A DNA stretch of 30,712 bases, taken from assembly GCA_964496735.1 (NCBI GenBank), contig CAZCAZ010000001.1, forward strand, positions 1-30,712. Reading direction: 5' to 3'. The position numbers and the translations under genes are program-made. Below the pieces are notes generated by a model that ran no database searches, was not told the DNA's origin, and saw only the letters and a program-made list of their open reading frames with translations. The first letter of the stretch is position 1. Each line of letters starts with the position of its first letter. Of the stretch, positions 1-30,712 are shown piece after piece. Origin of the DNA: an uncultured Nitratifractor sp. Its GTDB lineage: Bacteria; Campylobacterota; Campylobacteria; Campylobacterales; Sulfurovaceae.

Positions 1-2
1 AT

Positions 3-1385
3 GGAAAAGAAGGCACCACTGCTGACACCGACGGTGATGGCATCATCGATGCCCTCGAATCGGCCAAGAACGACGAAGACAAAGACGGAGTTGTCGATGA
101 GCTGGACAAGGAAAACACCAATCCCGACAATGACAGCGACGGGGACGGATTCGGCAATGGTCTCGAAAGTGCAGAGGGCACCAACCCCCTCGATGCCAAA
201 AGTACACCACCAGATCGAGATCATGACGGGATTCCAGATAGCATTGATGCAGACAAAGAGCCTGTAACCTTCACTATCATCAAAAAGGAAGACCACACCT
301 CTCTTGCTGGTACTTTTGCAGACTTGGCACAGATCCAAAGCCTACAAGATGTCTTGGATAATGGAAAATCTACCTTCAAGAATGGGGTCATCATGCAAGA
401 CAAATACCTCGAAGACAAAGGGGTGATCCATCTCGTGCATTCATTGATCCCTGACTTTATATCGCGGTATAAAAATGGTGAGATATCGTACAAAGATCGC
501 ACATTGACCATTCAAGGTGAGGTAGCCAGCCAAGCAGACAAATCTGCCATGGAGAAGTTGCTGATTGAGCAAGCAGGCTTAATACATTTTGTCAACAACA
601 CACGTGTGGTCGAGCCACCCAAGCCTGAGCCAAAAATGCCTATCTCCTTTGATATCAAAAAGGAAGGATCACAACTTGGCCTCGAAGGGGCATTTACCAA
701 TACAGATCAAATATCCAAACTCCAGAACACGCTTAATGAGAATGGCGCACAGTATCAAAACGGCACCCTGAAACAAGATCAAAATCTCGAAGGTGGTCGG
801 ATCATTGCACTCACACAGAAGCTCATACCTCATTTTGTTGCCAAGTACACCAAGGGCACTATTGCCTACCATGAGCGCAAGCTGGTTGTCCGAGGTACTG
901 TCTCCAGCATGGACGACAAAAATACGATGGAACGCCTACTGGCTGCCAATGCTGCAGGTATTGTCTACCAGAATGATACAGAAGTCATCAAGCCGGTTGT
1001 TACTCCGAACAAAGAGCGGAAAGCATTTATCAGCGAGCTACATGATGTACTGTCTATTGCACAAATTACATTCCGAACTGCCAGTGCTAGGCTCACAAAA
1101 GAAGGGGCGAAGTCCGTAAAAAAAGTAGGAGAAGTCCTTCTTAGGCATCCTGCAATTCGTGTCAGTATTGGTGGGCACACCGATAGCGATGGTGACGATA
1201 AAGCCAACATGAGGCTTTCACAGTCACGAGTCGAGACAGTCAAAAAAGCATTAGAAAAACAAGGGGTTGAATCCACACGTATGCAAGCCATAGGCTACGG
1301 AGAGACTCAACCCATAGCGCCGAATGACACGGCCAAAAACAAGGCGAAAAATCGTCGAGTTGAATTCAAAATCATAGGAGAATAA
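3..1385 (+). CDS. 5'-truncated OmpA-like C-terminal domain protein with thrombospondin type-3-like Ca-binding repeats and two BON-like repeats
   Basis: Frame 3 is open from base 3 (GKEGTTADTDGDGIIDALE...) and runs in frame into track ORF 324..1385, so the TTG at 324 is not the start. The C-terminus has OmpA_C motifs (ITFRTASARL, IGGHTDSDG, NMRLSQSRVETV, GYGETQPIAPN, NRRVEF). Confidence 0.9.
   Translation, partial: GKEGTTADTDGDGIIDALESAKNDEDKDGVVDELDKENTNPDNDSDGDGFGNGLESAEGTNPLDAKSTPPDRDHDGIPDSIDADKEPVTFTIIKKEDHTSLAGTFADLAQIQSLQDVLDNGKSTFKNGVIMQDKYLEDKGVIHLVHSLIPDFISRYKNGEISYKDRTLTIQGEVASQADKSAMEKLLIEQAGLIHFVNNTRVVEPPKPEPKMPISFDIKKEGSQLGLEGAFTNTDQISKLQNTLNENGAQYQNGTLKQDQNLEGGRIIALTQKLIPHFVAKYTKGTIAYHERKLVVRGTVSSMDDKNTMERLLAANAAGIVYQNDTEVIKPVVTPNKERKAFISELHDVLSIAQITFRTASARLTKEGAKSVKKVGEVLLRHPAIRVSIGGHTDSDGDDKANMRLSQSRVETVKKALEKQGVESTRMQAIGYGETQPIAPNDTAKNKAKNRRVEFKIIGE
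24..254 (+). repeat. Four DxDxDG acidic Ca-binding (TSP3-like) motifs
   Basis: Frame-3 translation gives DTDGDG, DEDKDG, DSDGDG and DRDHDG, plus a GTNPLD motif. Confidence 0.8.
261..995 (+). repeat. Two tandem 119-aa protein repeats (261-617 and 639-995), BON-like
   Basis: PVTFTIIKK..LAGTF..QIQSLQDVL..LIPDFISRYKNGEISY..LTIQGEV..DKSAMEKLL..NNTRVVEP aligns without gaps to PISFDIKK..LEGAF..QISKLQNTL..LIPHFVAKYTKGTIAY..LVVRGTV..DKNTMERLL..NDTEVIKP. The BON assignment is inferred. Confidence 0.8.
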
Positions 1386-1387
1386 CC

Positions 1388-1978
1388 ATGTTAGCCATTG
1401 CATCCCAAATCATACTTTGCCTTGTACTTGCCGCATTGATCGGTCTGATCATCGGCTACTTACTTGGCAAAGCCAACTGCCCAAAAAACACATACAAGGC
1501 CGCCAGCATTTCCAACAGCCATACCCATGACGATGGTGACTGCGGAGACAACAGCAGCAAAACAGAAGAGAAAACTAGTCAAAAAGACGAGGCGCACGCT
1601 CAGCCTCAAGGACTGATGAGCACTGACAGTCAAGGCTCGAATGACGAAAAGAAAGTAGATGACGCCCCCTCAGATGCTGACAAGCCTACCGGCCTTCTCG
1701 ATGCACCTCGAGACGGGAAAAAAGACAATTTGACTCGCATCAAAGGGGTAGGGAAAAAAATCGATGAAACGCTCAACAGCATCGGTATCTACCATTTCGA
1801 CCAGATTGCAGCTTGGACCGAAAAAGAAGCAACATGGATTGACAACTACCTCTCCTTCCCTGGACGATCTTTACGTGACGACTGGGTTGGGCAAGCCAAA
1901 CTCCTCGCCGAAGGAAAAGAAACAGAGTTTTCCAAACGTGTTGATGCTGGCGAAGTTGCCACAAGCAAAAAATCCTAA
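1388..1978 (+). CDS. Single-pass membrane protein with C-terminal COG3743 helix-hairpin-helix (NuoE C-terminal-like) domain
   Basis: N-terminal hydrophobic helix (IILCLVLAALIGLIIGYLLG) and an acidic linker, then DNLTRIKGVGKKIDETLNSIGIYHFDQIAAWT...DDWVGQAKLLAEG. SD AGGAG lies in the ompA 3' end, and the start is 2 nt after the ompA stop. Confidence 0.8.
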   Translation: MLAIASQIILCLVLAALIGLIIGYLLGKANCPKNTYKAASISNSHTHDDGDCGDNSSKTEEKTSQKDEAHAQPQGLMSTDSQGSNDEKKVDDAPSDADKPTGLLDAPRDGKKDNLTRIKGVGKKIDETLNSIGIYHFDQIAAWTEKEATWIDNYLSFPGRSLRDDWVGQAKLLAEGKETEFSKRVDAGEVATSKKS

Positions 1979-1989
1979 ATTATTCCTCC

Positions 1990-2018
1990 ACATGAAAGCC
2001 AATTTTTGGCTTTCATGT
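1990..2018. terminator. Perfect 12-bp hairpin between convergent genes (probable terminator)
   Basis: ACATGAAAGCCA (1990-2001) pairs with TGGCTTTCATGT (2007-2018), 11 nt after the stop at 1978. Confidence 0.7.
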
Positions 2019-2178
2019 TCTCTCGTTACTGCAATCAACATCCAGAATCTTACAGATACTTCACGAACAATATTAAAATAGTGGAATGATATTGAAAAGT
2101 TTAGCCCACAAGAAGCCAACAAAGCTCCTCAATGGACCCATGCACCACCAAGTGTAGTGGATGCACAAAGGATATAAC

Positions 2179-3009
2179 TTAAGCGAAGATTTCCTGCGCG
2201 CCCAGTTGGCGATGAATTGCATTGGCCTCATCAGGAGTGATGCGAAGTGCTTGCGCCAATTGCCCCAGATACTCTGCTTCGCTCTGAGCATCAAGGTCGA
2301 TAGCCGAGAGTGAAAGTGCATAGATCTGATGCTCCATACCACGGGGGACATCATTGGCAAACGCCTCGACATCAAGCGGACGTGCAAACTCATCTTGGAT
2401 AAATCTGATTTCATCTTGAGTAACATTTCCCAGTTTGGTCACGATAGCCTCTTGCTCTGCTTTATCAAATTTCCCATCAGATTTTGCAGCATTGATCATA
2501 GCACGGATCAATAAAGTTGCTTGCTCATGGGCTTGTGCTGGTTCAATATCCTTTGGCAGCATACTGTAGTCATCCGGCATGGGGGTAGGGGCATCAGGAT
2601 TGACCGTTTGGACATGCTTGGTCAATGCGCCACCAAGCAGCCCTCCTAGACCACCCTTTAGAAGACTATCAAGTCCACCCGCGTGAGAAGTGTTGCTGTT
2701 GGCTCCTCCTCCGAGTAGTCCTCCGAGCAAATCACCTAGACCACCACCTGAAGCACTCGTCGTGCTGCTACTGGATCCGCCAAGCATGCTGCCCAATATG
2801 TTACCTAGACCTCCGCCGCTACTCTGTCGGCTTGTGCCGCCCAGCATGCCACCGAGCAAATCGCCCAATCCTCCACCACCATGTGTTTGTTGTGACGATG
2901 AACTGCTCATTGCTGCACCAATGAGGCTCCCGAGAATATTTCCGCCACCAGACCCTCTAGTCAGGGCACCACTACTAAGTAGGCTACCGAGAATTTTTAT
3001 TGCATCCAT
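2179..3009 (-). CDS. DUF533 (YebE/TerB-like) protein with Gly-rich N-terminal repeats
   Basis: C-terminal motifs LLIRAMINAAKSDGKFD..EQEAI, PLDVEAFA, QIYALSLSAIDLD...EAEYLGQLAQAL. SD AAGGAG precedes the ATG. Confidence 0.85.
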   Translation of the reverse strand: MDAIKILGSLLSSGALTRGSGGGNILGSLIGAAMSSSSSQQTHGGGGLGDLLGGMLGGTSRQSSGGGLGNILGSMLGGSSSSTTSASGGGLGDLLGGLLGGGANSNTSHAGGLDSLLKGGLGGLLGGALTKHVQTVNPDAPTPMPDDYSMLPKDIEPAQAHEQATLLIRAMINAAKSDGKFDKAEQEAIVTKLGNVTQDEIRFIQDEFARPLDVEAFANDVPRGMEHQIYALSLSAIDLDAQSEAEYLGQLAQALRITPDEANAIHRQLGAQEIFA

Positions 3010-3089
3010 GTTTGTCTCCTTTTTTTTAATTATGACAAATTATACACAAGATAAATAAAATTTAGCGTGAAAAATAGGGGAGGGGGACA

Positions 3090-3120
3090 CCTTGGAGCGG
3101 ACAGCTTATCTGCCCCAAGG
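3090..3120 (-). terminator. Bulged hairpin downstream of sdhE (possible sdh operon terminator)
   Basis: CCTTGG...CCAAGG outer stem with an inner GCAG/CTGT stem, about 20 nt after the sdhE stop, followed by a pyrimidine-rich tail on the minus strand. Confidence 0.4.
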
Positions 3121-3140
3121 AAAACGGGAAGATCGTTCGC

Positions 3141-4112
3141 TTACATTTCGTACATGAGGTGTGTTGCCTTGGTGACATTATGACTTAGGCCAATCTCTTC
3201 AGGCGCGCAACCAAGAGCCAAAGCAACCATCTGCGGCATATGGAGCACTGGAAGCTCAATATCACGGCCAAGCTGTTTGCCTGCACTGTCCTGCTTGAGA
3301 TCCATGTTTAGCTGACAGAGCGGGCAGGGGGTAACCATCATATCCGCATTGTTGTCGATCGCATCAAGGAGCGCTGTGCCACTCAGAGCATTGCTGGTCT
3401 CAGGTGCCTGAAGGTCAACATGGAAGCCGCAGCATTTATTTTTGCTCTCATAGTCAACAGTGTTTCCTTCCAAAGCCAGGATCAAATTATCAAGAGAGGT
3501 GGGGGCATAGGGGTTTTCCTGGTGATTGTATTTTCCGAGGAATTCTTCGGATTCATACGAGACTTCTCCTCCTCCCTCGCTTGCTTCCGAGTCAGGTTGC
3601 TTCATGTTGTGTTTATGATGCAGGTGACTTGGACGGATATTGTGACAACCATAAAATGGAGCGATGTTGTGACTCTTGAGTGGTTGCTCTACTTTGGCAC
3701 TGAGATTATCCAGTCCGTAATCATCAATCAGGGCATAGAGGAAATGACGCACCTGGGATGTCCCCTTGTATTCCAAGCCAAATTCGGCCAATGACTCATT
3801 GACTTTTGCTCTCATCTCTGGATCATGATCGAGGCGTTCTTTGGTGGTGACGAGATTGAGTTGACATGTATTACAGATCGTCACAATATCGAGTCCACGC
3901 TTCTCGGCGTAGCAGATATTCCGGGCATTGAGTGTCAGAGACAGCACTTCGTCAAAATCCTGCAAATGGCTCGCTCCACAGCAGCTTGCCTCAACCAGAT
4001 CAACCAGCTCAATATCGAGTTTCCTGGCCACAGCCAGTGTTGAGGAGAGAAGCTCTGGGGTCGATTCTTTTGCCGTACATCCGGTGTAGAGGGCGTATTT
4101 TAGTTTACTCAT
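3141..4112 (-). CDS. sdhE: Type-E succinate:quinone oxidoreductase membrane anchor (HdrB-like, two CCG domains)
   Basis: CCG motifs YTGC/SCCGA/ICNTC and YGCH/KCCGF/PCPLC. Start moved from 4184 to the ATG at 4112 (MSKLKYALYTGC), which follows SD AAGGAG. Confidence 0.9.
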   Translation of the reverse strand: MSKLKYALYTGCTAKESTPELLSSTLAVARKLDIELVDLVEASCCGASHLQDFDEVLSLTLNARNICYAEKRGLDIVTICNTCQLNLVTTKERLDHDPEMRAKVNESLAEFGLEYKGTSQVRHFLYALIDDYGLDNLSAKVEQPLKSHNIAPFYGCHNIRPSHLHHKHNMKQPDSEASEGGGEVSYESEEFLGKYNHQENPYAPTSLDNLILALEGNTVDYESKNKCCGFHVDLQAPETSNALSGTALLDAIDNNADMMVTPCPLCQLNMDLKQDSAGKQLGRDIELPVLHMPQMVALALGCAPEEIGLSHNVTKATHLMYEM

Positions 4113-4122
4113 CGGTCTCTCC

Positions 4123-5115
4123 TTAGTCGAGTTTGCTTGTTTGGACTTTTTTGATGATTTTTTGAATTTCATCAAGGTTTTCACTGCGTGGCATTTTCTT
4201 CTTCATGATGTCAAACGGATGGACTTTGCCGGCTTTGACCATCTTGAGGGCTTCACTCAAGTGCTTGACGACACCCAGGCCCTCGGAATAGAGCACAATA
4301 TCCTGCTCGTCAAGATAACCAAACTTGTTGATCGATCGTGTAAAACCCTCAGCATGCTTGGTCGCAACATTGCGCTGAGCTACCCCCTGCTGAAACTGCA
4401 TGGTATGGAGTTTCGTGATCTTCTCGAAGGGATTGACTTCTTTGGGGCAAGCCTCAACGCATTCATTGCACTTGACACAGTCCCAGACACCTTGTCCGAG
4501 TTCTGCAGTCGCCTCGAGACGATCTTTGGCTGCATCGTCACGGGGATCGACAGAAAATCGATACGCAGCAGCAAAAGCAGCTGGCCCGAAGAACTTGTCA
4601 TTGACCTCCAGCACGGGACATGCGTAATGGCATCCGCCACACTGAATACAATAATCCGCATCCAAGAATTGCTCTACCTTGGTCTGCGGCATGATGGTCT
4701 CGGAGGCTGGATGAGGATCAATGTCTGCTTCCACGTAGGGCTTGACGGCGGCATGCTTTTCCCAAAAGTCCCCTTTGTCGATGATCATGTCTTTGACAGC
4801 ACGCTTTTCACTCTGAGGCTCAAAGACCAGATCCTCACCGAAGAGATCGACCAGCTCAAGTGCATTTTGCTTGCACGAAAGCACCGGCTTGCCGTTGACT
4901 TTGATTCCGCACGCACCGCAGATTCCATGACGGCAGCTGCGACGATAGCTGAACGATCCATCGTGCTCCCACTTGATCCGATTAAGCAGGTCAAGGATCA
5001 GCTCATCTTTGCCCACTTCCATCTCGTACGTTTTGTAGTACGGAAGGTAATCGGTCTCGACATTGAAGCGGAACGCCTTTATGCTGACATTTTTGGTCGT
5101 TTTACTTATACTCAT
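4123..5115 (-). CDS. sdhB: Succinate dehydrogenase/fumarate reductase Fe-S subunit, type E
   Basis: SCRHGICGAC..C (2Fe-2S), CIQCGGCHYACP, CVKCNECVEACP, and the long C-terminal extension typical of SdhABE/MfrB. Confidence 0.95.
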   Translation of the reverse strand: MSISKTTKNVSIKAFRFNVETDYLPYYKTYEMEVGKDELILDLLNRIKWEHDGSFSYRRSCRHGICGACGIKVNGKPVLSCKQNALELVDLFGEDLVFEPQSEKRAVKDMIIDKGDFWEKHAAVKPYVEADIDPHPASETIMPQTKVEQFLDADYCIQCGGCHYACPVLEVNDKFFGPAAFAAAYRFSVDPRDDAAKDRLEATAELGQGVWDCVKCNECVEACPKEVNPFEKITKLHTMQFQQGVAQRNVATKHAEGFTRSINKFGYLDEQDIVLYSEGLGVVKHLSEALKMVKAGKVHPFDIMKKKMPRSENLDEIQKIIKKVQTSKLD

Positions 5116-5126
5116 ATCGCGGCTCC

Positions 5127-6848
5127 TTAATACTTTCGCTCTTGGGGCTCAAATTTGCCCATCACCACATCACCATATGCCAACTCAACCGCATAATCAT
5201 CTTTGAGCGTCGCATACGTGTGCTTGAGGAAATTCACGTCATCTCGTGTCGGATAATCTTCACGGAAGTGTGCACCGCGACTCTCTTGACGCGCCAAAGC
5301 ACCCTCGACAATAAAGAGACTGAAATCTATCATATGACCCAGCTCAATCGCTTCTTGCAGATCGGTATTGAAGGTATTGGATTTGTCATCGATACGAATA
5401 TGCTGGTAGCGAGCATGCAACGCTTCGAGTTTTTTCTTTTGGCGCAACAGGGATTCTTCGGTGCGGAACACGCCTGCATCCATGGTCATGCTGTTCTGCA
5501 GCTCTTCCCGCAACGCTGGTACCCGCTCGTCACCATTGTTTTCTCGAATCCAGTTGAATTCATTGATCATCGTCTGAGCATCTTCGGCCGTGGCCTTGGC
5601 AAGGGCAATACCGTCAAGATCCTCTAGCATTGATCGGCCCGCTTCACGTCCAAAGAAGAGCGCCTCAAGCAGAGAGTTTGCTCCGAGGCGATTGGCTCCA
5701 TGAACGCTCACGCAGCTGCATTCACCGGCAGCATAAAAGCCCTCGACAAATTCGGTCGGAGACTGACGCACCTGACAGCGTTTATCGACAGGAATACCGC
5801 CCATGGAGTAGTGCGCCGTGGCTGCGATCATGATCGGCTCCTTGAGCATATCCTGCCCAAGGAAAGTGATGGCCAACTCCCGAAGCTCAGGAAGCTTGGT
5901 CATAATGGTCTCTTTGGGAAGATGAGTCAAGTCAATATACACTGCGTCCTTCTGAGGACCGACACCGCGCCCTTCACGGATCTCTTCCATGATAGCGCGA
6001 CTGACGACATCACGGCTGGCCAATTCCATGGCATTGGGGGCGTATTTTTCCATAAAACGCTCCCCTTCGGAGTTGAAGAGGCGTCCTCCCTCTCCGCGAG
6101 CTGCTTCCGAAATCAAAATCCCTGATCCCCCTAGTCCGCTAGGATGAAACTGGACAAACTCCATATCCTCCAGCGGCAAGCCTCTCCGCGCCACGATCGA
6201 AAGGGCATCCCCGGTGTTGGCATGTGCGTTGGAATTGATCTTGTAGGCACGACCATATCCACCGGTGGCAAACATCGTCACCTTGGCGTTGAAGATCACC
6301 GGGCTTGAGTCGCGCAAATTGTAGGCGGCGATTCCTTTGACTTTTCCGTCCTCATAGAGCACATCCGCTGCATAGTACTCGTCAAACACTTCGATACCAG
6401 CACGGTGCGCTTGCTCATACATCGTTTGAAGCAGTGTCAATCCGGTACGATCTGCTGCGTAGCAAGCACGAGGTTTGGATTGGCCACCAAAAGGGCGCGT
6501 GGCAATCCTGCCTTCATCATTGCGCGAAAAAATCGCACCCATATTCTCCGCCCAGCGTACGGTCTCGGGCGCCTTGGAGCACATTAGCTCAATGGCGTCT
6601 TGATCGCCAAGGTAGTCGCTTCCTTTGACCGTATCAAATTCGTGCAGCTCCGTGCTGTCTTCCTCGTTCAAGGCTGCGTTGATCCCACCTTGTGCTGCTC
6701 CCGAATGGCTTCGGAGTGGGTGGAGCTTGGTGATGACGGCGGTTTTTTTGCCCGCAGCCGTCAGTTCGCGCGCTGCGGCCAGACCCGCCAGTCCTGCGCC
6801 GACAATTACGGCATCGTATTCGTAGATTTTTACATCAGAAATCTTCAT
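5127..6848 (-). CDS. sdhA: Succinate dehydrogenase/fumarate reductase flavoprotein subunit
   Basis: [16 protein letters not shown] (FAD His), [42 protein letters not shown]. Confidence 0.97.
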
Positions 6849-6879
6849 GCTTGCTGTCCCTTTTCAGTAATATGCAAGG

Positions 6880-6888
6880 ATTATAGCA
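6880..6888 (-). promoter_or_regulatory. Extended -10 sigma70 promoter (TGCTATAAT) for sdhABE
   Basis: Exact TGnTATAAT about 32 nt upstream of the sdhA ATG. Confidence 0.7.
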
Positions 6889-6969
6889 ATGGGTCAATAT
6901 AATCTGCATTAATAACTCAACTGTCATGAATGAAGTAGTCAGAGGTGTTACGCTTTTACTCTTTTTGGA

Positions 6970-6975
6970 TATAAT
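6970..6975 (+). promoter_or_regulatory. -10 box TATAAT of thiL (probably leaderless)
   Basis: TATAAT ends 7 nt before the ATG at 6983, and no SD is present. Confidence 0.6.
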
Positions 6976-6982
6976 CCTTGTT

Positions 6983-7804
6983 ATGGACAAAGAACAATTT
7001 CTCATCAGCCAACTGACTTCACGCCATATTGGTGACGATGGTGCGGTAGTTAATGGAACCATTTACAGCATGGATGCCTTTTGCGAGGATGTCCATTTTC
7101 GTCGTCGCTGGATGACCCCAGAGCAGATTGGGCGCAAGGCAATGCTGGCCAATATCTCGGATGCCGTGGCCATGAACGCTCACCCACAGTACGCGCTAAT
7201 AAGCGTAGCCATTCCTCGGGATTTTTCTGCCAGAGAAATCACCGAACTGATGCGGTCTCTGGAGGCCACTGCAGCAGAATGGGGCTGTGAGATTATCGGA
7301 GGAGATACGGTCGCGGGAGACAAGCTGCATCTCTCGATCACTTTGATCTCTCACAGTGATGCACCGCTGATGCGCTCGGGGCTCAAAGTGGGAGATCTTC
7401 TGGCCTATACGGGCGTTCTCGGCAGCACCAAACAGGATCTTGAATCTCTCGAATTGGGGCAAGAAATTCTTGAGGACTCTCGCTTCTATCGCCCCACATT
7501 ACGCGCCGACTTTATCCATCTGGCTCGCCCATGGCTTCGGGCTGGAATGGATATTTCCGATGGACTCTATTGTGACACCAATACGCTCCTTGATCTCAAT
7601 AAATATGGAATCAATATATCAAAAAATATCCCCGAAGATCTTGGAACAAGCGGGGAAGAGTATGAAATGTTATTTGCACTAGATCCGGCCGATAAAAACA
7701 CAATAAAAATGATTGCAGACCAAACAGCAACACCTATTACAATATTTGGAGAGGTTGTCCAAAATACCGTACGTTTTCCTTGTGCAAGTCATCATTTCGG
7801 TTAA
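6983..7804 (+). CDS. thiL: Thiamine-monophosphate kinase
   Basis: IGDDGA, EDVHF, NISDAVAM, GGDT, MDISDGL, GEEYEMLF. Start set at MDKEQFLI (6983) rather than 6926. Confidence 0.93.
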   Translation: MDKEQFLISQLTSRHIGDDGAVVNGTIYSMDAFCEDVHFRRRWMTPEQIGRKAMLANISDAVAMNAHPQYALISVAIPRDFSAREITELMRSLEATAAEWGCEIIGGDTVAGDKLHLSITLISHSDAPLMRSGLKVGDLLAYTGVLGSTKQDLESLELGQEILEDSRFYRPTLRADFIHLARPWLRAGMDISDGLYCDTNTLLDLNKYGINISKNIPEDLGTSGEEYEMLFALDPADKNTIKMIADQTATPITIFGEVVQNTVRFPCASHHFG

Positions 7805-7862
7805 CAGCGTGGTTAATGGAGCTTGGCTATAATTTCTGCAATTTTCCACCAGGATTGTGCGC

Positions 7863-9341
7863 ATGAAGACGTTGTTATCTTTTTTAATATTGATCAGCCT
7901 ATCGTGGCTGGGTGCCACGTGGTATATTGGGCGCCAAATACCTCCAAGGCTGGAACAGTATTTTCAAAATCTTCATGCACATACCTTGACGCACTCTGGG
8001 CTAACGTATCGTACCAAAGTTCTCCGACAGACTTTTTTTAACACCACCATTCGCATCACCGCAGAGGCCTCAAATTCACCCTACAAGAAACGCTTCGATG
8101 CGCTCCCGCCCAAGGATCGAAGCATCACGCTGGACATTGAACACGGGCCACTATTTTTTCATCACGGGATTGGAGCAGGGCTGGCAAGAATTTCAGCCAC
8201 AAAACCCCACAAGGAGCTTCAAGGTATTTTTGATCTTTTTGGCCTAAAATTCTTGGCCAAGCAAGGAAAATTTCGTATACTTTATACTCTATCGTTTACC
8301 AAAAACGCACACCTAGAGATCCAGACAGATGCAGTCACACTCACGAGCAAGGCAGGCAACAGTCCAACACTCTGGATGGCGACCCTGTCTTTGGACGCTC
8401 AGATGCACCTTGAAACGCTTGCAGGCACATATCAGGTCAAGGTTCCTACACTTGAGATACGTCAGGAGACCTATATACCATTATCTGTCAAAGATCTTTT
8501 GATAGATTATCGGGCGCTTGCTCTGCCGGACGCAATGCCTATAATGGATCACTTCTCTCTCCAAGCAGCACACGCTCGCCTTTCGGCCAACCCGAAAAAA
8601 TCTACACGTAAACTCAAAGTGGCACCACGCATAGCTCTGGGTTTTCATCCAGAAACAAACGGCACCATTCGCATCGACTACGCTAGCGATATACGTATCA
8701 TCAAGGGTGCACTATCCGGAGCAGCAACTCTCATCAGGGCAGGGGGCTTACAGATACACCTCTCGGGGCTCTCGCGTCATGAGGTGCTACCATTTCTCAC
8801 CAGAGCACGCCATATCCTGGATCAGCAGATACGCCTTTACTTTGCCTCTCCCACCCATCCCGATAGCCTCCAAAAATCTCTTCCGATTCTGGATGTACTC
8901 CATCGCATACAAGCAAAAATAAAAGAGGACATAATGCACACATTGCCGCGAGCTCTCATTCCTACTCAAAGTACTCTCGATATCTCCACGCGCCTTGCGA
9001 CCCAACAGTGCCCCAGCAACCAGCTGGATGCACGCTTTCGTTTGATCAAGGCGCTGCCACAGGACGCAAATTGGTCATCTCCATTGCACCAAACTTTTGG
9101 GCTTATTTCCCTTGATGCCAACACGAGTTTTGATACCCGGTTTCTCAATACATTTGGCCCACAAGGTATCCGGCTCAACGCGACACTGGCCACAGCACTC
9201 AAACAAGGGCTTGTCTCGGAACATGAGGGGCAATACACCTCCTCAGTTCACTACACCCCGGAAGAACTAACCGTCAATCAGAAGCCCATGTCGCAATTTC
9301 TCTTCTTGCTCAACATGCTGAAAAAAGGAACATCCAAATGA
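7863..9341 (+). CDS. DUF945 (YdgA-family) exported/membrane-anchored protein
   Basis: N-terminal anchor followed by GATWYIG, IEHGPL in the N-terminal region, and C-terminal YTSSVHY..LTVNQKPM. AGGA lies 8 nt before ATG 7863 (alternative GTG at 7857), and GGCTATAAT is near 7830. Confidence 0.75.
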   Translation: MKTLLSFLILISLSWLGATWYIGRQIPPRLEQYFQNLHAHTLTHSGLTYRTKVLRQTFFNTTIRITAEASNSPYKKRFDALPPKDRSITLDIEHGPLFFHHGIGAGLARISATKPHKELQGIFDLFGLKFLAKQGKFRILYTLSFTKNAHLEIQTDAVTLTSKAGNSPTLWMATLSLDAQMHLETLAGTYQVKVPTLEIRQETYIPLSVKDLLIDYRALALPDAMPIMDHFSLQAAHARLSANPKKSTRKLKVAPRIALGFHPETNGTIRIDYASDIRIIKGALSGAATLIRAGGLQIHLSGLSRHEVLPFLTRARHILDQQIRLYFASPTHPDSLQKSLPILDVLHRIQAKIKEDIMHTLPRALIPTQSTLDISTRLATQQCPSNQLDARFRLIKALPQDANWSSPLHQTFGLISLDANTSFDTRFLNTFGPQGIRLNATLATALKQGLVSEHEGQYTSSVHYTPEELTVNQKPMSQFLFLLNMLKKGTSK

Positions 9342-9409
9342 ATTCAAACTTGTTTTTCAATAGAAATATCGCTACTATATCAAAATATTCTCCAGCCAAA
9401 AGGATGCTA

Positions 9410-10381
9410 ATGCGATCTCGTCAGGCCATCATACTCGCTCTTCTTTTAGGGCACAGTGTGTCGTATGCTGTAGATTATTCCCACTTTAGTGACATGTGCA
9501 GCCCCACTGCCGCACAACATTGCCCCAATAATCCCGAAGAGGTCAGGACACTACAAGAAGCGCTCAACGCCGATCCAAACCTTTATCTTTACATCAAAGA
9601 GGATGGGCAATGGAGCCAAGGAACCAAGGCGGCTGTTATTGTTTTTCAAGAGCAGTACGGTATTGCTCCGGCCAATGGATACTTTGGAAAGCGCAGTCGC
9701 ACAATTCTCCAAAAAGTTGTCGACAAAACATTTGAAAAACCGGTTCAAAATACCCCAAAGACAAGCAGTGCCAACAAAAACCATACGCTGCCAAAAGCCA
9801 AACCGACACGAGAATTTGTCCTGTATGGTGACATGTGCGATAATGCGATTCAAGGCAATCACTGCCCCAACCGAGTGATCGAAGTTTCCAACATGCAAAT
9901 CCTCCTCAACGCGGATCACAATCTCAATATCAACATTGCTGCTGATGGAAAATGGGGCGCAGGGACACAGAGGGCTGTGGTAGCCTTCCAGCGGTACTAT
10001 GGTATCACGCCAGCCACAGGATACGTCGGCCGTCGCACAAAAATAGCACTCGACCGCATTGCGGGCGCCATGGTGGCTCACGCTTCCACCCCAAAGTCTC
10101 AAGCACAACGAAGCACAAACAAGTCCGGCTCTGCAATACATACATGGAAAAATATCTGCGAGACCACCGCGACAGACACTTGCCCCAATCGTCCCAGTGA
10201 TGTGCGGGCCCTGCAAGCCTACCTAAATCATGCATTGCATCTCCATCTTGCTGTCGATGGAAAATGGGGAAAAGGGACCAAGCAGGCCGTCATATCATTC
10301 CAGAAGAAAAACGGCATCAACCCTGCCAGCGGCTACGTCGGCGGCAAAACACGACGCATCATGAAACGACTAAGCAAATAA
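9410..10381 (+). CDS. Secreted protein with three PG_binding_1 (peptidoglycan-binding) domains
   Basis: Signal peptide MRSRQAIILALLLGHSVSYA after SD AAGGA. Three repeats of V..LQ..LN...DG.WG.GT..AV..FQ...GI.PA.GY.G..T. Confidence 0.85.
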   Translation: MRSRQAIILALLLGHSVSYAVDYSHFSDMCSPTAAQHCPNNPEEVRTLQEALNADPNLYLYIKEDGQWSQGTKAAVIVFQEQYGIAPANGYFGKRSRTILQKVVDKTFEKPVQNTPKTSSANKNHTLPKAKPTREFVLYGDMCDNAIQGNHCPNRVIEVSNMQILLNADHNLNINIAADGKWGAGTQRAVVAFQRYYGITPATGYVGRRTKIALDRIAGAMVAHASTPKSQAQRSTNKSGSAIHTWKNICETTATDTCPNRPSDVRALQAYLNHALHLHLAVDGKWGKGTKQAVISFQKKNGINPASGYVGGKTRRIMKRLSK

Positions 10382-10395
10382 TCTTGCTTAGTCGT
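10366..10395. terminator. Perfect 12-bp hairpin at the convergent junction of the PG-binding gene and frdB
   Basis: ACGACTAAGCAA (10366-10377) pairs with TTGCTTAGTCGT (10384-10395) around a 6-nt loop. No U-tract on either strand. Confidence 0.55.
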
Positions 10396-10399
10396 CGCG

Positions 10400-11176
10400 C
10401 TATCCTTCGACGTTAATCTCCAGACCCCCACCATCATCGCGAACATTGACAAGCTTGCGACGCATATAGGCGATCTTTTCTTGCAAAGGTAGATTCTTGG
10501 GGCAATTGTCCTCACATCCGAGCAACGTCATGCAGCCAAAGATACCACTGTCATCTCCAACAAGCTCATAATAATCCTCTGCTGTCCGCTCATCATGCGG
10601 ATCAGCGTCAAAACGTGCAATCCGATTGAGGCCTACTGCACCCACAAAGTCAGGGCGCATCAATGCCGTAGCGCACGACGAGACGCAAATTCCACATTCT
10701 ATGCAACGATCGAGTTCAAACGTCGCATCCGCCACTTCAGGCTCAATACGCTTCTCCATCCGGGTAATGTCCTGCTTTTCCTGTGTGTGTATCCAGCTTT
10801 CGACGCGCTTGGACATGTCGTCCATCCACTGGCCAGTTACAACCGAAAGATCCTTGATGAGTTTAAAGGAGGGCATGGGCATCAGTCGGATTGATCCATC
10901 AGGATAGTCCTTGGTCAGCGTACGACAGGCAAGGAGAGGCTTACCGTTGACCATCATACCGCAACTTCCGCAGATGCCGGCACGACAAACAAAGTCAAAT
11001 GCCAAATCAGGCTCAAACCGCTCTCGAATCATGTTGAGCGCCACAAAAAGGGTCATCCCAGGTGTCTCCTCGAGATGATATGTCACCATGTGGGGCTTGG
11101 ACTCCGGATCACTTGGGTTGTATTGTAAAATTTCAAAAGTCAACATTCGACCTTTATTTTCCAGCGTATCAGGCAT
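10400..11176 (-). CDS. frdB: Quinol:fumarate reductase Fe-S subunit
   Basis: [33 protein letters not shown] (3Fe-4S type). Start set at ATG 11176 ([14 protein letters not shown]), which overlaps the frdA end. Confidence 0.95.
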
Positions 11177-13163
11177 CACCAATCCCTTGTCGTTCATTTT
11201 TTTCTTTATAATTTTCCGGGAGATCAAAAGGCATCAGGGCATCTTGAATCTTAAAACGATCTGCCCCCTCTGTCTCCATTGCGTCCCGAATACGATCCAC
11301 TTCTTCTTGGCGTGTGACCGAATCCGGATGCTCCGTCGTCATCCCCTTGCGCCCGTAACCCCGAAAGGCTGGAGGCATTTCCATCTTCATGATGTCCAAG
11401 TCTTCATAGAAAACTTCTGGCAACGTCGCCGTGTCATCACTCCATCGCACCAGCGTACGTTTGAGCCAGTTTGCATCATCTCTTTTGAGGAAATCTTCCC
11501 GGTAATGTGCACCACGCGATTCGGTACGCAACAGAGCTCCGTATGCAATCGAGATGGCAATCTTGAGCATCTTTGGTAGACGATAGGCTTCGACCAATTC
11601 CGGATTGGACGCGTGCATCACGTAGCGAATCCCTACCTTGCGACTGCGCTCAAGCAAATCGCGGAGCTCGTCGACCGCCTCTTGCAGCTCATCACCATTT
11701 CGAAAAATGCCTACTTTTTCGTCCATGATCTCCTGCATGCGACGCTTGATATCAAATATGCTATCGTCATTGAGAGGGCGTGACATGATTTCACGGATAT
11801 TCTTCTCTTCTTTTTCGAGAAACTTTTCGATCGTTGCTGTGCCGATGCTGATATCATTTTCCAAACAAAAGTCTGCAACATAGTTGCCCACAATCATGCC
11901 AGAGACCACGGTCTCTGCCACAGAATTTCCTCCGAGCCGATTGAACCCATGCAGGTCCCAGCACGCAGCTTCACCGCAGGAAAACAAGCCACTCAAATCC
12001 GGAGACTCTCCGGTAGGCTTGGTACGAACACCTCCCATGCTGTAGTGCTGTGCCGGACGCACAGGTAGCCAGCCTTTGGCTCCCTCGTCGGCTGGGTCAA
12101 TGCCATTAAATGTCATCGCAATCTCCTGCACGTCTCGAAGATTCTTTTCAATATGCTCGCGTCCAAGGATCGCGATATCAAGCCAGAGGTGATCGCCATA
12201 GACTGACTTGACCCCTTTGCCGTTTCGGATATGCTCCATCATGCGACGACTCACAACATCACGAGAAGCAAGATCCTTTTTCTCCGGCTCATAATCGGGC
12301 ATAAAACGGTATCCGTCCACATCACGCAGCACTCCGCCGTCTCCACGACACCCTTCGGTCAACAAGATACCTGAAGGGACGATAGGGGTAGGGTGGAACT
12401 GTACTGCCTCAGGGTTGCCCAATGTAGCGATCCCGGTCTCGAGCACAGCAGCCTGCCCTGTACCTTCACAAATCACCGCATTGGTCGTGGTGCGGTAGAC
12501 TCGGCCCCAGCCACCCGTAGCAATGGTGGTTGCTTTGGCCACATACGCCTCCAGCTCTCCATCAATAAGATCCCGAACAACCGCTCCATAACAGCGACCA
12601 TTTTCATGGATGAGAGAGAGAAGCTCCTTGCGCTCACGAATATCCACATCGTCTTTGAGCGCTTGATTGGCCACGCCAAAAAGCATCGTGTGTCCCGTAG
12701 CATCCGAGGTGTAGCATGTACGCCATTTCTTGGTACCGCCAAAATCCCGTGCATTGATCAATCCGTGGTCTTCGTCGGCTTCCGTAATGACCGTACGCTC
12801 CGTATTGATCACCACGCTACGGTCTCCCCGTTTGATGCGCGACCAGGGCACGCCCCATGCAGCCAATTCGCGGATCGCCTTGGGGGCTGTAGTGACAAAC
12901 ATTCGCGCGACATCCTGATCGCATCCCCAGTCGCTCCCCTTGACCGTATCAGCAAAGTGGACATCTTCATTGTCGCCTTTGCCCATGGTACTGTTGCCAA
13001 GGCTTGCCTGCATTCCTCCCTGGGCCGCTGCCGAGTGCGATCGCTTGACAGGCACAAGGGAGAGGACGATGGTGCTCAGCCCCTTTTCTTGCGTTGCAAC
13101 CGCTGTACGCAGTCCAGCCAAACCCCCGCCGATCACCAACGAGTCACAATATTGAATCTTCAT
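11169..13163 (-). CDS. frdA: Quinol:fumarate reductase flavoprotein subunit (Wolinella/Campylobacter type)
   Basis: [62 protein letters not shown]. Confidence 0.97.
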
Positions 13164-13945
13164 GATAGTACTCCCTGATCAGATACCCGCACGGTCGTCA
13201 TTGCCGTAGGGTGATAGCGCTCGCCGTACATGCCTTGATGCGCCATGCCAATCTTGACATACGCGGCCAACGACAACAGTCCTAGGGTCAGAAAAAACAC
13301 CGTGATGGCCCATTTGATCTTTTTGAGGCGCTTTCGAGAGGCACGTGCATCCTTTCCGTTGCACCATCCCCATTTCATGCAGAGACGGTATAGGCCGATA
13401 GAGCCATGCAACTCTACTGCAAACAGCAGCAGCAGATACAATGGCCACATCCCATCACTCCACATGCGATCGGCTGAAGCAAAAGGACCGATCTTGTCCG
13501 CATTGCTCATAAGAACATACAGATGCACCGACCCGACGAAGAACATTACAAAGCCTGTCAAAGCCTGCACCATCCAGAGATTCGTGTCACCGTGCTTCAG
13601 TGCAAAGGCATGCGTTTTGAGCACTTTGTATTCTTTCCACTTGTATGGGAATTTGCGCATTGCCAATCCGGCATGGATGATAAAAATAGCAAAAACTAAT
13701 GTGACCGAGAGCGTCACAATGATCGGATGGGGCTGTGCAAACAGAAAGCTCCCCTCAAACATTTTGGCTACAGTGTACATAAAGTCTTTACTGATAAGAA
13801 TCGTAGAGACAAACAACATATGCCCCCACATAAACAACCCGAGAAACAACCCCGAAGCGCTCTGCCAACGGTCCAGTCGAGCCGGCATACGACTCTTGGT
13901 TCCATCAACGCGTTTACCCAAGTATCCTTCAATGATACTGGCCAT
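13160..13945 (-). CDS. frdC: Quinol:fumarate reductase dihaem cytochrome b subunit
   Basis: KSRMPARLD, four His haem ligands (WGHML, IIHAG, SVHLY, VELHG), MFEG, and the E-pathway Glu in ELH. ATGA overlap with frdA. Confidence 0.95.
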
Positions 13946-14257
13946 TACCTATCCTTTGTGTTGCAGAATTGTAACACTTATCCTCCAAATGATAACAAGT
14001 GTCAAAACCCCGTTTTTTCGCATGTCAAACCTGGTTTGTCACGCGAAAATTTTACTCCTGTTTTACTTGCCCACATCTTAATAAATAGAAAAAATGCAAA
14101 AAAATTTCGTCAATTAAAATAAAGGGTAAAATTGAATGATTTTTTTTCGATTTTCTCTTTTCTATATATATGGATCAGCTAGAGACCCTCTCGAGTATTG
14201 TTATCTTTTTGCTGCAAGCATACCGACTCGCACAAACTATAAACATCGCCCAAGGGT

Positions 14258-15640
14258 TTATTTCTCAATATCCATCGTATCCCTGAGTGGAATTTCTTTG
14301 AGCATCAGTACCAATATGACCGTCACGGCCATCGCACACGATGCTGCTACAAAAATCGTAGAGAGCGCAACGGTAAGCGGTGAAAGATGATTGAGCAGGG
14401 TGCCCATGAGGGCAACACCGATGGTGCCACCAAGCTGCCGAAAAAGCTGCACGCTGGCGGTGGCTACACCGAGATAGCGATGCTCAAGGGCATTTTGAAC
14501 GGTAAGGGTAAAGACCGGCATTCCCACGCCTAATCCTGCACCGATAAGCATCACATTGGCAGCAAGGCTCCATGGGGAAGTATGAGTCGATGCAAACGAG
14601 AGTGCAAACAGACCCAGGGTCGTCAAGCTCATTCCTGAGACAGCCAGACGCCTGTATCGCCCTGTGCGGCTCATGTATCGCCCACTAAAAATACTCGCCC
14701 CCACCAGCGTAAGCGTCATAGGTACCAACATCATGCCCGAATGCATTGCACTGTAGTGCTGCACGCGTTGCAAAAAGAGTGGCAGATAGATCAGCGATCC
14801 GAACATGCCCGCGCCCATCAAAAAAGTAATAGCATTAGAAAGACTAAAGGTTCGATTGGCAAAAAGAAAGAGGGGAAGAACCGGATCTTTGACACGACGC
14901 TCCACCGCAACAAACAGCCCCAGGGAAATCACCGATCCGCCCAGAAGCCCTACAATCACCGGATCTCTCCAATCATACGATTTCCCCGCCAACGAAAAGG
15001 CCAGCAGGAGCGGCACGATAATCAATGTGAGCAATACGGCCCCGAGATAATCAACCCCATGCTCCTCGTGCTGGGCTTTGGAAGGAAACAGGTACCATAT
15101 CATCCCGAAGGCAATCACCCCAAAGGGCATAAAGACCCAAAAGACCCAGTGCCAGTGCCAGCGATCGACAATAAGTCCACCAATCGCCGGCCCAAAAATA
15201 CTCGCCAGCCCAAACATCGCCCCAAGCATCCCCTGCCACTTTCCCCGTTCTCGGGGGACAAAAAGGTCACCCACAGCGGCAAAGGTCGTCGCCATAATGA
15301 TCCCACCGCCTATCCCTTGCAGTGCACGTGCCGCAATAAGCTGAACAATGGTAACCGAAAGACCACACAACAATGACCCCACGGTAAAAACAACAAGCCC
15401 GGCAAGAATAAACGGTTTGCGTCCATACGTATCCGACACACGTCCCACTACTACTGCCGGGATTGAGGCAGCCAGGATATATGCAGTAAAAACCCAGCTA
15501 AAATATTGCATCCCGCCTAAATCAGCAATGATTGAGGGGAGGGCAGTGCCAATAGTTGTCTGATTGAGCGCTGAGAAGAGCATGGAGGCCATAATGGCGC
15601 TCATGATAACCATTTTTTTTCGATGTTCAAGGGTATGCAA
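14258..15640 (-). CDS. 14-TMS MFS drug:H+ antiporter (DHA2/EmrB-QacA/Mdr family)
   Basis: LNQTTIGTALP, YFSWVFTAY, GRVSDTYGRK, ARALQGIGGG, IFGPAIGG, DYLG. Start probably TTG 15640 (AAAGG 8 nt upstream, TATAAT at 15670-15665); the track start is 15676. Confidence 0.9.
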   Translation of the reverse strand: MHTLEHRKKMVIMSAIMASMLFSALNQTTIGTALPSIIADLGGMQYFSWVFTAYILAASIPAVVVGRVSDTYGRKPFILAGLVVFTVGSLLCGLSVTIVQLIAARALQGIGGGIIMATTFAAVGDLFVPRERGKWQGMLGAMFGLASIFGPAIGGLIVDRWHWHWVFWVFMPFGVIAFGMIWYLFPSKAQHEEHGVDYLGAVLLTLIIVPLLLAFSLAGKSYDWRDPVIVGLLGGSVISLGLFVAVERRVKDPVLPLFLFANRTFSLSNAITFLMGAGMFGSLIYLPLFLQRVQHYSAMHSGMMLVPMTLTLVGASIFSGRYMSRTGRYRRLAVSGMSLTTLGLFALSFASTHTSPWSLAANVMLIGAGLGVGMPVFTLTVQNALEHRYLGVATASVQLFRQLGGTIGVALMGTLLNHLSPLTVALSTIFVAASCAMAVTVILVLMLKEIPLRDTMDIEK

Positions 15641-15664
15641 AAGGGTAGCCTTTTTTTGGAAAGC

Positions 15665-15670
15665 ATTATA
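15665..15670 (-). promoter_or_regulatory. -10 box TATAAT for the MFS gene
   Basis: Position fits a short leader, an SD and the TTG start at 15640. Confidence 0.45.
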
Positions 15671-16152
15671 GTCCAATCACACATAAAAGAAGCAAAAACA
15701 ATACGAATACAGTGCAATCCCCCAGGAAGAATCTTCAAGGTAAAAATAAATTATATGCATGAATTCATTACACTTTTTTCAAATGTATTTTTTACATTAC
15801 AAAATAAATATACCGGTATAATCGAGAACAAATATATGGTACAATAGCCATATAATCTAATTTTTATAAATATAAATATATGTAAACATACATTTATATT
15901 TTAACATACGCAAAGAAAATATGACCTGGTAGTTTCATTTATTTTTGTCGTAAAATAAAAAAATAAATTATTTCATTCTAATGAATATCAAAACGTACTT
16001 ATGCGCTTACATTTTTATAACATGTATGCATCCATGATATCACAATAGGCTTGTTTTGTCTTGGCTTCATGTGATTGATTTATGGCACACGTAGCAACAT
16101 ATCAAACTCATATCCATATTTTCAGCTATTGAATCATATTTGGAAATGTAAG

Positions 16153-16182
16153 CGTACAGTATATTTTTTGATATACTGTACG
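16153..16182 (-). terminator. Perfect 12-bp hairpin immediately after the helicase stop
   Basis: CGTACAGTATAT (16153-16164) pairs with ATATACTGTACG (16171-16182), directly adjacent to the stop at 16183. Confidence 0.7.
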
Positions 16183-18990
16183 TTAATGCCTATCACTCCT
16201 TCTTTTTCCATACCGTCGAGGTGTACCCCGCTTGCCCTTGGCATAGCAACTTTCGCAGATGCTGAAACGGTACGAGAAGTCCAGAATTTTACTGCATCGG
16301 CGGCAACGTTTGACAAAATCCCCTTTTGCTAGCGATGTTTCGATGAAACGATTGAGGCGGATGCGGGCGGTGATGGCAGCCTCGGTGTCAGGGAAATGCT
16401 CAGGAAATCGAAAGCTCAGCCAAAGGTACAACGAGACCTCCTTGACGCGGTCTTCGGCGTTGAGGAGCTCTTCGTTGGTATGGGCATGGGGTGGGAGGTC
16501 ACGCGGGGGGATATGTGGGACGGCCTCATCTTTCTCCAAATGCTTCAGATAGCGGCGAAACACTGATTCGATGTACGGGGAGTTAATGCTTACCGGTGCG
16601 GTGGCCAGATGATAGCGTGAACGCAGGTCAAGCGTGTATTCACCTACAATCGCAGCAATTTCAAGCATTGACTCGATATTGGCGGCCACAAACGGGCCAT
16701 CAAACTCCATGTTGTCCGCAAAGAAGGTCAGAATATAGAGCAGATCATCTGTCTCGAGGATTTCACCGATAAGCATCACATGGTGAAGGCTAGCCATGAC
16801 AGAGAAAGGAAGCTCAAGATCTGGCAAAGGGGCATCAAACTTGACTGCTATGGTCTTGAGAGTTGATGCATCTAGAGCTCCAATCATCCCTTTTTCGTGC
16901 ATTCCATACCGTCCGGCACGTCCGGCGATTTGGAGAACCTCGGTGCTACGAAGCTCTCGTCGGCGCAGGCCGTCAAATTTATTGTCCCGTGCGAAGAGCA
17001 GGGTGCGTATGGGAAGATTGAGCCCCATGGCAATGGCATCCGTGGAGACAAGTATATCGCTCTCTCCCTCACGAAATTTTCGGGCTTCTTCGCGGCGAAC
17101 TTCTGGAGAAAGATTACCATAAATAACCGAGACACGATGATGGGCACTTAGGCGCTGGCGAAAAGCAAGTACTTCCTTGCGGGAGAAGGCGACCACGGCG
17201 CTCATCGGTGGAATTTTCTTGAGGGGGAGGGGGGCAGTCATCACTTCGAGGGGATTTTTACGCTCGAAGTATATCACCTCCAACTCTTCCCCAAGATACG
17301 CTGCCAACTCACTCACAGCCTTCACAGCATCCACGGACCCGGTGAGAATCAATGTTTTAGCCGGAGCACCAATAAGGGCATTCGCCCAAGCCCAACCCCG
17401 ATCACGATCTGCGATCATCTGTATCTCGTCGATCACGCAGCAGTCCACTTCGGCCTCAAAATTGAGCATTTCGATCGTCGAGCTGATGTGGCTGGACTCT
17501 TCGTCAAGAATCTCCTCTTCACCCGTGATCAGCGAAGCATGCACGCCATGCTCACGCAATGACTCATACCCCTCCAGTGCCAACAAGCGCAACGGCGCAA
17601 GATAATAACCCGTCTGAGCGGCGCGGAGATGCTCCATGGCTGCATAGGTTTTGCCACTGTTGGTGGGTCCAGCATGGAAAATGATTTTGCGTTGCAACTC
17701 TCGGGCGAGAGGAAATAGCTGCTTGAAGTCGCGGATGGTTTTGGCGAGGAGCTCTTCGCGTTTCTTTTTTTCACGCAAAGGCTGGAGGTACTCGGTAAAA
17801 TGATAGAGGATTCGGCGAAGTGTTTTGCCCTTGATCTTGAGATTTCCAGAGCTAGCAAGCTGAGGCTCAAGGAATTGAAGTATATGTTTCCATACGATTG
17901 CATCGTCAATATCAAGCCCCATTGTCAGGAGGCTTGCTTCATGATGTATCTCCTTTAATGCCAGGTCAAAATGCTCGAGTGTCTTCTGATTGACCGCCAT
18001 AAGATCCTCGGCTATCGGTAGCGCATCGCCTCGCCAAATCATTGCATAGAAGAGCGGTTTACCGTATGCAACACTGAGTCGGTAAGGGACAGCATGACCT
18101 TGGAGCTCAATCGTCTGGTGCTGCTCAACAACAAACTGCTCAGAACCATTGATCAGAAAAAACCGCTCATCAATCCCCCGAACAATGGCCTCACATAGAT
18201 CATACTCTATGGGATTATGATAGCAGTCCCCCTCGACTGGGAGACGGCGCAAGTGGGCATCAATCTGCTTATGCTTCAAATAGGGGTGTGGGCGAGAAAA
18301 AAGTACCGACACAAAGGAGTCGATCCGCTTTTGTTTTGCATCAATTAAAGACTGCTTTTGCTCACTTAGCTTCTCTATAATCGTATCATTTTCCTCAGCC
18401 AGACCGTCCAAAGGGGCTGATCGTACTACAAGTGTCTTGGCGAAATCATGCTCAGGCAAAGCAAAATGAAACGAATGGTGAAATTCCATCTCTCCTGCAG
18501 ATGTAAACACCACATCCAACTTGGTCTCCAGGAGGGTCGTGTGGATCTTGAGTCGGCGATAGTGCAGGGCATTGACGATCTTTTTGGGCGTGATTTTTCC
18601 AGGACGGGCATCGATAAACTGCTCAAGAATCGCCCGCTCTTCATCGTCAGTGTGTGGATACTTGGCCAACAAGGCCAAGATTTCTTCGACCTTGTCCAGC
18701 TGTGCACCAGAATGAAGCGCCGTGCTTTTGCGAGATCGGCCTCGCTTGGCCGAAAGGTAGCTGATGATATTTTTGCGTTGATAAAACTCACCTTCGCTCC
18801 AAAGTCGCCGCAATCCTCGGATCATGCTGTCACGCTCAAGCGAGGGGAGGGCGAGGTCAACGATCAAGACCAATTCGGTCAACTCATCATCAGGCAGAGT
18901 GCTTACCCCTTCGTCAAACGGCATCCCGTCAAAAATCTCCCGAACTGCATTGTTGAGCTTGATTAGATGTTTTTGCTTCTTTTTGGCCAT
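16183..18990 (-). CDS. SUV3-like superfamily-2 RNA helicase with long N-terminal region and C-terminal CxxC-CxxC zinc ribbon
   Basis: GPTNSGKT, YLAPLRLLALE, DEIQ, RGWAWANAL, VAFSRK, YGNLSPEVR, STDAIAMGLN, QIAGRAGR; C-terminus CRRC...CESC. Confidence 0.88.
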   Translation of the reverse strand: MAKKKQKHLIKLNNAVREIFDGMPFDEGVSTLPDDELTELVLIVDLALPSLERDSMIRGLRRLWSEGEFYQRKNIISYLSAKRGRSRKSTALHSGAQLDKVEEILALLAKYPHTDDEERAILEQFIDARPGKITPKKIVNALHYRRLKIHTTLLETKLDVVFTSAGEMEFHHSFHFALPEHDFAKTLVVRSAPLDGLAEENDTIIEKLSEQKQSLIDAKQKRIDSFVSVLFSRPHPYLKHKQIDAHLRRLPVEGDCYHNPIEYDLCEAIVRGIDERFFLINGSEQFVVEQHQTIELQGHAVPYRLSVAYGKPLFYAMIWRGDALPIAEDLMAVNQKTLEHFDLALKEIHHEASLLTMGLDIDDAIVWKHILQFLEPQLASSGNLKIKGKTLRRILYHFTEYLQPLREKKKREELLAKTIRDFKQLFPLARELQRKIIFHAGPTNSGKTYAAMEHLRAAQTGYYLAPLRLLALEGYESLREHGVHASLITGEEEILDEESSHISSTIEMLNFEAEVDCCVIDEIQMIADRDRGWAWANALIGAPAKTLILTGSVDAVKAVSELAAYLGEELEVIYFERKNPLEVMTAPLPLKKIPPMSAVVAFSRKEVLAFRQRLSAHHRVSVIYGNLSPEVRREEARKFREGESDILVSTDAIAMGLNLPIRTLLFARDNKFDGLRRRELRSTEVLQIAGRAGRYGMHEKGMIGALDASTLKTIAVKFDAPLPDLELPFSVMASLHHVMLIGEILETDDLLYILTFFADNMEFDGPFVAANIESMLEIAAIVGEYTLDLRSRYHLATAPVSINSPYIESVFRRYLKHLEKDEAVPHIPPRDLPPHAHTNEELLNAEDRVKEVSLYLWLSFRFPEHFPDTEAAITARIRLNRFIETSLAKGDFVKRCRRCSKILDFSYRFSICESCYAKGKRGTPRRYGKRRSDRH

Positions 18991-19087
18991 ATGAATTAAA
19001 CTTTATCTTTTTTGATATGATAGCGTAAATATTTACCAATATACGCTCGTGACGCGCCTACGATGCAAGACAAAAAGCCTTTTAGGC

Positions 19088-19093
19088 TATAAT
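19088..19093 (+). promoter_or_regulatory. -10 box (GGC)TATAAT for the deacetylase gene
   Basis: 53 nt upstream of ATG 19147. A divergent GC-TATCAT at 19022-19017 may serve the helicase. Confidence 0.5.
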
Positions 19094-19146
19094 TACGGAA
19101 ATATTAATAAATAATACTGCTTATTTACAAGGAAATATTACCTAAT

Positions 19147-20829
19147 ATGGCTATCAACAAACTACACCTCACAACCCTTTCAGCTCTCCTTCTTGCTGGA
19201 CAGAGTGCCTCAGCCGAAAGCCGGTCTCATCATCCAAACCCTATGGATATTCTCAGTGGCCGACATCACAGGCAACCAGTGCAAAAAGTCAAAAAACAAA
19301 AACCCAAACCTTCCACAACTCCCTCCAGCACCCCTGCAAGACGGCCAGCACACAAAAAGCCGGTCATGTATAAACAGTCATCCGTGCAAGATAAATCACC
19401 GGTAGTAGATATAACGCCACCGCCCGCACCGCAGCAGGACGAGACACTTGAGACCATTAATCTTGATGAGACCAATGAGCAGCTTTCGGCTATGGATATC
19501 CTCTCGGGCAAAACACAGCACACGAACGCACCGAGAAGCAATCTAGGTGGTATGACGCTCCCCGGACACATGGAGGCCAATAACACCTCACATCAGGCAA
19601 AGCAAACCCTAATCACAGTCAACAATCAGGTGACCACGCAAGAACCCAACAGCGAAACCCCCACCGGACAACACCTCAAAATCCTTTTGTCCACCAAAGA
19701 CATCAGCACGCTTCTGCCGACATTCACCAAGCCGAATGGCACAATAAAGGCACCCAAAGACAAAACGCTCTATATGACCTTTGACGATGGTCCAATCGGC
19801 GGTACAGAGAACTTATTGCGTGTCTTGCGTGAGGAGAATGTCAAGGCTACGATGTTTTGCATTGGGCGAGAAGTTGTCCGAAGCCCCAAGTTGTTCCAAG
19901 AAGAGCTGGCCATGCCCAATCTTCTCGTCGCCAACCACACCTATACCCATGCCAATGGCCATTATCGTCTTTTCTATAGCAACACCGCACACCTGACGGC
20001 CGACATCAATAAGGCTCAAAACGCAATCGGCGGAGCCAAGTACCTCAGGCTCTGTGGTCGAAACGTCTGGCGACTGCCCGTTGTCAAGCGAGACGACTGG
20101 GGCCTGGGCCGTGCTCAGAGCGGACGTGAGCATTCAAAATACAATGCCTTATGGAATGCAGGCTACTTTATCTACGGGTGGGATGTTGAGTGGCTCTTTA
20201 GTCACAAAACCCAGCGACCGCTCTTTGATGGCCAAGAGATGGCACGACGGGTCAACAGCCGCTACCAAAGCCACCACACAGCCAAGCCGGGCAGGGTTGT
20301 GTTGCTGGCACACGATTTCATGTTTCGCTCCGAGTACAACACGCAACAACTCCGCTCTTTTATACACATCATGAAAGCACAAGGCTGGGTATTCAAAACC
20401 ATTGACGACTACAGCCCTTATACACCCGATGCGTTCGTTCATCCACCCGCAAAGACAGAGCCTATCGCCGTACCCGTTCCAGCCAACCAGCCAAAAATCA
20501 TACAATCCAGCCTCACGGTCGTCAGCCCTGCAGTCCAATTGAGCCGTGCCATCCAGCACCAGTCACTCACTGAAGTCCAGCGCCTACTAAAAAAAGGTGC
20601 CCGCATCAATGATCAAGACCCCCAAGGAGAACTCCCGCTCAATCTGGCTATCAAGACCCGCAACTTGAACCTGGTGCGTATGCTTGTTGAACATGGGGCA
20701 CGTATTTTTCATCTCGATGCTGAAGGGATGAGTCCCATGGGCGTCGCTCACCAGCAAGGAAATACGGGGATAATCTCATACTTAAAAGATCAAATAAAAT
20801 CCTCAAAAAAGCAGCAAAAATCCTCCTAA
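19147..20829 (+). CDS. Secreted polysaccharide deacetylase (NodB/CE4) with C-terminal ankyrin repeats
   Basis: Signal peptide ending SASA; TFDDGP, NHTYTH, GWDVEW, LAHDF; ankyrin repeats (VQRLLKKGARIN..DPQGELPLNLAI..NLVRMLVEHGA..DAEGMSPM). Confidence 0.85.
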   Translation: MAINKLHLTTLSALLLAGQSASAESRSHHPNPMDILSGRHHRQPVQKVKKQKPKPSTTPSSTPARRPAHKKPVMYKQSSVQDKSPVVDITPPPAPQQDETLETINLDETNEQLSAMDILSGKTQHTNAPRSNLGGMTLPGHMEANNTSHQAKQTLITVNNQVTTQEPNSETPTGQHLKILLSTKDISTLLPTFTKPNGTIKAPKDKTLYMTFDDGPIGGTENLLRVLREENVKATMFCIGREVVRSPKLFQEELAMPNLLVANHTYTHANGHYRLFYSNTAHLTADINKAQNAIGGAKYLRLCGRNVWRLPVVKRDDWGLGRAQSGREHSKYNALWNAGYFIYGWDVEWLFSHKTQRPLFDGQEMARRVNSRYQSHHTAKPGRVVLLAHDFMFRSEYNTQQLRSFIHIMKAQGWVFKTIDDYSPYTPDAFVHPPAKTEPIAVPVPANQPKIIQSSLTVVSPAVQLSRAIQHQSLTEVQRLLKKGARINDQDPQGELPLNLAIKTRNLNLVRMLVEHGARIFHLDAEGMSPMGVAHQQGNTGIISYLKDQIKSSKKQQKSS

Positions 20830-21125
20830 GCTCTTTCTGAAAACACAAGAACATAACCCGCAAGTAGATGCTCCTTTTGCGCACAGCGCAAGAGGGCAAG
20901 TTAGTCTTGGTTAACATAATATAAAATATATTCGATAAATAAATACTTGAACTCTTGGACTTTTCCCGCGTAGCGGGCGCGTAATTTTTTTCAAAAACAG
21001 CTGCTATTTGGCCAATATCTCCTATGTATTTATCAAAAAAGACAAAACCTACCCGAGGAAATACTTTATAATATAAGATCACTGAGTTGGAGAAACAAGC
21101 CATTATATGGTTATTTTATCATATA

Positions 21126-21256
21126 TGAACACATGTTCACTTAAACGGGAAGGTTTATCCTACTGATATGAACAAATGTTCATATCACATGCGAGACTAT
21201 TTTCCCTAAATGAACATTTGTTCACTGTCATTTCTTGACAAATGAACAAATGTTCA
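21126..21256. promoter_or_regulatory. Four palindromic operators TGAACANNTGTTCA
   Basis: Copies at 21126-21139, 21169-21182, 21211-21224 and 21243-21256, each with perfect 6-bp arms. Copy 2 extends to GATATGAACA-AA-TGTTCATATC. Confidence 0.9.
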
Positions 21257-21263
21257 CTATACT
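21235..21263 (+). promoter_or_regulatory. sigma70 promoter TTGACA-17-TATACT for tetR-citE
   Basis: -35 at 21235-21240 and -10 at 21258-21263. Operator 4 fills the spacer. Confidence 0.85.
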
Positions 21264-21289
21264 TCTGATATTATTTTGGAAGGAATGTC

Positions 21290-21928
21290 ATGGAATCTTC
21301 TACCAAGCGCACGGGCAAAACCAAAGAGAAGATACTGGCTCAGTCGCTCAAGCTGTTCGCCTCCAAGGGTTTCAAGGAAACCACTGTTCGCGATATTGCT
21401 ACTGCGGTTGGTTTGCAGCAAGGTGCACTCTATAATCACTTCAAAAACAAAGACGCGATCCTTACTGCACTGATCGACCAGTTGATGAGTTCAGCTATCG
21501 TCACCATCTTTGAAGAGAAAGAACCTGACGAGCTCTACAAACGCGGCAAAGCACTTCTAGCGAACATTGCTACGACCTTCAAGCTTTTGAGCTTTGACGG
21601 CAAAAATGAAGCCCTCTTCAAGCTCATGATGCAAGAGATGTACAAAAACAGTGATGTGCGTGACCTCTACCATGAATATTTCTATCAGCACAACATCAAA
21701 AAACTCTCATCCATACTCTTCATGATGATGCAGGATGAAATGATTCGCTCGTACGACCCACTGACACTGGCCAATGAATTCTTGACGCCCCTATTCTTCT
21801 ATCAGACACAGGTCATACTTTTAAAGCTTGATGACAAGTCCACTTCGTCGGCTGTGACGCTATTTGAGAAGCACGTAGACTACTTCTGGGACTCCGTACG
21901 TATCCGAGAACAAGAAGGCCTCGCATGA
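21290..21928 (+). CDS. TetR/AcrR-family transcriptional regulator
   Basis: KTKEKILAQSLKLFASKGFKETTVRDIATAVGLQQGALYNHFKNKDAIL. SD GGAAGGA. Confidence 0.95.
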   Translation: MESSTKRTGKTKEKILAQSLKLFASKGFKETTVRDIATAVGLQQGALYNHFKNKDAILTALIDQLMSSAIVTIFEEKEPDELYKRGKALLANIATTFKLLSFDGKNEALFKLMMQEMYKNSDVRDLYHEYFYQHNIKKLSSILFMMMQDEMIRSYDPLTLANEFLTPLFFYQTQVILLKLDDKSTSSAVTLFEKHVDYFWDSVRIREQEGLA

Positions 21929-22833
21929 TCTTCAAGAACCTCCCCTTCTCTATTCCTCCTGGTCGTGGTCAGCACACCAAAGCCCCCTGCGCGCACACCC
22001 GTCACCGATCCAACATGATGCTCAATCCACTCGAGCTCAAACACCTCAATCGCATCGATGAGCTCTCAGCCGATGCGATCACGCTCAACCTAGAAGATGC
22101 CATCGCTCCCACGCGCAAGCAAGAGGCCTTGGAAAATATCGCCCTCTTTCTTTCGCACTGCCCAGCGAGCCCTAGTCGCATCATTGTCCGCGTTAATCCG
22201 CTTGATCAGGGAGGTGCCGAAGAGATCGCTTACCTCAATACCATAGGATTTGATGCTGTCCGGCTGGCCAAGGTGCGCACTCGTGACGAAATCGAGCGGG
22301 CGCTTGCCCTCCTCGCGCCGGACAAGACCCTGCATATCTCCGTTGAAACATCTGGGGCTTTTCGAGATTTAGCACAATGGGGAGACTTCGAGCGTCTTAC
22401 GACTGCCAACCTCGGCATCTTGGACTTGCTGGCCGATCTCAATCTCTCCCATCGACTGTTAACGCCCGGCAATCCTACCATCGACTATATCCTGTCAGCC
22501 TTTTTGGTTCGTTCACGGACAGCGGGGCTGATCCCGACAGGATTTATGTTTCAAGACTATGCCGATACGGCCACCTATGCTCTTTGGCTTCGGCACCTCA
22601 AGGACATGGGATATGACGCAGCTGCATGCATGGGGCCAGCTCAAGTATCTCTTGCTAATCGCATGTTTGATATTGACTCCCATGAACAAGAGCGCGCCCT
22701 GTATATCCGAGAGGTTTTTGAAAAAAATCAATCAAAAAATATCAACGGTTTCATGGATGCTCGTTATGGATTTATCGATGAGCCTATTTATCGCGATGCC
22801 TTGAATATACTTGCCAATATCAATCAGAATTAA
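21925..22833 (+). CDS. CitE/HpcH-HpaI family acyl-CoA lyase (citrate lyase beta-like)
   Basis: DAITLNLEDAIA, IIVRVN, ISVET, LGILDL, GPAQV, GFIDEP. ATGA overlap with tetR. Confidence 0.85.
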   Translation: MIFKNLPFSIPPGRGQHTKAPCAHTRHRSNMMLNPLELKHLNRIDELSADAITLNLEDAIAPTRKQEALENIALFLSHCPASPSRIIVRVNPLDQGGAEEIAYLNTIGFDAVRLAKVRTRDEIERALALLAPDKTLHISVETSGAFRDLAQWGDFERLTTANLGILDLLADLNLSHRLLTPGNPTIDYILSAFLVRSRTAGLIPTGFMFQDYADTATYALWLRHLKDMGYDAAACMGPAQVSLANRMFDIDSHEQERALYIREVFEKNQSKNINGFMDARYGFIDEPIYRDALNILANINQN

Positions 22834-22916
22834 TATCAAAAAAAGTGCCATAAATACACACTTTAAAATTTTATAATAATTCCTATCAATTCTTTTTGTC
22901 AAAATTTTTATATATA

Positions 22917-22925
22917 TGGTATAAT
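22917..22925 (+). promoter_or_regulatory. Extended -10 promoter TGGTATAAT
   Basis: Exact TGnTATAAT 46 nt upstream of ATG 22972. Confidence 0.65.
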
Positions 22926-22971
22926 ATCAAATCAAGGAACAATCATTACATCATTCGGGGGAACGAAAACA

Positions 22972-24081
22972 ATGAGGGTTATATCTATTTTTGCACTTGC
23001 GCTGCTCGCTGCCCTGCCCTTGCTGGCCAAGGAAGGCTTCAAGCGCTATCCGGTGGAATCGGCAACGATCTTGTACGACATCAACACTACGGGCACGTCC
23101 GTTGGCTTGCGTACTCAAACACTCGGTGTCGCACGGCTGGTGTTTGACCATTGGGGTGCTCGCGAGATCAAAGAAGAGGACGCGACAGAGATTCAGACAG
23201 GGGACTTCAACGAAACCCGCAACCGTCGAAGCATGAACAAAATCGATTTCGGTACCACATACACCATCGATTATGACGAGAACATCACCTACAAAACACG
23301 AGACAGAGATCTGGATATAGCCATTGCAGAAGGAAGAGATCTTTCTGAAGAAAACTTCACCTTTCTCAAAGATTTGCATGCAACCCGGACCGGAACCGAA
23401 ACCATTGTTGGTCTCGTGTGCGATGTGTGGAAAAGCAAAAACCAAGAAATGTGCCTTTATCAAGGCATTCCGCTGAAGATCACTATCCATGCCGAAGGAT
23501 TTCAGAGCTCCCGCATAGCCGTTTATGCCAAAATAAATTCCCCCGTCCAGGAAAGCGAGTTTGCCTTGCCGGATCATTTCCCAATCGTAGTCGACGACGA
23601 CTATACAAGCAACGCCTCGGCCCGCACACGAAGTGACGATTATCTTGCTGCTGTCGATGATCTGCATGCCGCCCTCAAAGGGATGTCCATTGATTTGAGT
23701 GACACCAACCAAACTTTAGCGCCCAATCAAGAAAGAGACATCATCAACATCCTTGGCAAACGCTATCTTGCAAAACAAAAACGCCTCCTGCCCAAACTCA
23801 AGATTGCCATCAAGACAGCCAAGCTCTGTATCGCTGACGCCAACAATTCTCAAGTCGCCGAGGCTTGCATTAAGCCGATCAATACTATTGACGAAGAACT
23901 GGGTGATAAAACCGAACATTTTACTTACAGCGACTGGAATAGCACCAAGCGCCAAGCCATTATCAAGTCTCTGGAGACTGAAGCTGGTTATCTGGACGCC
24001 ACTATCGACTGTGTGCAAAAATTCGATAAAACAACTGATGTAATCCGCTGCACCGAAGGCAGCCTGATGCCCAATGAGTAA
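22972..24081 (+). CDS. Exported hypothetical protein (DUF4412-like N-terminal domain, Cys-containing helical C-terminus)
   Basis: Signal peptide, a GTETIVGLVCDVW motif reminiscent of DUF4412-like domains, and its own promoter. The domain call is tentative. Confidence 0.6.
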   Translation: MRVISIFALALLAALPLLAKEGFKRYPVESATILYDINTTGTSVGLRTQTLGVARLVFDHWGAREIKEEDATEIQTGDFNETRNRRSMNKIDFGTTYTIDYDENITYKTRDRDLDIAIAEGRDLSEENFTFLKDLHATRTGTETIVGLVCDVWKSKNQEMCLYQGIPLKITIHAEGFQSSRIAVYAKINSPVQESEFALPDHFPIVVDDDYTSNASARTRSDDYLAAVDDLHAALKGMSIDLSDTNQTLAPNQERDIINILGKRYLAKQKRLLPKLKIAIKTAKLCIADANNSQVAEACIKPINTIDEELGDKTEHFTYSDWNSTKRQAIIKSLETEAGYLDATIDCVQKFDKTTDVIRCTEGSLMPNE

Positions 24082-24090
24082 ATAGGACTA

Positions 24091-24099
24091 TGCTATAAT
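24091..24099 (+). promoter_or_regulatory. Extended -10 promoter TGCTATAAT for lemA-DUF2207
   Basis: Exact motif 45 nt before ATG 24145. Confidence 0.65.
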
Positions 24100-24144
24100 A
24101 GATTGAGTTATTTTTCTCTAATCTATCCATACAAGGAGCATTTT

Positions 24145-24711
24145 ATGAGTTTTGGTACTGTTATTTTGATTGTGATTGTCGGGGTCGTCTTTTATCTCAT
24201 AGCGATCTACAACAAATTTGTCTCGCTTCAGGCAGGCATCGATGCAGCTTGGTCGGATATTGACGTCCAACTCAAGCGCCGCTACAATCTCATCCCATCT
24301 CTGGTTCATGTCGTCAAAGGCTACAAGGATTACGAAGCCAGCACACTGGAAAAAGTGATCGAAGCCCGCCAAATGAGTATGGGAGCCAAAAATCCCGCAG
24401 ATAAGAGTGCCGCCGAAAGCCTACTGGGAGCCTCATTGGGCAAACTCTTCGCGCTGGCCGAAGCCTACCCCGATCTCAAGGCCGACTCGCAGTTTCTCAA
24501 TCTCCAGTCGGAGCTCAGCAGCGTAGAGGACACGATCCAGAACTCACGCCGCTATTACAATGCCATCACGCGTGATTACAATGCCAAACTCAAATCCTTC
24601 CCTGATGTCATGATCGCCCAGAAATACCATTTTACTCCGCGTGATTATTTTGAGCTCGAAGAGGCCGAAGTTGAATCTGTCAAACAGATGCCCGAGATCG
24701 ACTTGAGCTGA
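24145..24711 (+). CDS. lemA: LemA family protein
   Basis: YNKFV, AWSDIDVQLKRRYNLIP, ALAEAYPDLKA, SRRYYN. Start set at ATG 24145 after AAGGAG. Confidence 0.95.
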   Translation: MSFGTVILIVIVGVVFYLIAIYNKFVSLQAGIDAAWSDIDVQLKRRYNLIPSLVHVVKGYKDYEASTLEKVIEARQMSMGAKNPADKSAAESLLGASLGKLFALAEAYPDLKADSQFLNLQSELSSVEDTIQNSRRYYNAITRDYNAKLKSFPDVMIAQKYHFTPRDYFELEEAEVESVKQMPEIDLS

Positions 24712-24715
24712 TGCG

Positions 24716-26599
24716 ATGCTTTTGCGTCTCGTTGCTTCTCTGCTTCTGACGATCAGCAGCGTCTTTGGTGAAGCAATACTTGACTACCATACGACCATTA
24801 TCGTCCACTCTTCTGGGGCATTGCATGTCAAGGAGGTGATCCGCTACGATTTTGGATTCCTGCAGCGTCATGGGATCTATCGGGATATTCCCCTCACCGT
24901 CCAAGTCGATCGCTACGCCCCCAAAAAACCACTCGGACTCAGCAAACTTACGGTGTTGCAGGATGGCAAGCCTGTCCCCTATTCTCGCTCGACCATCTCT
25001 TCGCATACCAGTGGAGATCTGGCACACTTCCGTATCGGTGATGCCGGCCATACTCTCACGGGCATCCACACCTACACCCTCGACTATGATGTCGAACGTG
25101 GCGTATATCCCTCGTCTTTTTCTGCGATGGAAGCGATCAGATGGAATGCCGTTGGGGCTGGATTTGATATCCCCACTCATCATGCAGTTGCCGACTTATA
25201 TCTTCCCGATTTCCTCACGATAGACAGCGTAAAAATACAGTTATTTACCGGCACGTATGGCTCTACTTCGTCTCGAGCGGATTACTATTGGGCTGAGCCA
25301 CATCACATACAATTTGAGGCCAACAATCTGGCTCCCCATGAAGCGCTAACCGTCGAAGTCAATTACCCCAAAGGGCTTTTGGCTCAAAGCAGCGATGACC
25401 TAAAAAGCTCTTTGAGTGGTCGCATTCTTGGTCAGTGGCACTGGGGTGGACTGATTGGTTTCTTCTTGTTTCTTTGGCAATACGCCAAACGTTTTGGCGC
25501 CGAAGACTCAGCTGGATCGCTTGCCCCACAATACCATCCACCCAAGGGGCTCAGTCTACTCCAGAGCGGATTGATTCTCGATAAATTCGCAGACAAAAAA
25601 GATTTTTCTGCTGCCATTCTTGAGCTTGCTGCATTGGGCTATCTCAAGATCATTCAATTTGACGCCAAAACAAACCCCACCATCAAACGCATCGATACGT
25701 CCCGTACCACTGACAATTTAACCCCCGATCAAATCTACCTTCTCGATCATATTCTATTCAAAAGCAGCGATACCTATGTCGTCAAGACTCAGGATGCTGC
25801 CCGTGCCAAACAGGTCAATGCGCAACTCAAGCATCTCAACAGCATGCTCTACACATGGAGCGTCTCGGATGACTACATGCGGGACCATCCCGAGCAAACA
25901 CGCGTAACATTTCTCAAGACTGTTGGCACGATTGCCGCAGCCCTAATCCTGCTTCTACTCTACTCTACAGCTCAGCTCCATGGGCTGGAAGCGACGATAA
26001 AAGGCGTGGTGGCTTCCTCATTTATCAGCATAGGTTTTTTCATGTTAATTGATGCGATCCGAAACAGGCAACACTTTCTTATCTTCTTTGGCTTAGTATG
26101 GATTATGATATCCTTGTTGGCCTTTTCTGGTGATTTTTCTGGTGGCTTATTGAGTGAGAAGTTGTTCTCAACGATCTGGTATTCACCGGCCACTGTTGCG
26201 CCCATCATGCTGGCAGGGATATGGTATTTCTATCGCCGGATTGGTCTCTTTTCACCCAAAGGCCTCAAGGCCTATCGCTACCTACTCGGTTACCGCGACT
26301 TCATGAAGCATGTCGAGCAAGATCGCATCCGACGTATTCTCAAAACAGACCCCCTCTATCTTGACAAAGGGCTCCCCTATGCTATCTTATTTGGACTCAA
26401 CAAACACTGGCTAGCTTTCTACGATACCCTCGATGTCCCCCAGCCTGACTGGTACAGTGGAGATATTCACTCCACAGATGGTTTTGTTTATGTCGTACAA
26501 AATCAGACCGCAACTCCCACTTCTGAAAGTGGAGGTTTCAGTGGAGGGGGTGGCTTTTCTGGCGGTGGAGGCGGTGGAGGCGGTGGAGGGTCATGGTAA
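24716..26599 (+). CDS. DUF2207 domain membrane protein
   Basis: V.EVIRYDFG...HGIYRDIP, WNAVG, multiple TM segments, LPYAILFG, PDWY, and a C-terminal GGGFSGGGGGGGGGGSW. Confidence 0.9.
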   Translation: MLLRLVASLLLTISSVFGEAILDYHTTIIVHSSGALHVKEVIRYDFGFLQRHGIYRDIPLTVQVDRYAPKKPLGLSKLTVLQDGKPVPYSRSTISSHTSGDLAHFRIGDAGHTLTGIHTYTLDYDVERGVYPSSFSAMEAIRWNAVGAGFDIPTHHAVADLYLPDFLTIDSVKIQLFTGTYGSTSSRADYYWAEPHHIQFEANNLAPHEALTVEVNYPKGLLAQSSDDLKSSLSGRILGQWHWGGLIGFFLFLWQYAKRFGAEDSAGSLAPQYHPPKGLSLLQSGLILDKFADKKDFSAAILELAALGYLKIIQFDAKTNPTIKRIDTSRTTDNLTPDQIYLLDHILFKSSDTYVVKTQDAARAKQVNAQLKHLNSMLYTWSVSDDYMRDHPEQTRVTFLKTVGTIAAALILLLLYSTAQLHGLEATIKGVVASSFISIGFFMLIDAIRNRQHFLIFFGLVWIMISLLAFSGDFSGGLLSEKLFSTIWYSPATVAPIMLAGIWYFYRRIGLFSPKGLKAYRYLLGYRDFMKHVEQDRIRRILKTDPLYLDKGLPYAILFGLNKHWLAFYDTLDVPQPDWYSGDIHSTDGFVYVVQNQTATPTSESGGFSGGGGFSGGGGGGGGGGSW

Positions 26600-26710
26600 A
26601 ACTGCTATTTACCAAAAGTAACCGATAGCATACATATACATATAAAATAATGATTTTATGAATATCGTCTTGCATCACCGATGCGCAACTTTGGCGTATC
26701 GGCCTAAAAA

Positions 26711-27133
26711 TTATGATGCTTTTTTCTCCTTGCAGTCTATGCAGACGCCGTAAAGACTCACTTGGAGATTTTCGAGAGAAAATGTGCTTTCAACTGCGAC
26801 ATTTTGGGTTGTTTTCGTCAGAACATCGTCGATATCCTGATCGGTCACCGATCCGCACATACGGCAAATCAAATGGAGATGCTCGTGCTTGCGTATCTCA
26901 TATTTTGATTTCCGGCCACTGATGGGCACCTCCACCAGCACGCCCCGCTCCACCATGGTCACAATGTTTTTATACACCGTAGCCAGCGAGAGCGTCGGAT
27001 GGCTCTCGCAGACTTTTGTGTAAATCTCATCAATGTTCATGTGCCCCTTATGCTTAATTGCCGCCAGGATCGTTGTGCGCTGAAAGGTGGCCTTGAGATC
27101 ATACTCCTTGAGGAGCTTGGCAAGATGCGTCAT
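26711..27133 (-). CDS. perR: Fur-family peroxide-responsive regulator
   Basis: KATFQR, SLATVYKN, HLHLICRMC..VTD (Asp at the PerR-diagnostic position), and C-terminal CxxC. Lies directly downstream of ahpC. Confidence 0.8.
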   Translation of the reverse strand: MTHLAKLLKEYDLKATFQRTTILAAIKHKGHMNIDEIYTKVCESHPTLSLATVYKNIVTMVERGVLVEVPISGRKSKYEIRKHEHLHLICRMCGSVTDQDIDDVLTKTTQNVAVESTFSLENLQVSLYGVCIDCKEKKAS

Positions 27134-27163
27134 GCACTCAACCTCCTACAAGATGCAAAGCCT

Positions 27164-27760
27164 CTAGAGCGATTCTGCATGCTTGGCAAGGTAGTCGGCC
27201 ACACCTTCTGTGCTGGCCTTCATTCCCTCATCACCTGGCTGCCATCCAGCTGGGCAGACTTCGCCGTGCTCGTTGGTAAAGAGCATCGCGTCGACCATAC
27301 GAAGCATTTCATCTTCATTGCGCCCCAGGGGCAAGTCATTGATCACCGCGTGACGCACGGTGCCGTCTTTGTCGATCAGGAACGATCCACGTAGAGCTAC
27401 GGAGTCATCAAGAAGAACATCGTAGTCACGGGCAATCTGCTTGTTGAGATCGGCGACAAGTGGGAAATTGATCCGACCGATACCGCCGTCATTGATCGCA
27501 GTCTCACGCCAAGCAAAATGGCTAAACTGAGAGTCGATTGAACAGCCAATGACACTAATGCCACGCTTTTTGAATTCATCAAAACGGTGAGAAAAGGCAA
27601 TGATCTCTGAAGGACAAACAAAGGTAAAGTCAAGCGGATAGAAGAAGAGAACTGCGCCGTTTTCACCGAGATTGTCATAGAGGTTGAAATCCTCGACGAT
27701 GGAGCCGTCTGCAAGGACAGCGGTAGCGGTAAAGTCAGGAGCTTTGTTGGTTACGATCAT
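27164..27760 (-). CDS. ahpC: 2-Cys peroxiredoxin (alkyl hydroperoxide reductase C)
   Basis: FYPLDFTFVCPSE (peroxidatic Cys) and GEVCPAGW (resolving Cys). Confidence 0.97.
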   Translation of the reverse strand: MIVTNKAPDFTATAVLADGSIVEDFNLYDNLGENGAVLFFYPLDFTFVCPSEIIAFSHRFDEFKKRGISVIGCSIDSQFSHFAWRETAINDGGIGRINFPLVADLNKQIARDYDVLLDDSVALRGSFLIDKDGTVRHAVINDLPLGRNEDEMLRMVDAMLFTNEHGEVCPAGWQPGDEGMKASTEGVADYLAKHAESL

Positions 27761-27823
27761 GGTATTTCCTTATGGATAAAATTTATTTACAAAGGAATAA
27801 TATCGTTATATAATTAACAATTA

Positions 27824-29638
27824 CTAAACCAACCCCCATTTTCGCATAAACACTTCATCAATATCAATAATACCTTTTTTCTGCAGGTTGTCAAGCACGT
27901 CACGGCTGCAGAGCGTATCGCCCGGCCACTCTCGATCGAAGCCATCTTGTGCATTCTTGTTGGTCGCATCAACAGCGATAAAGGGGTCAACTACTACATC
28001 CCGCCCAGCATCAATGTTGTTGACGACGCGCCAGACCAGCATATAGGGATTATCCAGATCGTTGCGCTCTTCATCTATGATGATGAGCACTTTGATATGC
28101 TTCTTGAGTTTGCGCAATGTGACCATGGTTTTCTGTGCTGAATACTGTTTGTCAATTGTCACGATACAGATGGGGTTCTTCGTGTTGGTAAAATATTGGC
28201 GCAGCTCAAGAATTTGCTTATCAATCTTTCGTGCCTTTTCCAGCAATGACGAATCATCAAGAGGTATTTTCACCCCCTCCTCGACCTCTTCTCCAGTCGC
28301 ATCGATCCCTAGCTTTCCGCCTACAAACTGCCGAGGGGAGCTATGATCAAGATGATCAACCACTCCATGAGAAATAAGGATTTTTGATGGATGTAAACGA
28401 TTGAGAACATGAACGATCAGTGCTTCATGATCCGAAAGTTCAGGGCTATTCTTGCCCACAAACAGTGCATGCTTGACAAAACTCATTTGTCCTACCCCCC
28501 AAAATGCGTGCATGAACTGCTGGGCATGTCCGGGATAATGGACATCCATCTTTGCCAATATCAAATTGTGAAATACACCATTTTCGGGCATATTATAGTC
28601 GATCAGGTCGGGTGCCATGGGTTTGAGCATCGGGAGAAAAATCCGCTCGGTCGCCCACCCCATGTATTTGTCTTCCAGCGGCGGTTTGCCCACGACGGTG
28701 GCCTGGAAGACGGGGTCCTTTTTCATCGTGATGGTCTCGACCTCCATCACCGGGAAAGGTTCCGGCAGTGTGTAGTAGCCGGTATGATCGCCAAAAGGTC
28801 CTTCGATCTCCGTCTCAGCCGGATCGACAAAGCCCTCGATGACGATATCAACATCACGGGGGATATAGATATCGTTGGTGATCGATTTGACCAGCTGGGC
28901 GTTGCGGTTACGGATAAATCCATAGAGCAGCATCTCAAACATCCCGTGCGGCATCGGTGCCTGCCCGCTCCAGATATAGAGCGGATCGCCGCCGATGGCT
29001 ACTGTCACGGGCATCTTGAGTCCGGCATCCCGGTACTGATCGAAAAAATGCGAAGCATCTTTGTGGATTTGCCAGTGCATCCCGAGGCGGTTTTTTCCGT
29101 ACTGCTGGAGACGATACATCCCGAGATTTTGCATTGCGCCATCGAGGCTGCGGGTATAGACCTGCCCCATGGTAATAAACCGTCCACCATCCTCTTCCCA
29201 GGTCTTGAGGATAGGCAGAGTGTCGAGATCTATTTTGTCCTTGGGTATGATCACTTCTTGGCATTCTCCCCGAAATTTGAGCCTTTTGGGGAAAACGTTT
29301 TTGAGCGAGATCATTTTGGGGATCATTGCAATTTTATCTCTGAAGGTTTTCGGCGGCTTGAGCTTGAGGAGGCTGTCAATATTTTTTGCTATGGCATCCG
29401 GGTGCTGGCCGAGGATTTTTTCAGTCAACTCTCTATTTGCAAATATATTCATCAAGATCGGCATCTCGTATTCGATTCCCTGCTCTCGCCATACCGGCCG
29501 AGTGAAAAGCAGCGGTCGGGAGTCCTCTTGTTTGACCTCCACATACGCTACATGTGGGATTTCCAACTCCACATCAAGCGGTTCATCGATAATTTTGAGG
29601 TTTCCGTTTTCTTTGAGCCAGGCGACGACATCGTTCAT
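27824..29638 (-). CDS. ubiD: UbiD-family prFMN decarboxylase, probable futalosine-pathway menaquinone biosynthesis decarboxylase (MqnL-like)
   Basis: NLGMYRLQ, MHWQIHKD, EGPFGDHTGYY, GKPPLED, DHLDHS, GGKLGIDAT; length about 600 aa as in Campylobacterota. Confidence 0.9.
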   Translation of the reverse strand: MNDVVAWLKENGNLKIIDEPLDVELEIPHVAYVEVKQEDSRPLLFTRPVWREQGIEYEMPILMNIFANRELTEKILGQHPDAIAKNIDSLLKLKPPKTFRDKIAMIPKMISLKNVFPKRLKFRGECQEVIIPKDKIDLDTLPILKTWEEDGGRFITMGQVYTRSLDGAMQNLGMYRLQQYGKNRLGMHWQIHKDASHFFDQYRDAGLKMPVTVAIGGDPLYIWSGQAPMPHGMFEMLLYGFIRNRNAQLVKSITNDIYIPRDVDIVIEGFVDPAETEIEGPFGDHTGYYTLPEPFPVMEVETITMKKDPVFQATVVGKPPLEDKYMGWATERIFLPMLKPMAPDLIDYNMPENGVFHNLILAKMDVHYPGHAQQFMHAFWGVGQMSFVKHALFVGKNSPELSDHEALIVHVLNRLHPSKILISHGVVDHLDHSSPRQFVGGKLGIDATGEEVEEGVKIPLDDSSLLEKARKIDKQILELRQYFTNTKNPICIVTIDKQYSAQKTMVTLRKLKKHIKVLIIIDEERNDLDNPYMLVWRVVNNIDAGRDVVVDPFIAVDATNKNAQDGFDREWPGDTLCSRDVLDNLQKKGIIDIDEVFMRKWGLV

Positions 29639-29673
29639 ATTTCTTCCCTGTGTGTTAGATGATGTTTTTTGAT

Positions 29674-29679
29674 ATTATA
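29674..29679 (-). promoter_or_regulatory. -10 box (GG)TATAAT for ubiD
   Basis: 35 nt upstream of ATG 29638. Confidence 0.5.
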
Positions 29680-29704
29680 CCTAAAATCCTCAAACGACAG
29701 TGCA

Positions 29705-30436
29705 TCAGTTTGATGGGGCAGAACCTGTTTTGATGTTGCTTGTTTCGACAATAAATATAGACGCACTGTGCCCTAGATTGACAAAACCATCCTTCTTGGT
29801 GTACATTTGTGAGACATAACCATCAAGATAAAGAGCATTCCTGCATCCTCTCTTCTGAAAGTAGCGCGCGAAGTTGTAAAAGTTTATAGGTTCTTTTGAG
29901 ATCGCAAACACTAGCATTCCGCTGGGCAAGACTCCTACACCATTTCGTATATAGTAACTTGTTGATTTTGGGCGAAAGAGTCGATTTATTTTTCCACCTA
30001 TGACAAGCATAGGGCCTGACTGCGTAGCATACTTGATCGAGCGAGGGGATTGTCGGGCATATATCTCTCTGGGGACGATAAATGCGGCAGCCTCATACGT
30101 GATGTAAAATATCCCATTGGGGTTCATATAAAAGTTGCCATAATTTTCGTGCTTGGTGTTCATCTCGGACACCCTCTTTCCGTCTTGCACGTAAAGCCCT
30201 TGGGCACTGAAGTCGCGTAGATACATCCCGCCATTTGTTGCAAACAACAACGCTTTATTGTCTGCCGATAATTTCTTTTTTAATGTTGTAATATTCAGAT
30301 AAAAGTGATCATTTTTATCTTTTTGTAGAAATTGTATTTTGCTCGGATCGGTTTCGTAGCTTACTATTTCGGTTGCATACAGGGTGGCAAAAAGCGCAAA
30401 GAGTGCAAAAAATATTCTGACCATTCTTTTGTCCAT
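29705..30436 (-). CDS. Exported phosphodiester glycosidase (NAGPA/YigE-like) family protein
   Basis: Signal peptide; ATNGGMY, GLYV, NPNGIFYI, TQSGPMLV, RNGVG, C.NALYLDG..S. Confidence 0.85.
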   Translation of the reverse strand: MDKRMVRIFFALFALFATLYATEIVSYETDPSKIQFLQKDKNDHFYLNITTLKKKLSADNKALLFATNGGMYLRDFSAQGLYVQDGKRVSEMNTKHENYGNFYMNPNGIFYITYEAAAFIVPREIYARQSPRSIKYATQSGPMLVIGGKINRLFRPKSTSYYIRNGVGVLPSGMLVFAISKEPINFYNFARYFQKRGCRNALYLDGYVSQMYTKKDGFVNLGHSASIFIVETSNIKTGSAPSN

Positions 30437-30448
30437 TTAATTTATCAC

Positions 30449-30488
30449 ATCCCAAAGACCAAAATATATCTTTTGGTTTTTGTGGGAT
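30449..30488. other. Long imperfect inverted repeat upstream of the NAGPA gene
   Basis: ATCCCA..ACCAAAA (30449-30464) pairs with TTTTGGT..TGGGAT (30471-30488). Confidence 0.5.
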
Positions 30489-30666
30489 ATTCTATTTAAA
30501 TTATATCAAAATAAAGCAACAGCATCACAATACACTGAAAAAGAGATACAAATCAACTATTTCATATGGGTTGATATGGTGCAAGATATTACGAAATATA
30601 ATGTTTTTTTGCATTAACAAATATGTTTTGATCGATGGAAATATGAGCCATAATAAGGCACCCGAT

Positions 30667-30695
30667 TTGACATATTAATATACAAATTGTATAAT
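30667..30695 (+). promoter_or_regulatory. Perfect consensus sigma70 promoter TTGACA-17-TATAAT firing out of the window
   Basis: TTGACA at 30667-30672 and TATAAT at 30690-30695. The palindrome TATACAA-A-TTGTATA (30679-30693) overlaps the -10. Confidence 0.75.
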
Positions 30696-30712
30696 ACATA
30701 CAGTTTATCCAA

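Follow-up and report, generated by a model that had tools for sequence, protein, structure and literature searches.

A predicted cytoplasm-facing type-E complex II in an uncultured Nitratifractor sp. and its candidate role in the rTCA cycle

We analysed a 30,712-nt stretch of DNA from an uncultured Nitratifractor sp. (contig CAZCAZ010000001.1), here referred to as the window, and identified an sdhABE operon whose product is, judging from its architecture, topology signals and phyletic pattern, a cytoplasm-facing type-E complex II. It is not a periplasmic 8-methylmenaquinol:fumarate reductase (MFR) stripped of its export signal; it is a real but ordinary type-E oxidoreductase, and complexes of this kind are already known from genome papers since 2008–2009. 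As regards its role, we lean with moderate confidence towards a complex that favours the direction from menaquinol to fumarate and serves the reductive TCA (rTCA) cycle; in this reading the covalent flavin bond, the quinone used and the sense of the reaction are inferred.

The sdhABE operon

The three genes lie on the minus strand in the order sdhA, sdhB and sdhE. The first (5127..6848) encodes the flavoprotein subunit of 573 aa with the Pfam domains FAD_binding_2 and Succ_DH_flav_C, the second (4123..5115) the type-E iron-sulfur subunit of 330 aa with the domains Fer2_3 and Fer4, and the third (3141..4112) an HdrB-like subunit of 323 aa in which PF02754, the CCG domain, occurs twice. ATG at 4112 is a likelier start for sdhE than GTG at 4184, as the sdhB stop TAA, GGAGA and this ATG follow each other in that order and the starts of homologues agree. 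The thiamine-phosphate kinase gene thiL is divergent from position 6926, and a divergent thiL neighbour was retained at 43 of the 80 related named loci.

No SdhF gene was found in the operon, where the next gene downstream, at a distance of 131 bp, encodes a DUF533 protein. This neighbour was rejected as a stand-in for SdhF, as only 1 of the 80 related loci, that of the closest relative, has DUF533 there. Since bacterial SdhABE enzymes, MFR included, are also without SdhF, the bacterial subgroup does not need it.

The preliminary description of this DNA had proposed that SdhA starts at the Rossmann motif without a twin-arginine leader and that the enzyme faces the cytoplasm, and both proposals held when we searched for an upstream start that could add a Tat peptide. 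SdhA begins 11 residues ahead of the Rossmann fold, with an in-frame TGA six codons (18 nt) upstream of its ATG. Because thiL starts divergently at 6926, only 77 bp lie upstream of sdhA; this intergenic region (6849..6925, no strand) holds the sdhA ribosome-binding site, the TGA and a promoter-like TTGACC-17-CATATT, and shows no RR motif in any frame. Thus, a Tat leader cannot fit on SdhA, and an upstream extension or another frame supplying one was ruled out. SdhB and SdhE have neither an RR motif nor a hydrophobic N-terminus, so that no subunit of the operon carries a Tat or Sec signal.

Active site and redox centres

The covalent-FAD histidine noted earlier is present: by alignment, SdhA His48 falls on the His that binds FAD covalently in E. 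coli SdhA and FrdA, in M. smegmatis SdhA and in mitochondrial SdhA, and its FAD is probably covalent. The same His is aligned in the best PDB match, the 6LUM SdhA (E 9.6e-176). The dicarboxylate site is intact: the catalytic His/Arg set is shared with E. coli FrdA and SdhA, and the equivalents of E. coli FrdA H232, E245, R287, H355 and R390 are conserved. Beside the flavin stands Gln53, and Gln at this position is the SQR-type residue in E. coli (PMC4145680). In profile searches, SdhA reached 752 bits with TIGR01812 and 725.1 bits with TIGR01816 (sdhA_forward), at which the cut-off is 727.35. Succinate oxidation would be compatible with the strictly conserved His, with Gln53 and with an sdhA_forward score this close to its cut-off. 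As a marker of direction, the flavin-adjacent Glu/Gln position was dropped, as Wolinella-type FrdA also has Gln. Since the Wolinella-type FrdA of the window, a member of a reductase family, has both His and Gln, the two residues do not diagnose direction. The sequence does not tell a succinate dehydrogenase from a fumarate reductase here.

The type-E class was reportedly defined by Lemos and Lancaster. Its hallmarks, namely a third SdhB motif with four Cys, two CCG motifs and no TM helix (PMC2754724), are all found here. The cluster motifs of SdhB are C61/66/69/81, CIQCGGCHYACP and CVKCNECVEACP; the last has four Cys, whereas the E. coli SdhB counterpart is CHSIMNCVSVCP and the FrdB of the window has three Cys. 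The fourth Cys predicts a second [4Fe-4S] cluster in place of [3Fe-4S]. SdhB also has a C-terminal extension of ~85 aa; it aligns over its full length with the long-SdhB models PRK12576/12577 and with the MFR SdhB, and PDB SdhB chains match only residues ~7–243.

SdhE contains two C...CCG...CxxC motifs, with CCG at residues 68 and 251 and CxxC at residues 104 and 287, and all ten CCG cysteines are conserved. No TM-like segment was detected in it (maximum KD19 of 1.37 vs 2.43 in FrdC), and it is presumed to be a monotopic anchor with the quinone site. The naming of this subunit is inconsistent, "cytochrome b subunit" by JGI and "HdrB family" by NCBI, which may explain why some papers count two subunits only. 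Put together, SdhA would interconvert fumarate and succinate in the cytoplasm with its FAD probably covalent on His48, SdhB would relay electrons via one [2Fe-2S] and two [4Fe-4S] clusters, and SdhE would hold the complex on the inner membrane face without TM helices and connect it to the menaquinone pool.

Among known systems, the Sulfolobus/Acidianus type-E SQR (SdhABE/SdhABEF; PMC2754724) shares the cytoplasm-facing flavoprotein with the covalent-FAD His, the fourth Cys of SdhB and the two-CCG subunit that replaces the haem-b anchors without a TM helix. The window differs from it in that the operon is without SdhF, in that SdhE has a lineage-specific acidic insert (approximately residues 194–220 in the numbering of the 347-aa reading) and in that the host has menaquinone rather than the high-potential caldariellaquinone, and therefore fumarate reduction is the likely direction.

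Comparison with MFR and with vent Campylobacterota

The preliminary description had treated the enzyme as an atypical form of the homologous MfrABE, a framing that had to be given up. MFR (MfrABE/SdhABE) of Wolinella succinogenes and Campylobacter jejuni (PMC2680327) has the same three-subunit type-E architecture and long SdhB and comes from the same phylum, but it is periplasmic, does not oxidise succinate, carries a Tat leader on SdhA and has Ala for the His (non-covalent FAD) and Glu for Gln53. The Tat export and non-covalent FAD that had been stated for Wolinella SdhA were confirmed in the same paper, in which exchanging Ala86 for His made the FAD covalent. Identity to the MFR clade is 40–43% for SdhA and 33–35% for SdhE, and the match to the MFR SdhA model starts only at model position 43. 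We rejected identity as an MFR orthologue on the NCBIfam equivalogs, whose cut-offs the window enzyme misses by a factor of 2–4 (SdhA 499.7 vs 1100, SdhB 154 vs 600, SdhE 210.5 vs 500).

Furthermore, all 24 orthologues examined from relatives across the phylum (62–85% identity, at least 10 family codes) were Tat-less and kept the His, and thus this state is the norm; the His was invariant in 25 of 25 group-A sequences. On the MFR side, all 13 genes of the clade had the leader (S/T)RR(D/E)F(L/I/V) and Ala at the His position within R(N/S)AT. The 40 loci examined give a simple sequence rule: genes with an RR leader and Ala belong to MFR, whereas leaderless genes with His belong to the rTCA-associated orthologue. 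A tempting misreading can be corrected: type-E complex II normally faces the cytoplasm and has covalent FAD, the Tat-less, His-bearing state being standard in type E as in complex II at large, and the Tat-exported MFR is the exception.

Group A and MFR form separate clades, each with 100% SH-aLRT support in the SdhA tree as well as in the SdhE tree. The SdhA tree sets group A apart from MFR, although a joint clade is not rejected by the AU test (p 0.43). For SdhE, an initial AU test that did reject the joint clade (p 0.007) was an artefact, as the constraint had omitted metagenomic representatives nested in both clades; with a fair test the joint clade was not rejected (p 0.91), and the likelihood of the constrained tree was even higher.

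Orthologous counterparts are the "Fdr/sdhABC" clusters of vent Campylobacterota noted in PMC2628731, PMC4674564 and PMC10092268, which have the same order of sdhA, sdhB and sdhE, at 62–92% identity. Their hosts (Sulfurovum, Nitratifractor, Hydrogenimonas, Nitratiruptor, Sulfurimonas and Nautilia) are rTCA organisms positive for ATP-citrate lyase (ACL), and they share the Tat-less N-terminus and the covalent-FAD-His motif of the window SdhA. In their relevant passages, these papers do not identify the third subunit as carrying CCG domains.

The neighbouring frdCAB genes

A complete frdCAB had been reported about 3.5 kb from sdhABE, and we found it at ~10400–13945 on the minus strand, with the end of frdB 3552 bp from the start of sdhA. 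All three subunits reach NCBIfam equivalog cut-offs: frdC (13160..13945), the dihaem cytochrome b anchor of a Wolinella-type (type B) quinol:fumarate reductase with an Sdh_cyt Pfam match, scored 394 bits with NF010072 (cut-off 187); frdA (11169..13163), the type-B flavoprotein of 664 aa whose motif has His and Gln, scored 1153 with NF006383 (cut-off 663); and frdB (10400..11176, start uncertain between Met 11176 and Met 11146), the type-B iron-sulfur subunit, scored 425.6 with NF010071 (cut-off 264). FrdCAB catalyses the same reaction on the same cytoplasmic side, but its anchor is a dihaem cytochrome b, its third cluster motif has three Cys, and its FrdA is only ~35% identical to SdhA.

The proximity of the two complex-II types had also been taken as a hint of a division of labour. 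The analysis gave no support to this: the spacing is not conserved within the family, and the loci lie ~236 kb apart in one genome (G072) and ~676 kb apart in another (G291). The type-B anchor FrdC occurs in only 8 of the 61 sampled genomes with a type-E orthologue, which leaves the type-E complex as usually the sole quinone-linked complex II, and the nearby frdCAB would be an accessory respiratory fumarate reductase of the Wolinella type.

Direction of the reaction and link to the rTCA cycle

We surveyed a sample of 300 Campylobacterota genomes, 65 with ACL and 235 without. The type-E orthologue was present in 59 of the 65 ACL-positive genomes and in 2 of the 235 ACL-negative ones, which makes it characteristic of rTCA autotrophs; as this co-occurrence follows phylogeny, the genomes do not count as independent data points. 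In one family (f6), a strong ACL match was obtained for three genomes, and precisely these three carry the type-E orthologue. On this strong co-occurrence, the rTCA link put forward in the preliminary description appears plausible.

The host genome has ACL as well as MqnA/MqnD. A search with HemN_C (PF06969) for mqnK, which would point to methylmenaquinone as a donor, returned only HemN, here and in Campylobacter-like genomes expected to encode MqnK, so this probe is insensitive. According to PMC13147460, the quinone reported for Campylobacterota is menaquinone, whose reduced form favours the reduction of fumarate. Since the host makes menaquinone and has ACL, and since a haem-less enzyme cannot use the proton-motive force, the favoured direction in vivo would be from menaquinol to fumarate, and the complex would thereby provide the fumarate-reducing step of the rTCA cycle.

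It is possible, though clearly less probable, that the complex works chiefly as a succinate dehydrogenase or is fully reversible, serving an oxidative or branched TCA cycle or redox balance of the quinone pool, and that the rTCA step is carried out by a soluble AB-type enzyme with non-covalent FAD or, in this genome, by FrdCAB. The covalent-FAD His of group A argues for this, as dedicated reductases are without it (Ala in MFR, Gln in the AB-type), and so do the SQR-type Gln53 and a TIGR01816 score (725 bits) next to its cut-off (727); yet Wolinella-type FrdA, of a bona fide reductase family, has His and Gln too. Nearly all ACL-positive relatives encode an AB-type FrdA/FrdB paralogue in which Gln replaces the His, and a two-subunit cytoplasmic enzyme was proposed for the rTCA step by Sievert et al. 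2008, in the wording quoted by PMC4674564. On the other hand, the paralogue was not found in the window's MAG, which is only 78% complete, and in one ACL-positive genome of 100% completeness (G136) the type-E SdhA is the sole SdhA/FrdA homologue besides NadB. Moreover, with menaquinone as acceptor the oxidation of succinate is endergonic, and an anchor that is monotopic and haem-less cannot link it to the proton-motive force.

The wide presence of the AB-type paralogue and the frdCAB genes of the window, which could reduce fumarate here, are observations that point against the preferred rTCA fumarate reductase reading. The type-E complex and the soluble AB-type paralogue are thus both candidates for the rTCA fumarate reductase of Campylobacterota.

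Electron donor and membrane side

It is unlikely that the CCG subunit lacks a quinone site and instead couples fumarate reduction to another kind of donor, for example a thiol/disulfide or sulfur carrier, as in archaeal thiol:fumarate reductase or HdrB. SdhE does score equally against the methanogen HdrB model TIGR03288 (210.8 bits) and the MFR SdhE model (210.5 bits), its ten CCG cysteines are all kept, and type E has been proposed to descend from a thiol:fumarate reductase ancestor (PMC2754724). Our PDB search returned no solved type-E complex, and HdrB chains (E 1e-51 to 1e-36) are the only solved relatives of SdhE. Nevertheless, the characterised type-E enzymes, the Sulfolobus/Acidianus SQR and the Wolinella MFR, are quinone-linked (PMC2754724, PMC2680327), the Tfr models were missed (TfrA 460.9 vs a cut-off of 718, TfrB 139.8 vs 385) and no thiol-cofactor or Hdr partner genes lie beside the operon. 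The Fe-S and CCG modules are fused in the TfrB of TfrAB, whereas sdhB and sdhE are separate genes in the window. Slightly more doubtful still is that such a CCG-coupled enzyme would be the bacterial analogue of thiol:fumarate reductase and, at the same time, the true rTCA fumarate reductase of the phylum.

A periplasmic location like that of MFR, reached by hitch-hiking on another Tat substrate, is very improbable: TatC is encoded in the genome and the MFR SdhB, with no signal of its own, travels with SdhA (PMC2680327), but an RR motif was found in no subunit of the operon and in 0 of 24 orthologues, as against 13 of 13 MFR genes, and no neighbouring gene encodes a candidate carrier. Relatives of SdhE were also observed outside Campylobacterota, in Thermovibrio, Veillonella, Pandoraea and Dehalococcoidia.

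Operon structure and complex II class

The source genome is a metagenome-assembled genome (MAG) of 1.48 Mb in 188 contigs, 77.8% complete, and the closest SdhA matches of the window were from Nitratifractor and Sulfurovum-type Campylobacterota. All three genes of the operon lie on the minus strand: sdhA (5127-6848; 573 aa, with FAD_binding_2 and Succ_DH_flav_C), sdhB (4123-5115; 330 aa, starting 11 nt past sdhA, with Fer2_3 and a 4Fe-4S dicluster domain) and sdhE (3141-4112; 323 aa, with two CCG domains). The longest frame of sdhE spans 3141-4184; we placed its start at 4112 because the sdhB stop codon TAA is followed there by GGAGA, seven further bases and ATG, and because homologues of SdhE start at the same Met. 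As in other bacterial SdhABE operons, no SdhF gene was found in the operon.

In type-E complexes, FAD is bound covalently, SdhB contains a second [4Fe-4S] cluster instead of [3Fe-4S], and SdhC/D are replaced by a CCG-domain subunit that lacks transmembrane helices; the hydrophilic domain faces the cytoplasm (PMC2754724). In the window, SdhB carries C-x2-C-x2-C-x3-CP twice, the second copy being CVKCNECVEACP, whereas E. coli SdhB has CHSIMNCVSVCP at this position and the window's own FrdB also differs from CVKCNECVEACP. SdhB exceeds the solved SdhB chains by about 85 residues and matched the long-SdhB models, among them that of the periplasmic methylmenaquinol:fumarate reductase (MFR), over the full length. 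SdhE has two C...CCG...CxxC motifs, and its only solved relatives are HdrB chains. Both the type-E class and the orientation of these enzymes towards the cytoplasm belong to textbook knowledge.

An acidic, His-rich insert was detected between the two CCG domains of SdhE (around residues 194-220 of the 347-aa reading). It is common to the nearest relatives only (G004, G172, G072, G121, G091, G264 and G190); in other orthologues, the SdhE match splits into two pieces at the insert. The CCG subunit is also named differently among the cluster members of P0125-P0135, as [quoted passage not shown] by JGI and [quoted passage not shown] by NCBI, which may be why some genome papers count just two subunits.

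Signal sequences and predicted flavin attachment of SdhA

The preliminary description had reported an SdhA that starts at its Rossmann motif without a twin-arginine leader but retains the covalent-FAD histidine, and this observation proved real and accurately described. An in-frame TGA lies six codons 5′ of the ATG, and no twin-arginine motif was found in any of the three frames upstream of sdhA, where only 77 bp separate its start from that of a divergent thiamine-phosphate kinase gene at 6926 (NF004354, 364 bits). No RR motif was present in SdhB or SdhE, and none of the subunits has a signal- or transmembrane-like hydrophobic stretch (maximum 19-residue Kyte-Doolittle mean of 1.4, versus 2.4 in FrdC). 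TatC is encoded in the genome. In alignments, His48 falls on the histidine that binds FAD covalently in E. coli SdhA and FrdA and in the M. smegmatis and mitochondrial SdhA; the equivalents of E. coli FrdA H232, E245, R287, H355 and R390 are also kept. The Tat export and non-covalent FAD ascribed to the Wolinella enzyme were likewise found in the literature, together with an Ala86->His variant (PMC2680327).

Comparison with MFR and with orthologous operons

For each of the MFR subunits there is an NCBIfam equivalog model, and the idea that the window's enzyme is an MFR that lost its signal was rejected, as all three cut-offs were missed (SdhA 499.7 bits against 1100, SdhB 154 against 600, SdhE 210.5 against 500). 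SdhA scored 725.1 on the "forward" SdhA model, the cut-off of which is 727.35.

Searching SdhE against 300 other Campylobacterota genomes gave two classes of matches, with 50-81% identity over the N-terminal CCG domain versus 35-40%. We fetched 40 loci and examined the beginning of sdhA in each as a stop-to-stop frame. In all 24 loci orthologous to the window's operon, from at least 10 family codes, SdhA (62-85% identity) had the His and no Tat leader, with 6-11 residues before the Rossmann motif. On the other hand, all 13 loci of the low-identity class, the MFR clade (40-43% SdhA identity), had a leader of 40-50 residues with (S/T)RR(D/E)F(L/I/V), and R(N/S)AT...AEGG with Ala in place of the His. 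The named relatives with the orthologous operon include Nitratifractor, Hydrogenimonas, Sulfurovum, Nitratiruptor, Arcobacteraceae MAGs and "Zeitz epsilonproteobacterium", and the order sdhA-sdhB-sdhE was kept in all 80 loci wherever the contig extent shows it.

Therefore, a Tat-less, His-bearing SdhA is the rule for the orthologues and for complex II generally, and its framing as a departure from MfrABE does not hold: MFR is the atypical member, and the surprise arose from comparison with this one experimentally studied enzyme. The window's operon represents a known enzyme class in the form usual for its clade. Two Fdr/Sdh complexes in Sulfurimonas, Nautilia and related isolates, and an "Fdr/sdhABC" common to vent epsilonproteobacteria, are described in the genome papers PMC2628731, PMC10092268 and PMC4674564.

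A second type-E sdhABE was observed in family f4 (L032, L033 and L034 from genomes G043, G007 and G045; 46-47% SdhA identity), with the His and no Tat leader in all three loci. This copy probably corresponds to the second anchored complex that PMC2628731 mentions for Nautilia.

In both the SdhA and the SdhE trees, the orthologues and MFR each formed a clade (100% SH-aLRT). The MFR SdhE clade was sister (99%) to the representative of a large cluster, the one named member of which is from Veillonella. A joint clade of orthologues and MFR was not rejected by the AU test for SdhA (p 0.43). For SdhE it was rejected at first (p 0.007), in a test biased by representatives nested in both clades but left outside the constraint; once these were placed inside it, the test no longer rejected the constrained tree, whose likelihood was in fact the higher (p 0.91). 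Therefore, we call MFR only a distinct clade bearing the derived states, and stop short of calling it unrelated.

Association with the reductive TCA cycle and probable direction

The window's genome has ATP-citrate lyase (ACL), split over two contig ends, and members of the futalosine-pathway MqnA/MqnD family, which indicate that the host makes menaquinone. An orthologue of the operon was found in 59 of the 65 genomes with a strong ACL match (absent from 6) and in 2 of the 235 genomes with no strong match (absent from 233); as the sampled genomes are related, this is an association and not a statistical test. In f6, the one family mixed for both traits, the three strong-ACL genomes were exactly the three orthologue carriers. 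The type-B anchor FrdC was nearly universal in Helicobacter-, Campylobacter-, Arcobacter- and Sulfurospirillum-like families and present in 8 of the 61 orthologue-bearing genomes, and thus the type-E enzyme is the sole quinone-linked complex II found in most rTCA lineages. In one complete, ACL-positive genome (G136), the SdhA/FrdA homologues were the type-E gene and NadB, with no other; if the cycle operates, fumarate reduction in at least this lineage has to come from the type-E enzyme.

Transferring electrons from succinate to menaquinone is energetically unfavourable, and an anchor lacking haem cannot tap the proton-motive force. Both points argue on thermodynamic grounds for fumarate reduction; reaction energies are tabulated in PMC13147460. 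An enzyme capable of succinate oxidation would be well served by the covalent-FAD His, which is invariant, and by Gln53, a residue of SQR type in E. coli (PMC4145680). The neighbouring Wolinella-type FrdA shares both this His and this Gln, however, and therefore these residues decide nothing on direction, which cannot be read from sequence (PMC13147460, citing Cecchini).

A soluble paralogue as rival candidate

A second FrdA-like gene (AB-type), shorter at about 540 aa, occurs in complete relatives; it has Gln in place of the His, like soluble reductases (L134:5046-7411 in G297, L131:4894-6513 in G040, L132 and L133). A 242-aa FrdB comes after it in G297, with no third or anchor subunit, and G040 has the A gene by itself. 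The AB-type enzyme is a rival candidate for the fumarate reductase step of the rTCA cycle, and its gene is present in almost all ACL-positive Campylobacterota genomes sampled. Presumably, it is the two-subunit, cytoplasmic enzyme proposed for the rTCA cycle by Sievert et al. 2008, as quoted in PMC4674564, and the "incomplete AB" form described in PMC13147460.

The AB-type gene was present in all 12 sampled family members and was not found in this MAG, which is 22% incomplete; its other SdhA-like pieces were two NadB halves at contig ends (C5:27105-27875 and C183:876-1631). The ACL gene is similarly split (C105:4405-4707 and C162:1997-2227), and gene absences in this assembly are thus to be read with care.

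The neighbouring frdCAB operon

A complete frdCAB had been described about 3.5 kb away; we located it at about 10400-13945, 3552 bp from the sdhA start, and it reached the NCBIfam equivalog cut-offs for the Wolinella-type enzyme. In complete family members, a long distance separates the two operons, about 236 kb in G072 and about 676 kb in G291, and no FrdC match was found in the closest relatives G004 and G121. The window's FrdC was 64-66% identical to those of other families (f11 and f6) versus 50-56% to those of its own family. Therefore, frdCAB looks like a patchy accessory, possibly gained by transfer. The GC content is 0.55 at 12001-13000 versus about 0.48 elsewhere in the window.

Two MAGs of Hydrogenimonas have a type-B frdA immediately upstream of sdhA (L063:3-1325 and L066:2-1327), with 63-64% identity to the frdA of the window, and therefore the adjacency of complex II operons recurs in another genus. 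Elsewhere in the window, 21290-22833 encodes a TetR-family regulator followed by an HpcH/CitE-like aldolase/lyase, with weak citE/RipC matches far below the cut-offs.
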